From the NCBI GenBank assembly GCA_019057635.1, contig DXJL01000133.1, positions 1 to 64,000 of the forward strand: DNA of 64,000 nucleotides. Direction: 5' to 3'. The notes below the pieces were generated by a model, which saw only the letters and a program-made list of their open reading frames with translations, was not told the DNA's origin and ran no database searches. Shown here one piece after another: positions 1-64,000 of the stretch. Every line of letters starts with the position of its first letter. Positions within the stretch are counted from its first letter, which is position 1. The position numbers and the translations under genes are program-made. This DNA is from Candidatus Heimdallarchaeota archaeon. GTDB lineage: Archaea > Asgardarchaeota > Heimdallarchaeia > Hodarchaeales > Hodarchaeaceae.

Positions 1-792
1 GAAATCGTAAAACTTCGTGAATCAGTTTTTGGTGCACTAGATCAATTACTATTCATTCCTTCCTGGCAAACCATGATCGATTCATCCTTCAATGGCTTCT
101 ATTTGAATCAACCAGTACAAAAGATATTCCAAGATACAGTCATCCTATTACCAGAGCTTGCCATGACTGGATTTGAGGAAACGACAGGGGAACCTTATTT
201 TTTGATCACTGGATTAGGAATGTATTGGGTAAAATTTGAACTAGGGGCTGGTTCAATAGTAACAGACTACAGAGAAATAACTGGAATCGTATTACCCCTT
301 GATATCTACCACCGTGCCCAAGATGAGGCCGAGCAAGTTCTGAAAAGCGAAAATATGCGTATGACTGAGTATATGACATCAATACCCTTCTCCTTAATAC
401 TGGCAAGATCAACCACACAGATGTATCTACGGGGGGTAATTTCTAGGAACATATTTCATCCATACAAAGAAAGTTTTGACCAATTCTTGAAGTTGTGTAA
501 GGATCCTAATAGTTTTAATCCTGACGAAGGTCTCAAAATTCTCTCTGGCGGTCTAACAAGTGATAAATCGTTCTACGGTAACGAAATTCTAACTGAAAAA
601 CCATTAGGGGAATATTCAAGATTAATAGCTGGTATTAAAAATACCCAACCCAAGTTAAATAAAATTTTAGAAAACCTACAACTTGAAACAATGAGTGAGG
701 CATTTTTCAAGAAGCTTGTAAAGATGAAAATCGAATTCAGTGAGATTGGTAGAGACTATCTTATTGATTGGATGCCTGGCTATATCAGCTAA
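1..792 (+). CDS. Hypothetical protein, 5'-truncated by window edge
   Basis: The frame is open from base 1 (GAA ATC GTA AAA...) through the ATG at 73 to TAA at 790-792. No recognisable motif. Confidence 0.75.
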   Translation, partial: EIVKLRESVFGALDQLLFIPSWQTMIDSSFNGFYLNQPVQKIFQDTVILLPELAMTGFEETTGEPYFLITGLGMYWVKFELGAGSIVTDYREITGIVLPLDIYHRAQDEAEQVLKSENMRMTEYMTSIPFSLILARSTTQMYLRGVISRNIFHPYKESFDQFLKLCKDPNSFNPDEGLKILSGGLTSDKSFYGNEILTEKPLGEYSRLIAGIKNTQPKLNKILENLQLETMSEAFFKKLVKMKIEFSEIGRDYLIDWMPGYIS

Positions 793-798
793 AGTTTT

Positions 799-1938
799 TC
801 AACCAAAGATCTCTTTTAAAGCATTTTTAATTATCTCAACCTCTGTTTCTGTGACTCCTGGATGAATTGGAACTTCAAAGTGGTTGTCCGATATTCGTTC
901 TGTTATAGGTAGACTAACGGTGCTATAATCGGGGTAATTCACGTACTTATTCCAACGCCATTCTTTTATTCCCTGAAGGTAAGTTGGTTGTTTATGACAT
1001 CCTAGAGAATAAATTCGTCGTGAAGCAATGTTTCTGTTCTTTAACTCCTTAATCACGGTATTAACTGAGTATTTATTCTCATCAACTACGGGTGCACAAA
1101 CATAATGACTATGGGTGTATCCTTTAGGAGTTTTTTGAATATTTACGTGCTCTAGCTCTGATATTGTTTGTCTCAGTGCCTCAGCGTTCCTTTTTCGTTT
1201 TTCTAGCATTGATGGTAATTTTCTTAATTGAATTAATCCAATTGCAGCTAATGGATCTGGAAGACGAAAATTGTAACCAATTCTGTGATGTTCATATCCT
1301 CCACTTGGACCCCTACCATGATTTTTGAGGCTTTTAATACGCGAAGCCAGATCATCATCATCGGTAACAATCATCCCCCCTTCTCCACTAATCATATTTT
1401 TAGTTGCATAAAAGGAGAAACATCCCATATCTCCGAACGTACCTACATGTTGACCATCGATTTTTGCCCCATGAGCTTGACAGGCATCCTCAATAATTAC
1501 CAAGTCATGATCCTCCGCAATGTCCCTAATGATATTCATATCACTGGGTAAACCAAAAATATGTACAGGAAGAATAGCCTTTGTTTGAGGTGTAACTAAT
1601 TTTTTTATACTTTCGGGATCTATGGTATAAGTTTCAGGATCTATTTCTGCAAAGATTGGTATACCCCCTCCAAATGTAATAGAATTAGCAGAGGCAATGA
1701 AAGTAAATGCAGGGGTAATGACTTCAGCTCCCGGTAATATATTTGCTGCTTCCATAGCAAGATGTAATGCTGCGGTCCCATTCACTGCACATATTGCATG
1801 TTTGGCACCTACAAATTCTGCAAATTCTTTTTCTAAAGCTCTTGCATTTTTTCCTTCAACAAATTGGCCGTTTCGAATAGTTGAAGAAACTAAGGATATT
1901 TCCTCTTCCGAAATTTGGGGTTGTGCAATAAATTTCAT
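799..1938 (-). CDS. DegT/DnrJ/EryC1/StrS family PLP-dependent sugar aminotransferase
   Basis: Motifs NGTAALHLA, FTFIASAN, IEDACQAHGA, FSFYATKNM (PLP Lys), GEGG and GYNFRL. Confidence 0.95.
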   Translation of the reverse strand: MKFIAQPQISEEEISLVSSTIRNGQFVEGKNARALEKEFAEFVGAKHAICAVNGTAALHLAMEAANILPGAEVITPAFTFIASANSITFGGGIPIFAEIDPETYTIDPESIKKLVTPQTKAILPVHIFGLPSDMNIIRDIAEDHDLVIIEDACQAHGAKIDGQHVGTFGDMGCFSFYATKNMISGEGGMIVTDDDDLASRIKSLKNHGRGPSGGYEHHRIGYNFRLPDPLAAIGLIQLRKLPSMLEKRKRNAEALRQTISELEHVNIQKTPKGYTHSHYVCAPVVDENKYSVNTVIKELKNRNIASRRIYSLGCHKQPTYLQGIKEWRWNKYVNYPDYSTVSLPITERISDNHFEVPIHPGVTETEVEIIKNALKEIFG

Positions 1939-2140
1939 AAAATCAGATCTCTTATTGAAGTTAGTTATTAAACACTAATGTATAGGAATTAAGGTTACTA
2001 ACAGTGTTTCCGTTAAGATCGTAACCAATTTTGGATTGAAACAAATACTCTTAATTCATTTTTGAACAGAGTTGATATAAATAATTACCAATTGAAATCA
2101 CAAATACTGGAAAAATGAGCACACAAAGCTGGGGTCATGA

Positions 2141-2854
2141 GTGAATGTGAACACAGATGTCGAACAGGTTGTTAAAAGATATCAAAATGTATGTTCACAA
2201 CTTTCTCACCATATCCGAGACGGAAAACGTCCACAGTTTGTACTAGTAACTAAAAACCAGCCTGTAGCTCTAATCTTAAATCTTTTACAACATCTAGAAT
2301 CACCAATCTTTGGAGAAAATCGTGTTTCAGAAGCACTTTCCAAAATTGAAAAATGCGAAGATTCTAATGCGGAATGGCACTATATTGGCCACTTACAACG
2401 AAATAAAGTCAAATCTATACTTGGAAAATTTACTTTAATCCATTCATTGGCTGATATAAAATTAGCAAAAGAGATTGAAAAGAGAGCTGTAACAATTGGT
2501 CAAAATGTGAATTGCTTGATCCAAATAGATATATCTGAGGATGGGACGAAGTTTGGTTTTCCACCAGACCAGAGCTACTTAATAGACTTGATGAATGAAT
2601 TGACTCAGATGTCCTATTTACAAATAAAAGGGTTAATGACGATAGCACCTTTCATCCCCTCAGAAGAGACACGACCATATTTTAGAAAAATGCGGTCGAT
2701 CTTTGATGTATTAGCTGAACAAAGCCCTCACCTGAGAAATATTGAAATGGAAATCTTATCCATGGGGATGAGTAACGATTATATCGTTGCACTCGAGGAG
2801 GGTTCCACAATGATTAGAATTGGTAGTGCAATTTTTGAAGATCAAAGCTCCTGA
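2141..2854 (+). CDS. yggS: YggS/PROSC (PLPBP) pyridoxal-phosphate homeostasis protein
   Basis: Motifs VTK (PLP Lys), FGENRV, WHYIGHLQRNKVK, GLMTI, LSMGMSNDY and GSTMIRIGSAIF. Confidence 0.95.
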   Translation: MNVNTDVEQVVKRYQNVCSQLSHHIRDGKRPQFVLVTKNQPVALILNLLQHLESPIFGENRVSEALSKIEKCEDSNAEWHYIGHLQRNKVKSILGKFTLIHSLADIKLAKEIEKRAVTIGQNVNCLIQIDISEDGTKFGFPPDQSYLIDLMNELTQMSYLQIKGLMTIAPFIPSEETRPYFRKMRSIFDVLAEQSPHLRNIEMEILSMGMSNDYIVALEEGSTMIRIGSAIFEDQSS

Positions 2855-2862
2855 ATAAATTT

Positions 2863-5800
2863 ATGAAAAGGCAGAACATGAAGTTGATAAATATGACAAC
2901 TCCAGAAGTTAGTTTTACGCTAAGAAAAAGTGAAACAAAAATCTTAAACACATTAATATCCTTTGGTGGTCAAAACAAACATGATCTTATTCTTATTTCT
3001 GATGTACAAGAAGAAAAAGCTGAGCAAGCAATTTCAGAATTGATAAAAAAAGGATTTATTAGGCTGAACGAAGAAACAGGGCGTATTTCCGCTACTTTAC
3101 CCGTTTCTGCATTAACACGAATGTTCACTGAAAATATGGCTCTCATAGAAAGTATGAAAGAGAACTATAAAGAGGAATTTCATAGCTCAAAAAATTCTGT
3201 AGAAGAAACATTAAACAAGTTTCAGGAAACAGTGAATGACGGTTTCAAAGTTCTAAAAACTCAAAATGAAGAATTAGAGGTATCAATAAAAGAGGCCATA
3301 GAAGAAAAAGAAAAACTTAACCACTCGCAGTTAGACGAGATGGTGGATCAAGTAGTTACTTCAATGAATACAAAAATAACTGAAACTCAAAATTCTGTTC
3401 AGACAAGTATCTCAGAAGGGACATCGAAATTAGATAAACACTGGGGTAGAGCCATTGATGAATTTCAAAACTTACCTGACTCTGGGACCCGTTCTCTCAA
3501 AGAATCTATCACTAAATATGAACAAGAGTTAAATGAGATAATAAAATCCTCAGTTGAAAAAATTAATAGTATCCAAACTCAATTTAATGGTCTACTAGGT
3601 ACAATTGAATCTGAATCCGTTACTAGGATACAAGAATTCTACTCGAACACCGATACTGTTGGTAGTGACCTGAAAGTTAATTTAAATACTGGATTACAAG
3701 AATCTCGCAAACACGAAAAAGAATTCATCAAGGAAGTACGTCAACATGTCAGAACCTCACTCGAAAATGATGTACTAAACGCATTGAAGGTAGTAATTTC
3801 AGATTTATCAAAAGAAATTGATAATGATATAAATGAGGCCCTAAAACTTGTTGTTCAGCAAACTGATAAAGCAATCACTGCAAGTTCAGAACAAATGAAA
3901 ACAGAGTTTACTGAATTCACTGAAGATGCAAAAGAATTAATCCAAGAACAAAAAATCTCATTAAATGTCCTTGAAACAGAAATTTCGGAGATTACAGCAG
4001 AGCAGAAGCTAGAATCAGTAAGAGACTTATTTCTAAGCCAATTGCAAGCCGGTCAAACAACAGAACTTAATCAATTGGAAACAAGCTTCCGGCACACTCA
4101 AAAATCAGTAATCGATCTTGTTGAGTCTTTAAGAAATTCTGCAAAAGCTAAATTAGCCCAACAAGGAGTAGAGTTTGAAAAGCTACTCAATAATTTTTCT
4201 GATTTAATTGACCAATCGGTGAGCCGGAAGGAACTGGATATTACTAGATTACAACAACTATCTCAATCTATTGAACAATTATTAAGAAATTTGCTTGTCT
4301 CAATTCCAATGCGGACAGATCAATTTAGAATTTCCTTGAAAGATTCATTAGAAGGCACTAGTAAAAGTTTACAAGAAGAATATACAGAATCTTCGAGTGG
4401 TTCAGTAAGTAAAATTTACGAAAAACTTGCTGATTCTCAACAAAGAATTGAATCTATGACTAATGAAACCCTGGATGAAAGTAAAAATGAAATTGAGAAA
4501 GTGATTGCCTCATCAGATCAATTTGAATCTGGTATATCTGCTCTTCAAGAAGATTATCTGAGTAAAGTTGAAAATCGATTTGATCAGAGAGCTAAAGTGA
4601 TGAATACAGAGTTAAAAGCAATAACTCGCAATTTCCAACAATTACTTGAGGGAATTGAAACAGGAGTCGGAGGCATTCATTCTCGTTTGACTTCAGAAGG
4701 CGTTACAAATATTTCTGCTGTTGAAACCTCTCTTCAGAGCAAACTGACTCAACTTAGGAGTGAAATAACTACCATATTTTCACAGAGTCAATCTGAGGCG
4801 CAAGAATTTGTTAGTTCGTTAAATGAAAATTTACAAACCCATTTAGAACGCACATTAGACGTAATTAAAGAGGGTTTTAGTCAAGTCAAATCTGAATATA
4901 ATTTAGAGCTCTCAAATCAGTTAGAACAGCTTAATAGCAAAAGCAAGGAACAACAAGACACTTTAATTGAAACAATAGAAGCTTTTTCACAGAAAGCATC
5001 CTTTAGTGGTTTTAAATCGAATCTCGAGAAAACGCTTGAAGAAAATCAAAGTACCCTAAATGAATTTATTGCTGAAAATCGAAGCAATTTGGATGAAGTT
5101 ATTTCTTTACAGAAAGTAAATATTACCAAATATCAAGAAAAAGGACCTACGGATATATTAGGGTTTATTAATCAAATTCAATCCAATGCTACCACTCAAA
5201 ACAAGAATATCAAAGACACACTGGAAGACCTACTTTCCTATCACAACAGTTTTTCAGATTCAACGATGTCTGAGGTAACAACATTAATTCGTCAGGTTCA
5301 TGAGAGTGGAGATAAGCTTAAATCAATTCTTAATGAATCTTTACAGACTATGTTAACCAACCTGAATCGTACAAGCGAAAATATTGATTTATATTATTCT
5401 GATACGCTAACGGAACTAGAAAATCAGCTTGGAGTCGCTTCAGGATTTGTTACCTCTGAAATTGACACTTCCTTCCAATCGATCCGTAGTGAAATTGAGT
5501 CATTGAAGGAGGGTATGGAAAATACAGTAGCAAGGCTTAATACAGATCTCAAAGGAATAGTTTCTGATTCAGACCAAGAATTCAAGAGTAATGTTCCTGA
5601 AATCACAAAACAATTTTCTAGCGCTTTTGATACTTTGGTAAAAGAAAAAACATCCTCTAACTTAGAGTTACAAAATACACTCTCTGATAATATGACAAAT
5701 TTTATGACATCTTATAGTTCTCAAGTGTCTGCTATTAGAACAAAGCTACATGATTTATTAGCTCAATTTAACAAAGCTATTGAGTCGAACCTTGAAAATT

Positions 5801-7077
5801 TAGACGTTATTGTCGAAACCAATATAAGTCAAGCTTTGAAAAGATTCGAATCTATATATCATATCGATTCAAGCAAAGAAGATCCATTTGGTTTGCGAGA
5901 TATTCATTCCAAAGTCATAGTGGCAAATAAACGGTTAAAATCCGTTGTCTCTGATTCAATTCGCACTCAGCTTGAAGACTTTGAAAGTAACATACCTGAT
6001 CTACAAACCTCTTTTGACGCTATTCACACTCAATCTGAGGAAGATTTGACAAAATCTATCGAGGAATTATCAGATATAATTTCAAGTTCTCAAATGACTC
6101 TTACTACCGATCTGCATAATTATCTAAATGAGGAAAGAGAGCAATTGGATTTTTCAGAATTGCGTGATAGCCTGAAGGATGTTTTACAAGGTTTTAATGA
6201 AGACTCAACCCAAAATATTGAACAACTCTCTCTTGATTTTACCGACAGTATTCAACGTGCAATTAATGAGGTTAACAAATCACGGGAAGAAATACAATCC
6301 ATTTTAGCTGATTTGACGGAAGTAATGAAGGAGCGAATTATCCAGTCAACTACACAATTAACCTCTTTGAAATCCGAACTGAGTACAGAAGTGGAAGGGA
6401 TGAGTAGTGAATTTTCAAAAAATTTATCTACAGATCTAGAATCGTACAATAATGATATAGAAAAATTTAATTTAGAAAACAAAGGGAATATGGCCAAGTT
6501 TATCCAATCATTGAATAATGAAATTGAAACTTATCTCTCAGAATTTTTAAACAAAACCAATGAGATTCTAAACGGGATAAAAGATTCCCACTCACAGCAA
6601 GCCGATGTTTTAGAAACTTTAGAGACTGAATTATCTGAAAATGAGCCAATTTCATATTTACGGTTGCTAAAATTATCAACAAATCATGCGATCAATGAAT
6701 ACTTTATGAAGCTAATAGAAAAAGCGTCTAAACAAGTTACATTATATATGTCAGACCCTACTATTCTTTCATCAGCTGATCTCAAATCTATTCCCTCAGA
6801 AAAACGAATTTGGATTTTTACAAACTTTAATTTCAGTAAAAAGGGTAAAAAATGGTTTACTGAGATTGGTAAGCAAGTAAATATAAATTTACGTAAATCT
6901 AAAGGTGCTAGTAATATTACTGGGATATTAGCGGTCAAGGATGAAGATCAAGCCGTTGTCTTACCTGATGAAGTTGGTTTTACCACACTTGATGAGAAAT
7001 TTGTGGCTTACTTATTGAACATATTAAATATGTTAAAGGGTTCATCTCTCAGACCAAGAAAAGGATCTGGTCAATAA
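2863..7077 (+). CDS. Giant TrmB-like protein: N-terminal winged HTH, ~1150-aa helical/coiled-coil rod, C-terminal TrmB/PLD-like alpha/beta domain
   Basis: The N-terminus (LRKSETKILNTLISFG...AISELIKKGFI...ISATLPVSAL) follows the TrmB wHTH pattern. The middle is E/S/Q/L-rich and Pro/Gly-poor. The C-terminus (INEYFMKLIEKASKQVTLYM...ILAVKDEDQAVVL...DEKFVAYL) resembles the TrmB effector domain. The start may be the ATG at 2893. Confidence 0.7.
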   Translation: MKRQNMKLINMTTPEVSFTLRKSETKILNTLISFGGQNKHDLILISDVQEEKAEQAISELIKKGFIRLNEETGRISATLPVSALTRMFTENMALIESMKENYKEEFHSSKNSVEETLNKFQETVNDGFKVLKTQNEELEVSIKEAIEEKEKLNHSQLDEMVDQVVTSMNTKITETQNSVQTSISEGTSKLDKHWGRAIDEFQNLPDSGTRSLKESITKYEQELNEIIKSSVEKINSIQTQFNGLLGTIESESVTRIQEFYSNTDTVGSDLKVNLNTGLQESRKHEKEFIKEVRQHVRTSLENDVLNALKVVISDLSKEIDNDINEALKLVVQQTDKAITASSEQMKTEFTEFTEDAKELIQEQKISLNVLETEISEITAEQKLESVRDLFLSQLQAGQTTELNQLETSFRHTQKSVIDLVESLRNSAKAKLAQQGVEFEKLLNNFSDLIDQSVSRKELDITRLQQLSQSIEQLLRNLLVSIPMRTDQFRISLKDSLEGTSKSLQEEYTESSSGSVSKIYEKLADSQQRIESMTNETLDESKNEIEKVIASSDQFESGISALQEDYLSKVENRFDQRAKVMNTELKAITRNFQQLLEGIETGVGGIHSRLTSEGVTNISAVETSLQSKLTQLRSEITTIFSQSQSEAQEFVSSLNENLQTHLERTLDVIKEGFSQVKSEYNLELSNQLEQLNSKSKEQQDTLIETIEAFSQKASFSGFKSNLEKTLEENQSTLNEFIAENRSNLDEVISLQKVNITKYQEKGPTDILGFINQIQSNATTQNKNIKDTLEDLLSYHNSFSDSTMSEVTTLIRQVHESGDKLKSILNESLQTMLTNLNRTSENIDLYYSDTLTELENQLGVASGFVTSEIDTSFQSIRSEIESLKEGMENTVARLNTDLKGIVSDSDQEFKSNVPEITKQFSSAFDTLVKEKTSSNLELQNTLSDNMTNFMTSYSSQVSAIRTKLHDLLAQFNKAIESNLENLDVIVETNISQALKRFESIYHIDSSKEDPFGLRDIHSKVIVANKRLKSVVSDSIRTQLEDFESNIPDLQTSFDAIHTQSEEDLTKSIEELSDIISSSQMTLTTDLHNYLNEEREQLDFSELRDSLKDVLQGFNEDSTQNIEQLSLDFTDSIQRAINEVNKSREEIQSILADLTEVMKERIIQSTTQLTSLKSELSTEVEGMSSEFSKNLSTDLESYNNDIEKFNLENKGNMAKFIQSLNNEIETYLSEFLNKTNEILNGIKDSHSQQADVLETLETELSENEPISYLRLLKLSTNHAINEYFMKLIEKASKQVTLYMSDPTILSSADLKSIPSEKRIWIFTNFNFSKKGKKWFTEIGKQVNINLRKSKGASNITGILAVKDEDQAVVLPDEVGFTTLDEKFVAYLLNILNMLKGSSLRPRKGSGQ

Positions 7078-7092
7078 CAATCTAAATTGAAA

Positions 7093-8913
7093 CTAGATAC
7101 TGATTATCCCAAGCAGCTTTGATTTCTTCAAGGTGTTCAATTTGACTAGGCCTTCAGGATTCAGGCCTTTCGCTTCATAATACGAAGTGACTAGTTCATT
7201 TTGTTTTTTGTAAAATTCACTTTCTCCCTCAAGATATCGAGGAAAGACGTCATTAGAAGGTGATAAACCTGCTCGTGTGTTGAAAAGGCGTTCTAGCAAT
7301 GTAATTCGATTTCCTATCTCCAGAATATTGGTACTAGAACCATTTGAGGAAGTTAAATGGTTAATTAAAGGAGAGACTATTGATTTATTAAACAAAATAC
7401 TTGATAACAGTCTTATTGGCATTGTCTGTAAAATAATTCCTCTCAATCTCGAAGGAAATTTATTTAAAATGGTATTTGACTTCAAGAACATCGGTAGGAA
7501 TCGTGGACACAGAATTAGTGCGTCCAGAACTGCGCTAAGGTTTTCAAACAAAATCTTTAACTTAATTTTTCCTTTTATCGACAGAGGAGAGAGTAAAAAA
7601 GGGTATCCAAGAAATTCTGGATAAACTAAGCTTCCTGTTTTAAAATGAGTAGCTCCATACGGAGCGGAACTAAGATCCATACTCAAAACTGGACAATTAG
7701 GATAGTAAAACATTCCTGTCATCTGTCCCTTAATCATTGGGGAAGGTTCACTTGTCTGTTTGTACAGGTAATTTTCTCCCCGAGCTAGTTTGTCTCCTAA
7801 TTCCCTTTTCTGGATGATGTCGTCGATAAGAGAATAGATTTGGGATTCTCCCCAGTTAAATCCTAGATTTATGTTTAGAAGTTTACGCTTGTCTTCCTGA
7901 ATATGAAATAAGGATGCTAAAGCAGCACCTGTTGATATGGGGTCAAGTCCCTCCTCATCACATTTTACTATAGCTGCCTGAATAGATTCATGGTCTATTA
8001 TTTTAAGATTAGGACCTAATGCTACAAAGTTCTGATAGGAGTTTCTTTCACATTTGACAGAACATTGCCAACAGTCATAAGCTTCACCATATCCATGAAA
8101 AGATGAAACTTGATCTGATTGAAGTGTCAGTTTTCTTGAACAATTTTTTGTTGGAAGACTGTCATATTTAATTATCTGATGAATGGTTGAGTACGTACCT
8201 TGAGTATGTAACAACTGACTCCAGGGATGGTTTAGTAATGTCGATTTAAGTAGGGATAATTCATCCTCAGTGATTTCAGGAAAATTTGAAGGCGCTGGAG
8301 GGTCAGTAAGAACAATCGCCTTTATATTCTTAGATGCAAAAACGCTTCCAAGTCCTCCTCGATGGAAAAAATGCGTCCGATCAACTACAACACCCGAATA
8401 CGTAACTTGATTGATAGCTGCTTTTCCTATAACAGCAATGCATGATTTCTGGCCATATTTTTGCCTTAGTATAGTGTCAGATTTTTCAACACTTTCTAAC
8501 CAAAATTCCGAGGCATTCTCAAAGGTAATATCAGCAAATTCATCGATCACAATATATTGTGGAGATTTCGCTTTACCTTTGATCTGTAAGAAGTCGTACC
8601 CTGTATGCTTGAGATAAGCTCCGAAATGACCTGTACTCGTTGCTGTACATAATGTATTAGTGTGGGGAGATTTAAATGTGGCTATAGCTGTACCAGAAGA
8701 AGGGATTATTGATCCAGTTAAAGCTCCTGTCCCAAAAATTATATTATTATCTGGTCCACGTGGACTTGTGTCAACAGGAATGGATTCATAACCTAAATAT
8801 ACTGCAATTCCTCTACCTCCAAGAAATGCCTCGACCACCCTGGGATCGATAGATTTTTTCGGAATAACTTTATTCTCAGTTAAATCTAGGGATACAAGCG
8901 TTGGAGAATACAT
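7093..8913 (-). CDS. Aldehyde:ferredoxin oxidoreductase (tungsten AOR/WOR) family protein, divergent
   Basis: Motifs FLGGRG, KSPHT, RGGLGSVFASKNIKAI, CWQCSVKC plus distal Cys (LILCPRF), DEEGLDPISTG and ERLFN. Confidence 0.88.
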   Translation of the reverse strand: MYSPTLVSLDLTENKVIPKKSIDPRVVEAFLGGRGIAVYLGYESIPVDTSPRGPDNNIIFGTGALTGSIIPSSGTAIATFKSPHTNTLCTATSTGHFGAYLKHTGYDFLQIKGKAKSPQYIVIDEFADITFENASEFWLESVEKSDTILRQKYGQKSCIAVIGKAAINQVTYSGVVVDRTHFFHRGGLGSVFASKNIKAIVLTDPPAPSNFPEITEDELSLLKSTLLNHPWSQLLHTQGTYSTIHQIIKYDSLPTKNCSRKLTLQSDQVSSFHGYGEAYDCWQCSVKCERNSYQNFVALGPNLKIIDHESIQAAIVKCDEEGLDPISTGAALASLFHIQEDKRKLLNINLGFNWGESQIYSLIDDIIQKRELGDKLARGENYLYKQTSEPSPMIKGQMTGMFYYPNCPVLSMDLSSAPYGATHFKTGSLVYPEFLGYPFLLSPLSIKGKIKLKILFENLSAVLDALILCPRFLPMFLKSNTILNKFPSRLRGIILQTMPIRLLSSILFNKSIVSPLINHLTSSNGSSTNILEIGNRITLLERLFNTRAGLSPSNDVFPRYLEGESEFYKKQNELVTSYYEAKGLNPEGLVKLNTLKKSKLLGIISI

Positions 8914-9149
8914 TTAACTTTGCCAATCTCTCGGAGTTGGTTGAACTATTTGTGGTTTCTGGAAAATGCTGGATAAAAGCTAGTTAGTTTCGAAGGTAGA
9001 GCCTAAATAATGTCGTAAAATGTGGATTTGAAGACATTCAACTGAACTACCCAAACAAAATTGTCTATTGTAATAAAGCAAATATTCAAATTATATTCTC
9101 GAATCAGTTTTCTTTCAGCAAAAAACTACTATTTTCATATTTCCTGAAG

Positions 9150-10388
9150 GTGACCCTAAGTATGTCCGATGAGCAAACTGATGATCCCTTGATACTCACT
9201 GATATGGCTCCTGATTTTGTTTCAGATTTTATAGGAGCAATTAGTATGGTATTTCTTGTATTAGGTGGATGGTACTTTTTCTTTACTCTAATTTACCCAA
9301 TTCTCGTTATTAACTTCGATTTTTTGGGAATAATTGCCGCAATGATAATAATGATGGTTTTCTTAACCTATAGTTTCGGTAAATTTAGTATTTTTTTGAG
9401 TGTTATAGCCTATCAATCAGCTTCGTGGCGTACAGGCGTTCCTTACATGAATGATAAGACAAAGTGCCCCTTTCTACAAAGAAAATTTCTGAAATTTCAC
9501 TGTATAGCAGAACAGATTGCAGAATTTGATGTTCCAGCCTTTGTGAAGTGCCATAGAGAGACAATGTGGTTAGAATGCTGGCCAGACCGTGTACCATCGA
9601 TAATAGACGTTTTTGATTCGGTTCCGTCTAAACGGCAACAACAGTTAGCCTTCATTCTTGGAGCGATGAAAGAACGTTCTCAGTCTGCGAGCTTTAAAAT
9701 GCATGAAGTATTAACAAATGAAAAATTTGAGATGGATATTCGATTAGCAGCAGGTTATGCCCTTGCTGAGATGAAGGATGAAAGCGCAATTGAACCTGCG
9801 ATTTCTCTTCTTGGCCAAACGGCTGCTCGTCAGGAAACCACAGTTCGTGCAGTAATTGCTCGATTTGGAGAACTTGCTATTCCCTATGTAACCGCTGCTC
9901 TTGAAACCTGTGATGAGGACCTGAAATGTGGTGCTTTAGCAGAAGTTTTGGGTAAAATTGGAGCCCCAAGCGGAATGCCTGTTCTTGATAAAATCTTGAA
10001 TGAACCTTCTTCAGAGGATTATACACGATTACAGACAATATATGCATTGCAGGAAATTGGTACAAAGGAAGCATATGAGAGTTTAATCAGACATCTAGAA
10101 ATTGCACAAGAAGAAGAGAAATTGATTATTAGAGATGTGTGCATGGCTAAAAAATTGGAAACATTCCCCATATTGATTGAATTATTAAATAACGAGGATT
10201 TGTCTGAAAGTTACTTTGCTGAGGTTGGAGATATTTTAGCACAAGTTCAAGCCCCTACTTATGATAAATTTTTCTCAAAATTAGAGGATAAAGAGTTAGT
10301 AAAACGATTAGTTTTGACATTAAAGGACCATACACCAGAGGAAGAGGAATATTTACCATTACATGCAGTCCTTGATACGTATATCTAA
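9150..10388 (+). CDS. Membrane-anchored HEAT (PBS-lyase-like) repeat protein
   Basis: Two to three N-terminal hydrophobic segments, then a four-Cys region, then HEAT-like units (IRLAAGYALAEM, ALAEVLGKIG, TRLQTIYALQEIG). Likely start is the ATG at 9161. Confidence 0.7.
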   Translation: MTLSMSDEQTDDPLILTDMAPDFVSDFIGAISMVFLVLGGWYFFFTLIYPILVINFDFLGIIAAMIIMMVFLTYSFGKFSIFLSVIAYQSASWRTGVPYMNDKTKCPFLQRKFLKFHCIAEQIAEFDVPAFVKCHRETMWLECWPDRVPSIIDVFDSVPSKRQQQLAFILGAMKERSQSASFKMHEVLTNEKFEMDIRLAAGYALAEMKDESAIEPAISLLGQTAARQETTVRAVIARFGELAIPYVTAALETCDEDLKCGALAEVLGKIGAPSGMPVLDKILNEPSSEDYTRLQTIYALQEIGTKEAYESLIRHLEIAQEEEKLIIRDVCMAKKLETFPILIELLNNEDLSESYFAEVGDILAQVQAPTYDKFFSKLEDKELVKRLVLTLKDHTPEEEEYLPLHAVLDTYI

Positions 10389-10424
10389 TAAAAGGGGTTT
10401 ACTCCCTTTTATCAATTTTTTTTT
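10388..10424 (+). terminator. Hairpin plus T-tract between convergent genes
   Basis: ATAAAAGGG-gtttact-CCCTTTTAT (9-bp stem) followed by caa and a 9-T run, directly after the stop of 9150..10388. Confidence 0.65.
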
Positions 10425-10605
10425 AAACTGAAACTATCCATCCCTTTTCTTCTAGATTCAGGATGAATTGCTTTAGGAATACTTGGTCTCTATGGGAAAA
10501 ATCGTTAATTCTTTCTACCTTCCGAATATCGATCCATATTTCCACTTTTCGTCCAGGGCGGTGGATTGTACGTAAATTTTTAGGTAATTTTAAATTGCGA
10601 AGCAT
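10423..10605 (-). CDS. Small hypothetical protein (60 aa)
   Basis: ATG preceded by a GTGAGA SD-like sequence. It sits in otherwise non-coding space and ends at the shared terminator. Confidence 0.5.
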   Translation of the reverse strand: MLRNLKLPKNLRTIHRPGRKVEIWIDIRKVERINDFSHRDQVFLKQFILNLEEKGWIVSV

Positions 10606-10902
10606 AAGTCTCTCACTTAATAGAATTACACATATTTGAATTTAAACGCTTAAAGGACTGTAAAATCTAAGAATCATCTCGTTATCAATCGCGTGTTTCC
10701 CGAATTGGGGTTAATTTTCTTGAGAATTACTTTTTCATGATATGTGATTAACTTTCTCCAGATCAGGAAAATTAAGTGGGTTTATTTCTGTTAAATTTGA
10801 ATATCGTCGGGTTATCCTTTATTTGACGATATCTTAGTTATTTAATTTTACTCGGAAGTTAAAAACAAATAATTAGTCGAGAAAAGGTTGATTTGACAAA
10901 GT

Positions 10903-11592
10903 ATGGTTATAACAATCATTTTTATTGAATCGGCTCTTGAATTGATTCCCGAATCCCTTAGAAACCATCCAGTAATACGAAAAAATTGGAAAACGACAAC
11001 ACGTAAAAGAAATCGAGGAATTCTTTTAGATACAGCCATTCACGGTTCAATTATGACAAAATTACCTGACAAAGAAAAACGTGGTAGACCAGATATTGTT
11101 TTCTATTCATTATTAAATCTACTCTACTCTCCTCTTGTTGCTAATAATACTCTTAAAATTATTATTCATACTTATACAGAGCACTGTATACACATTCCTT
11201 CTCATTGGAGAATTCCAGTAAACTATAATCGCTTCGTTGGCTTGTTTTCACAGCTATTATATAAAAAGCGTATTCCCGTTGAAGGAGAGCCCATTTTGTC
11301 AGTAATTAGATGTACTCTGGAAAAATTAATCCAAAAATATGATCACAATAAAATATACCTTCTAGAATCCCCTGCTAAGATTTCTGTTTATGTGTCAAGT
11401 TTAAAAAGTCTAGTAGATGAGGATGCTATATTTATAATAGGAGGGTTTCAATCTGGTGAGTCATCACTGTTATTTAAGACAAATATTGTCAGTAATCCAA
11501 ATTTCCAACAAATTTCTCTGTACCAAGAAACCAAACCAGCGTGGACGATATCATCTCGCCTCCTACATATGTTAGAAGATCAATTATTATGA
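10903..11592 (+). CDS. nep1: Nep1/Emg1 SSU rRNA pseudouridine N1-methyltransferase (SPOUT)
   Basis: Motifs ESALELIP, RGRPDIV, WRIPVNYNRFVGLFSQLL and IIGGFQSG. Confidence 0.93.
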   Translation: MVITIIFIESALELIPESLRNHPVIRKNWKTTTRKRNRGILLDTAIHGSIMTKLPDKEKRGRPDIVFYSLLNLLYSPLVANNTLKIIIHTYTEHCIHIPSHWRIPVNYNRFVGLFSQLLYKKRIPVEGEPILSVIRCTLEKLIQKYDHNKIYLLESPAKISVYVSSLKSLVDEDAIFIIGGFQSGESSLLFKTNIVSNPNFQQISLYQETKPAWTISSRLLHMLEDQLL

Positions 11593-11608
11593 TAAGGACG
11601 TTGTTACC

Positions 11609-12154
11609 ATGAAAAACGTAAAAGTTCTAGTGGCTAGTAAGAATCCAGTAAAAATAAAAGCTAGTCTGGATGCTTTTCAACTCTTTTTTAAAGATCCGAT
11701 TGTTGATTCGCAAGAAGTCGTCGTACCAACTGCTAATGCTTCTCAACCTATCGGAGAGGATCAAACACGTGAACATTCGGAATTGAGAGTTATAAAAGCT
11801 CGTGAAAACTATCCAGGATACGATTATTTTGTAGGAATTGAGGGAGGTGTAGTAAAACTAAATTCAGACAGTGCACGCATAATAGTCTATTCATCTATAG
11901 GACATCAGTTAGCTATAGAAACAGTCAGGGGGTGTGGAATCCCTCTACCATTAGAATGGTATACTGTATTGACTACTCATGAATATCACGAACTTGGAGA
12001 TCTTGCAGAACTAAAAAGTGGAGTTCCAGATATTAAAAAGAAACAGGGTGTTGTAGGATTCTTCAGTCAGAACTTTGTTACCCGATATGATATTCTCAAA
12101 CAAAGTGTAATTATGGCTCTTGTTCCATATTTAAATCCAAGTATTTTTCCATAG
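11609..12154 (+). CDS. yjjX: Inosine/xanthosine triphosphatase (YjjX/DUF84 family)
   Basis: Motifs VASKNPVKI, SQPIG, VGIEGG, ELGD, KKQGVVG and TR. Confidence 0.9.
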   Translation: MKNVKVLVASKNPVKIKASLDAFQLFFKDPIVDSQEVVVPTANASQPIGEDQTREHSELRVIKARENYPGYDYFVGIEGGVVKLNSDSARIIVYSSIGHQLAIETVRGCGIPLPLEWYTVLTTHEYHELGDLAELKSGVPDIKKKQGVVGFFSQNFVTRYDILKQSVIMALVPYLNPSIFP

Positions 12155-12312
12155 AATGAGTGGTACAACGGTGTATAATTGAGATACATTCAATTTGATC
12201 AAAGTCGAAAGTTGAATGAAAACAGTTATGGATATAAGAATGAGATGTTACCGTGTTTAACGGGTCTTCTTAGAACAGATTTATCTTGAAGAAACTCAAG
12301 GGAATATAAGAA

Positions 12313-12840
12313 ATGCGATCTACACACCCTGTAAAAGCACAAACAGTTCTTCCCCAAAAGGTGGAACAAATTAAACACTGGTTAGACCTCCTTAGGATAG
12401 AACATGTTATTTTAAAGGATAATCATGATAATGCCTTTAATATTTTACTTCCCATAAAAAACTGTCCTGATATTCATATTGCCTTAGAGAGTAATTATAC
12501 CCATATATCGTTCTTTTCGAATGGTTTAACTAGTCTTAAAAGAGAGCCCGATCATTCCGTATCATCCTTTTTAAGACGACTACTTCAGATTCAAGGTAAG
12601 TATTTCACTAGTAGAGTGATTACAACCGGACCCAATGAAGATCTCCGAATTTTCTTAGGTTACCGCTTAGATGAAGTAACTATGTACCGTTTCTCGCGAA
12701 AGATCCGTGAAATGATTCATTTTGTTAAAGAAGTGGCCGCTTTGCTTGAAGAATTCAAGATGGATGAATTGTGGCGACAAACTGAACAAGAACCGAAATT
12801 TCCAGCCATTGATATTAGTGAAAGAGTAAGATTTCTCTAA
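12313..12840 (+). CDS. Hypothetical protein, possibly YbjN/T3SS-chaperone-like fold
   Basis: By eye the pattern is alpha-beta-beta-beta-alpha-beta-beta-alpha with a central LRRLLQIQ helix. The fold is inferred only. Confidence 0.5.
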   Translation: MRSTHPVKAQTVLPQKVEQIKHWLDLLRIEHVILKDNHDNAFNILLPIKNCPDIHIALESNYTHISFFSNGLTSLKREPDHSVSSFLRRLLQIQGKYFTSRVITTGPNEDLRIFLGYRLDEVTMYRFSRKIREMIHFVKEVAALLEEFKMDELWRQTEQEPKFPAIDISERVRFL

Positions 12841-12846
12841 GTTTTT

Positions 12847-13353
12847 TTAAAATGGGCGTTTCTGCCATGATAAATAGGTTTCAACCCAGCAAATTATCGT
12901 AGCTATTCCCCCAAAAAGAAGTGCGAAAACTTTGCTTGTAGTTAGTGGAAAGCTTATTCCCCGAAAGAAGAGAAGATACCCTGCAAAAAGAATAGAGACA
13001 AAAACAGCATAAAAGAGGAATCGGGGTAGAGTATAGTTTCTTATAAGAATAAATTGGTTTAGTGCTCCAATGTCGACTTTTTTTGCGATTTCAAAGTTTC
13101 CAAATCTATTTTTTCGTATTACTCCCAAAGTTTCAAGTTTTTCTAAATGATAACTCGAAACACTTGGAGAGGACAGCCCTAATCCTCGCTGAATCTCTCG
13201 AACTCCTGCAGCTTCCTTTTTTCTCAGTAAATAAAAATAGACATCAAGCGTTGTACCCTTAATTGCAGTTTCATAATTGACTGACCGATCATTTTGCTTG
13301 CTGACCATCTTTCCTCTCCTATTCAGAATTCTTTTCCCATAAACCTTCAACAT
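12847..13353 (-). CDS. Winged-HTH regulator with two C-terminal transmembrane helices
   Basis: GTTLDVYFYLL...GVREIQRGLGLSSPSVSSYHLEKLETLGVI, followed by LPRFLFYAVF and two hydrophobic segments. Probable start is the ATG at 13308. Confidence 0.85.
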   Translation of the reverse strand: MLKVYGKRILNRRGKMVSKQNDRSVNYETAIKGTTLDVYFYLLRKKEAAGVREIQRGLGLSSPSVSSYHLEKLETLGVIRKNRFGNFEIAKKVDIGALNQFILIRNYTLPRFLFYAVFVSILFAGYLLFFRGISFPLTTSKVFALLFGGIATIICWVETYLSWQKRPF

Positions 13354-13481
13354 AGGATCCTCAAAAAAACTTTTTCAAATAACAACCCAATCCCAATTTA
13401 TTCCTGATGGTCAAGAGTTTATTTGTGTGTTTTAATACACCTCCTTTAGACTTAATAAACCCCAGAATATATAAAGAATAA

Positions 13482-13958
13482 GTGGAAATTATGACATTTA
13501 GAATCTCTGAGGATGAAAAAAAGGATAATGACACCTTAGAAAAAATCCTTGCTTCATTAAATACTACAGCTCAAGTGAAACCTGAAATCAAAGATTACCT
13601 GGACACATTATCAAACCGTATAGTTGACTTAACTCGTGATTATTATGCAGCGATTCTATATCTCTTCACATCTCCACTATCATTGCATCAACGGTTGATT
13701 CTTATGCAATTGGTTACACTCTACCCAAAAGGAAGTTCAGGAATAGAATTAGCAAGAAGTTTAGGAATATCAGAGAAAAGTAAATCAATATATAGGGATT
13801 TAAAGTATTTGCGAACTCAACATTTAATTTCCACTGAAGACATTCATCCACGATTAAAATTAGTTTATGCTAATTCTGAAAATCGCTTTATGAATCGACT
13901 AATCGAACTAGTTCAGATACATGGACGTGAATTGAAAAATATTATTCAAGAAACATAA
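13482..13958 (+). CDS. Winged-HTH DNA-binding protein
   Basis: LSLHQRLILMQL...SGIELARSLGISEKSKSIYRDLKYLRTQHLI. Confidence 0.75.
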   Translation: MEIMTFRISEDEKKDNDTLEKILASLNTTAQVKPEIKDYLDTLSNRIVDLTRDYYAAILYLFTSPLSLHQRLILMQLVTLYPKGSSGIELARSLGISEKSKSIYRDLKYLRTQHLISTEDIHPRLKLVYANSENRFMNRLIELVQIHGRELKNIIQET

Positions 13959-13978
13959 ATTCTCAAAGTGAAACAGCT

Positions 13979-14617
13979 ATGTTACGAGGTCCAATTACTA
14001 CTATACGACTTGTTCAGATATCATATGTCATCTTGGTCTCAGTATGTATTACTGGGTCAATACTCTTCTTGTCAAATAGTATAATGACCCCAACATCAAC
14101 AGATACTGGGCCAGGACCACAATTATTTGAAAATATATCTTTTGACACGGCTGTAGCGCGTATAAGTGATCCTTTGTCGTTTTTCCCTAATATTTTATGG
14201 GCTTTTATTCCATTAACTATAGCTATTTTCATAATAGCCTTCTACCTCCCTACAAGGTCAAGCCTTGGCCTATCTAAATCCCACTTCCAAAAAAAATCAC
14301 AATTAAACCGTTTTAATCTCCCTGTACGAGGATATACAATCAATCTTGACACGGGTTATATTAGAATCACACGAAAGCTATCTTCATTGAGTGGTTTATT
14401 ACTTCGAGAGATGAATTTTACAGTTAATCTTCCGTTGGACTACGCTGATAAGAAACGTATATTTGATTTCCTTGTAGGTGAGAAAGTGAATTATACAAAA
14501 ACACATGTTCTTCTACAAAAAACCGTGAAAATTCGGAATATTCCGCTTCTAATTGTTAGGACGAAGGCAATAATTGCTACTGTTGATACTACAATTGATC
14601 CCCCCTCTCCAAAGTAA
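13979..14617 (+). CDS. Hypothetical membrane protein (2 TM plus basic soluble domain)
   Basis: Two hydrophobic helices. Starts 20 bp after the wHTH gene on the same strand. Confidence 0.65.
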   Translation: MLRGPITTIRLVQISYVILVSVCITGSILFLSNSIMTPTSTDTGPGPQLFENISFDTAVARISDPLSFFPNILWAFIPLTIAIFIIAFYLPTRSSLGLSKSHFQKKSQLNRFNLPVRGYTINLDTGYIRITRKLSSLSGLLLREMNFTVNLPLDYADKKRIFDFLVGEKVNYTKTHVLLQKTVKIRNIPLLIVRTKAIIATVDTTIDPPSPK

Positions 14618-14703
14618 GTAATGTTAATAGAATTGGATGGGAAACTTTTAACTCTTCCTGCCAGAGATACTCCATATAGTGTAAAAAGGCAGTAGATGAT
14701 TAA

Positions 14704-15444
14704 TTGACACGACTTGTAGCATATTCAGTGACTTCTGACGGCCATTGGGATCCAGTGGCGTTTTCTCTTAAAGATCTTAAAGCTAAAGAAGTTTTCATCC
14801 TTGTTGATGACGAAAAAAGGAAAATTTGGATCTGGATAGGAAGAGATGCCACAGTTAAAACTCGCTTTATTTCATCCACTGCTGCGACTGAGATTCGTAG
14901 ATTGTATGGCTTTACTTTTCGTGTACAAACGATTGATCAAGACGAAGAATCACGTGAATTTTCAGAATGTATAGAATCGATCCCAAAAAGAGGTCTGGTA
15001 CCAGAATTAGCCGAAGGACAAAAGGAGAAAAAAGCAACTAAAAACACTCGATCCTCTTCCGCCGCAAAAAAAGTTACTCCAAGAACTAAAGCGAGTAAAT
15101 CGACAATAAAAAAAGCCAGTGCCACAAAAACTACACGTAAAACTCCTGTGCGAAAAACTACACCAAGAAAAACAGCGACCAAAACCACACGTAAACCCAC
15201 AAAAGCAAAAACCCAAAAAACTACACCTAAACCTAAATCACGTAGTTCAAAAGAGGTTCTGTCATTAAACAGTTATTTACCACAAGATACAAGCATTATT
15301 ACCACCCCACCTTGTCCTGAATGTGGCGTTGGAAATTTACTGCCTTATTCTGAAAATATTGTCCAGGAAGGAAGAGAAGATTTGATACTACCCTTTGCTA
15401 AGTGGGTTTGTTCAAAATGTGAGTACTCACCTACTCACCAATAA
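14704..15444 (+). CDS. Gelsolin-domain protein with Lys/Thr-rich low-complexity tract and C-terminal Zn ribbon
   Basis: EVFILVD...IWIWIGRDA...RFIS...IDQDEESREF matches the gelsolin repeat pattern (F-I-L-D, W-x-G, Q-G-x-E-S-x-x-F). The C-terminus has CPECG...CSKC. Confidence 0.8.
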   Translation: MTRLVAYSVTSDGHWDPVAFSLKDLKAKEVFILVDDEKRKIWIWIGRDATVKTRFISSTAATEIRRLYGFTFRVQTIDQDEESREFSECIESIPKRGLVPELAEGQKEKKATKNTRSSSAAKKVTPRTKASKSTIKKASATKTTRKTPVRKTTPRKTATKTTRKPTKAKTQKTTPKPKSRSSKEVLSLNSYLPQDTSIITTPPCPECGVGNLLPYSENIVQEGREDLILPFAKWVCSKCEYSPTHQ

Positions 15445-15450
15445 ATTTAC

Positions 15451-16125
15451 CTATTCTTTTGACTCTTCGGCTGCTAGAAGATCGTCTAACTGTTTACGTT
15501 TATCCTCAGGCATTTCTTCGCGGATTTTTTGTTGTTGTTCAATAAGGTTTTGCATGAAAAGCGTATAGGTGAACGGGAGGAGTGTTTGAGTTTCTACTCG
15601 GGCCTCAAAATCCTTTCGTGCGTTATCACGATCATGAATGAGTTGCTCTTTTGTCATTGTTCCATTTCCCAATCCAGGAACAGATTTATCCTTAATGTAG
15701 TACTGGGTCCCGTTATATCCAAGTGGAAAAGCAAGACACTCTAAAGGCATAGAGTGATAGATGTTGCAAAGCTTATTTTCTTGGTCAAACAAAGGACAAC
15801 CGCTATTCTCTTTTGCAGCAATGACGATAGATATAACTTCTCGGATTTCTCCCTGGAGTTGAGTTGGGAAAGTCTGCATTTTTAGATGAGGAAAAACTGA
15901 ATTGATAATCCCTGATTGAGTCCAATTCCGAATATCAGTAAAAGACACAGGGATGAATTCTCGTTTTTCACAACATTGGCCACATTTGGTACAATTGAAA
16001 ACGTATTTCTTTTTTGGCGGCTTTTCCTCTGCTTGAGTTGAAGGTTTTTCCTCTTCATCAGCCAGTACTGTTTCTTCCTCTTTCTTTTCGTCCCCCTGAT
16101 CTAAATTTGAATTTTCGTCCGACAT
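15451..16125 (-). CDS. YkgJ-family CxxCxxCC cysteine-cluster (putative Fe-S/Zn) protein
   Basis: Motifs FNCTKCGQCC, GCPLFD, LCNIYHSMPLECLAFP. Confidence 0.88.
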   Translation of the reverse strand: MSDENSNLDQGDEKKEEETVLADEEEKPSTQAEEKPPKKKYVFNCTKCGQCCEKREFIPVSFTDIRNWTQSGIINSVFPHLKMQTFPTQLQGEIREVISIVIAAKENSGCPLFDQENKLCNIYHSMPLECLAFPLGYNGTQYYIKDKSVPGLGNGTMTKEQLIHDRDNARKDFEARVETQTLLPFTYTLFMQNLIEQQQKIREEMPEDKRKQLDDLLAAEESKE

Positions 16126-16187
16126 TTACTTGAAACATCTCTCAAACTTGGCTATACTTACAAATTCTTTCATGTGATGATCGATAT

Positions 16188-16973
16188 TTATTTACTTTGT
16201 TTAGCAATCAACGCAGCTGTCGCTCCAGCATTTATTCCATTGTCAATATTAACAACAACTAATCCAGGAGAACAGCTTTGAAGCATTGACATTAATGCAG
16301 CAACTCCTTTTCCGCCATAACCATAACCAGTAGATGCTGGTACTCCAATTACGGGAACCCTCACTAAACCAGATACAATTGATGGAAGAGCGCCTTCCAT
16401 TCCGGCAACTACAATGATAACTCTTACATTTTGCTTTACAAGCTCTTTCAAGGGAGTGAATAACCTATGAACTCCTGAAATTCCAACATCATGAAATGAA
16501 ATGACTTCTACCCCCATTATACGAGCAATAGCCTCCGCTTCTTCTGCAATTGGTATATCTGAAGATCCTGCTGTAAGTATACCTATTCGTTGAAATGGAA
16601 TAGGGGGGGAATAATCTTTCTTCTTGATGGTCACCGTGTAGGGTTCTGAATCTGATGTAACTTTTAAGTTATAAGACGTACCGAATTCCTTTTTTAGAAG
16701 AGATAAGTGTCGTTGTAACACCCGTGAAAGTAAACACACTTGGTGAGATTCCATTAAAGAAGAAACAATTTCAACAACGAGTTTGGGGCTCTTTTTTTCT
16801 GCAAAAATTATTTCTGGTATCCCTCGTCTTATTTGACGACTCGTATCCATCTTTGCCCCCTCTCCAATGAATTCAAGACCGAATAGATTTATAGATGTGA
16901 TAGCTTCCTCAATTTCAATTTTTCCATCTTTTAATTTTTGTAAAATCCCCTCTAAATCATGCATTGGCATCAT
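16188..16973 (-). CDS. larB: Nickel-pincer cofactor biosynthesis carboxylase/hydrolase LarB
   Basis: Motifs RRGIPEIIFAEKK, TAGSSDIPIAEEA, DVGISGVHRL, VAGMEGALPS, PVIGVPASTGYG and VVNIDNG. Confidence 0.95.
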   Translation of the reverse strand: MMPMHDLEGILQKLKDGKIEIEEAITSINLFGLEFIGEGAKMDTSRQIRRGIPEIIFAEKKSPKLVVEIVSSLMESHQVCLLSRVLQRHLSLLKKEFGTSYNLKVTSDSEPYTVTIKKKDYSPPIPFQRIGILTAGSSDIPIAEEAEAIARIMGVEVISFHDVGISGVHRLFTPLKELVKQNVRVIIVVAGMEGALPSIVSGLVRVPVIGVPASTGYGYGGKGVAALMSMLQSCSPGLVVVNIDNGINAGATAALIAKQSK

Positions 16974-18210
16974 CCTCTCTTTTAATATTAGAATTAATGT
17001 TTTTTCGAGTTTTTCTCAGTGATTGCTTCTTTTTGAGGGCTATTCTTTTTATATCCTCATATTCTACTTTTTCTGTAATCATCTCGTCCCCGATAAAACC
17101 ACGCTTCACTTTTACACTATCATCCCCCTCTCCAATTTTGATTTTTTGCATAGTAGAATTACGTGAAATAATGTGCCTAAAGCTGGATAATACTCGGACT
17201 CCTAATGTTCCTAATTCACGCATAAGCAATAAGGAAACTTCTTGAACTTTCTCGGGTTTAACAATGGCTTGAAGAAGATATCCTGGTCTGTTCTTTTTCA
17301 TCAGTGTATTTATCGCAATAAAATCTAAAACTAAATTTTCACGGAAGAGGATATCAAATAAGTAACCAATGGTTTCTCCATCTACATCGTCAACATTTGT
17401 CTCCAGAATCATAATTTCCTCAGAATGCAAATGATTTTTAGTTATTCCAAGAATGATTTGTAGAAATGACTGTTTGCCTTCTTTTGGAGAATGAGTACCA
17501 AAACTTCTTCCAATCTTCTCCATTTTCATACTCGGTAAATACTGAATTGCGTTTGCTTGTAAAGAGGCTAAAATTGCAGCTCCTGTAGGTGTTAATAGTT
17601 CCTCATTCACAGGTCCCCCTTGAATTTCTAAATTACCCATTTGAATGATTTCTGTTGTAGCAGGTGCCGGAACAGTGACCAAACCATGAGCAATTGTCCG
17701 AGTTCCTCCTCCTACAGCAATAGGTAAAAGGTGAATGTGTAGCTCTTCTTTTCGAATTAACTCCAAGAGATAATAGAATCCCAGAATATCTAGAATAGTG
17801 TCGATGGTTGCTAGTTCATGGAAATGAAAATTTCCGTTATCACTCGTAGCACCATGAATTTTTTTTTCTGCCCCAATTAAATAGTTTAATGCATTATGTG
17901 CTTTCTTTATTGATATCTCCATCTGTAGAAACGAATGACTTAGATTTGTCAAAATATCTACTAACTCGTGAGGTTGAAAGCGTTTCTTTGCGTTTGTGAC
18001 CAGTTGTAGCCCAAAAAATCCTTCAATTTTAACTTTCTTCCAATTTAACAGAAATTGAGGATCATAATCAACTAATTTTGATTGAAATTTGTTACAAAAG
18101 TCATTACGTTGTTCTTCGGAGCATAAATCTAATAACGCAGCGATGAGCATATCTCCTGCCGCGCCTGAAATACTGGAATCAATTATTAGCAATGTCATCG
18201 TCAATTTCAT
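16957..18210 (-). CDS. larC: Nickel-pincer cofactor nickel-insertion protein LarC
   Basis: Motifs SGAAGDMLIAALLD, HFHE, AHGLVTVPAPAT, ELLTPTGAAIL, LETNVDD, MKKNRPG, GTLGVR and EYED. Uninterrupted full-length ORF overlapping larB. Confidence 0.95.
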   Translation of the reverse strand: MKLTMTLLIIDSSISGAAGDMLIAALLDLCSEEQRNDFCNKFQSKLVDYDPQFLLNWKKVKIEGFFGLQLVTNAKKRFQPHELVDILTNLSHSFLQMEISIKKAHNALNYLIGAEKKIHGATSDNGNFHFHELATIDTILDILGFYYLLELIRKEELHIHLLPIAVGGGTRTIAHGLVTVPAPATTEIIQMGNLEIQGGPVNEELLTPTGAAILASLQANAIQYLPSMKMEKIGRSFGTHSPKEGKQSFLQIILGITKNHLHSEEIMILETNVDDVDGETIGYLFDILFRENLVLDFIAINTLMKKNRPGYLLQAIVKPEKVQEVSLLLMRELGTLGVRVLSSFRHIISRNSTMQKIKIGEGDDSVKVKRGFIGDEMITEKVEYEDIKRIALKKKQSLRKTRKNINSNIKREDDANA

Positions 18211-18471
18211 AAAAAACTAGAGTGTATTCAAAATTTTTTACTAGAAAAATAATTGAGTTTATCGTTTGGAGGAGAAGAAATTCAGTAAATTTTTAATTTC
18301 TTACTAAAATTATTTTAGTGTCCCGATTACCATCATTGATTGTATTGCTTTCATTCCAACGAATGAAGAAAAGACAGAAAAAACTAAGCCATTAAGCTTA
18401 CTTAAATTACGGAAAAAGATAACATTAATTATCCCTCAATTTTTAATTATAATCGAATATAGGTAATTATC

Positions 18472-19206
18472 TTGATAGGCGTTAACATCACAACAAAGAA
18501 TGGACTTTTACTTTTTTCCCATTCATTTATGCCTGGTTTTTCTGATGTTGACGAAGATTTACGGGCGGGTTTAATGAGTGCGGTTCTCAATGCAGTTAAA
18601 GAAACCGATGACGAATCAGGTATAAAGACAATTGATCAAGGAAAATACATTGTTCACATAATAGAGGGAAATTACACGTATGGAATATTTTTCTCTCATG
18701 AGCACGATATAAAGGAAATGAATTTTGCAAATACAACGTTGCGGAATTTTGAAACTACATTTAAGAAGGAATTAGAAGACGAGTTATCCTTTGATAATCA
18801 TCAATTCGTTGATTTCACCGATTTCTTGAAAAGAGAATACAATTCCTTGATCTCAATTGATGTTGTCGGATTAAGCAAGATCATTGATATAATGGACAAC
18901 TCATTTTTTTCTGATTATATCTTGCTAGAAAAACCGAATTTTCATCAGGTTTTCACCACAATCTCACTTCCTGACGTTTATCCTGATGCTAATAGTCTTG
19001 CCCAGATGTGTAAAGTAATCATTGAGTCAAGTATATTGATTGGTCAAGAGATTGAACAACTTCAGTTTTCATTAGGTAGGGAATACATGGTATTCGTCGA
19101 TCGGTTTAGAAAGTATGTAGTTATCATCATTATCATAAAGAAAAATCGAGAAAAAGCACAAAAGGAAATTATCCGCTTAAAAAGTAAAATTGTTAGCTCA
19201 CTCTGA
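18472..19206 (+). CDS. Longin-domain protein with a second roadblock/longin-like domain
   Basis: The N-terminal GVNITTKNGLLLFSHSF...DEDLRAGLMSAV...F-x-x-x-F pattern is typical of Asgard/eukaryotic longins. A second alpha/beta unit of about 115 aa follows. Confidence 0.68.
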   Translation: MIGVNITTKNGLLLFSHSFMPGFSDVDEDLRAGLMSAVLNAVKETDDESGIKTIDQGKYIVHIIEGNYTYGIFFSHEHDIKEMNFANTTLRNFETTFKKELEDELSFDNHQFVDFTDFLKREYNSLISIDVVGLSKIIDIMDNSFFSDYILLEKPNFHQVFTTISLPDVYPDANSLAQMCKVIIESSILIGQEIEQLQFSLGREYMVFVDRFRKYVVIIIIIKKNREKAQKEIIRLKSKIVSSL

Positions 19207-19216
19207 GACAATTAAC

Positions 19217-19903
19217 CTATTTTTGAAATTCTAAATCTTCAATCCAGTTCACATTTTCCCCTCCATTGATCCAATATTTCCAGCGTATATAGATTAGACA
19301 TCCAGTAATTATAATTATAAATACCACAGCAAAAATAGAAATGAAGGGAGCCGTATTATTTGGGTTTATGTCAGCATCAAATGGATAAAGTACCAACGTA
19401 GGTAAATCAAAGGGATTAAGAAAATCAAAAAACCAATCAACTAAAGTAATAACAGCTGCAAGACTAAAGTTCTTTGTATCAACCTTTATGAATAACAAAA
19501 GTAAAAATGCTTCACATAATTCGAATGTATGGGCTGCTAAAGAAACAATATCAAAAAATGTTGGTTGGACAGAGAACACAATAATGTAGCCAAAAAATAC
19601 TCTTATAAGACCTATAAAAGTGATCACATTGAGTACTTGAATATTTTTTTTCAGTCCCAAAGTGACCGTCAAAAAAACACCAAACAATATGGCAAATGTA
19701 TTGGAGTCTGGAATGAAGATCCAGAATATGGGATGGTAATAGGCATACTGCCAATAAAAAAGAATAAGCCCATAGGCTGGTATTATTATGTTGATAGCAA
19801 TCCAGAGAACTAAAAACCACTTTGGGAGATTAAATAACGAATCTCTCACAGATTGGATGTCGATTGATCTCAATTTTTTAATCGAAGTCCAGTCACTTAC
19901 CAT
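19217..19903 (-). CDS. DUF1405-like multi-pass membrane protein
   Basis: About six TM helices. YGLILFYWQ...WIFIPDS resembles the DUF1405 W-x-F-x-P-D-S motif. Confidence 0.7.
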   Translation of the reverse strand: MVSDWTSIKKLRSIDIQSVRDSLFNLPKWFLVLWIAINIIIPAYGLILFYWQYAYYHPIFWIFIPDSNTFAILFGVFLTVTLGLKKNIQVLNVITFIGLIRVFFGYIIVFSVQPTFFDIVSLAAHTFELCEAFLLLLFIKVDTKNFSLAAVITLVDWFFDFLNPFDLPTLVLYPFDADINPNNTAPFISIFAVVFIIIITGCLIYIRWKYWINGGENVNWIEDLEFQK

Positions 19904-20027
19904 TCAAATCTATCCTTAAGTTATGTTATACTTGTATATAACAGAAATTATGAGTCAACCCTCTCGTTAAAGAGCTTTTTCTAAGGAATAAATCGTTAAA
20001 TATAGGCGTTTTATCTTCTTAAAATCA

Positions 20028-20879
20028 ATGCCTGAATTACCAGAACTTGAAGCAATTAGTAAATATTTGACCAAAAAATTATCTGGTGAAATTGTCGCTA
20101 GATTTGATACTTTTTTTCACACTGTTATAAGATTTCCTGACACAAAAACAATTCAAACTTTACTAGTAGGAGCTAGACTTGAGAAAGTAAGCAGAAAAGG
20201 CAAACTAATGGTGTTTCAATTCAGGTCGATTGATACATATCTCCACCTCTGTATTGACCATGGACTCATTGGCCGTTTTGCTTGGGAAAAGGTGAAAGCA
20301 CCTGCTAAAACTGTCTTGAGGCTCAAGTTCCAGTCAGGATCTTCCTTAATATATCATGATAGACGTTTACATGGGGCCATATGGTTGTTTCATGGTACGA
20401 ACAAAGAAAACACCCTCTTTCCATCTAAAGTTAGAAATTACGGGCCTGATATCCTAACTATCTCACTAGATGAATTCAAATCTAGAATTAGGCAATATCG
20501 AGGGGAAATCAAGGGAGTTCTAACCAAACAGGAGTTTGTTACAGGAATAGGAAATGCTTACGCTGATGAAATTTTGTTTAATGCACGAATCCATCCTTTT
20601 ACGAAACGGACAAATCTTAGTTCCAGCGAGATAGAAAGATTGTATAAATCGTGCACTTCAATCTTAGGACATGGAGTATCTGAAATTACTAATTGGTTAT
20701 TCACAACGGATAAAATAGATAATCAGCGATTTTGGAGGAAAGAATTGTTTAGAATTCATCTGAGAGGGGAGCAACCCTGCTATAACTGTGGAAAATCCAT
20801 ATCTTCAATTAAAGCAAATCGACGGATAACGAATTTTTGTCGCACTTGTCAAACATCTCGCAACAAGAATTTTATTTAA
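20028..20879 (+). CDS. mutM: Fpg/Nei (MutM-like) DNA glycosylase/AP lyase
   Basis: N-terminal MPELPE, RKGK, H2TH motif GIGNAYADEILFNARIHP, C-terminal Zn finger CYNC...FCRTCQ. Confidence 0.93.
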   Translation: MPELPELEAISKYLTKKLSGEIVARFDTFFHTVIRFPDTKTIQTLLVGARLEKVSRKGKLMVFQFRSIDTYLHLCIDHGLIGRFAWEKVKAPAKTVLRLKFQSGSSLIYHDRRLHGAIWLFHGTNKENTLFPSKVRNYGPDILTISLDEFKSRIRQYRGEIKGVLTKQEFVTGIGNAYADEILFNARIHPFTKRTNLSSSEIERLYKSCTSILGHGVSEITNWLFTTDKIDNQRFWRKELFRIHLRGEQPCYNCGKSISSIKANRRITNFCRTCQTSRNKNFI

Positions 20880-20964
20880 TAGGAAGTAATTTTATAGAGT
20901 GCTAAGTAAATTTATTCTTCCTCCCCTATGAAAGGATAGGAAGAATTTATCGAATATTGTCAGG

Positions 20965-22359
20965 ATGAAATTCACGATGCTGGACTTTTTCTTTGAACCA
21001 CGATCTGTTGCCATTCTAGGTGCTTCTTCTGATGAGAAAAAGTACGGTCGTTTGATTTTTAATCATTTTGTGGTTCCTTATTTCAAGAGAGTCTTTCCAA
21101 TCAATCCTCGTGTTTCAGAAATAATGGGTATTAAATGTTACAAAAGTGTATTTGATCTACCAGAAGTTCCTGACCTGGCTGTGGTTGTTTTACCAACTAA
21201 GTTGGCAATTCAAGCCATTGCAGATGCTTCAAAACGAGGAATACCTGCAATCGTATGTATAACAGCAGGATTCTCAGAAGTCGGACGTGATGATCTACAA
21301 GAAGAATTAGTGAAGGCATTAGGCGACTCACGTTTAATTGGGCCGAATTGTCTTGGAATAGTGGATACTCACTCTCAGGTAAATACATTGTTTCCAAATT
21401 TTGAACTTCCTGAAAAAGGAAACGTGTCTTTGATATCACAATCAGGTTCACTTGCTATTGATCTTCTTCTTGCCCTTCAGCAGAATAAAATAGGACTCAA
21501 GCGATTCGTTTCCTACGGAAACGCTGCAGATCTGAACGAGACTGACTTTATTGAATATTTTGGCCAAGACCCAGATACAAAAGTAATAGGAGCATATATA
21601 GAAGGAGTAAAAGCTGGTCGCAAATTCATCAAGGTCTCGAAATCGATAGCTCGTAAAAAACCAATTGTTGTTCTAAAGCTTCCTTCTACAGAGAATGTTT
21701 CAATGGCTGCTAAGGGACATACTGGTGCAGTAGCTAGCACTATGGGAATCTACAAAGAAATATTAAGACAGTCAGGGATCATTCAATGTGATAGTACTTC
21801 TCAATTTATAAATTCCATCAAAGCACTTTACACACAACCACCTGCATTTGGTAATCGTATAGCACTCGTCACAAATACAGGCGGACCCGCTGCAATGGCA
21901 TTATATCGAATGAATCGCTATCAATTAGAATTGGCAGAATTACCTGATACTGTGGTGGACGAGACAGAAGTTGTTATTAGGAAACACGCGGTGCATACGT
22001 CCATCTCAAGAGATAAAAACAATAATCCTCTTGCTTTTATGGACTTAACAGGTTCGGCAACCACTGAAGTAATTACTGAGATATCAAAAATATTCCTAAA
22101 GGAGAAAAATGTGTCAGGAATAATAATTGTCCCTAGAAGTGATGCACCAGTTGTATCCAAGGATGCACCCGCTCGGATAGCGCTACTTAAACAAGAATTT
22201 CCAAAAAAACCTATATTAGTGTATAATCTTCCTGATCCTACAGTGAATGCGGAGTTTGAAGGATATGATATTCCAGTATTCCGTACAGCTGAAGATTCTG
22301 TAGATGGAATGTATGCATTAGTCGAAAGAGGACGTATTTTACAAAAATACCTATATTGA
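20965..22359 (+). CDS. acdA: ADP-forming acyl-CoA synthetase alpha subunit
   Basis: Motifs FFEPRSVAILGAS, IGPNCLG, SQSG, VSYGNAADL, HTGA (phospho-His) and TNTGGP. Confidence 0.9.
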   Translation: MKFTMLDFFFEPRSVAILGASSDEKKYGRLIFNHFVVPYFKRVFPINPRVSEIMGIKCYKSVFDLPEVPDLAVVVLPTKLAIQAIADASKRGIPAIVCITAGFSEVGRDDLQEELVKALGDSRLIGPNCLGIVDTHSQVNTLFPNFELPEKGNVSLISQSGSLAIDLLLALQQNKIGLKRFVSYGNAADLNETDFIEYFGQDPDTKVIGAYIEGVKAGRKFIKVSKSIARKKPIVVLKLPSTENVSMAAKGHTGAVASTMGIYKEILRQSGIIQCDSTSQFINSIKALYTQPPAFGNRIALVTNTGGPAAMALYRMNRYQLELAELPDTVVDETEVVIRKHAVHTSISRDKNNNPLAFMDLTGSATTEVITEISKIFLKEKNVSGIIIVPRSDAPVVSKDAPARIALLKQEFPKKPILVYNLPDPTVNAEFEGYDIPVFRTAEDSVDGMYALVERGRILQKYLY

Positions 22360-22371
22360 GAGGAGTAAAAT

Positions 22372-23424
22372 ATGAGTGAATTTGAACCTTCATCAGAAAA
22401 ACAACAAAAAATTCACGATCGCGTTAGAGCAATCATTCTGCAATCTAGTGACAAAATTACCGCAAATATTAGGGTAGTTACAGGCTTAATTTCTGATACC
22501 CGGCTTAAACAAATTCGCTGCTTTACTGGAGCTGGAGGAAAAACCTATGTTATTGAAGCTGCCTTATCTACCTCACTTGCCGGAGAAATAGATGGGGGTA
22601 TTGTTCTTAAGTTTGCAAATGATCTCGATGCCGAAGTTAGTAATGCAGAACGACTAACTCGACATTTAACTGTTCGCCAACATGACTGGGAAAAGTGGAA
22701 AGAAAATCACGACTTACCATTACGAATTCGTCGGTACCCTGATCATGTCTTCTCTCCTCAAGTGATACAGGTAATTCCAGAAGTAAAAGCATTACTTCTG
22801 GAGTTTCTGAGTGGATTTAATCCCCTTCTTCAACATACCTTAGAACCAAATGATAGATGGGGTTATGCAGGCTATGCCTTAGCTCGATTACACGGTTCAG
22901 AACAACTCCAAACAAGTGTCCAGCTTTATAATCCATTGTTTAAACTGTTGAAACAATATATTGACGAACGATATATTGAGTATTGGATTACTATCTTAGA
23001 ACAATCTAAAGGTGGAGTAGAATTCATCCATGGTGACAGCCACATGAGTAATATTCTTGTTTCTCCTACAAGTATTGCGTGGATAGATTCAATAATGTTA
23101 CCGAAGTTAGATAGAATGGATGATATTGGTTACATACTCAGTCATGTAGTACAAGAAGAAGTAGCAAAGAACATCAGTGTTGGAATTGATATAAAAACGT
23201 TAAGTTCTTCTATTACTCGGTCTTGGGTTCCTTTAATCCTAACTACCTATAAACAGACCTACGATATTTCCCAGCTTTATACTCGGCTACCAATCGATTT
23301 TTTCCTAGGAAGCCATTTAATCATTCGTGCGGGTTTGTGGGAAAAAAATATTGCTGAAATATTGGTAAAATTAGGTCAGCATTTCATTCATGAAATGCCA
23401 GTCTCCAAGCTCCTTGAAGAATAG
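22372..23424 (+). CDS. APH/choline-kinase-like phosphotransferase
   Basis: Gly loop FTGAGG, IVLK, LARLHG, Brenner motif FIHGDSHMSNIL and WID. GAGGAG SD upstream. Confidence 0.8.
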   Translation: MSEFEPSSEKQQKIHDRVRAIILQSSDKITANIRVVTGLISDTRLKQIRCFTGAGGKTYVIEAALSTSLAGEIDGGIVLKFANDLDAEVSNAERLTRHLTVRQHDWEKWKENHDLPLRIRRYPDHVFSPQVIQVIPEVKALLLEFLSGFNPLLQHTLEPNDRWGYAGYALARLHGSEQLQTSVQLYNPLFKLLKQYIDERYIEYWITILEQSKGGVEFIHGDSHMSNILVSPTSIAWIDSIMLPKLDRMDDIGYILSHVVQEEVAKNISVGIDIKTLSSSITRSWVPLILTTYKQTYDISQLYTRLPIDFFLGSHLIIRAGLWEKNIAEILVKLGQHFIHEMPVSKLLEE

Positions 23425-23450
23425 ATGTGGCTTCTTTTTGTATGTTCTGA

Positions 23451-24467
23451 CTAAATATTGAGAATCCCAAGTGCATATGCAGCAGCTTGAGATGCACGAA
23501 GGGGTTCTGATGCCTTATTTCCAATATGGAACATTGGAATCTCTTTTCTCACCTCTAAAGGAAGTCCTTTTTCTTCATTTCCAAAAATAAAGAATAGATT
23601 TCCTAATTCTTCCATGTGAAATTTTACTATTTCGGGTAATTTGGAAATAGGATGTGATCCCCATAGAGAAAATCCGAAAAAGTGTTTTTTCTCATTTTCT
23701 TCTAGGATTTGCGAAAGAGCTGGAACTATTTTATAGGATACTTTTGAGATACCTTTGAAGAAAGTACTTTCCACTTGTTCGACCACTTTCTTAACGATGT
23801 TGTTTTCATCAGTTAACAAGATTTGTGTTTTGAATGTTAAAGCCAAACGGAAAAAATCTGCAATTTCTTGAACTGTATAGGGAGAGTATAGTATCAATGT
23901 AGGTGAAGCAGATTTTCTCTCAATAGGAGAAATTGAGGGAATTTTTTTCCCTAACCGTACTTTTATTGGTAAATTTCCGTTCTTTGTCTGATTCCCCTGC
24001 CTAACTTCTAAATATAAATGAAAATCAGCTTTGGAATTATGTATATAACTTTTCTTCCTTAATCGGTCAATAATGGCTTTCTTATGGAATGGAATGCGTC
24101 CAAACGCCTTATAATTGACATTTACGTTAGTATTTTCAGTATGCTCTGAAAGAAAATTTTCCAAACTTGTTAATAATTGAGATAATGAATTTGTTTCAAA
24201 TTCAAATTGGTTTTGTAAAAAGACAACTAAGTTATTTACTCCTGGATTCTGGAGGATTATATCACGTACATCTGACGAAAAGTCCGTGCTATTTAACATT
24301 TTTATTAACAGACGGTTTCGACTACCCCATGTGTCATTTATTATACTGATTGATTTTGAATATTTACGTAGAGTACCAGTCAAATCCTTTGCAATGGTTT
24401 CTTGTTCTTCATGAGTTACAAATCTAGCGAGCTTTACTAAAAGGAAAATCATCAAGGAATCGTCCAA
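23451..24467 (-). CDS. SPOUT-family RNA methyltransferase, probably with N-terminal THUMP-like region
   Basis: C-terminal knot motifs FIFGNEEKGLP and PLRASQAAAYAL. The N-terminal domain is inferred. Confidence 0.7.
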   Translation of the reverse strand: MDDSLMIFLLVKLARFVTHEEQETIAKDLTGTLRKYSKSISIINDTWGSRNRLLIKMLNSTDFSSDVRDIILQNPGVNNLVVFLQNQFEFETNSLSQLLTSLENFLSEHTENTNVNVNYKAFGRIPFHKKAIIDRLRKKSYIHNSKADFHLYLEVRQGNQTKNGNLPIKVRLGKKIPSISPIERKSASPTLILYSPYTVQEIADFFRLALTFKTQILLTDENNIVKKVVEQVESTFFKGISKVSYKIVPALSQILEENEKKHFFGFSLWGSHPISKLPEIVKFHMEELGNLFFIFGNEEKGLPLEVRKEIPMFHIGNKASEPLRASQAAAYALGILNI

Positions 24468-24576
24468 AATCGTTCAGCATTGATTACAATTACAGAGGAG
24501 AATATATGGAGGTTCAAAATAAATCTTCGTTACCGACCCTCTTCCTCATATTTTAGCACTTCGGAGATAATTTAAC

Positions 24577-25638
24577 ATGAAATTAATTGTTAATGGAGAA
24601 GAAGTTGATTTACCAGCAGTCTGGTGGAATTCCGAGCAAAAAATGGTTCAGCTGATTGACCAAACAAAATTACCTTTTCAGATCGCAATTCATTCCTGTT
24701 CTACTTATCATCACACAGTAAACGCGATAAAATCGATGAAGATTCGTGGGGCCCCTTCAATAGGTGCTACTGCTGCCTATGGATTGGCACAAGCTATAAA
24801 CGAATTTTGGGATGAACCAGAATATTTAACAAAAGTTTCTTCAGCATATGATCAGTTATTATTATCACGACCCACTGCTGTTGATTTGAAAAGAGGCTTA
24901 GATCATGTAAAAAAATCTTGGGCGGTCTCTCCAGACGAAGCTATTGTACAAGCACAAAAGTTTGCACACAATATCTCTATGCAAGGAAAAAAAATAGGGG
25001 AAGTAGGGAAAAGCTTAATCAGAGAAAATATGAACATTCTCACTCATTGTCATACAGGTGCGTTAGCATTAGTCGATCACGGATCCGCTATAGCTCCATT
25101 AATAGCTTCTTGGGAGGATGGTGTACGTTTTCATGTTTATGTTGATGAAACACGGCCCCGGATGCAAGGAAGGCTTACTTCATGGGAATTGACTCAATAT
25201 GGAATCGATCATACTGTTATCTGTGATTCAGCAAGTGGTCATCTTATGTCATCAGGTAAAGTAGATCTGATTATTTTAGGAGCAGATCGGGTAACAAAAA
25301 ATGGTGATATAGCAAATAAAATAGGAACTCACAATCTAGCGGTAATTGCCAATCACTATTCTATTCCATTTTATTCTGCTTTTCCCGATACCACATTTGA
25401 TATTAACACTTTGACAGGCACAGAAATAACGATTGAAGAACGTAATACTCAGGAAATTTACGAGATTCGAGGATTATCTAAAACAACGAGAACACAGATT
25501 TCTGTCTCAGTATATCAGGAGAATACACATTGTTATAATCCTGCTTTTGATGTCACGCCAGCTGAATTATTAAGTGGCTATATCACTCCTCATGGGATAT
25601 TATCAAAGGAAGATCTTGGTCGAGTTTATTCAAACTAG
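24577..25638 (+). CDS. mtnA: S-methyl-5-thioribose-1-phosphate isomerase (eIF2B-like family)
   Basis: Motifs LIDQTKLP, IRGAPSIG, SRPTAVDL, LTHCHTGALA, VDETRP, GADRV, ANKIGT and NPAFDVTP. Confidence 0.92.
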   Translation: MKLIVNGEEVDLPAVWWNSEQKMVQLIDQTKLPFQIAIHSCSTYHHTVNAIKSMKIRGAPSIGATAAYGLAQAINEFWDEPEYLTKVSSAYDQLLLSRPTAVDLKRGLDHVKKSWAVSPDEAIVQAQKFAHNISMQGKKIGEVGKSLIRENMNILTHCHTGALALVDHGSAIAPLIASWEDGVRFHVYVDETRPRMQGRLTSWELTQYGIDHTVICDSASGHLMSSGKVDLIILGADRVTKNGDIANKIGTHNLAVIANHYSIPFYSAFPDTTFDINTLTGTEITIEERNTQEIYEIRGLSKTTRTQISVSVYQENTHCYNPAFDVTPAELLSGYITPHGILSKEDLGRVYSN

Positions 25639-25743
25639 AGGAAATAGGAATAATCTTTATAGAACCTTTTTAAAAGATGAATCATAAATTCAACATAAGT
25701 AGCTCTGAAATCCAGCATAAAACAGCTGTGAGGTAGCATAATT

Positions 25744-26055
25744 ATGAAACAACTCATCAATCAAATTCGATCGACTGTTACTTTCTGTGGTTTTGAACTC
25801 GAAGCTATTACATCACATCAGAAATACATATCAATAGAATTACGCTCAAAGAAGAGATTTCGCAAAAAGAACTACACCCTAGGTGTTAGTAAGACCCTTA
25901 CTGGTCTCTTAGCAGCCGAAAGAGAGCTATCTCGTGATTCAAAAAATCAGATATTACTTTTGGATCCGATTAACAATCTATTGGAACCAACTTTGTCAAA
26001 TAAAATAAAACTATTTCATGATTTTGATCAACTCCAAGTGTTTTTAAACCAATAA
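25744..26055 (+). CDS. Hypothetical protein (103 aa)
   Basis: GAGGT SD-like sequence upstream. Co-oriented with the following ATPase. Confidence 0.65.
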   Translation: MKQLINQIRSTVTFCGFELEAITSHQKYISIELRSKKRFRKKNYTLGVSKTLTGLLAAERELSRDSKNQILLLDPINNLLEPTLSNKIKLFHDFDQLQVFLNQ

Positions 26056-26116
26056 CTCTTGTATTAATTTAGTAAACCAGCTGGTCGAATTATAACGAGA
26101 ATTTGAGAGTTATAAT

Positions 26117-27529
26117 ATGGGCACAATTAGAAATATACTACCAGATGAATTTTCTAATTTTACAATTACAGATAAGAGTTATTCATTGCTGATTAAAGGA
26201 CTACCTGGAACTGGAAAATCAAGTTTGGCACTCGAATTAATAGCTAGATCCCCTAATGCCTTTTTCATAAGTACTCGTATTGACCCAGAAGCGATTATTG
26301 AGGATGCTAGCTGGTTAGATGAAATTGTTCCTGAAAATCGTAAATATCCTTTTTTTATTGATGCTACACGGTCAGGCAAGGTTTCCAAAAATAAATCAAT
26401 TCAGAAAATGAATTTTGAGACGATCCCAGAATTTGTTCAACAGTTTTTTACATTGGGATCTGATCTTCCCCATCGGATTTTTGTTATTGATAGTTGGAAT
26501 GCAGTTATTGGGAATTTATCTGAAACTCAAATACACCATTGGGAGTCAGCAATAGTTCAAAGAGTTCAGGGAAAAAATGACAAAATAATATTCGTTGTAG
26601 AAGGTATTAAAGACTCCGCACTTGATTGGATGGTCGATGGACATGCAATTTTAAGTAAAAGAAGTATTGTTTCTTCTCACGGTATTTCACGACGAATTCG
26701 TGAGTTGTCTTTTCCTAAAATGAGAGGGATTGAGATTTATAACGAAACTTATCTCATGACATTAGCTAAAGGACGAATGAAGACATTTCCACCCTTTAAA
26801 TATCGATTTCCAGCTATTTTATTAAAATCTAGGACAATTCCCGACTCAGATGAACAGCATATCTCGTCTGGATCGGTCGATTTTGACAACCTCCTAGGTG
26901 GCGGATTTCAGAAAGGATCCTATAATTTATTCGAAGTATCAACAATAGTCGGTGATGGATTAGATATTATTCTATTTCCCCTCATTACAAACCATCTGAA
27001 TAATAAGCGAGCGGTAATTAGCATACTGCGTGAGGGAATCACGTTTGATACTAAGAAACCATATTTTGATGTCTTTACAGGAAATAAGAATTGGGTCAAA
27101 CAATCAATGAATTTTGAAAGATTTGTTCCTGGAGAAGATTCTCATAGAATCACTTTACCAGAGACCATCGAAGGATTACTAAATCGGATCGAAAATATCA
27201 AGGACGATTTTCGTAAGGATAACGGACAGACGATACTTATCAATATTGGACTGGATGTTCTTGAAAATATGTACGGAATCCCAGCGTTAAATGAATTTAT
27301 GGCAATTCTCGTTTCCAAAGCAAGGTTAGAGGGTGATGTTGTTGTGGGTTGGTTGAAGGAAAATCAAGAGTATCGTGGTGGAACAACAGCGGCCACTTCG
27401 CAGTGGAAAATTGATTTAATTAATCGTGCATTAGTTTTAGAAGGCATAATTCCTGCAACTGAATATTTTGCAATTGAATCAGTCCTAGTAAAAGGCTATA
27501 TTGATTATTCAATTACTCCTGTGCTTTAA
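26117..27529 (+). CDS. GvpD-like tandem KaiC/RecA-family ATPase
   Basis: Walker A GLPGTGKS, Walker B FVIDSW, LDWMVDG, KMRG. The second RecA domain (ISSGSVDFDNLLGGGF) has no intact Walker A. Confidence 0.85.
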   Translation: MGTIRNILPDEFSNFTITDKSYSLLIKGLPGTGKSSLALELIARSPNAFFISTRIDPEAIIEDASWLDEIVPENRKYPFFIDATRSGKVSKNKSIQKMNFETIPEFVQQFFTLGSDLPHRIFVIDSWNAVIGNLSETQIHHWESAIVQRVQGKNDKIIFVVEGIKDSALDWMVDGHAILSKRSIVSSHGISRRIRELSFPKMRGIEIYNETYLMTLAKGRMKTFPPFKYRFPAILLKSRTIPDSDEQHISSGSVDFDNLLGGGFQKGSYNLFEVSTIVGDGLDIILFPLITNHLNNKRAVISILREGITFDTKKPYFDVFTGNKNWVKQSMNFERFVPGEDSHRITLPETIEGLLNRIENIKDDFRKDNGQTILINIGLDVLENMYGIPALNEFMAILVSKARLEGDVVVGWLKENQEYRGGTTAATSQWKIDLINRALVLEGIIPATEYFAIESVLVKGYIDYSITPVL

Positions 27530-27554
27530 GAACAAACTATTAATTTAAATTAAG

Positions 27555-29741
27555 GTGAGGAACTTGAACACTCCATCCCCACATATTAAAGAACTATCTG
27601 TAACCCTAAAAGGATGTATTGACTTATCAATCGAAAAAAAAACACAGGAAGCAATTCATGATCTTTCTGTTCATGAGAAATATCAGCTTTACTGGTTAGT
27701 ATCAAAGACAAAATTAGTCGATCATGAGTTATTTGAGGTAGAAAATACCCTTTGGAATTCTATTAAAGGTATTTTTAATGGTGAATATTTACAAACTGAT
27801 CAGTTATTGGACCAACAGGATCATGTATTAACCTTAGTTGAAACTGGGATATTTCTTGACTATTTGGACATTGAAGACTTCAGAAGCGTTGTTAGATTCC
27901 TTTATACTCATAGTCTGGAACCAGAAATTACTATAACGAAGATTAATGGAAAAATAGTTAATTTACTCGCTTTTTTTGCATCCTCTGATGAAAATCCAAT
28001 TGAAAAAACAAATTCCATGATTCGATTCATTGGAATTCCTCCTGCGGGGTTCGATGAACTCAATCAAAAATTGTTAGCTACATTCCCGAAGCAGAAAAAG
28101 GCGCTGGAAGCCATTAATGAACTCCCAATCAGTATATGTCAAAAATATCCCGAGTATATTCCAGAAATAGTCGAAAAGCTAGAATATGATTTAAATATTC
28201 CTATTCTAAAGCAATGGATTGATCACAGCGCTTTAAATAATATAACTAAACAGAAAACAGCTCAGTTCACCAATAAATGGAATCCCCCAGATTATGAATC
28301 CAATGAAGAATTTTTTAAAAATCTATTAGTCCAACGGAAAGAAAATCAGATAGTATCGATACCCCTTAGCCATGAAGCGTTTGTTAAGCCATTTATCAAA
28401 AAACTAAAGGCTAGTACGGTTCGTACCTCAGAATTACCTAGCACGGTTCCCACAGAACTTCTCCCTGGATATCTTGAAAAACTAGCTTATCCCATACTAA
28501 GCAAAGAAAGTATTATGGAGATTTTCTTTTTAGGGGGAGCACAAATTGGAACGATGGGAATTTTAATTTCGACATCTCAGTCAAAAATTTTGATAGATTA
28601 TGGATTATCAGTAGCAAATTATCAAATTCCATTTTGGCATGAAGCTTTACCTAATATTGATGCAATATTCCTAACACATGCACATTTAGATCATTCGGGA
28701 GCTGTTCCTTTCCTGTTTAGTCAAGGTTATCCAGGGTACGTCTTTGGAAGTTCAATGACTAAGCAATTGTCCAGTATTTTGTTATCAGATAGCCAAAAGC
28801 TTATGCAACAGAATTTCTCAAAACCTGTTAATAGTTCTGATTATCGGTTCAAGATTTTATCACAGGAATCTAATGTTTATCAAATGTTAGATCGGTTCAT
28901 TCCAATTAAATCAGGTGAAGAATATCAAATTACACCAGATATTGCGATTAAACCATTTAATGCACATCACATTCAAGGTTCATATTCGTACCAAGTTGAA
29001 AGTGGGAATAAGAAGGTTTTATTTACTGGTGATGTGAATTTTGATCCTTGTGCTTTGTTTCGTGGAAAAATTCCTAAAATACCTCAAGATTCTGATCTTT
29101 CAATTGTTGATAGTACTTATTACGGACAACCTGCGTTTGATCCCAGTGCACGAGATACCATTCTATTTCAAACAATAAGTGAATCAAAGAGAGTAATTAT
29201 TCCTGCTTTTAGCGTAGGAAGAGCTCAAGAAATATTACTGAAACTTGAAAATGAAGGAATTACTAAAAATCATAAAGTCACTTTACTAGGAATGGCTTCA
29301 AAGGTTGCGCGTTTATCTGGTCTCGTTACAAAAGCACATTTCAGCGATCGACTTGTCCAACCCTTCGATAATGAGATAATTATTGCTGGAGGAGGTATGT
29401 TAAATGGTGGTCATGCTCGTAAGCTCGTTGAAGAAACAAAGGCTGATCCTGAAACTTCAATTATTCTCTGTGGTTATCTTGCAAAGAACACCTTAGCATA
29501 TCGCTTACTTCACGGATTAGAGCCAAGTTACAAACAAAAAATAGTTTATACACGATTTAGTGCTCACTCGAGTAGTAATACATTGAAAAAATTTCTTTCT
29601 TCAGTGAAAGGAATGAAAGCCCTTGTTCATCTGGGTGAACTAACAAAAGATCCCTTTACACTTGCCAAGGAGAATAAACGTGAGCAACTTGGGGTGGGAC
29701 CAATGCAAATTCCCCATCTTGGATCAAAAATTATAATTTAA
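27555..29741 (+). CDS. Beta-CASP metallo-beta-lactamase nuclease (CPSF/Ysh1-like) with ~320-aa N-terminal extension
   Basis: Motifs FLGGAQIG, IDYG, THAHLDHSG, AHHIQG, FTGD, DSTY, PAFSVGRAQE, FSAHS and LVH. Confidence 0.88.
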   Translation: MRNLNTPSPHIKELSVTLKGCIDLSIEKKTQEAIHDLSVHEKYQLYWLVSKTKLVDHELFEVENTLWNSIKGIFNGEYLQTDQLLDQQDHVLTLVETGIFLDYLDIEDFRSVVRFLYTHSLEPEITITKINGKIVNLLAFFASSDENPIEKTNSMIRFIGIPPAGFDELNQKLLATFPKQKKALEAINELPISICQKYPEYIPEIVEKLEYDLNIPILKQWIDHSALNNITKQKTAQFTNKWNPPDYESNEEFFKNLLVQRKENQIVSIPLSHEAFVKPFIKKLKASTVRTSELPSTVPTELLPGYLEKLAYPILSKESIMEIFFLGGAQIGTMGILISTSQSKILIDYGLSVANYQIPFWHEALPNIDAIFLTHAHLDHSGAVPFLFSQGYPGYVFGSSMTKQLSSILLSDSQKLMQQNFSKPVNSSDYRFKILSQESNVYQMLDRFIPIKSGEEYQITPDIAIKPFNAHHIQGSYSYQVESGNKKVLFTGDVNFDPCALFRGKIPKIPQDSDLSIVDSTYYGQPAFDPSARDTILFQTISESKRVIIPAFSVGRAQEILLKLENEGITKNHKVTLLGMASKVARLSGLVTKAHFSDRLVQPFDNEIIIAGGGMLNGGHARKLVEETKADPETSIILCGYLAKNTLAYRLLHGLEPSYKQKIVYTRFSAHSSSNTLKKFLSSVKGMKALVHLGELTKDPFTLAKENKREQLGVGPMQIPHLGSKIII

Positions 29742-29751
29742 AGATAATTAT

Positions 29752-30576
29752 CTAATATTGATTTGGTTGACGAAGGTCCAATGTTGGGATAAATGACTTA
29801 GCTTCAGAAAGACAGGTCGGATCAAGGGTAGTGAATAATATTTCTTCTTGATCTGAACCTCTTAACAAAGTGTTGCCAAAGGGATCTATTACCATTGAAT
29901 TCCCAAAAAATGAAGCTTCCTCATTTCCCCCGACACGATTGACTCCTGCTACGAAAATTTGATTTTCAATGGCCCTTGCTTTCAGCAATACTCTCCAAAC
30001 ATCATCCCTGGGTCTGGGAAACTCAGCCAAATAAATGAGACAGTCAGCACCTTCTAGTACTAAACGACGGCTAATTTCTGGATAACGAATATCAAAACAA
30101 ATTAGAACGCCAATGTTCATCCCATCGATATTAACAACTGTTTGTGCATTTGAAAGGCCAATCCTTTCACCGCTCATAAAGAAATTAGCCTCCTCCATCG
30201 GCTTCAGAGGAAATAGGTGAACCTTTCTATATTTTTTGAGTAATTTCCCAGAAGAATTAATAATTATAGCACAGTTATAGTAGAAACCTTCAAATTCCTC
30301 AATGATACTTGATATTAAATAAACTGAATGTTTCTCTGCTAATTTTTGAAATATTTGAGTTGATCTTCCTTCAGGGATTATTTCAGCAAGTTGTTTATAA
30401 TTTTTTAAATCAAAACCAGTGGTACAGAGTTCTGGAAGGCAAATGATATGAGAATTATCCCGTGAAACAGAGGTGATACTTTTTGCGATAAGAGAGTCAA
30501 TTTTAGCTAAATTAACATCTTTTTGGCCAATTTTTATATCCATCTGCAATAAAGAAATACTAATTCTCTTTTTCAT
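29752..30576 (-). CDS. Carbon-nitrogen hydrolase (Nit/omega-amidase-like)
   Basis: Catalytic triad LPEL / YRKVHLF / ICFDIRYPE, plus ARAIENQ. Confidence 0.93.
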   Translation of the reverse strand: MKKRISISLLQMDIKIGQKDVNLAKIDSLIAKSITSVSRDNSHIICLPELCTTGFDLKNYKQLAEIIPEGRSTQIFQKLAEKHSVYLISSIIEEFEGFYYNCAIIINSSGKLLKKYRKVHLFPLKPMEEANFFMSGERIGLSNAQTVVNIDGMNIGVLICFDIRYPEISRRLVLEGADCLIYLAEFPRPRDDVWRVLLKARAIENQIFVAGVNRVGGNEEASFFGNSMVIDPFGNTLLRGSDQEEILFTTLDPTCLSEAKSFIPTLDLRQPNQY

Positions 30577-31421
30577 AGAGATACTTCTTCTGAGCTTTGA
30601 TTTGGTTTCTTTTGGTAATTTTCAGCATAATAACGAACTATTAGAAAAATTACAAGTGCACCAATAGACGAAGCACAAATTTCTATTATAACTTGAAGCC
30701 ATGTATCATAGATAAATTCAGCTTGAAAGATGAATAGAAAGAAGTCCCAAAACCCGTGGATGGCGATAGGAAAGATTAAATTATAGCCTGTAATTTTGAA
30801 TGTATAGGAAAACGTTAATCCAATGGCAAAAGCACTAAAAAGGATCGTAACCATATACAATACGCTACCAGTAGTGCCTGCAAGCCAAAAATGCAACAAT
30901 CCGAATAAAAATGCCGATATCAAGGCTGAATTCTGAAAAGAGTATCGTGTTTCCAAAATCCTCTGTAAATATCCTCGAAAGAGTAATTCTTCACCGACTC
31001 CGATAGCAAAAATAGTCACTAATAGTGTTAGAAGTATCCCGAGTAGATCAAGAAGCTCATTCAAATTAATAATTCCAAAAACAAGTTCAAGCATGACAGT
31101 AGGTACTAATCCTGCAAGAGCAATGGGAATACTTAGAAGGATCCATTCATTCCCCCTAGATTTGTCCCATTGAAAACCAGTGCTTGTCATTTTAAGTCGA
31201 TCCATTTTTAGAAAAACATACACAAGCCCGACGCCAACGATCCCATTCATAGCTCGTTGAATATTCAATGTTAAAGTAAGGGGATAGTTCTCTCCATTAT
31301 TAAAGACCGTAGTCACTAAGGGGAGCACGAAGCTTTGAAAACTGAATACTAAAATGACAGTAATTGTAAAGAAAAGAATGACACGAAGCCATAGGTCAGA
31401 AATCGAGTATTTCTTCATCAT
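30573..31421 (-). CDS. CPBP (Rce1/Abi, type II CAAX) intramembrane metalloprotease
   Basis: Motifs EELLFRG, FGLLH and HGFWD in a multi-TM protein. Overlaps the next gene by 4 bp. Confidence 0.92.
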   Translation of the reverse strand: MMKKYSISDLWLRVILFFTITVILVFSFQSFVLPLVTTVFNNGENYPLTLTLNIQRAMNGIVGVGLVYVFLKMDRLKMTSTGFQWDKSRGNEWILLSIPIALAGLVPTVMLELVFGIINLNELLDLLGILLTLLVTIFAIGVGEELLFRGYLQRILETRYSFQNSALISAFLFGLLHFWLAGTTGSVLYMVTILFSAFAIGLTFSYTFKITGYNLIFPIAIHGFWDFFLFIFQAEFIYDTWLQVIIEICASSIGALVIFLIVRYYAENYQKKPNQSSEEVSL

Positions 31422-31537
31422 TGATACCTCTGAACGACAAAAATATTTCTCGTTGTCTTCTATATGGGGTATAATGAGTTATATTTTAAAGAGCTTGGGA
31501 ATTAATAATTGATAGTGAACAATAGTAGTGGATAATT

Positions 31538-33100
31538 GTGGTCGCCCCTTTTATTGGTTTTGCAGGATTAACGGTTGCAGCGTTAATTAAAGCGGTTGTA
31601 GCAGAGTATACAGCTAATATTTCTCGCAAAAAAATAGCTCAGTCGTATTTGGTGGAGAGAGTAGATTCAAAATTAGAAACAAAGTTTGGAAAAGACTTTT
31701 TGAAAAATAAATTGACTCCTGATAGAATTAAAAATGTACGTGAGGTAATTCATGAAGAATTAGGTGCATACTCTTCACATCGTGACCTTGATCAGCTTAT
31801 TACTAATTCTCTTTCACAATTAACAAACGAGCATCAACAAATATTAGATAAACTTGAACGCGTTGAATCTTTGCTTGAAAAAATATCCATTCCTTTATCT
31901 TACAGCATTGCGAAAGAAACAAATGAAGAAGTTCCTCAAGAATTGTTACAAGGATTACTAGAAGGAAGTATGCAAGGAAAACAGCAATCAGAGAAAGTAC
32001 TTAATGAATTGGTTAAGGAATTTAGAGTTCCCGAAGAGACACTCTCCTACATTAGCAATTACTCGTTTGTGAAACAAATTACTTCTGAGGGAGAGAAAGA
32101 GATGAAACGAATTGTAGAGAAGTTTTCGACCTCTCCACAAGAAATAAACAATCTTAGTACATTGATGGATATTTCTTCTTTAATTATTGGCCCGAAAGAA
32201 CATCTGAATGATGTTGTGTCTGAATTCGTTTTTAGATTAATTGAACAGGGCCTAGATACATCATTAGTCGAAGATTCCATTGTTGGATTTACATTTCTAA
32301 TACATCGTCTTGGAAAACTCGAACATCTCACTGAGAGTGATCGTTTACTATTGTCTTCTTTTTTGAAAAAGCGATTAACAGATATCGACAATCCTACTCG
32401 AATCCTAGAATCTTATTTCTTGTTAACCGAATTGGGGTATTCACCTGAAATTGAGCCTCAATTTGTACTCGAAATAATGGATAGGCATTATAAACAAGGA
32501 CTAAGCTCAACACGTGAGATGTCAAATCAATTGAAGCTCAGTGGTAGATTAGCACGCTTTTTAAGACGCTTGGGAACCAAGACATACAAACCTCAGGCTT
32601 CCATGCGTACATTACGGTTATTAATCAAAAGATTGGATAAAAGGAAATTTGTACGTAATACTCAGCTACTAACTTACCAATTAGAACGTCTTATTACTGA
32701 AATAAATTTGTTAGTTGCATATTTCGAGAAGAAAGATCCAGTTGAAGAGGACTTGAATGAACTCGTAGAAATCCTACAACTTCTTTTAGAAATATTGAAT
32801 CGTCCAAATATTCTGAATCTTGATTTGAAAACCAAAAAACAGATCGTTGAATGTATGGATTCAGCTTACTACTTGTATGATCTGTTAGCTGTTCGTAATT
32901 CATGGAATTTACTGAAGAATTATCAATTAGATATTAAATCTTTATATACTCCCACTTTAGGAAGTTATAAAAGAATATCAGCAAACCAAGTCGCTCTCAC
33001 GAATTCTCTAGCAAATTATTCCAAACGAAGATTGGAATTAACTGAACGAGAGTTACCGAGTCCTCCAACTAAACGACAGAAGAAGAAAATACCTGAATAG
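31538..33100 (+). CDS. Hypothetical all-alpha-helical protein (520 aa)
   Basis: Long ORF rich in L/E/K with a hydrophobic N-terminal helix. No family motif recognised. Confidence 0.7.
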   Translation: MVAPFIGFAGLTVAALIKAVVAEYTANISRKKIAQSYLVERVDSKLETKFGKDFLKNKLTPDRIKNVREVIHEELGAYSSHRDLDQLITNSLSQLTNEHQQILDKLERVESLLEKISIPLSYSIAKETNEEVPQELLQGLLEGSMQGKQQSEKVLNELVKEFRVPEETLSYISNYSFVKQITSEGEKEMKRIVEKFSTSPQEINNLSTLMDISSLIIGPKEHLNDVVSEFVFRLIEQGLDTSLVEDSIVGFTFLIHRLGKLEHLTESDRLLLSSFLKKRLTDIDNPTRILESYFLLTELGYSPEIEPQFVLEIMDRHYKQGLSSTREMSNQLKLSGRLARFLRRLGTKTYKPQASMRTLRLLIKRLDKRKFVRNTQLLTYQLERLITEINLLVAYFEKKDPVEEDLNELVEILQLLLEILNRPNILNLDLKTKKQIVECMDSAYYLYDLLAVRNSWNLLKNYQLDIKSLYTPTLGSYKRISANQVALTNSLANYSKRRLELTERELPSPPTKRQKKKIPE

Positions 33101-33331
33101 TTTGAAAAATTGGTGTGAATTGCTCCTTACAACACAGATAGAATACGAAATTACCAAAGTTTATAAAAAATTAATAGACAATGGTTTAAATCGAAAAGAA
33201 AATAAAACATATATTAGCCAGTTCAATTAGAAATAAAATCGTAAATAACACATGAACTTACCCAGATATCCTGTTGAATAGTAGAAATGCCCTTGATAAA
33301 GGTAAGAGTTAATTAGGCAAGTGATTTCCCA

Positions 33332-34354
33332 ATGTTATTTGAAGGCGTGCTTTTGTCCGTCATGGCTGATACAGGTCCAGTCACAGAGATAAATCTCTCG
33401 AAATTGGACGATACCAGCTCAATGAAACTTAGCATCAGTCTTATGACAGCACTTGGTTTGGGGGAAAGTCAAGATCAGCTAAATCAGTTGCATGGCCCTT
33501 TTCCTGTTCCCAGTCGGAAGGAGCTAGCAATTGCCTATCCTTTTACAGTACAATCTTCAAATTCCACGGATCCAAGAATACAGGAATACGGTCGCTATTG
33601 CACCTTATTTTTACTTTTTCTTCTTGATACAAAAAGCAGGGTGCTAGCGAATTATAATCTAATTGAAAGAATTCTGATTCGAGATATAACCGCTATTAGC
33701 TCCCAGGAAAATTTAACCCTAGATTTAATCAAAACAGTTTACAAAAACATAGAGAGTGCTATATCCTCCGCTGAGGGAAAAAGTACTCCCGCAGCCATTA
33801 AACAATCAACAACAGATTTAGAACGCATTCAAATTGATCATGAGCGTCATCAAATACTTTCAAGTATTATTCGAGACGTGACACAGATCCAAGCTTCATT
33901 AACAGCATTACTGGATGAGTCTATGGTATTTACGGATACTCCTATCTTGGAAGGCGCGTTTTACATGCGACCAACCGTCAAACCAGAGGATTTTGTTAAA
34001 ATTCTTCCTCAAATTTCTCGTTACGAAAAAATTCTAGCCCGTTTAGATGGGGAAGACAAAGAGATCGTGAAGGAAATAGTCGAAGTATCAGTTCTTGTAC
34101 GAATCGGAAATTTATTCTATTGGAAAGCAATTAAATCTCAACAAGCTCTGGAGTACGAAAAAGCAGTTGAATTTTATGTACGAGCCAACCAATTGAAGGA
34201 TGACTCAGTGTTGTATCTAACTATCGGTTCGATATATCGCAAATTAGGCAGAGATCAAGAAGCAAAGAACTGGGTTGAAGGTGGTTTTTCACGGATGAGG
34301 GAACGAAAAGAATCTATTCGAATTTCACGAAATATGCTCTTTGGCGATATTTAG
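33332..34354 (+). CDS. uDENN/longin-like N-terminal domain plus C-terminal TPR-like helices
   Basis: N-terminal GVLLSVMADTGP...HGPFPVP...AYPFTV...DPRI...GRYCTLFLLF. C-terminal YEKAVEFYVRA...YLTIGSIYRKLGRDQEA fits a TPR consensus. Confidence 0.6.
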   Translation: MLFEGVLLSVMADTGPVTEINLSKLDDTSSMKLSISLMTALGLGESQDQLNQLHGPFPVPSRKELAIAYPFTVQSSNSTDPRIQEYGRYCTLFLLFLLDTKSRVLANYNLIERILIRDITAISSQENLTLDLIKTVYKNIESAISSAEGKSTPAAIKQSTTDLERIQIDHERHQILSSIIRDVTQIQASLTALLDESMVFTDTPILEGAFYMRPTVKPEDFVKILPQISRYEKILARLDGEDKEIVKEIVEVSVLVRIGNLFYWKAIKSQQALEYEKAVEFYVRANQLKDDSVLYLTIGSIYRKLGRDQEAKNWVEGGFSRMRERKESIRISRNMLFGDI

Positions 34355-34365
34355 AAAAAGAAGAT

Positions 34366-34385
34366 TTCGTCCTATGGTGGACGAA
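34366..34385. terminator. Hairpin between convergent genes
   Basis: TTCGTCC-tatggt-GGACGAA (7-bp stem) lies in the 46-bp gap between two convergent stops. Confidence 0.45.
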
Positions 34386-34400
34386 TTCTCAATGACGTTT

Positions 34401-35651
34401 TTAACCTGACGGCCGATTTCGAACCTGTTTCTTTTCAGAAGCTTCTGAAGACTTCCCTTCTTTAGGAAAACCTAATTCTTTTGCGACTTCAAGAAACGGG
34501 ATAACCATCTGTGCAATAGATTTATATGCATCTTGTCCTTCCCCAAGTAAGATCATTTTGTCTACAGCAATATTCTTGAAAATTTCGGGAAGCATTTCAA
34601 TGGCTTTCATTTGAATATACTTATCATCTGCTTGGCTTAATGCTTTTGCCTGTTCTAAGATACCTTGGGCATAAGCGATCTGTTTTTGACTAATTTTAGC
34701 AGCTTCACCTTCTGCTTCAGCTAATAGTTGATCTTTATGAGCTAAAGCCTGTTGACGTATTCGTTCGACTTCAACTCCTACTTCCTGAGTAATTTTCAAA
34801 TATTTTTCTGCTTCTGATTGGATCTGTTTCTGTTTACGCTCAGTTTCAGCTGCAATAACCGCTCTTTGTTGTTCCAGCTGTTCAATTTGTATCTCGCGTT
34901 CTTTGGCTTTTGTTTCGATAGTGAGCTTTACCGCCTGATCTTGTTCACCAGTGCGTTGCTGAACCGTTAAATTTCTCAGTCGAACACTCTCCTCCATTTC
35001 TGCTTGTCTTAACTGCGCTACTTGAGCTTCCTCTATCTTTTTTACCGCCTCAAGGTTATCTTTCAATTGTTGATCTAATACTTCAACATCTCGAATTTCT
35101 ACTGATTCAACTGTTATTCCCCAATCACCTGCGAGATGATGTAATTCACTTGTAACATTCTTGATGATCTCTGCACGATTACGGATAATTTGTTCAATCT
35201 TCATATTTGCACAAGTTGTACGTATGATGGCTTCGGTTGCATTCTTAATTGCTTTCTCCACATAATCTGATCGTGCAGGATTCCAACTCACTTTGGAATA
35301 AGATACTTCAGGATTAGTAACACGCCAATAAACGAACGCGGTTAATGCGACATCTTGATATTCGTAACTAACTACTTTTTCTCTTGCTTCTAGCAAAGTT
35401 TGTTGGACTGTGGTGGGAATAATAATTACTTCATCAAATACTGGCCATAAGACAACCGTTCCACCTGTACCCGCCCTCTTAATCTTTCCACGACGAAAAT
35501 GAATTACATATTCATTCGTTTTATATTTACGATAGCGAGATACGAAAAATATTATAAATAAGAAGAAGATTACAAACGCTAAGACAATTACCAACCAGAG
35601 ATTGTCTATTAATGCGTTTCCTGTAGTCTGTAATAAAAATAAGTTTACCAT
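34401..35651 (-). CDS. SPFH/flotillin-like (band 7) membrane scaffold protein
   Basis: N-terminal TM helix, SPFH core (IRTTCANM...WGITVESVEIRDV), then an A/E/Q-rich coiled coil with AEAEGEA. Confidence 0.92.
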   Translation of the reverse strand: MVNLFLLQTTGNALIDNLWLVIVLAFVIFFLFIIFFVSRYRKYKTNEYVIHFRRGKIKRAGTGGTVVLWPVFDEVIIIPTTVQQTLLEAREKVVSYEYQDVALTAFVYWRVTNPEVSYSKVSWNPARSDYVEKAIKNATEAIIRTTCANMKIEQIIRNRAEIIKNVTSELHHLAGDWGITVESVEIRDVEVLDQQLKDNLEAVKKIEEAQVAQLRQAEMEESVRLRNLTVQQRTGEQDQAVKLTIETKAKEREIQIEQLEQQRAVIAAETERKQKQIQSEAEKYLKITQEVGVEVERIRQQALAHKDQLLAEAEGEAAKISQKQIAYAQGILEQAKALSQADDKYIQMKAIEMLPEIFKNIAVDKMILLGEGQDAYKSIAQMVIPFLEVAKELGFPKEGKSSEASEKKQVRNRPSG

Positions 35652-35686
35652 TTTGTTCTTTCACCCAATTTCAAATTTGTTTTGTA

Positions 35687-36448
35687 CTATTCCCAAGTAA
35701 TCGATCCCTCGGGAGTATCTTTTTTTGTTTTTTCCGTTGAAGGCCATTCATCTATTAGTAGTGAATTTTTTTCCACTTTCACGACGTAAGCAATCATACC
35801 TCTAGCAATAGCTCCTGATTCTGTTTTTGCTGACATTTTAACAGGTCCATGAATCGAACTAGTATGGATAAGTACCAATCCACCTTCAGTATCAACAGTT
35901 GTTAGAGTTTTTACTTCATCGTCAACTTTCATTGTTTGCAAAGGTGTTTCATAAATTTCTGAGACTGCAATTCTAGTCCATACCTTGGAAATGAAGTAAG
36001 TTGTCCCAATAGGAACCAGAAATAACACAGCTAATAGAACAATTATGTTAATAGTGTTATCGATCATAATAACCCCTGTCCCTCCGAAGGAAATCATAAA
36101 AGTTCCTAATAAGAGCATTAAAGGGGCAGGAGTATCGGCATCAAAGCCATGATCATGTAAATCTAAGTTCTTATCCATGCCTATATGAATATCCTTATCT
36201 ATGCCAACTGTCAGATCCGAATCTATATCTACATCAACGTCAAGATCAACACCCCCGAGATCATGGTCTATTCCTACACTATGGTCGAAATCATGGTCAA
36301 TATCATGATCTAAATCAGTATCATGATCAAATAGTTGACTTCCTTGTAGAATCAATGTTAAAAAGAAGATCAATAGTCCTGAAATTAAACTTCCGAAGCA
36401 GATTTGCTTTAAAATGAGGAGAAGTAAGGGGACATCAAATTCAGTCAA
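35687..36448 (-). CDS. NfeD/YuaF-like flotillin partner with Asp/His-rich loop
   Basis: TM helix, D/H-rich repeats, two more TM helices (FMISFGGTG), C-terminal OB-like domain (GAIARG...YVVKVEKNSLLI). Lies directly upstream of the SPFH gene. Confidence 0.82.
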   Translation of the reverse strand: MTEFDVPLLLLILKQICFGSLISGLLIFFLTLILQGSQLFDHDTDLDHDIDHDFDHSVGIDHDLGGVDLDVDVDIDSDLTVGIDKDIHIGMDKNLDLHDHGFDADTPAPLMLLLGTFMISFGGTGVIMIDNTINIIVLLAVLFLVPIGTTYFISKVWTRIAVSEIYETPLQTMKVDDEVKTLTTVDTEGGLVLIHTSSIHGPVKMSAKTESGAIARGMIAYVVKVEKNSLLIDEWPSTEKTKKDTPEGSITWE

Positions 36449-36692
36449 GATACTCGAGTACCTCAGATTTAACCTGCCTTTTATATTTTTAGTACTCGGA
36501 ACAACAGATGAAATAAACCAAAGATTTCATCTCAGTGTTTTTAAAGGTTAGTAGAAACATAATAATTACTTCACTGTACTGGTGAGTATGGCTAAAAGCG
36601 AAACATTCCTATGGTAAAAAAGGGGTTTAATAAGTTAATACTGTCAAGAAGTCCTTTCAGTTCCCCATTCCTTGCTTCTATACAGTGATTAA

Positions 36693-38402
36693 GTGATTAG
36701 TATGTTTAACCGTATTCTTATCGCGAATCGTGGAGAGATCGCGAGTCGGATAATAGCATGTGCACAAGAGATGGGGATTGAAACAGTTGCAATTTATTCT
36801 GAAGTAGATGAAGAATCTGTTCATGTTCATGCCGCTGATTATTCGTATCCATTAGGGAATCCTGTTCCAGCTGAAAGTTACTTAAATATGGATAAAATTA
36901 TTGAAATTGCATTAGAAAGCAAATCAGAAGCTATTCATCCAGGATATGGCTTTTTATCCGAAAATGCGGTATTTGCTCGACGGGTGCAAGAAGCAGGATT
37001 AATTTGGATTGGTCCTAGCCCCAAGGCAATTCATGCAGTGGGAGATAAGATACAAGCTAAAAAAAGTATGAAAGCAGTAGATATTCCTGTTATTCCTGGC
37101 TATCATGGTGGATCGACGAATAAGAAATTTTTGAAACAAAAAGCGAGAGAAATTGGGTATCCTGTACTTATTAAGGCGACAGCTGGTGGAGGAGGTCGTG
37201 GGATGCGGATTGTAAACTCTGAACATGAATTTGCGGCTGCGTATGAAAGTGCTCGTCGTGAAGCTAAAAATGCTTTTGGAAATGGTGATGTTTTTCTTGA
37301 AAAATACTTCACACATATTCGACACATTGAATTTCAAATTCTTGCGGATCATTTTGGTAATATCGTACATTTAAACGAAAGAGAATGTTCTATCCAACGT
37401 CGCCATCAGAAAATTATAGAAGAAACTCCTTCTACAGCTTTAGATGAGAATTTAAGAAAAAAAATGGGAGATGTCGCTATTACTGCAGCCAGCGCCGTTA
37501 ATTATACAAATGCAGGATCGGTGGAGTTTGTTCTAGACGAAAAAGATAACTCATTCTATTTTTTAGAAATTAATGCACGGCTGCAGGTAGAACATGCGAT
37601 TACAGAAGCGGTTACAGGAATCGACCTAGTACGATGGCAACTGAAAATAGCGGCTGGACAAGAATTGCAGTTAAAACAAGAAGAAATTGTTAGTCGGGGC
37701 CACTCATTTGAATTCAGAATTTATGCTGAAAATCCAGAAAAACAATTTCTCCCATCTTCTGGCAAGATAAGGACAGTTCAAGTACCTGTGGGTGTTAATA
37801 TTAGGAATGATTTAGGGATCTCTACAACTGGTGGAGAAATATCCACGTTTTATGACCCCATGATAGCTAAGCTAATAGTACACGCTGAAACCCGAGAAGA
37901 TGCGATTCAAAAGATGACCTGGGCCTTGAGAAACTATGCCGCTTTGGGAATCCCTACAAATATCACGTTTCTACGAGAGGTCTTGACTCATCCTGATTTC
38001 CTCTCTGGTAATACTCATACAGATTTTGTAACCGAACACTATCACAAATGGAAAAATGGTAAAAAAGAAACTCCATTTCAAGTGTTATTGGCTGCTGCTC
38101 TCTTCGAAGTAATGGAACCGTTTATGGGTAGTAATAATAATGGTGAAACGCTTTCCATATTGAATGGAATTGATCCCCATTCACCTTGGCAGAAGATCGG
38201 AACTTGGGGACGTGAAAGTCTTGATGTCCTCTCTGACCGTGTTTCAGGTACTTTAGAAAAAGGAAAAGCTGCTATTAAGAAGATCATCCCAGTAAAAAGT
38301 GGTGATATAAAATCTTCTTTTATCCAGGATGTAGATCCTCATTCCCCATGGAAAAAAATAGGTGCATGGGAACATAATAAGAAGAGCAGTCGTAAATTTT
38401 AA
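36693..38402 (+). CDS. Biotin carboxylase subunit of methylcrotonyl-CoA-type carboxylase
   Basis: Motifs ILIANRGEIA, IHPGYGFLSEN, GGGGRGMR, ERECSIQRRHQK, FLEINARLQVEH and YDPMIAK. Likely start is the ATG at 36702. Confidence 0.95.
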   Translation: MISMFNRILIANRGEIASRIIACAQEMGIETVAIYSEVDEESVHVHAADYSYPLGNPVPAESYLNMDKIIEIALESKSEAIHPGYGFLSENAVFARRVQEAGLIWIGPSPKAIHAVGDKIQAKKSMKAVDIPVIPGYHGGSTNKKFLKQKAREIGYPVLIKATAGGGGRGMRIVNSEHEFAAAYESARREAKNAFGNGDVFLEKYFTHIRHIEFQILADHFGNIVHLNERECSIQRRHQKIIEETPSTALDENLRKKMGDVAITAASAVNYTNAGSVEFVLDEKDNSFYFLEINARLQVEHAITEAVTGIDLVRWQLKIAAGQELQLKQEEIVSRGHSFEFRIYAENPEKQFLPSSGKIRTVQVPVGVNIRNDLGISTTGGEISTFYDPMIAKLIVHAETREDAIQKMTWALRNYAALGIPTNITFLREVLTHPDFLSGNTHTDFVTEHYHKWKNGKKETPFQVLLAAALFEVMEPFMGSNNNGETLSILNGIDPHSPWQKIGTWGRESLDVLSDRVSGTLEKGKAAIKKIIPVKSGDIKSSFIQDVDPHSPWKKIGAWEHNKKSSRKF

Positions 38403-38421
38403 TCCAGACCAGTGACTCCTC

Positions 38422-38955
38422 ATGAGTGAAGTTTTCAATTTTGATGATGGAAATCAACGATTTGAAGTCCGGCTTCGTCGTGACGAAAATGATGGATATT
38501 ATGTGGTCATCAAAGATCATGAGGATAATGAGAAAGAAATAACTGTAACAGCAAAAGTTCTTGGTACAGGTCAATTTCAATTTACTCTTGAAAATATCAT
38601 CTATAAGTGCTCAGTTGCAAAGGATGGAGATTTGAGATTTATACATCTTGATGGAGCAGATTATGAAATTCGTCGTGTAGATGAACTCGAGGAGGAAGAT
38701 TTTGAAGAAACTGTGGATGAGGGTAGCTTGTCTAGTCCGATGCCTGGACGAATAGTCAAACTATTAGTAAAAGTTGGGGATGTAGTTAAGAAAAGTGAAG
38801 ATTTACTGGTAGTGGAGGCAATGAAGATGGAAAATAAGCTAATTTCTCCATTCGAGGGAACTGTAACCGAAATTTTCTACTCAGAGGGGGATCAGATTGA
38901 AGCAAACGTTCCTTTAATGGAGATTCAACAATCTAAAACATCTGAAGAGAGCTGA
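38422..38955 (+). CDS. Biotin carboxyl carrier protein (BT beta-barrel remnant plus BCCP)
   Basis: Motifs SPMPG and EAMKMEN (biotinylation site). Confidence 0.95.
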   Translation: MSEVFNFDDGNQRFEVRLRRDENDGYYVVIKDHEDNEKEITVTAKVLGTGQFQFTLENIIYKCSVAKDGDLRFIHLDGADYEIRRVDELEEEDFEETVDEGSLSSPMPGRIVKLLVKVGDVVKKSEDLLVVEAMKMENKLISPFEGTVTEIFYSEGDQIEANVPLMEIQQSKTSEES

Positions 38956-39065
38956 ATACTTTCAAAGGATATTACTGGAGTAAGTACTTTCGTCCAAGAA
39001 ATTCTTTAAGTAAATAGTATAGAACATTTATCCTCCCTAGAGATGTTTCTTTCGAGGTTAAAGTA

Positions 39066-40670
39066 ATGGCTATAATTAAATCTAAAGTAGATGTGAAATC
39101 GTCGGATTTTCAAGAAAATTATAATCATTTTCAGAAGATTCTTGAAAATCATCAAGAGATTCTTGAATCAGTAAGATCAGGTAACCCCAAAGCAATGGAA
39201 AAGCATCTTGGAAGAGGGAAAATTCCTGCACGTCAACGTATAAAACTAATCCTTGATCCTGATACACCATTTATGGAATTGAGTTCATTAGCTGCTTACA
39301 ACTTATATGATAATGCTGCCCCGTATGCAGGAATTGTAACTGGTATTGGTTTAGTGGCAGGGAGAGAAATTATGTTTATTGCTAATGATGCGACCATCAA
39401 AGGGGGCACCTATTTTCCAATGACTGTGAAGAAACATCTACGTGCCCAAGAAATTGCAGAACAAAACAATCTTCCGTGTGTGTATTTAGTTGATTCTGGT
39501 GGGGCATTTCTACCTCTTCAAGCTGAAGTATTCCCCGATAAAGAACACTTTGGAAGAATATTTTATAACCAAGCCCAGATGTCATCAAAAGCTATACCAC
39601 AAATAAGTGTGGTCATGGGATCGTGTACAGCTGGGGGAGCATATGTTCCCGCAATGTCAGATGAAACAGTTATTGTGAAAGGAACAGGTACTATCTTTCT
39701 AGGTGGACCTCCACTTGTCAAAGCAGCTACAGGCGAAGAAGTTTCTGCTGAAGATTTAGGTGGAGCTGATGTCCATTGTCGTACCTCCGGGGTTGCTGAT
39801 CATTATGCAACTAATGATGAACATGCATTACGGGTAACACGTAATATCATTGAACATCTCAATTTACCTCCGAAAACAACTCTTGATTTTAAAGCACCAG
39901 AACCTCCATTATACGAAATAGACGAAATTTATGGTATTCTACCCAAAGATGTCCGACAAGCTTACGATGTTCATGAGATCATTGCTCGATTAGTCGATGG
40001 ATCCCGCTTTCACGAATTTAAAGCATTATATGGATCCACCCTTATTTGTGGATTTGCTCGTATAATGGGATACCCAGTTGGGATACTAGCAAATAATGGT
40101 GTGTTATTCTCAGAAAGTGCATTGAAGGGTACTCATTTCATTAATTTATGTACGCATCGGAAATTACCTTTGATCTTCTTACAAAACATTACTGGATTTA
40201 TAGTTGGGAGTGAAGCAGAATCTGGAGGAATTGCGAAAGACGGCGCTAAGCTTGTTATGGCGGTAAGTAATGCTCAAGTACCAAAATTTACGATCATAAT
40301 TGGTGGATCCTACGGTGCGGGAAATTATGGTATGGCGGGTAGGGCATATTCACCACGATTTTTATTCATGTGGCCAAACGCTAGGATCTCTGTCATGGGA
40401 GGAGAACAGGCAGCTAATGTATTAGCTACCGTCAAAGAAACCCAATTTGCTGCGCAGGGAAAAACTTTGTCTCCTGAACAACGGGAGGAAATTATGAAAC
40501 CCATTCTTGCTAAGTACAATAAGGAATCAAGTGCTTACTATAGTACAGGTCGTTTATGGGATGATGGTATTATCGACCCCGCAGACACCCGCATCATACT
40601 GGCATTATGTATATCGGCTTCTTTGAATGCAGATATTCCTGATACGAAATATGGTGTCTTCCGTATGTAG
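39066..40670 (+). CDS. liuB: 3-methylcrotonyl-CoA carboxylase beta (carboxyltransferase) subunit
   Basis: Motifs [55 protein letters not shown] and C-terminal GVFRM. Confidence 0.93.
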
Positions 40671-40693
40671 TTAGAGGATTGGAAGGAATTCTA

Positions 40694-41506
40694 ATGACAC
40701 AATATGAAACCATTACTTCAGAAGAGTTAGATCATGTCTGTATCATTACACTGAATCGTGCAAAAGTTCATAATGCATTCAATCCTCAAATGATCTCCGA
40801 ACTTACCTCTGAATTCGCTAAACAAAATAATAACTCTACTATAAGGGCTATAATTCTAACTGGAGCTGGAAAATCCTTTTCTGCTGGCGCTGACCTAGTT
40901 TATATGGAGGCTAGCAAGGATTTCACATTGGAAGAAAATCAACAAGATGCAGTAAAGCTAGAGAAACTCTTTCACACAATTTACCAATCTTCCAAGCCTG
41001 TTGTTGGTAGAATTAATGGTGCGGCCTTTGGTGGAGGTGTTGGACTCGTAGCACTCTGTGATATAGCCATTGCGATAGAACGGGCAGTCTTTGCGTTTTC
41101 CGAAGTAAATCTAGGCATAATGCCTGCTGTGATTAGTCCGTATGTAATACCTAAAATTGGGTATTCAAATGCTACAAGATATTTCTTAACTGGTGAGCGT
41201 ATGGATGCATTAACTGCCATGAGGATTGGACTGATACATGAGGTTGCAATGGATCAGAATGAGTTGAATCAGAAAGTTATAGCCATTATTAGTCATCTTC
41301 TCACTAGTGGGCCATTAGCTATGTCTCAAATAAAGGAAATTCTTGATAAAAATAAAACAGAAAGTTTTGAAAGTGTTAGACCTTATTTAATAGAGAAAAT
41401 TGCTCAAATAAGGACCTCACCTGAAGGAAAAGAAGGTTTAAAGGCATTTTTGGAAAAACGAACCCCTAAATGGAAAAAAGATGAATGGGAAGGACTGGAA
41501 ACTTAA
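40694..41506 (+). CDS. liuC: Enoyl-CoA hydratase, probable methylglutaconyl-CoA hydratase
   Basis: Motifs LNRAKVHNAFN, FSAGADL, AFGGGVGL, FSEVNLGIMPAVISPYV and EGLKAFLEKR. Follows the MCC genes. ATG at 40694. Confidence 0.85.
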   Translation: MTQYETITSEELDHVCIITLNRAKVHNAFNPQMISELTSEFAKQNNNSTIRAIILTGAGKSFSAGADLVYMEASKDFTLEENQQDAVKLEKLFHTIYQSSKPVVGRINGAAFGGGVGLVALCDIAIAIERAVFAFSEVNLGIMPAVISPYVIPKIGYSNATRYFLTGERMDALTAMRIGLIHEVAMDQNELNQKVIAIISHLLTSGPLAMSQIKEILDKNKTESFESVRPYLIEKIAQIRTSPEGKEGLKAFLEKRTPKWKKDEWEGLET

Positions 41507-42368
41507 AAATCTCGTAGAACTAAATTCGTTGGTAGTAAAAGTGGTCGATAAGCTCGATTACGATCTAATAAAGCCCAAAAAGGCCTCTCTTCCACATTTA
41601 GTGTTTATACATGGTGCTGGTGGTGATAAAAGCCAGTGGGATTCACAAATTGATTTTTTATCAGGAAAGGGATATGGAGTTCTCACGATAAGTTTACCAA
41701 ATCATGGAAAAAGCATATCAGAACCTAATGTTTCTCTTACTCAAGATTCTGATGGTAGGAAATCGCTAATTAATGACTATACAAATGATATTGTTGGATT
41801 GATATCATTCTTAGAGTTACAAAATTACAGTCTTGTAGGACACTCAATGGGAGGAGCCATTGTCTTAAACTTCGTCCTCCTAGCTGATAGAGGCGTAGTC
41901 AATGATTCTCAACCTTTACCTAGAACAATATTTCTTATTGGTACTGGAGCTAAATTGAATGTTGCACCAGTTTTTTTCGATTTACTTAAGGGTGATTTCA
42001 ATGAGGCCCTAAAATTGATGAATAAATTTAGCTACGGATCAAAGGCAGATCGATCTATAAAGCTCAAAAATCAGAATATACTCACAAATAATGGTGTTAA
42101 CGTATTATATGATGATCTTGAGGCTTGTCGACATTTTGATGTGAGAGAGGATCTAAAGTATATTAAAATTCCAACAGTCATTATTTGCGGTGACCAAGAT
42201 CAAATGACTCCCCCCAAATTCTCACAATATCTCAATGAAAATATCTCTAAGTCTCAGCTTTTCCTCATACCCGATACAGGGCATTTTGTTTTTCAAGAGT
42301 CACCAACTCAAGTAAATAAAATTATTCACAACACAATTATTTCTGGAATGGATAATTATGACGGATGA
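41481..42368 (+). CDS. Alpha/beta-fold hydrolase
   Basis: Motifs FIHGAGG, GHSMGG (nucleophile), GDQDQMTP and GH. Confidence 0.9.
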   Translation: MNGKDWKLKNLVELNSLVVKVVDKLDYDLIKPKKASLPHLVFIHGAGGDKSQWDSQIDFLSGKGYGVLTISLPNHGKSISEPNVSLTQDSDGRKSLINDYTNDIVGLISFLELQNYSLVGHSMGGAIVLNFVLLADRGVVNDSQPLPRTIFLIGTGAKLNVAPVFFDLLKGDFNEALKLMNKFSYGSKADRSIKLKNQNILTNNGVNVLYDDLEACRHFDVREDLKYIKIPTVIICGDQDQMTPPKFSQYLNENISKSQLFLIPDTGHFVFQESPTQVNKIIHNTIISGMDNYDG

Positions 42369-43254
42369 AACATTATTTCAGAAACTTGGATTTTCCCCTG
42401 AAGATAAAGTAGTAATTTTTCATATTGATGATGTGGGTTTTTCACATGCAGCGAATGTAGCGGCTTTTGAGTGCTTAGATTTTGGAATTGCTTCTTGCGG
42501 GTCAGTTATTGTTCCAGCACCTTGGTTTCTAGAGGTTGCAGCAATTGCAAAAACAAACCCTCAGTATGACATTGGTGTTCATTTAACCTTAACCTCTGAA
42601 TACTCCACATATAGGTGGCGGGCATTAAGTAGTGTAGAAACCAAAACTGGATTATTAGCAGAGGATAGATGTCTTTGGAAAACTGCAGAAGAAGCAATAT
42701 CAAATGTTACAGCCGAAGCAGCAGAAATTGAGATGCGTACACAAATAGATTATGCACTACAATCTGGGATAGATGTGACGCATATAGATACTCACATGGG
42801 AACAGTCATGGATCCTAAGTTCATACAATCCTATCTAACTCTTTCGGATGAATATAAAATTCCTGCTTTTCTCCCAAAACTTTCAAAGGAAGAATTATTC
42901 TTGATGGGATTAGGGGAATATGTAGATATCTATCAAGATTTATTGGAATCACTCGAATCAAATGGGTTCCCATTAGTAGATCATATGATAATAGAGACTG
43001 GAGGAGTTTACCCAAACAAAAGCCAATACTATCACGAGCTCCTAAAAGAATTACAACCTGGATTAACACATTTACTCTTCCATCCAGCAAAAATGAGTCA
43101 TGAATTAAAATCAATAGCTCCTGATTCTGCAGAATGGCGTAATCAAGATTACGAAGCCTTTACGGATGTTTATCTTCGCGATCGTGTCAAAGAGCTTGAT
43201 ATAACAGTTATTGGCTATCGTGAAATTCGAGATATAATACGAAAACAAAAATAG
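42358..43254 (+). CDS. ChbG/YdjC-family carbohydrate deacetylase
   Basis: Motifs HIDDVG, GVHLTL, THIDTHMG and FHP. Confidence 0.9.
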   Translation: MTDETLFQKLGFSPEDKVVIFHIDDVGFSHAANVAAFECLDFGIASCGSVIVPAPWFLEVAAIAKTNPQYDIGVHLTLTSEYSTYRWRALSSVETKTGLLAEDRCLWKTAEEAISNVTAEAAEIEMRTQIDYALQSGIDVTHIDTHMGTVMDPKFIQSYLTLSDEYKIPAFLPKLSKEELFLMGLGEYVDIYQDLLESLESNGFPLVDHMIIETGGVYPNKSQYYHELLKELQPGLTHLLFHPAKMSHELKSIAPDSAEWRNQDYEAFTDVYLRDRVKELDITVIGYREIRDIIRKQK

Positions 43255-43278
43255 CTTAGGTTTAATAGGGCGGATTTC

Positions 43279-44577
43279 ATGCCTAAAACTAAGGTATTGT
43301 CAATGTTTAGTGTTTTAGAAATTCGTTTTGTCGATATTCATGGTAAACTTAAAGCAATGAATGTCCCTGTCAACATTCATGACCTTCAAACGGCTCAATC
43401 AGATCCAATTTTCACCGAAGGAGCGAACGTAGATGGTAGTTCCATTGCTGGATTTACTCCTCTTGAAAATTCTGACCTACATTTAATACCAGAGGCAGAT
43501 AGTATAATTGAGCTTTCTTATACAGAAGAACCAAAAATTGCAGTTATGTGTGAGGTTCGTCAGCATAATGAAATTTTTGTGGGAGATACTCGTTCACGTC
43601 TAAAGGCCGTTATTGATGAAAAATTAACCTCTCGGGGATGGAAGCTAAAAGTTGGCCCAGAACCTGAATTTTTTCTATTAAAAGATAACAAACCAGTCGA
43701 CACTGGAAAATATGCAGACATTTTTCCTAATGCCATCGCAGAGGGGGTCATTAAACGTTTTCCCTCTCATTTAGAAAAAGCTGGAATCACCTGTAAAGTG
43801 CATCATCATGAGGTAGGTTCAGGACAATATGAGATTGAGATAAAACATTCCGAGGCATTATTTACAGCAGATTCGATTGTCACCTACAAGGCTATCGTGA
43901 GAGCCTTGGCAGCAAAAATAGGTTATTCTGCTACTTTTATGCCTAAACCATTTGGAGACGCAAATGGGAACGGTATGCATTTCCATCTCTCACTCTGGGA
44001 AGGTGAGGACAATCTATTTGCGACAGAAAAACCAAGTGAAATATCAATTGTTGGACAACAATTTATGGCTGGAATACTTGATCATGCGGAAGCTTTAACT
44101 GTAATAGTAGCACCCACAGTGAATTCGTTCAAACGGCTGGTCCCTGGGTTTGAAGCACCAGTTTATATTGCATGGGCACCCTTAAATAGATCGGCATTAT
44201 GTCGTGTCCCAATGTTCCAAGATCCACATACTGCTCGGTTTGAATATCGTTGTCCCGATCCAAGTTCCAATCCTTATTTAGCATTAACAGCTGTGATTGC
44301 CGCGGGTGTAGATGGTATTGATCGTAAGCTAGAACTTCCTCCTCTCGTCAAATCAAACATCTTTAAACTGACCTCTGAAGAGCGAGATGAGTTAGGAATA
44401 AAAAATCTTCCAGGAAATCTCTTCCAAGCCCTCACCTGTCTGAAGAATGATCGTATTATTCAAGAAGCTCTGGGAACACATATTTTCAATCATTTCCTCA
44501 AGATTAAGAAAAAGGAATGGCTACAATATTCAACACAAGTTACCGATTGGGATTGGAAGGAATATATTGACGTTTAA
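43279..44577 (+). CDS. glnA: Type I glutamine synthetase
   Basis: Motifs DGSS, GPEPEFF, HHEV, QYE, TFMPKP, NGNGMHFHLSL, RLVPGFEAP, NRSA, EYRCPD and NPYL. Confidence 0.9.
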   Translation: MPKTKVLSMFSVLEIRFVDIHGKLKAMNVPVNIHDLQTAQSDPIFTEGANVDGSSIAGFTPLENSDLHLIPEADSIIELSYTEEPKIAVMCEVRQHNEIFVGDTRSRLKAVIDEKLTSRGWKLKVGPEPEFFLLKDNKPVDTGKYADIFPNAIAEGVIKRFPSHLEKAGITCKVHHHEVGSGQYEIEIKHSEALFTADSIVTYKAIVRALAAKIGYSATFMPKPFGDANGNGMHFHLSLWEGEDNLFATEKPSEISIVGQQFMAGILDHAEALTVIVAPTVNSFKRLVPGFEAPVYIAWAPLNRSALCRVPMFQDPHTARFEYRCPDPSSNPYLALTAVIAAGVDGIDRKLELPPLVKSNIFKLTSEERDELGIKNLPGNLFQALTCLKNDRIIQEALGTHIFNHFLKIKKKEWLQYSTQVTDWDWKEYIDV

Positions 44578-44586
44578 AAAATAGTA

Positions 44587-45426
44587 GTGAGTATATTGAA
44601 ATTTCGAGTAGCATTAGCCCAGACTCATTCACATCAAGCAGATCCCACATCCAATTTACAGATCATTTCTGAAATTTGTGAAAAGATAGATTTTGACGAA
44701 GAGATACCTACTATTGTAGTTTTTCCTGAATTATCAGTAACAGGCTATTTGATGCATGATGATGTATATCAACTGGCAGAACCAATTCCGTCTGGGCCGT
44801 TTAGTCAGGAATTAGCTCGTATATCACAAAAAAATAGTTGTTATTTAATTGCAGGTATGCCAGAGTCCTCTATCCCGGGATTATTATACAACACTGCAGT
44901 AATGTTTGGTCCAGAGGGTTTTATTGGAAAAAGTCGCAAAATATTTCTACCTAATCATTCTGTCTTTAACGAAAGACGATATTTCAGAAGTTCTCCGACA
45001 ATAAACGTAATGGACACTCCGATGGGAAAGATCGGAATGCAAATTTGTTATGATATCTTTAGTCCAGAAATTACACGTGCTCATGCTCTCTTGGGAGCGC
45101 ACACGAGCATTTGTATCTCTGCATCTCCAGGTGTACGAAGACAATATTTTGAAACATTTATCCCTGCAAGAGCAATGGAGAATACTATTAATTTTGTTTA
45201 TGTAAACCAATCTGGAATTCAAGACGATTTGATATTCTGGGGAGGATCAGAGGTTCGTTCCGCTACAGGAAAACAAATCGCAAAACTTGAATATAATAAG
45301 CCTGATTTTGAGGTTTGTACACTATCAACAGATAGCTCACAGAGTGCCAAAAATTTTGTACCTACCTTGAAGGATTTACCCTCTTGGATATTTAAAACGA
45401 TAGAAGAGAGTTACTATGACATCTAA
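44587..45426 (+). CDS. Nitrilase-family amidase, probable stand-alone glutaminase subunit of NAD synthetase
   Basis: E-K-C triad (FPEL, RKIFLP, ICYD) and LPNHSVFNERRYF. Overlaps nadE by 11 bp. Confidence 0.8.
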   Translation: MSILKFRVALAQTHSHQADPTSNLQIISEICEKIDFDEEIPTIVVFPELSVTGYLMHDDVYQLAEPIPSGPFSQELARISQKNSCYLIAGMPESSIPGLLYNTAVMFGPEGFIGKSRKIFLPNHSVFNERRYFRSSPTINVMDTPMGKIGMQICYDIFSPEITRAHALLGAHTSICISASPGVRRQYFETFIPARAMENTINFVYVNQSGIQDDLIFWGGSEVRSATGKQIAKLEYNKPDFEVCTLSTDSSQSAKNFVPTLKDLPSWIFKTIEESYYDI

Positions 45427-46273
45427 AACAAGAATTCGCAGTATACCCTCTCTTGATGTTACTGTGACTAGCAAGCTTATTCAAGATTTCATAAAGATAC
45501 GAGTGACTGAAGCTGGAGCAGAAGGAGTGGTAATTGGATTAAGTGGAGGAATAGATTCGGCAGTAGTTGTTACTCTTGCTGCTAAGATCTTAGGGTCAAA
45601 AAATGTCATTCCAATCTTTCTACAGAATATTAATTCTTCTGAAGCTGATATTACAGATATTAAAGCCCTGTGTAAAAAACTAAAGCTTGACCTAATCCAA
45701 TATAACATTCAAGGAGTTATCGACCAATTTGCAGAAAGCATTAGCGAAACAGAAGATTCTTCAGAATTAGCATGGATGAATATTAAGCCTAGGCTTTTAC
45801 AAACATACCTTTATTTTCATGCTAATAAGAATAATTATTTAGTCTGTGGAGCTGGTAATAAAAGCGAGATAATGATTGGATATTTTACTAAGTATGGTGA
45901 TGGTGGCGTTGATATCCTCCCCATTGGAGATGTTTACAAAACTCATGTTTATCAACTTGCAGAGTATCTAAAACTACCTAAATCAATTCTAAAAAAGGCC
46001 CCGAGTGCAGGATTAACTAAAGGGCAAACAGATGAAGCTGAAATCGGTATGAGCTATACAGAACTTGATTCAGTCTTATATGGCCTAGAAATATTTCAAA
46101 CTGATGAACAAATTACCGAACTTACCCAGATTCCACCTTCAACGATTAAAAAAGTCAGATCTATGATTTATAAAAGTGAACATAAACGACGAGGCCCCAT
46201 TTTATTCAAATTGGGGGTAAGAACGCCCAGTATGGATTGGCGTATACCTTTAATAAAACCCAAACATATCTGA
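45416..46273 (+). CDS. nadE: NAD+ synthetase (synthetase domain only)
   Basis: Motifs GLSGGIDS (PP loop), NIKPR, NKSE, GYFTKYGDGGVD, PSAGL, QTDE and HKR. Confidence 0.95.
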   Translation: MTSKTRIRSIPSLDVTVTSKLIQDFIKIRVTEAGAEGVVIGLSGGIDSAVVVTLAAKILGSKNVIPIFLQNINSSEADITDIKALCKKLKLDLIQYNIQGVIDQFAESISETEDSSELAWMNIKPRLLQTYLYFHANKNNYLVCGAGNKSEIMIGYFTKYGDGGVDILPIGDVYKTHVYQLAEYLKLPKSILKKAPSAGLTKGQTDEAEIGMSYTELDSVLYGLEIFQTDEQITELTQIPPSTIKKVRSMIYKSEHKRRGPILFKLGVRTPSMDWRIPLIKPKHI

Positions 46274-46310
46274 ATTACTTAAGAACAATTGTCCACTACT
46301 AGGTGCAAAT

Positions 46311-47072
46311 ATGTGTCGTCTTCTTGGGATTTATGGCTCAGTAAATCCTTGGCAGAAAATTCTGAGTGATTTTCAAGAATTATCAGAGAAGGGAAAAATC
46401 CCAAGTATTCCGAATGTGCTACCAGGCCACAAGGATGGATGGGGAATGGCCTGTTCTAAACACGATGACTCAGGAATGGTTTTAGTAGGTAAATATCTCG
46501 GTTCTGCACGAGAAGCTCCAGAGTATAAAGAAAAGGTTCAATCTTTTCAAAGTCAACCACATACCTTTCTGTGCCATTTAAGGAAAGCAAGCCCGAGCAT
46601 TCCGATTTCTTTACCAAATAGTCATCCTTTTCTTTTTGCAGGCTGGGCATTTGTCCATAATGGCACAGTTTACAAGGCAGAAAAATTGGAAAAAGCCTCT
46701 ATATTCCAAATGACATCTGATAATTCCGATTCAGAGTTTTTATTCCATTATTTACTGACACATATATTGAAAGAAGAAAGTATAGAACATAGAATAGAGA
46801 GATTGATTGAGAGTCTCTTGAAATTTGATTTAAAATTCTCATCACTCAACTCTATGTTAAGTAATGGATCAGAAATGTTTGTTATTCGCTATGCTGCTGA
46901 ACACCATGATTATTTCACACTGTTTTATAATGAAACTGGTTCAGGGGTAATTGTTAGTTCTGAACCAATAGGTGTGCAAGAAGCTCGAGAAGAAAGCTGG
47001 ACTGAGATGCCAAACCGAAGCGTTTTATCTATCTTCAGTGATCCCCCTAAAGTAAAATTGACCAAATTCTAA
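46311..47072 (+). CDS. Class II (Ntn) glutamine amidotransferase, YafJ/EgtC-like
   Basis: N-terminal MCRL (Cys2 nucleophile), HKDGWG, HLRKAS, NSHPF, HNG, DSE and SSEP. Confidence 0.92.
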   Translation: MCRLLGIYGSVNPWQKILSDFQELSEKGKIPSIPNVLPGHKDGWGMACSKHDDSGMVLVGKYLGSAREAPEYKEKVQSFQSQPHTFLCHLRKASPSIPISLPNSHPFLFAGWAFVHNGTVYKAEKLEKASIFQMTSDNSDSEFLFHYLLTHILKEESIEHRIERLIESLLKFDLKFSSLNSMLSNGSEMFVIRYAAEHHDYFTLFYNETGSGVIVSSEPIGVQEAREESWTEMPNRSVLSIFSDPPKVKLTKF

Positions 47073-47078
47073 ATTATA

Positions 47079-48854
47079 TCATGGTTCAATCTTTGCTCGA
47101 ATTCTCATTAAGCCTGTACCAATATTCTTCTGTTTTTGAATGGTAAATGTACCAATTTCTTTGGTGTTTTTTACATGAGGACCTGTGCAAATCTCTTTGG
47201 AAAAATTTCCAACTGAATATACAGAAACTTTGGTTTGGTATTTATCCTCAAAGAATCCTAGTGCCCCACTTGCCTTTGCTTCTTTAGGGGTAAGGATTTC
47301 GCTTGTAACTGCTAGTCCCTCTTTGATCTTTTTGTTCACAAGTTGTTCTACTTTCTCGATTTCTGATGGTGAAAGTTTTTCAGAATGAGTGAAATCGAAT
47401 CTTGTTCTTTCTGGGGTAATGTTACTACCTTTTTGTTCAACATGATTCCCTAACACATCTCTTAATGCTTGTTGCAACAGATGAGTTGCTGTATGCAGTC
47501 GAGTTGTTTTTTCTGTATGATCAGAAAGGCCACTTTTGAAGGTCCCTGATGTTGCTTTCCGTGATAGATCTTTATGATGGGCAAATTCTTCTTGAAATGC
47601 TTGTGTGTCAATTGTAATATTCTTTTCTTTAGCGATTTCCAACGTCATTTCTAGTGGGAAACCGAAAGATGTGAATAGAAGAAATGCATCTTGACCTGTT
47701 AATGTCCCTGTTTCATCTAATATTTTACCCAAACGTTTAAGTCCACGTTTTAATGTGGTAGAAAACTTATTTTCTTCTTGGGTTAAATTATTCATAATAA
47801 AATTCTTATTTCTTTCTAGTTCGAGATAGATATCTGAATATAAACTCATGACAATTTCTGCCAGTGTAGGGAGAAAGCGTTGTTTAATATTCAACAGATT
47901 CCCTTGACGAATAATCCCTCGAATAAACCTTCGAAGGACGTAACCCTGCCCTAAATTCGAGGGGGAGACATTTTTGTCATCTCCTAATATAAAGGTAGCA
48001 GATCTTATGTGATCTGCAATAATGTTGATTGATTTACGTTGTTCTTCAGTAGGTTCAGTCATAATTTTTGCAAATCGTTTTATACGATCATTAATGGGTT
48101 GAATTGTATCTATTTCATGAATAGTTGTTGCACCATTAAGTACAGCAATTGTACGTTCAATACCCATTCCTGTATCTACATTATGTTGAGCTAATTTTCC
48201 AAACGAACCATCTGCTAACTTATTATAGCTCATAAAAACATCATTCCAGATTTCAAAGTATTTTCCACAATGACAGCCAGGACGACATGTCTTTGAGCAG
48301 GGGTTTTTTCCCGTATCGAAAAACATCTCCGTGTCAGGACCACAAGGTCCTGTAGAACCCGCTGGACCCCACCAGTTATCCTCACGAGGGAGAAAATAGA
48401 TTCGATCATCGGGAATACCCATTTTACGCCATATTGCGGCGGATTCCTCATCTCTCGGTGCATCTTTATCCCCCTCGAACACTGTAACTGATAATCGATC
48501 AGGATCTATACCTAACCAATCAGGTGAAGTTAAGAATTCCCAACTCATTGAAATGGCTTCTTCTTTGAAATAATCACCTAATGACCAATTTCCTAACATT
48601 TCAAAGAATGTAAGATGCGTAGGATCACCTACTTCATCAATATCTCGAGTACGGATACATTTCTGGCTATTAGTAATGCGTTTACCTGAAGGATGAGGTT
48701 CTCCAGTAAAATAAACCTGTAATGGATGCATCCCTGCGGTTGTAAAAAGGACAGTTGGATCATTTTCTGGAAAAATAGATGCTGAAGGAATTATTACATG
48801 ATTTCTTTCCTTGAAAAATTGTAAATACTTTTCCCTTAAGGTTTTCGAATCCAT
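47079..48854 (-). CDS. alaS: Alanine--tRNA ligase, short (591 aa) form
   Basis: Motifs FTTAGMHPL, QKCIR, HLTFFEMLGNWS, GPCGP, EIWNDVFM, DTGMGIER, ADHIR, editing HTATH and CTGPH. Confidence 0.96.
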   Translation of the reverse strand: MDSKTLREKYLQFFKERNHVIIPSASIFPENDPTVLFTTAGMHPLQVYFTGEPHPSGKRITNSQKCIRTRDIDEVGDPTHLTFFEMLGNWSLGDYFKEEAISMSWEFLTSPDWLGIDPDRLSVTVFEGDKDAPRDEESAAIWRKMGIPDDRIYFLPREDNWWGPAGSTGPCGPDTEMFFDTGKNPCSKTCRPGCHCGKYFEIWNDVFMSYNKLADGSFGKLAQHNVDTGMGIERTIAVLNGATTIHEIDTIQPINDRIKRFAKIMTEPTEEQRKSINIIADHIRSATFILGDDKNVSPSNLGQGYVLRRFIRGIIRQGNLLNIKQRFLPTLAEIVMSLYSDIYLELERNKNFIMNNLTQEENKFSTTLKRGLKRLGKILDETGTLTGQDAFLLFTSFGFPLEMTLEIAKEKNITIDTQAFQEEFAHHKDLSRKATSGTFKSGLSDHTEKTTRLHTATHLLQQALRDVLGNHVEQKGSNITPERTRFDFTHSEKLSPSEIEKVEQLVNKKIKEGLAVTSEILTPKEAKASGALGFFEDKYQTKVSVYSVGNFSKEICTGPHVKNTKEIGTFTIQKQKNIGTGLMRIRAKIEP

Positions 48855-48884
48855 TGCTAGTCTACTCTTTGATCGTATATTTAA

Positions 48885-51800
48885 TTATGATTCAATGTTG
48901 ACAGAGACGTTTCTTGTTTTCCCTTGAGGATCTTGGATCGACCATTCTTTTTTAAATCCCTTTTTGACAGCTGAGAAATCCAAATTGGTTGCTAAGACTT
49001 CTTCTTGTATTAAAGAAGAGTATTCGTTAACAATTTTCTTTGTAGTTGCATCTAATTTAGTGAGATGCACTGATATGTTTGCATCATACACTAACTCTAA
49101 ATCTTTACGCATAGATTGTATCCGACGGATCAGATCTCGAACGAACCCCTCGTGGATTAGGTCTTCAGTTTGGGATAGGTTGAGAAAAAGATCTCCTTCT
49201 TTGAAGCTAGCTCCACCGAATCCTTCTTTCTCTGTGATTCTGACTTCAAGATCCTCTTTACTTATAGTGACTTCTTCTCCATCTATAGTAACTTGATACT
49301 CACCTTTTTTACTTAAGATCTGGGCGATTTCTTTTGCTATTGAACCTTTTTGGGCTTTCATCCATGTAGCAACATCATTTGCATTTTTCTTGAATTTTGG
49401 TCCAAGCTGTTTGAAATTTGGTGCAAATTCAATGTCCTGGAATTCCAAGGGATCATCAGAAAATTCTAATGATTTTACATTAAGCTCCTGCATAACTAAG
49501 TCTTTACATGAAGTAATCGCCTTCTTTCCAGTCTCGCTACTAACCACTATTACCTCTTGAAGAGGCCAACGTGCTTTTAGATCTTTTTTTGCTCTGATAG
49601 ATCTTCCGTTAGTGATGACTTCACGTGATATTGCTACACTTTCTTCGATCTTTGTTTTTATTTTCTTTGGATCTGAAACGGGATAGCTCTCTAAATGAAC
49701 ACTGTCTAAGCCCTTTCCCTGGCTTCGCACTAAAATCCTATACATCTCTTCAGAAAGGAATGGTATGAGAGGGGCTAAAACTTTGGATAAGGACTCCAAT
49801 ATTTCATACAGTGTTGAATATGCTGATTTTTTTGATATAGTTAACGTTTTCTCCCAAAATCGACGTCGTGACTGACGTATCCAGAGATTCGATAAGTCAC
49901 TCGTTAAGAACGCCTTCAATGCTTTTGTTGCTTGGTGGATTGATAAATCATCAAATGCTGTATGAACCTCATTTAGCGTATTATGATATCTCGACAAGAT
50001 CCAGCGATCTAATAGTGGTCTCTTCGAATATACAACCTTGTATTTCTTAATGTTGGGAGAATATTCATCAAGATTTGCATAAGTGATGAAAAATGATAGT
50101 ACATTCCACAAGGGGAGAATAAATTCCTTTATCTCATCCTCTAGTAAACCAAAACCAAATCGTACATCATTCCAAGTTGGTCCGCTAAAGTAGAGCCATC
50201 GGACTGGATCTGCTCCATACTTTTCGAATGCTTCCTCAGAATAAATAGCACTCCCTCTTGACTTGGACATCTTTTTTCCTTCTGCGGTAAGCACATGTCC
50301 CATTGTCAGACATGATTTATAGACTAACTGATCAAAAACTACAGTCGAAATTGCTAGAAGGGAGTAAAACCATCCACGTGTTTGATCAATAGCCTCGGTT
50401 ATAAAATCTATAGGAAAGTGCTTGTCAAACTCGTCTTTATTTTCAAAGGGATAATGCCATTGGGCAAAGAATGCTGATCCTGAATCATACCAAGCATCGA
50501 TTACATACGGTTCACGTATGGCTTTGGTCTGACACGTGGGACAGTGAACTTCGATATTGTCAACATCAGGTTTATGAAGTGAAAAGCCCTTTGGTAAACC
50601 CCCCTTTGTTAGCTGGTTTAATTCCTCTCTATTTCCAACTATGAATTCATGCCCTTTTTCACATGTCCATATTGGTAATGGTGTGCCCCAATATCGAGAG
50701 CGAGAGAGAGACCAATCCTTTAGTTCATCAAGAAAGTTTCCAAATCGGCCATCTTTCAAGTGTTTTGGAACCCAACGAATTTGTTGGTTCAATTCTCGTA
50801 TTCGCTCACGTACTTGGCTCATACCAATAAACCAAGATTCCATAGCATAATAGAGTAGGGGTGAATCACATCTCCAGCAAAATGGATAAGTGTGAGTAAT
50901 CGTTTCTACTCTCAGAAGTTTATTTTCTGTTTTCAATTGTTCCATGATATGCGGATCTGCAGTTTTAACATGCATTCCTCCAAAATCTGGCATATCGTCG
51001 AAAAAATTTCCATTTTCTAAAACAGGATTAAACATGTCTACTCCAATTTCTTGACAGAGATCGTAATCCTCAATACCAAATGCAGGAGCACAGTGAACTA
51101 TCCCAGTACCATCCTCCATAGAGACAAAATCTGCAGCTACTACAAAATGAGCTTTACCTGTTTTATTTTCTGCAGTGTAGGAAAAGAGAGCTTCATATTC
51201 CATACCAAGAAGATCTTGACCAACATATTCTTTGATGACAGTCTTTTCTGTTGAAAAGATTCGTGGGAGTAGATCCTTTGCAAATATTAGACTTTCTCCT
51301 TCATGTTCTACCTCGATATAGGACTCTTTCTCGTTAACAGCAAGAACAAGATTAGACAGAAGGGTCCACGGAGTGGTTGTCCATGCTAGGAAATGTCGTT
51401 TAGGATTTCCTTTGACTTGAAATTTGATGTATATACTGGGATCTGTTGTCTCTGCGTATCCTTGAGCAACTTCGTGAGATGATATCGAAGTTCCGCAACG
51501 GGTACAATATGGTACTACTTTATGACCTTTAAACAGGAGTTTCTTGTTATATATCTGCTGTAGTGACCACCAAACGGATTCAATGTAGTCTTCAGACATA
51601 GTAACATATGATCGTGGTAAATCTAGGTGAAATCCTATCCTTTTAGACATGGTTTCCCATTCATTTACATAACGCATCACAGAAATTGGACATTTTTTAA
51701 TGAAACGATCAACCCCATACGCTTCAATATCTTCTTTGTTCTTCAGTCCAAGATCCTTTTCTACTTCAATTTCCACTGGCAATCCATGGCAATCCCATCC

Positions 51801-52055
51801 ACCAATCCGTGGCGTGACATAATGGCCTGTCATTGTTTTGTAGCGGAGTATTACATCTTTTATTGCGCGTGTTAATGCATGACCAATATGTGGATGACCA
51901 TTTGCTGTTGGAGGGCCTTCAAGAAAAATGAAAAGAGGATTATCACTTGACTCCTCTTGTACTCGTTTTTCTAGGTTTATTTGCTTCCAGTACTCCAACA
52001 CATCATTTTCACGAGTTGGAAGATCAGGTTTAGCTGGTAATGTCGGAAATTTCAC
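48885..52055 (-). CDS. ileS: Isoleucine--tRNA ligase (archaeal/eukaryote-like IleRS2 type)
   Basis: Motifs EGPPTANG, HIGH, GWDCHGLP, WTTTPWTL, DWSLSRSRYWGTP, DQTRGWFY and KMSKS. The GTG at 52055 (MKFPTLP...) is a more typical start than the TTG at 52100. Confidence 0.96.
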   Translation of the reverse strand: MKFPTLPAKPDLPTRENDVLEYWKQINLEKRVQEESSDNPLFIFLEGPPTANGHPHIGHALTRAIKDVILRYKTMTGHYVTPRIGGWDCHGLPVEIEVEKDLGLKNKEDIEAYGVDRFIKKCPISVMRYVNEWETMSKRIGFHLDLPRSYVTMSEDYIESVWWSLQQIYNKKLLFKGHKVVPYCTRCGTSISSHEVAQGYAETTDPSIYIKFQVKGNPKRHFLAWTTTPWTLLSNLVLAVNEKESYIEVEHEGESLIFAKDLLPRIFSTEKTVIKEYVGQDLLGMEYEALFSYTAENKTGKAHFVVAADFVSMEDGTGIVHCAPAFGIEDYDLCQEIGVDMFNPVLENGNFFDDMPDFGGMHVKTADPHIMEQLKTENKLLRVETITHTYPFCWRCDSPLLYYAMESWFIGMSQVRERIRELNQQIRWVPKHLKDGRFGNFLDELKDWSLSRSRYWGTPLPIWTCEKGHEFIVGNREELNQLTKGGLPKGFSLHKPDVDNIEVHCPTCQTKAIREPYVIDAWYDSGSAFFAQWHYPFENKDEFDKHFPIDFITEAIDQTRGWFYSLLAISTVVFDQLVYKSCLTMGHVLTAEGKKMSKSRGSAIYSEEAFEKYGADPVRWLYFSGPTWNDVRFGFGLLEDEIKEFILPLWNVLSFFITYANLDEYSPNIKKYKVVYSKRPLLDRWILSRYHNTLNEVHTAFDDLSIHQATKALKAFLTSDLSNLWIRQSRRRFWEKTLTISKKSAYSTLYEILESLSKVLAPLIPFLSEEMYRILVRSQGKGLDSVHLESYPVSDPKKIKTKIEESVAISREVITNGRSIRAKKDLKARWPLQEVIVVSSETGKKAITSCKDLVMQELNVKSLEFSDDPLEFQDIEFAPNFKQLGPKFKKNANDVATWMKAQKGSIAKEIAQILSKKGEYQVTIDGEEVTISKEDLEVRITEKEGFGGASFKEGDLFLNLSQTEDLIHEGFVRDLIRRIQSMRKDLELVYDANISVHLTKLDATTKKIVNEYSSLIQEEVLATNLDFSAVKKGFKKEWSIQDPQGKTRNVSVNIES

Positions 52056-52465
52056 CTTTATAACCTTTGTTTGTTCTATTGGGGTTGAAATATTGTACAA
52101 TCGCCAAAAAAAATAATGAGTAAAAAACTTTTATCGCCAGTTTTCCAAAAAAAAGATTTATCTGTTTCTCTCCCACTAATGGTAATAATGGTTTAACATT
52201 CAATCCAATTACATTGAATAGATTTAGGTTAAAATGAAAATCTCCCCTTTTTCATCCTCCAGCTATTCTATAGAGAAACCGAATCCGCTGGTTCTTTGGG
52301 TGAGAGATGGTTCAGATTATTACACTGTTCGAAGAAATAACAGGTCCCAAGGATTCAATTGCTAAAAAACTTTGACTTTAAGTCTTGCCATCCCAGAACT
52401 TGTTTGAAATCAAGTTGGATCATATTACTAATGGTATATTGCTTTTCTTGTTTTCCTGGGGAAGT

Positions 52466-53308
52466 TCATAATCCCCTACTTCCGTCAGGTGATAAAGGAT
52501 TGTCAGAAATAAAGGATGAGAAGTTATCCATTCGTTGAATTTTGATTATTCCTGTGCTGTATGCAAAGGTCACATTACGTTGGCCAGATTCATCAATTTC
52601 ATATCTAAAGGAATTTTCATTTCCAATCAAAAAGGATAATACATATCTACCATATGTTTTTGGTAGATAACTTTCAGGAAACGCTTTTTTCAACAATATT
52701 AAGAAGGAATCAAAATTCTTTTCAAAACAAGCCAGGATTAATAATCCTGAGGTCTGTAGCTCTTCAGATGTGATTTTTTCAAAATAATTACGTCCTTCTT
52801 GAGGATTAAGTAAATCGAGATAAAGTTCACCAAGAAGATAGTTTCTACTATTAGAATCATCTTCGTACAGATTATCGTCAATTATATGATCAATATCTAT
52901 CTGAGGATCTGAATCAAGAGTAAAACTAAAACAGTTATTTCGCATATTCTGAGTAAGTCTCTCAACTCTCGTGTTTTTCTTTAACTCAGAAGATTTTTCC
53001 TTGGAAAGTTGTTTGAATAGGATTCGAGCTAGTTCTATGAATTCTTTTTCTTCTAAAGCTTTCGGAGCTATTTTCTCTCTTGTTGTTAAATCATAAATCT
53101 TCTTACGATCTTTCTTTTCCACTTCAAAGAGGTCTGCCTCTGTCGATGAAGTTTTTGCAATCAAAAAGGAAGAAATTCGGTTTATTTGCGCAAAATATTG
53201 CAATACTGATATTTTTTCAGCTTTAAATAATGTACTCTGCTTTTGAAACCAAGATATCCATTTTTCAAGTTCAGCGTCATTCTCTGAGGAGAAAGATCTA
53301 TTTGACAC
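52466..53308 (-). CDS. Hypothetical protein, possibly 3'-truncated
   Basis: 280-aa ORF with a TPR-like segment (YLLGELYLDLLNPQEGRNYFEK). Coding-like sequence continues past its TGA. Confidence 0.55.
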   Translation of the reverse strand: MSNRSFSSENDAELEKWISWFQKQSTLFKAEKISVLQYFAQINRISSFLIAKTSSTEADLFEVEKKDRKKIYDLTTREKIAPKALEEKEFIELARILFKQLSKEKSSELKKNTRVERLTQNMRNNCFSFTLDSDPQIDIDHIIDDNLYEDDSNSRNYLLGELYLDLLNPQEGRNYFEKITSEELQTSGLLILACFEKNFDSFLILLKKAFPESYLPKTYGRYVLSFLIGNENSFRYEIDESGQRNVTFAYSTGIIKIQRMDNFSSFISDNPLSPDGSRGL

Positions 53309-53599
53309 TAATTTTCAACGAGATTTGTCGCTTTATCTAAAGAGTCCCTTTCTTTCACGATTTTCATATGAACCATACTGATCTGTAATTAGTTCGTAGC
53401 ATTAAAGATATCTTGTTGCTCTAATTGTGAGAATGTTTCGTTTTTATTAATTTCTTTCATGATTGAAATTTTAAAACTTAAGAGATGAAGATTGGAGAAA
53501 AAGAGAATACAAAGCCTTTTCAACCTCGAGGACGATTTGTGTAATAATAAATCCCTTTCACCATCTCATATCCTTACAAATCCAGTCGAGTTGTTATTA

Positions 53600-53986
53600 G
53601 TGTCGGAATCTGCTCAAAAAACTATTGATGTCGTAGCAAATGTCTTCAAAAGCGAATATGCAGAGATACCATTATGTATATCTGTAGTTCAAGCTTCTGA
53701 AGGATTTGAACTTTATTCCACGAAAACCTGTGATCCTTCTGAAATGGAAGCAATAACAGTATTAGGGTTAATAGCATTTGAAGAGTTAAAAACTTCTATC
53801 ACGTCCAGAACAAATGAAAAAATCAACATATTAATTTTTAGAACAGCAGAGCGCGAATGCTATGTTGCCCCAGTTTCAGATGATATTTTTTTAGTGGCTG
53901 CCGCCGCTCCAGGAACAGTAGGAAATGTAATGCCTTTACTAGACGGTTTAAGTGCCCAAGTGCAATATGAATTATCAAAATTATAA
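53600..53986 (+). CDS. Roadblock/LC7-like protein
   Basis: From the GTG at 53600 the pattern is helix, CISVVQASEGFELYST, helix, ILIFRT/CYVAPV/IFLVAAA, helix (alpha-beta-beta-alpha-beta-beta-beta-alpha). The track ORF starts at TTG 53492. Confidence 0.7.
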   Translation: MSESAQKTIDVVANVFKSEYAEIPLCISVVQASEGFELYSTKTCDPSEMEAITVLGLIAFEELKTSITSRTNEKINILIFRTAERECYVAPVSDDIFLVAAAAPGTVGNVMPLLDGLSAQVQYELSKL

Positions 53987-53992
53987 ATAAAA

Positions 53993-54826
53993 GTGATTCC
54001 AATGAACTACAAACGTCTTCAATCTGTAGCAGAAGAAGCTGCGAAAATGGCTGGATCTTTTCTTCGATTAATGTCTTTTAAAGATCTCCAAATGTTTAGG
54101 AAGGGTGTAGGAGATGTTACTACGAATTTCGATCTTGAGAGTGAACGTCTTATTAAAAATCATATTTTGATGCATTTTCCAGATCATACGTTACAGGCAG
54201 AAGAATCTGCCTCCGATGAACAATTACCATCAGATACAGTAACTTGGTTTATCGATCCTTTAGATGGAACAAAAGCTTTTCTGAGGGGAAATTTGGCATT
54301 TGTTTGTATGTCAATTGCTGCTTGGGATGAGACTGGATTATTAGCAGGAGTTGTTTACAATCCATTTACTGATATGTTATATTCGACCGCAAAAGAAAAC
54401 TCAGTATTTCTAAATGGATCTATCCTCCCACCTCCAAGAGTACATCATCTATCAGAGGCCCGCATACTTGTTGATTTTTCAAATCGAATTTCTGATGATA
54501 TAAAAAGACAGTTAGCTCTGGCAGATTTAGATGGAATTATTGGACGATCATACCGATTAGGTGGGGGTATCTCTCAACATTTAATGTTAATTGCTCAAGG
54601 TACTCTTCATGGTGGTATATTTTGGGGAGTAGGAAGAAAAGGGAAATTTTGGGATATTGCTGCAGCAACATTAATACTTGAACAATTAGGAATCAAAATA
54701 ACAACACTTGAGGGAAAATCCATCCATCCAACAGATACGATTTTTGATCAGCTTGTTATCGCTACTCCTGTTCTGCACAAAGAATTGCTCGAATGGGCTG
54801 ATAATTTAAAAGCTAAATATCTTTAG
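53993..54826 (+). CDS. Inositol monophosphatase (FIG) family protein
   Basis: Motifs DVTTNFD, AEES, WFIDPLDGT, GVVYNP and WDIAA. Confidence 0.92.
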   Translation: MIPMNYKRLQSVAEEAAKMAGSFLRLMSFKDLQMFRKGVGDVTTNFDLESERLIKNHILMHFPDHTLQAEESASDEQLPSDTVTWFIDPLDGTKAFLRGNLAFVCMSIAAWDETGLLAGVVYNPFTDMLYSTAKENSVFLNGSILPPPRVHHLSEARILVDFSNRISDDIKRQLALADLDGIIGRSYRLGGGISQHLMLIAQGTLHGGIFWGVGRKGKFWDIAAATLILEQLGIKITTLEGKSIHPTDTIFDQLVIATPVLHKELLEWADNLKAKYL

Positions 54827-54830
54827 CAAG

Positions 54831-55586
54831 TTAGTCATCCGGATCGTCAAGAAATTCAGGTCGAAGTTTTAGTCTTTGAACAGGTCGCCCTTCTTCCGTG
54901 TAACCAATTGCACTGAATTTATTAGATTGTATGAAATACTCATACAGAGTTTGTTGGAGCTTTCGGCCAAGAACAAAGCGATCTCCTAACTCAAAAAAAT
55001 CTAATTGTAATGAGGCTGCAGAGTCTTTAAATGCTTTAAAAATCCATTTACGTAAATGTTTTTCAAGTTCAGACTTTTTAGCAAGGCGAGAATGTATTTC
55101 TTGTGCATGAAGTAATTCAACGCTCTGAGTACTAGCTGGCTTTGCTTCATTAATATAATTAAGCAATTTTCCTTTAATTTCTTCAGGGGAATTATCACTG
55201 GTATAATTAGTTTTTATTCTCCCTTTGCTCCTTTTTTCTTCCTCGAATAAGAACAATATTAGTTCATCTACAACAACTTTCGCATCAGTAAAAGCATTCA
55301 AATTGATTTCTAATAAGAAATTGGCGTTGGTTACACGCCAATGCTTGATCTTTCTACCCGCTTCATTTTGTTCCATTTTATATCCTGCTAATCCTAATTC
55401 CTGTAATTTTTCCAAATGATGAAGGATGGTAGGAATCTTTTTCCCCAATTTATCTGCTAATTGGGATGCAGTAAGTCCTTTAGGAGAAGAAGTATTCATA
55501 AACAGAAGCATTCCTAGTCGAGTAGGATCAGCTAGGGCTTTAATAATCGGTATAACTTCTCCAGGGTTTGTAAAAGTAGGATCCAA
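54831..55586 (-). CDS. ArsR-type HTH transcriptional regulator with extended C-terminus
   Basis: IKALADPTRLGML...LTASQLADKL...TILHHLEKLQELGL. Confidence 0.88.
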   Translation of the reverse strand: MDPTFTNPGEVIPIIKALADPTRLGMLLFMNTSSPKGLTASQLADKLGKKIPTILHHLEKLQELGLAGYKMEQNEAGRKIKHWRVTNANFLLEINLNAFTDAKVVVDELILFLFEEEKRSKGRIKTNYTSDNSPEEIKGKLLNYINEAKPASTQSVELLHAQEIHSRLAKKSELEKHLRKWIFKAFKDSAASLQLDFFELGDRFVLGRKLQQTLYEYFIQSNKFSAIGYTEEGRPVQRLKLRPEFLDDPDD

Positions 55587-55703
55587 AAAGATCTGCTCCT
55601 AACATACTATTCCTTTAACCTCTTAAAAACTGACATCTAATGGCACAAACTAACTCATAAGACGGTTTTTTTTTCCCCGAACGCAACAAAATAGTTAGTT
55701 TGT

Positions 55704-56021
55704 TCATAATGAATCCGATTGCATATCAGGAAAGGGCGGAGGAGACCAATTTTTCATTATAATTACTCCTAAAAGTAAAATAAATCCACCAGCTACTAGG
55801 AGCAAACCGACAAAAAAGCCATCAAAATAAATTAATTGGTTAGTTCGAGTTGTGTCAATAATCACTCCAGTAATGCTGAATAATCCAAGTGTAATTGTCA
55901 ACAAACTTCCAAAAATCATAATCCAACAGATGTATGAATTTAAAATCGTGCTCGGGGTAGAAAGATTCATTTTTTCTTGGGATGAAGAATCATCAGAGCT
56001 ACTCATCAATACACTTTCCAC
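55704..56021 (-). CDS. Small two-TM membrane protein
   Basis: Two hydrophobic helices and a C-terminal PPPFP. Confidence 0.6.
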   Translation of the reverse strand: MESVLMSSSDDSSSQEKMNLSTPSTILNSYICWIMIFGSLLTITLGLFSITGVIIDTTRTNQLIYFDGFFVGLLLVAGGFILLLGVIIMKNWSPPPFPDMQSDSL

Positions 56022-56370
56022 TTATGATTATATTTTTATAATATTAAATCTTTTCTTTAACATTATTAGGGAGTAGCAATATTCTAATCTTTGATTGGCA
56101 GGAGAAAAACACTTACTTAATCAAAAATGAAAATAATGCCTTAGTTAAATTTTACTCTCAAATATAGCAAGAAGTAACCTTGAAATTCCAGTTAATGAGA
56201 GGATGAAGAATTTATTTCATTTATTAGTTGAAAAACTTTGAACTAAGGATCTCTAACAGGACCTATCTTAATTATTTAAGCTCCAAATCGTTTTCAGAGA
56301 CTTAAGGAAGACAAGTGTAATATGCTCATAATATCCCTTCTTTAGAATTACTGAAGATGTCGAAGTATTT

Positions 56371-56631
56371 ATGCAACAGATTACTCAACCAATCTCAGAT
56401 GTAAGGGTCCATGATTATCGTGTACGAAATTATACACATGAAGCGATCGATAAAGGCGAATTATCTTGTTTAGTGCAATTTATAGCATCATTAGATGTAT
56501 GTAAAGTTTGTGTTAGAGAGATTCCCAAGATTCAGTCATCTTTTGGATCAGAGTTAGATTTTTCCATTGATTTCGACGCAAAAACTTTAGATATACGGTA
56601 CGGCCGAAGATCTCCCGTCTCTGTCTGGTAG
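56371..56631 (+). CDS. Small hypothetical protein (86 aa)
   Basis: ATG-initiated ORF in otherwise non-coding AT-rich DNA. Confidence 0.55.
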   Translation: MQQITQPISDVRVHDYRVRNYTHEAIDKGELSCLVQFIASLDVCKVCVREIPKIQSSFGSELDFSIDFDAKTLDIRYGRRSPVSVW

Positions 56632-56668
56632 TAGCTAATCGTAAATTCTTCTCCTTAACTTAGAGCCC

Positions 56669-56693
56669 TTTTAAGCATCAGAAATGCTTAAAA
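56669..56693. promoter_or_regulatory. Perfect 10-bp inverted repeat (operator or terminator)
   Basis: TTTTAAGCAT-cagaa-ATGCTTAAAA, 55 bp upstream of the nucleotidyltransferase start. Confidence 0.5.
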
Positions 56694-56748
56694 ATTCCGA
56701 ATCGAAAGAAGTACTTTTTTGAAGGATTAGTTTAAAAAATCAATACTG

Positions 56749-57471
56749 ATGTATCAAGCTGAAATGCCTCGTGAAAAAATCGCTAGAAATATTGGTAAAG
56801 ATTTCCACAAACATACAGAAGAAGAAAAACAAAATTTAACCCAATTAAGAAAAATATCGGTGTATTATCTCAATTTACTTAAAGAAAATGGCGTAAAGGC
56901 GTTTATTCACGGATCAGTTGCGCGTGGAGATGTTAGTCAATCTTCAGACATTGATATTCACATCCCCTACATTATCCCCTCATTTCGGTTGGATTTGGTT
57001 AATGAATTTATCAATACTGAACGTCGCGTTATCATGGGAACACCAAACTCAACCATCAAAGGCTTATTCAAGATTGACCAAAAAATTTCATTAACTTTTC
57101 CTTTAACACCTCCAACCGAGCGTGAAATAGATTTTTATCGTTTTTCTGGATTATTGTATCTGGAGGAGTTATTGGAGAAGGCTGGATCACCGGGGGTCAC
57201 AAAACGATTACTATTTATTGAGCCAACAAACACAGGATACTGGTATTCGTCACTTTTAAGTCATAAAAAGACGGCAATGAAAAGTTTAAATGTTTCTCAG
57301 AGAATAATTGATGAACGAATTCGTGTATTAACACGTCGGGACAAAATAGGGAGAACAGGGTTACTTCTCGATTACTCGCTCTCCCCGAATACTAATTTTG
57401 AACAAGCCCTTCATCATTTAAGCTCTCAAAATCCTATTGTACGCAATCAGATAAGTAGATCTAATAAATAA
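56749..57471 (+). CDS. Archaeal Pol-beta-like nucleotidyltransferase
   Basis: Motifs HGSVARGDV-x3-SDIDI, DFYRFSG, PGVTKRL and ERIRVLTRRDKIGRTG. Confidence 0.9.
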   Translation: MYQAEMPREKIARNIGKDFHKHTEEEKQNLTQLRKISVYYLNLLKENGVKAFIHGSVARGDVSQSSDIDIHIPYIIPSFRLDLVNEFINTERRVIMGTPNSTIKGLFKIDQKISLTFPLTPPTEREIDFYRFSGLLYLEELLEKAGSPGVTKRLLFIEPTNTGYWYSSLLSHKKTAMKSLNVSQRIIDERIRVLTRRDKIGRTGLLLDYSLSPNTNFEQALHHLSSQNPIVRNQISRSNK

Positions 57472-57540
57472 ATCAAATTTCACATTTGAATAGATGTTTA
57501 TCATTATTTTACACTGAATAAAATTTATCCCTTTGAGAAA

Positions 57541-58383
57541 ATGCTTTCCGATCAATCTGTTGACCGACGTTGGCTTGTTCGCAATTTTAATGAGAAGAAG
57601 GTACTTTTAGTAGCTGATTTACATCTTGGTTTCGATGTTGAATGGTTTGGTAGAGGTCTATGGACATCAAAACCAAGCTGGTCACTTGAAATTATTAAAA
57701 ATCTTCGAGACGATATTCTGAAGATTCACCCCTCTCATTTGGTAGTCTGTGGAGACTTAGAACATCATTTTAGACTTAAAAAAAAGAAAGAAATGGAAGA
57801 TTCACACATAATTCTCCCAGAAGAAGTAAGTGAAACTATCATTACTTCATTTAGAAATGAAATTCTTAGGATACCAAACTTGGAAGTAATACTAGTTCAG
57901 GGTGAAAATGATGTGTCATTTTATCAGGAACTGGAAGACTCCTGCCAAATATTACCTTCTGAAGGGAAATCACTATTTGATAACCAACTGGGCATTTTTC
58001 ATGGCCAAATTCCCCCCTTCAAGAAAATCGTCTTCACGTCAGAAATAATTCTCGGCCATCTCCATCCTGAAATCGTTTTGAAAGATGATTTACAAATTCG
58101 CCACAAATTTCCAGTATATGTTAAATTACAAGTACCAAGGGAAGATTTATTTCTATTATTTCAATTTCCTTTCGAATTAGAGGAAATAGGAATGGTCGAT
58201 ATGGCTCCTATTACAATTCTTCCTGCTTATAATCACTTCTTATCTGGATATGTAATGAATATAGTCGGTGGAGGAAGAAAACGACATAAATCTTATCCAA
58301 TCCTTCGACCATTACTCCACCATCCAAATGCACAAGTTCAAATGACTGATGGTATTGATTTAGGACTATTGGCAGATATCTAG
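57541..58383 (+). CDS. Lhr-associated metallophosphoesterase (calcineurin-like), divergent
   Basis: Motifs VADLHLG, GDLEH, GEND (in place of GNHD), HGQ, GHLHP and LPAYN. Confidence 0.85.
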   Translation: MLSDQSVDRRWLVRNFNEKKVLLVADLHLGFDVEWFGRGLWTSKPSWSLEIIKNLRDDILKIHPSHLVVCGDLEHHFRLKKKKEMEDSHIILPEEVSETIITSFRNEILRIPNLEVILVQGENDVSFYQELEDSCQILPSEGKSLFDNQLGIFHGQIPPFKKIVFTSEIILGHLHPEIVLKDDLQIRHKFPVYVKLQVPREDLFLLFQFPFELEEIGMVDMAPITILPAYNHFLSGYVMNIVGGGRKRHKSYPILRPLLHHPNAQVQMTDGIDLGLLADI

Positions 58384-58396
58384 TACAACCAATTGC

Positions 58397-61216
58397 TTAA
58401 GCCCAATATTCACGAGTTCGGGCGAAATTGGCCTCATGATGGTAAATTGAAGTCAAGAGATCTTCAGTTGTTTTATGGGGTTCCCGTAATATGCGGATAG
58501 CAATTGTAGGGCCTATACCCCGTCCAGCAAGGACAAAAGCTGCCTTTTTTCCAAATGAGAGAACAATATCTGCAGATTTTTTTGCGGTCTTTAGCACTTT
58601 TTTCTCATCTTGCGTAAGCTTAATTGTTTTATTTGTCGATCTTTTTAACAAGGCTTTAATGCCAGTTTTGTGTTGATGCACTACTGCAATATAACGCGAG
58701 TGACAAAGAGGACATTGAATATCTTCAAGGCTTTCAATTCGTTGTAGTTTTTCATACTTACATGTTAAACGCATACAAACTAATCGAACCCATGTGTTTC
58801 GGATTCTTTTCTCAATCTTTTCGAGAATGATAGAAGAGGGTTTTAACTTCAGTACATTGGAGGAAATTGGTTCAGTAGCCGCTAGAGAGAGGGGGGAGTC
58901 AAAGGAAGATACGGGTACTTCTTCAATCGTGAGTTTTTTTTTCTGAATCCTCTCTAAAAATTGAATAACAAGATCTTGATTCATATTTTCGCTAAGAATT
59001 TCATTAACTGCTTCCTGTCCTACGATAGTTTCTTTATATCGTGATACAATGAAACGGGTCATCATGATTGAATTTTCAGCAGATTCTGAAAGAACTCCGA
59101 AACGTTTCGCAACTTGTCTAAGACGCCACGCAAATAAATCTGTACCTTTAATTCGATGTTCTAAAAGAGGTTGTACGTGTTCAGGCTCTAAGGTTTCAAA
59201 TATATTCTTAAGACTTATAGGACGGCCAAGTGATAAGAAGATACTGTAAGGGTCTGTACGATATTGTATTGAATGTCCTTGACGAGCTCCAATGACTGCC
59301 GATAGAAGTAACCCAAGGGTTTCGTTTCCTCTAGACCCTAAAAAACTATGGATAACGATTTGCCTCCCAGTTGTTTCAATTAACAATTTCCCTTTTTTTG
59401 GAATAAGATCTCTTTCTTGTTGATTCCGCAGAAAAGATTTTAATTCATTTTGAATTTCTTTGGTGGTTGTCTGTAAATTTGAATCATCTTCAAACAAATC
59501 CATAACCGTTGAAGATACAAGTTGTGATACAGGAATGAGTTCTCCTTCCCATGTAGGAATAGTTGCCTCAGTTATCCCTCTTACTTGACGAACTTCAACT
59601 TTTTCATCTTTAATGGCTAAGAGCTCCCAAGGTGTTCCATTTAAGATGAAAATTGCTCCTTTATCTCCACGTGTAACAATAAATCCTTCATCTAAATGCC
59701 CAACGCGGGCTTGAGAACCAACATCAATTACACTATACGATCGTTTAGTTGGGATACTGCTTAAATTCGAGTAGTAGAATTTATAGGCCTTTCTCTTAAT
59801 TCTGATAGTAATTTTTTCTGTATCTGGATCTTTGTTTATAGAAAAAAAGTAATTTTCATTGCCAAATTTCAGGAGGGGTACTAAATCTTTTGGAGTGAAA
59901 TGTTGATAAGGTGAGGCTCCTGAGATTATCTTGTGAATGGTTTTAACCGATGTTTCTCCAAAGTCGAGAAGAATACCTATAATGCTCTGAAATAAGATGT
60001 CATAAGCATATGTATGAATCCTAGTTGGTTCCACTCTTCCTTCTAGAACCCTATTATTTATCAAAAATGCCTCTAAGAGCTCTCGGGGAGTTTCTGTTAT
60101 GATTATACCTTTACTCTCCTTATCTAGACCGTGTCCGGCTCGTCCCACTCGTTGAATCAAAGTTTCGATTCGTCTGGGGCTCATATATTGGATGACCAAA
60201 CTGATTGATCCAATGTCTATTCCCAGTTCTAATGACGAAGTGGCAATAATCAAATCTAGAGAACCTTCGCGAACATCTTTTTCTGCACGTAAGCGACTCT
60301 GGGTAGATAAGCTGGAATGATGAACTTCGAATGATACCTGGTTTTCAGTCGGAGTGAATTCATTGTACATCTTGAAACGATAACCAAGAATTTCAGCCTG
60401 TTGGCGAGTATTGGTGAATAATAGAACTGTTCCGTCCTCCTGTTCAATAATTTCTAATAGGCGTTGAAATCGGGATGCGGCGTCTTCCGTAGTGTGGATG
60501 GCTGTAGGCAGATCCTTGTAATTTGCAGATAATTTGGTTGGATAATCAAGTTGTAAATTTAATTCCTTAAGACGAGGGATTTTCACAATACGCGCATTTT
60601 CATTCTTTGGAGAAAGAAAATTTAGGACTTCAGAAGGAGAACCTACAGTTGCTGATAATCCGATACGCTGAATTGGGCCCTTAACTCGATGGGATAATCG
60701 CTCCAAAGCTAATGAAAGTTGGATCCCTCTCTTAGATTCAACAAGCTCATGTATTTCATCTATTATTACCGTTTGTACATTTGTTAAATGAACACGACCG
60801 AAAATTTTTGCCGGGAGAAGGGCTTGAAGTAATTCAGGGGTTGTAATTAATATTTGAGGTGGATTCTTAGTCTGCTTTTGTCTTTCATATGGAGTTGTAT
60901 CCCCATGTCTTACAGCAATCGTGATACCGAGTTTAGAAGCTAATTGAGGAAGAACTCGTCTAAAAATATCTCGATTTAGAGACTTTAAAGGGGTAACTAC
61001 CAACACTCTTATGGGCGTAGGATCAGTATGAGTGAGCATCTGGTGTAAACATGCAATAATTGTTCCAAAAGTCTTACCTGAACCAGTGGAAGCCACAACC
61101 AGTACATCTTTATTTGAAATTATAGCCTTAAGATATTCAAGTTGACCAGGAGTTGGAGTTATCTCTAAATCTCGTAAAATGGCCTGAATTCTTTTATCTA
61201 GAAATTCAAATGACAT
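58397..61216 (-). CDS. lhr: Lhr-family SF2 DEAH helicase with C-terminal Cys-rich motif
   Basis: Motifs TGSGKT, TPLKSLNRD, RHGDT, TTPE, DEIH, GLSAT, HHSS, TSSLELGIDIG, QRVGRAGH and PTWEGE. Tail CMRLTC...CPLC...GRGIGP. Confidence 0.95.
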   Translation of the reverse strand: MSFEFLDKRIQAILRDLEITPTPGQLEYLKAIISNKDVLVVASTGSGKTFGTIIACLHQMLTHTDPTPIRVLVVTPLKSLNRDIFRRVLPQLASKLGITIAVRHGDTTPYERQKQTKNPPQILITTPELLQALLPAKIFGRVHLTNVQTVIIDEIHELVESKRGIQLSLALERLSHRVKGPIQRIGLSATVGSPSEVLNFLSPKNENARIVKIPRLKELNLQLDYPTKLSANYKDLPTAIHTTEDAASRFQRLLEIIEQEDGTVLLFTNTRQQAEILGYRFKMYNEFTPTENQVSFEVHHSSLSTQSRLRAEKDVREGSLDLIIATSSLELGIDIGSISLVIQYMSPRRIETLIQRVGRAGHGLDKESKGIIITETPRELLEAFLINNRVLEGRVEPTRIHTYAYDILFQSIIGILLDFGETSVKTIHKIISGASPYQHFTPKDLVPLLKFGNENYFFSINKDPDTEKITIRIKRKAYKFYYSNLSSIPTKRSYSVIDVGSQARVGHLDEGFIVTRGDKGAIFILNGTPWELLAIKDEKVEVRQVRGITEATIPTWEGELIPVSQLVSSTVMDLFEDDSNLQTTTKEIQNELKSFLRNQQERDLIPKKGKLLIETTGRQIVIHSFLGSRGNETLGLLLSAVIGARQGHSIQYRTDPYSIFLSLGRPISLKNIFETLEPEHVQPLLEHRIKGTDLFAWRLRQVAKRFGVLSESAENSIMMTRFIVSRYKETIVGQEAVNEILSENMNQDLVIQFLERIQKKKLTIEEVPVSSFDSPLSLAATEPISSNVLKLKPSSIILEKIEKRIRNTWVRLVCMRLTCKYEKLQRIESLEDIQCPLCHSRYIAVVHQHKTGIKALLKRSTNKTIKLTQDEKKVLKTAKKSADIVLSFGKKAAFVLAGRGIGPTIAIRILREPHKTTEDLLTSIYHHEANFARTREYWA

Positions 61217-61566
61217 TGAGATATATTCTCCTTACATACTAGAACTTACTGTTTTTTAACGACAGATGGGTCATTTATCTCTAAGAATGAAGAGGATGAT
61301 ACGGGGTTTTCAATCGTTTCTTTACGGGTAATTTACTAGAAACAAATCTATACAAATTAAAAATAAAAATATTGAATTTTCGATTACTTAGGATCAAATT
61401 AACCATAAATTAATAACATTAAATATTTCAATTTTCTCTGAGAATTATGAGTTCTTGAATAGGTTATATTAGCATTTTTTTAGGAAAAGAACAATCTTCA
61501 AGCAATAACTCATGAAATTGACAAGTTAAACAATCTCAATTTAAGATTATTATTGGTGATTTATTT

Positions 61567-62493
61567 TTGGAAAATCTAGATATTAGTGATCAAGTTAGTA
61601 ATATTGTCGAAAAAATTAAAAATTTCATTGAAACTTCAAAAGAGGAGCGTGGAGTAAGCGGTGTCGTAATATTATTCTCAGGATTCATTGATTCGACAAT
61701 TATTGCTAAACTCGCAATGGACACACTTGGAAAGGAAAAAGTTAGACTTTTCAATAGATCTGAAAGTAAATTCGATAAACACACTGAAATGTTCAAGAAT
61801 TCTATTGATTATCTAGGAATTTCTGAGTCTCAAATTGTTCATTGTGATATCGCTCCTATTGTAAAGCAGTTTAATTCTGATGAACTAATTCCAGGACGAT
61901 CTCGAGAGGTTCCTTTGCTCTATCAACCTTTAAGCTATTCTTTACTTAAATCAACATTGATCAGAGAAATTGAAGGTAATACATATGGTATGGTCGGAAA
62001 AGCAGAATCAGAACGTGAGCGATTACTCCATAAGATCATTGCACATAATAAACTACGTTCTCGAATTCAAATGGCGGTAGCTTATCTAACTGCAGAAACA
62101 GAAAACGCGTTTCTTCTAGGAACGATCAATAAAACTGAATTATTGACTGGTCTCTTTACAAAATGGGGACATGGACACTGTGCTGATATCATGCCTCTTG
62201 GTAATCTGTACCGCACCCAAATATTACATCTTGCAGACTATTTAGATATCCCCACCGATATAGCAAATAAGGCGAAAGCTGACTTGTTACCTGGTATAAA
62301 AAATAAATATCAATATTTTTTCGAGCTTACCGCATTAGATGTTGATAGGATTCTAGTTCGATTGGAACATGGAATTTCAACAGAGGAGACGAGCAAACAA
62401 ACCGACATTGATCTCGATTTGATAGAAAAAGTTAATCATTACTTCGCTTCTTCAGTATATACACGTAGTGCTCCTCTTATCCCTAAAATTTAG
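61567..62493 (+). CDS. NadE-like paralogue with degenerate motifs
   Basis: SGFIDS (vs SGGIDS), RSRIQM, GTINKTE, GLFTKWGHGHCAD, PLGNLYRTQ and ADLLPG. Confidence 0.8.
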   Translation: MENLDISDQVSNIVEKIKNFIETSKEERGVSGVVILFSGFIDSTIIAKLAMDTLGKEKVRLFNRSESKFDKHTEMFKNSIDYLGISESQIVHCDIAPIVKQFNSDELIPGRSREVPLLYQPLSYSLLKSTLIREIEGNTYGMVGKAESERERLLHKIIAHNKLRSRIQMAVAYLTAETENAFLLGTINKTELLTGLFTKWGHGHCADIMPLGNLYRTQILHLADYLDIPTDIANKAKADLLPGIKNKYQYFFELTALDVDRILVRLEHGISTEETSKQTDIDLDLIEKVNHYFASSVYTRSAPLIPKI

Positions 62494-62521
62494 GTAAATT
62501 CTTTTATTCAGTATTTGAAGA

Positions 62522-63941
62522 TTAAATTACCTTAAGAACGAATCCAAGGAACGTAAGGTACAGTCCACTAAATAATAAAAGAAGAAGGGATATCGGAACT
62601 AATTTCTTCATGAAATAAATGAAGTTAAGAGGACGTCCTTCCTTACTGAGAATTGATATGGCTAAAATTGACGCTGCGCTCCCGAATGGAGTCAATCCTC
62701 CACCAAATGCTCCTCCAAAAAGCAGCATAAACCAAAAATAATGTGGATTGGATCCAGTTGCCGGAAAACTTTCAACAATTGGAATTAATCCAGCTGTAAC
62801 AGGGATATTGTCAAGAATACCACTAACAAATGAGGATATCACGAGAATCAATCCCCAGCTATTATAATGTCTCCTCCACTGATAGCTGTTAATGAGTGAG
62901 CAATATCATCTAAAATTCCAGTCGCCTCCAGTGTCCCAACTAAGATAAATAATCCTGCAAAAAAGAGCAATGTATCCCAGTTCAATTCGCGTAAAAGGCG
63001 ATGTTCATCACTTTGCGTTAATACAATAGCTAGAATACCTCCTATAATGGCAACCACTCCAATTGGGATACCAAATACAGAATCAGCAAGAATAAACCCG
63101 ATAATTGTCAAAATCAATGATAATGCTGCCAAGTAAAATTTTTATATGTTCTCAACTACTCCCCATTCATCCAAGGACAAAATCATTTGGGTATCGAGAC
63201 TATCTTGGGAGCTTCTCCCTAATGGAATATTTTCTGGGGGGAATACTCTTTTAAGATATAAAATTGTCAGGGGAATGCTGATCACAAGGAAAGGGACAGA
63301 AACGATTAAAAATTCAACAAATTCAATACCACCCCGAGATCCAACTAATATTGAAGGAAGTGAACTAATTAACGTTGCCATACTAGCAAGACTTGTCGCT
63401 AGCACAGCTCCTAAGAGGAATGGAGTTGGATCGTAATCCAAACCATTAGAAACTGTAAGAATCATTGAACTTATTAAAATCATTGCTGTTACATTAGCAA
63501 GAACGGTGGAAAGAGCGAAAGTAAGAAGAGATGTCATGATGAAGAGAGGAAATACACGCCCCTTAGAAATCTTTAACATACGGATAATTAACCAGTCGAA
63601 TAAGCCTGTTTCTGAAGTAGCTTCTACCAGAACTGACATTCCGAATACTACAGCAAGGACTTCCCATTCCATATAACCATGGAAGGGATCACCAGATGGC
63701 AGAACTACCAAAGACCATTTAAAAGTCTCAAATAATATGGAAGCTAGCAACAAAGAAATTCCGCAGGAAACAAATATAGTAGTAATTTGCCTTTCATGAT
63801 ATAAAGCAACTAGTAAAAAAGTCCCAACGAATATTACTCCAAATAAGAGAATATTCGCAATACGAGGTGAATAGATGGATATCTGTTGGAAGATTAAAAA
63901 GACACAAGTAATATTATTATTCCTATGGCAATTTCAGACAT
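62522..63941 (-). pseudogene. ArsB/NhaD (ion-transporter superfamily) permease, disrupted or mis-assembled
   Basis: The pieces join into one permease (FGM...GLFDWL, LANVT, WDTLLFFAGLFILV, SGILDNIPVT, GGGLTPFGSAAS). ATG at 63941, -1 shift in the T5 run near 63898, in-frame TAA at 63142-63144, frameshift near 62852. Confidence 0.8.
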
Positions 63942-64000
63942 CCGAGAAGCTCTTATTTTAGTAAGATTAAACCATTTTGCATAAAATGACTGAAAAGACA

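Follow-up and report, generated by a model that had tools for sequence, protein, structure and literature searches.

A conserved one-domain gelsolin with a basic linker and a C-terminal zinc ribbon in Hodarchaeales Asgard archaea

Gelsolins and profilins are the main actin regulators recognised so far in Asgard archaea, and the Hodarchaeales are the Asgard order that has been proposed as nearest to the archaeal ancestor of eukaryotes. One gene in a 64,000-nucleotide stretch of DNA from a Hodarchaeales Asgard archaeon (the whole stretch that was analysed, hereafter the window) encodes a single gelsolin domain, a long disordered lysine-rich tether and a zinc-ribbon module. The locus raises two questions: whether a gelsolin of this build is a new design, and what its tail would bring to actin. 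The gene and its parts are:

14704..15444, forward strand: whole gene with a TTG start, 246 codons and a stop codon (open reading frame list and translation)
14704..15003, forward strand: residues 1-100, one ProGel-type gelsolin domain together with the conserved segment that follows it (PF00626, AlphaFold2, Foldseek)
15004..15294, forward strand: residues 101-197, disordered K/T-rich polybasic linker (low pLDDT, composition)
15028-15252, forward strand: residues 109-183, acid-free core of the linker, 75 aa (translation)
15295..15441, forward strand: residues 198-246, C-terminal zinc ribbon (cysteine motifs, AlphaFold2)
15313-15324, forward strand: residues 204-207, CPEC (translation)
15409-15420, forward strand: residues 236-239, CSKC (translation)

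The gene and its gelsolin domain

The 246-residue open reading frame is a real, conserved gene. We found 42 homologues, with identities of 39-100%; 39 of them are full length and form the set of homologues counted below, while the 3 further sequences are fragments and were excluded from those counts. The gelsolin domain, the linker and the zinc ribbon are all present in 39/39 full-length homologues. A metatranscriptome contig of 231 nt maps to positions 14709-14935 with zero differences and gives a weak sign of transcription, DNA carry-over being possible.

The TTG start codon is immediately preceded by an in-frame stop (context GAT TAA TTG). The recorded gene calls (P0002) place the start at codon 9, a GTG, which gives a protein of 238 aa. 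At the same start position, TTG is found in 12 of 18 orthologous loci and ATG in 2, and in the remaining 4 the frame begins further upstream. Residues 2-8 are conserved in the alignment of homologues and are modelled by AlphaFold2 as the first strand. Because TTG or ATG is kept at orthologous loci and the residues ahead of codon 9 are both conserved and modelled as a strand, TTG appears to be the better supported start.

Gelsolin-repeat motifs had been predicted in residues ~1-95, and the domain searches bear this out. PF00626 matches residues 17-86 with 21.5 bits (cut-off 21, E 2.2e-4), and with 23.8 bits in a genome-wide search. This is the only PF00626 stretch in the protein, the other 146 residues being linker and zinc ribbon. 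A phmmer search of PDB sequences retrieved villin (E 9.9e-7) together with Thor 2DGel3, Loki 2DGel and Heimdall 2DGel (E 1e-6 to 1e-4). When AlphaFold2 was run with the alignment of the 42 sequences, residues 1-90 reached a pLDDT of 83-93, and no helix was modelled past residue 91. Foldseek returned 91 PDB matches at E<=1e-3, with gelsolin-family structures throughout among the matches listed, and the top match was the actin-bound Thorarchaeota ProGel (7c2f_B; TM 0.92, rmsd 1.1 Å over 87 columns). Foldseek, Pfam and phmmer all point to gelsolin, and residues 1-100 are, on sequence and model, a gelsolin fold, in which a long helix packs on a central sheet. Thor ProGel (7C2F chain B), the structure that residues 1-90 resemble most, is likewise a single domain with no calcium sites; unlike the present protein, it has no tail.

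Two features of the domain are strongly conserved among the 42 sequences. The WxG motif, named as a gelsolin-domain signature (PMC9433394), corresponds to W44-I45-G46, with W44 and G46 at least 90% conserved, and the long helix F55-R66 is nearly invariant. Conservation also extends past the domain into residues 93-100, with the pattern I-P-K-x-G-[IL]-[VG]-P, where P94 is kept in 39/42 sequences, G97 in 41/42 and P100 in 41/42. The first 10-20 residues past the gelsolin domains of 2DGels contact actin (PMC9433394). By analogy, the conserved post-domain segment may lie on actin as well.

In the phmmer alignment, the V-D-E-K of Loki2DGel is matched by V-K-T-R, at positions that are nearly invariant among the homologues; the acidic positions of the Loki motif are what we take, partly from the general gelsolin literature, to be calcium-site residues. 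One-domain Asgard gelsolins are described as lacking calcium sites (Akil 2020, PMC7444086). Since V-K-T-R replaces V-D-E-K and the described one-domain gelsolins lack such sites, the action of the protein is likely to be independent of calcium.

The same evidence bears on whether this is an actin protein at all. The gelsolin fold could have been reused, as in Sec23, with the basic tail and the zinc ribbon binding RNA or ribosomes. The Pfam score barely exceeds its cut-off; Thor ProGel, the closest solved relative, binds rabbit actin weakly, with a Kd of 337 uM; and Sec23a has a gelsolin-like fold for which the same paper gives no demonstrated actin binding (Akil 2020, PMC7444086). Against this, sequence and structure searches alike lead to actin-binding gelsolins, to villin and to Asgard gelsolins co-crystallised with actin, the WxG motif and the long helix are conserved, and the gene shares its genome with an actin and further gelsolin genes (see below). 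We hold a role unconnected with actin to be highly improbable.

The polybasic linker and the zinc ribbon

The linker (residues 101-197) contains 22 K, 7 R, 20 T and 12 S, with 1 D and 4 E, which gives a net charge of +24 and a pI of 11.3. AlphaFold2 assigns residues 101-200 a pLDDT of 39-51, consistent with predicted disorder, and the contour length would be ~35 nm (97 residues x 0.36 nm, by arithmetic). The original prediction had described a K/T/A/R/P-rich tract, free of acidic residues after its first few positions, with a duplicated ATKTTRK and several TP-basic motifs, and each of these was located: the acid-free run spans 75 residues (109-183), the duplicated motif starts at residues 140 and 158, and TPRT, TPVRK, TPRK and TPKP lie at residues 125, 147, 153 and 174.

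Across the 39 homologues, the linker is far less conserved than the domains that flank it, its mean pairwise identity being 0.21, compared with 0.66 in the gelsolin domain and 0.63 in the zinc ribbon, and its length ranges from 54 to 103 aa. Its net charge is above zero in 38/39 homologues (range -1 to +27), and the linker and zinc domain taken together are net positive in 39/39 (+4 to +28). Charge is distributed differently in two clades: the closer one pairs a very basic linker with a mostly acidic zinc domain, and the more distant one has a shorter, less basic linker next to a basic zinc domain. The three parts and a positively charged tail are thereby kept in the orthologues, and the alignment shows a linker whose sequence drifts freely, with predicted flexibility and positive charge retained. 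The sole well-conserved position in the linker is K122 (38/42). A WH2-like L-K-K-T/V motif was considered and ruled out, as K122 alone is conserved and no conserved leucine accompanies it.

To gauge how unusual such a tract is by chance, all six-frame open reading frames of at least 100 aa in the genome were scanned for stretches of 60 aa that contain 17 or more K/R and no more than 1 D/E. Genome-wide, 17 reading frames pass, and the tract of the gelsolin gene ties for the top score. One other tract among the 17 is of the K/T type, and it lies on the translation factor aIF2-gamma.

The C-terminal zinc ribbon, also present in the original prediction, follows the pattern I-T-T-P-P-C-P-x-C ... 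L-L-P-Y-S ... L-P-F-x-x-W-x-C-S-x-C, with 28 residues between CPEC and CSKC, at the extreme C-terminus. Its four cysteine columns are at least 90% conserved among the 42 sequences and invariant in 16/16 rows of the zinc-domain alignment. In the full AlphaFold2 model, residues 201-240 have a pLDDT of 87-91, with strands at 211-219 and 227-236, and the ribbon folded in isolation reaches a pLDDT of 78. It occurs as a single copy in the window's genome.

Searches for relatives of known structure or family place this domain only as a generic zinc ribbon. VIA-align gave 11 chains at Z>=2, the best (2.8) being the N-terminal zinc domain of MqsA; Foldseek gave nothing at E<=1e-3, with a lowest E of 0.25; and the best match of the zinc profiles among PDB sequences was ribosomal eS31 (E 0.14 and 0.016). 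Pfam, run on 26 zinc-domain sequences, placed no family above cut-off for the window's domain; DUF7479 was weakly touched by 22/26 of them (best E 5.2e-4). The best ESM Atlas score with the zinc domain, 0.81, fell inside the range of shuffled controls, and a search for longer proteins bearing the domain yielded 4 candidates, none of which scored.

Sequence relatives of the domain are found among small proteins. A zinc-domain profile run against 1.84 billion representatives retrieved 39 proteins at E<=1e-3, comprising members or fragments of the gelsolin family, the protein P0053, and many free-standing proteins of 49-85 aa. P0053 is a distant collinear relative of 199 aa (BLASTP E 4e-21) whose linker is acidic and proline-rich. 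The mini-proteins carry the same motif as the ribbon, P-x-C-P-x-C-x-x-G-x-L-x-P-[LFY]-S ... W-x-C-S-x-C, and are present in scattered Asgard genomes, Loki-type included; among the names attached to 10 of their clusters, one member is labelled Asgard archaeon and one bears a generic RNA-polymerase-M/TFIIS name. At 9 mini-protein loci (reading frames listed for 6), the gelsolin profile found no gelsolin gene, so these loci give no split-gene clue.

We compared the domain with the zinc domain of Loki-type gelsolins, using five two-domain proteins with Link and zinc domain from genomes of another family. By hhalign, the Hodarchaeales zinc domain matches the mini-proteins alone at 99.3% (E 2.5e-20), and the mini-proteins match the Loki2DGel zinc domain at 91.0% (E 1.1e-6). 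As controls, the mini-proteins scored 0.8% against the reversed Loki alignment, and the mini-proteins together with the window's domain scored at most 28.4% against 20 cysteine-fixed column shuffles of it, 19 of the 20 falling below 5%. The direct comparison of the Hodarchaeales and Loki domains was not significant (10.5%, E 0.0029); neither zinc profile picks up the Loki2DGel chain among PDB sequences, even at E<=10, and the zinc profiles reach no 2DGel-sized reading frames in 400 genomes. Kinship with the Loki domain is therefore only transitive. Judged by sequence, the Hodarchaeales zinc module is homologous to the free-standing mini-proteins, and the Hodarchaeales and Loki modules probably, though not with certainty, belong to a single superfamily that the free-standing proteins connect.

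These results bear on the original prediction of an H1-like, potentially phospho-regulated tail that links actin to a polyanion (DNA, acidic lipids or other filaments), and on its nucleic-acid form, a coupler between actin and DNA or RNA. Lysine-rich tails and zinc ribbons are common among nucleic-acid binders. The compositional part of the claim stands, in that the tract resembles the C-terminal tail of histone H1 in being long, acid-poor, lysine-rich and disordered, with a few T-P-x-K/R motifs. The remainder does not: no linker-histone globular domain is present (Pfam gives none at E<=1), the tract is rich in K, T and S where that of H1 is rich in K, A and P, and the TP-type motifs differ between orthologues, with 0-7 [ST]P motifs per linker and a median of 1 over the 39 homologues. 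As these motifs are not conserved, the phospho-regulated, H1-like reading is left unsupported. In favour of a nucleic-acid partner, the best zinc matches, weak as they are, are to ribosomal and transcription-factor ribbons and to MqsA, and the only other K/T-rich tract in the genome is that of aIF2-gamma. Weighing against it, Pfam detected neither a linker-histone nor any other DNA-binding family, all fold matches of the ribbon are weak (Z <=2.8; Foldseek E >=0.25), and the relatives of the protein, Loki proteins and P0053, have acidic linkers. Altogether, we consider an H1-like coupler of actin to nucleic acid very unlikely.

Distribution, paralogues and gene neighbourhood

A search of 400 Asgard genomes with the zinc-domain profile found the family gene, once each, in 20 of the 21 other genomes of Hodarchaeaceae, the window's family, and the gelsolin-linker-zinc family in no further genome among the 400. 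It was absent from the 2 genomes of other Hodarchaeales families and from the 31 of the next family in the class. Outside Hodarchaeaceae there are 9 matches, each of them either a free-standing mini-protein or an unrelated zinc-finger protein. The one Hodarchaeaceae genome lacking the family gene is 93% complete and holds other gelsolin paralogues only. The nearest named record is the Heimdallarchaeota MAG B3_Heim, in which the protein is 92% identical and its neighbours are 92-97% identical; of the 17 remaining full-length loci, most bear the label Hodarchaeota or Heimdallarchaeota.

The window's genome contains five gelsolin-domain genes. Besides the present gene, these are:

two-domain gelsolin of 411 aa
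tail-less ProGel-like gelsolin on contig C65, in a frame of 111 aa
two proteins, each with one gelsolin domain, a Pro/Ser/Thr-rich linker and a C-terminal domain that has no Pfam family

Together with the single actin of this genome and the resemblance of the present domain to actin-bound ProGel, these four paralogues speak for a link to actin.

Two genes lie directly upstream in the same direction:

13482-13958, forward strand: upstream gene 1, 158-aa protein with weak helix-turn-helix matches (weak Pfam)
13979-14617, forward strand: upstream gene 2, 212-aa predicted membrane protein with two hydrophobic stretches seen by eye and no Pfam match

Both are present in 18/18 orthologous loci. The second of them ends 86 nt before the gelsolin gene; in other loci this distance can reach ~540 nt. 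Three short metatranscriptome contigs map to the three co-directional genes; parts left uncovered are uninformative. The genes belong to a syntenic block of ~12 functionally unrelated genes, conserved in 18/18 loci, that also holds genes for an EMG1 methyltransferase, an NTPase, and LarB-like, LarC-like and Fpg-like proteins. Synteny was considered as a clue to function and rejected: since the entire block, housekeeping genes included, is conserved as a whole, we draw no functional link from the neighbours.

Relation to known Asgard gelsolins and possible function

Three classes of Asgard gelsolin have been distinguished: ProGel, 1DGelX (a gelsolin domain plus an unknown domain X) and 2DGel (Akil 2020, PNAS, PMC7444086). 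A later paper described Loki2DGel and MKD1-2DGel, in which two gelsolin domains are followed by an acidic Link of 69-79 aa and a (CxxC)2 zinc domain (Akil 2022, Commun Biol, PMC9433394). The original prediction had taken the three-part architecture to be undescribed; this must be given up, the Gel-Link-Zn arrangement and 1DGelX both having been published (PMC9433394, PMC7444086).

Like Thor 1DGelX, the present protein joins a lone gelsolin domain to a long C-terminal stretch that is not gelsolin, and the calcium independence of 1DGelX in the published data likely applies here too. Unlike it, the extension consists of a basic linker and a zinc ribbon, whereas the X of 1DGelX is a predicted coiled coil. 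With Loki2DGel and MKD1-2DGel the protein shares a gelsolin core, an unstructured linker of ~70-100 aa and a terminal (CxxC)2 zinc domain, and in both cases the zinc module also occurs as free-standing small proteins. Here, however, there is one gelsolin domain without acidic site residues in place of two calcium-binding ones with Type I/II sites, the linker is basic (pI 11.3) where the Loki linkers are acidic (pI 4.6-4.7, PMC9433394), and the distribution is confined to a single Hodarchaeales family instead of Loki-type genomes. We found no published description of a form with one domain, a basic linker and a zinc ribbon, with the caveat that SI figure S1 of Akil 2020, which covers Heimdall- and Loki-type architectures, may show it. 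The family is a lineage-specific variant of known Asgard gelsolin designs, what appears to be new being the combination of one domain with a basic Link-Zn tail.

What, then, might the tail do? Polycations bundle F-actin in vitro, as the polyelectrolyte literature records, and the linker, with or without the zinc ribbon, could itself be a second actin site on the acidic surface of the filament. In that case a single molecule would connect two subunits or two filaments and serve as a bundler or an enhancer of severing that needs no other partner. Thor 1DGelX severs actin independently of calcium, with some bundling seen, and its tail has been hypothesised to carry an actin side-binding element (Akil 2020, PMC7444086), in keeping with which the tail studied here is net positive in every full-length homologue. 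Speaking against such self-sufficiency, the Loki zinc domain did not co-sediment with F-actin, nor did the Heim2DGel tail associate with it, in the experiments described by Akil 2022 (PMC9433394). In addition, related Gel-Link-Zn proteins carry acidic linkers, and simple charge does not explain why a folded zinc module should be so well conserved (identity 0.63). We regard this possibility as unlikely.

Alternatively, the basic tract and the aromatic and hydrophobic residues of the zinc ribbon could bind anionic lipids and hold filaments at the membrane or in protrusions. Several observations fit an actin-membrane linker: the tract is strongly basic and acid-free over 75 residues, the zinc domain has a conserved L-L-P-Y, F and W, GFP-1DGelX expressed in human cells was enriched at nuclear-envelope and ER-like regions (PMC7444086), and actin-filled protrusions are known in cultured Hodarchaeales. 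Pfam detected no amphipathic or lipid-binding domain, however, and the adjacent membrane-protein gene is part of the block that is syntenic as a whole. A membrane linker seems to us quite unlikely.

The reading we favour, to which we give about an even chance, is that of a targeted actin regulator of the class with one gelsolin domain plus a tail, in which a calcium-independent actin binder is tethered to a docking module. By homology and fold, the ProGel-type domain would bind actin without calcium control. The cationic, unstructured linker of ~97 residues would act as a spacer with a general affinity for polyanionic surfaces. The zinc ribbon would be a small, conserved docking module that fixes the protein to a partner or structure other than actin, and from this anchorage the gelsolin domain would act on those actin filaments that it can reach. 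Akil 2022 likewise proposed that the Loki zinc domain, which also occurs free-standing, binds a cellular feature or complex (PMC9433394).

Some observations weigh against this targeted regulator. Its closest solved relative, Thor ProGel, is the weak binder of rabbit actin noted above (PMC7444086). Positive charge in the linker is not universal, given one of 39 linkers at net -1, and the linkers of P0053 (acidic and proline-rich) and of the Loki proteins (PMC9433394) have the opposite character. The link between the Hodarchaeales and Loki zinc domains is transitive only, and synteny, with ~12 unrelated genes conserved as a block, points to no partner. Because the linkers of the Loki proteins and P0053 are acidic, we argue that positive linker charge is probably a lineage-specific addition and not the core of the mechanism.

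The family is near-universal in one Hodarchaeales family, and its pairing, through a charged tether, of an actin-binding-type domain with a conserved putative docking module offers a handle on what Asgard actin attaches to; the general picture of Asgard gelsolins is unchanged by it. Akil 2022 did not consistently detect the Loki zinc domain outside Loki (PMC9433394). If the kinship with Loki2DGel holds, the Loki module would extend beyond Loki, and the free-standing mini-proteins would become candidates for the same pathway. A wider reading, which we think rather unlikely, makes the zinc ribbon an Asgard-wide cytoskeletal docking module, both free-standing and repeatedly fused to gelsolins, and the Hodarchaeales form a primitive actin-polyanion adaptor. 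There would then have been separate fusions, to two-domain calcium-regulated gelsolins in Lokiarchaeia and to one-domain ProGel-type gelsolins in Hodarchaeales, where a polycationic tether would couple actin filaments to the membrane, the nucleoid or ribosomes.

A smaller observation concerns how far the two proteins have diverged. The single actin of the window's genome is 97-99% identical across 11 genomes of the same family; for the gelsolin protein, identities over this range of genomes are 38-92%.

Gelsolin domains with a tether and an end module

The gelsolin protein encoded in the window, with its K/T-rich basic linker and C-terminal zinc ribbon, has parallels in domain architecture elsewhere in the same genome. 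Two further genes encode a single gelsolin domain, followed by a Pro/Ser/Thr-rich linker and then a C-terminal domain, which in both cases lacks any Pfam family.

C118:22876-23739, + strand: one-gelsolin-domain gene (locus L005)
C191:28092-29003, - strand: one-gelsolin-domain gene (locus L006)

Counting these two genes, this genome thus employs the gelsolin-tether-module design on at least three occasions, with a different end module each time.

The genome has only one other K/T-rich, acid-free tract like the gelsolin linker. It lies outside the window and extends the N-terminus of an aIF2-gamma-like gene product (C20:51974-53542, - strand) by about 110 residues. We took this product to be a putative translation initiation factor aIF2-gamma on the basis of GTPase motifs recognized by eye.

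Zinc ribbons within and outside gelsolins

Related zinc ribbons are also found as free-standing mini-proteins of 63-64 aa, from other Asgard families.

L142:210-398, - strand: mini-protein in genome G281
L139:228-419, - strand: mini-protein in genome G276

The L142 protein scored 23.1 bits with the profile of the zinc domains of Loki two-domain gelsolins and 12.6 bits with that of the Hodarchaeales family; matching both, it forms a bridge between the two. Within the gelsolin family, one homologue (P0040, 212 aa) carries C-P-V-G in place of the C-P-x-C of the others, and thus the second zinc ligand is missing. An error in sequencing or decay of this copy may account for the change.

Neighboring and other window proteins

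Genes around the gelsolin gene were compared across 18 orthologous loci.

12847-13353, - strand: 168-aa divergent HTH protein whose tail is hydrophobic (16/18 loci)
13482-14617, + strand: two proteins adjoining the gelsolin gene, one small and HTH-like (158 aa), the other of 212 aa (18/18)
18472-19206, + strand: 244-aa protein of the syntenic block (13/18)
2863-7077, + strand: 1404-aa protein

The 212-aa neighbor is fast-evolving (27-92% identity), contains two hydrophobic stretches, and has no match in Pfam. The 244-aa protein, also without a Pfam family, is well conserved (52-93% identity). For the 1404-aa protein, Pfam yields a single match, the apolipoprotein-type helical repeats, with a score of 90.1 bits (cut-off 90); this match suggests a very long protein built of helical repeats or coiled coil.
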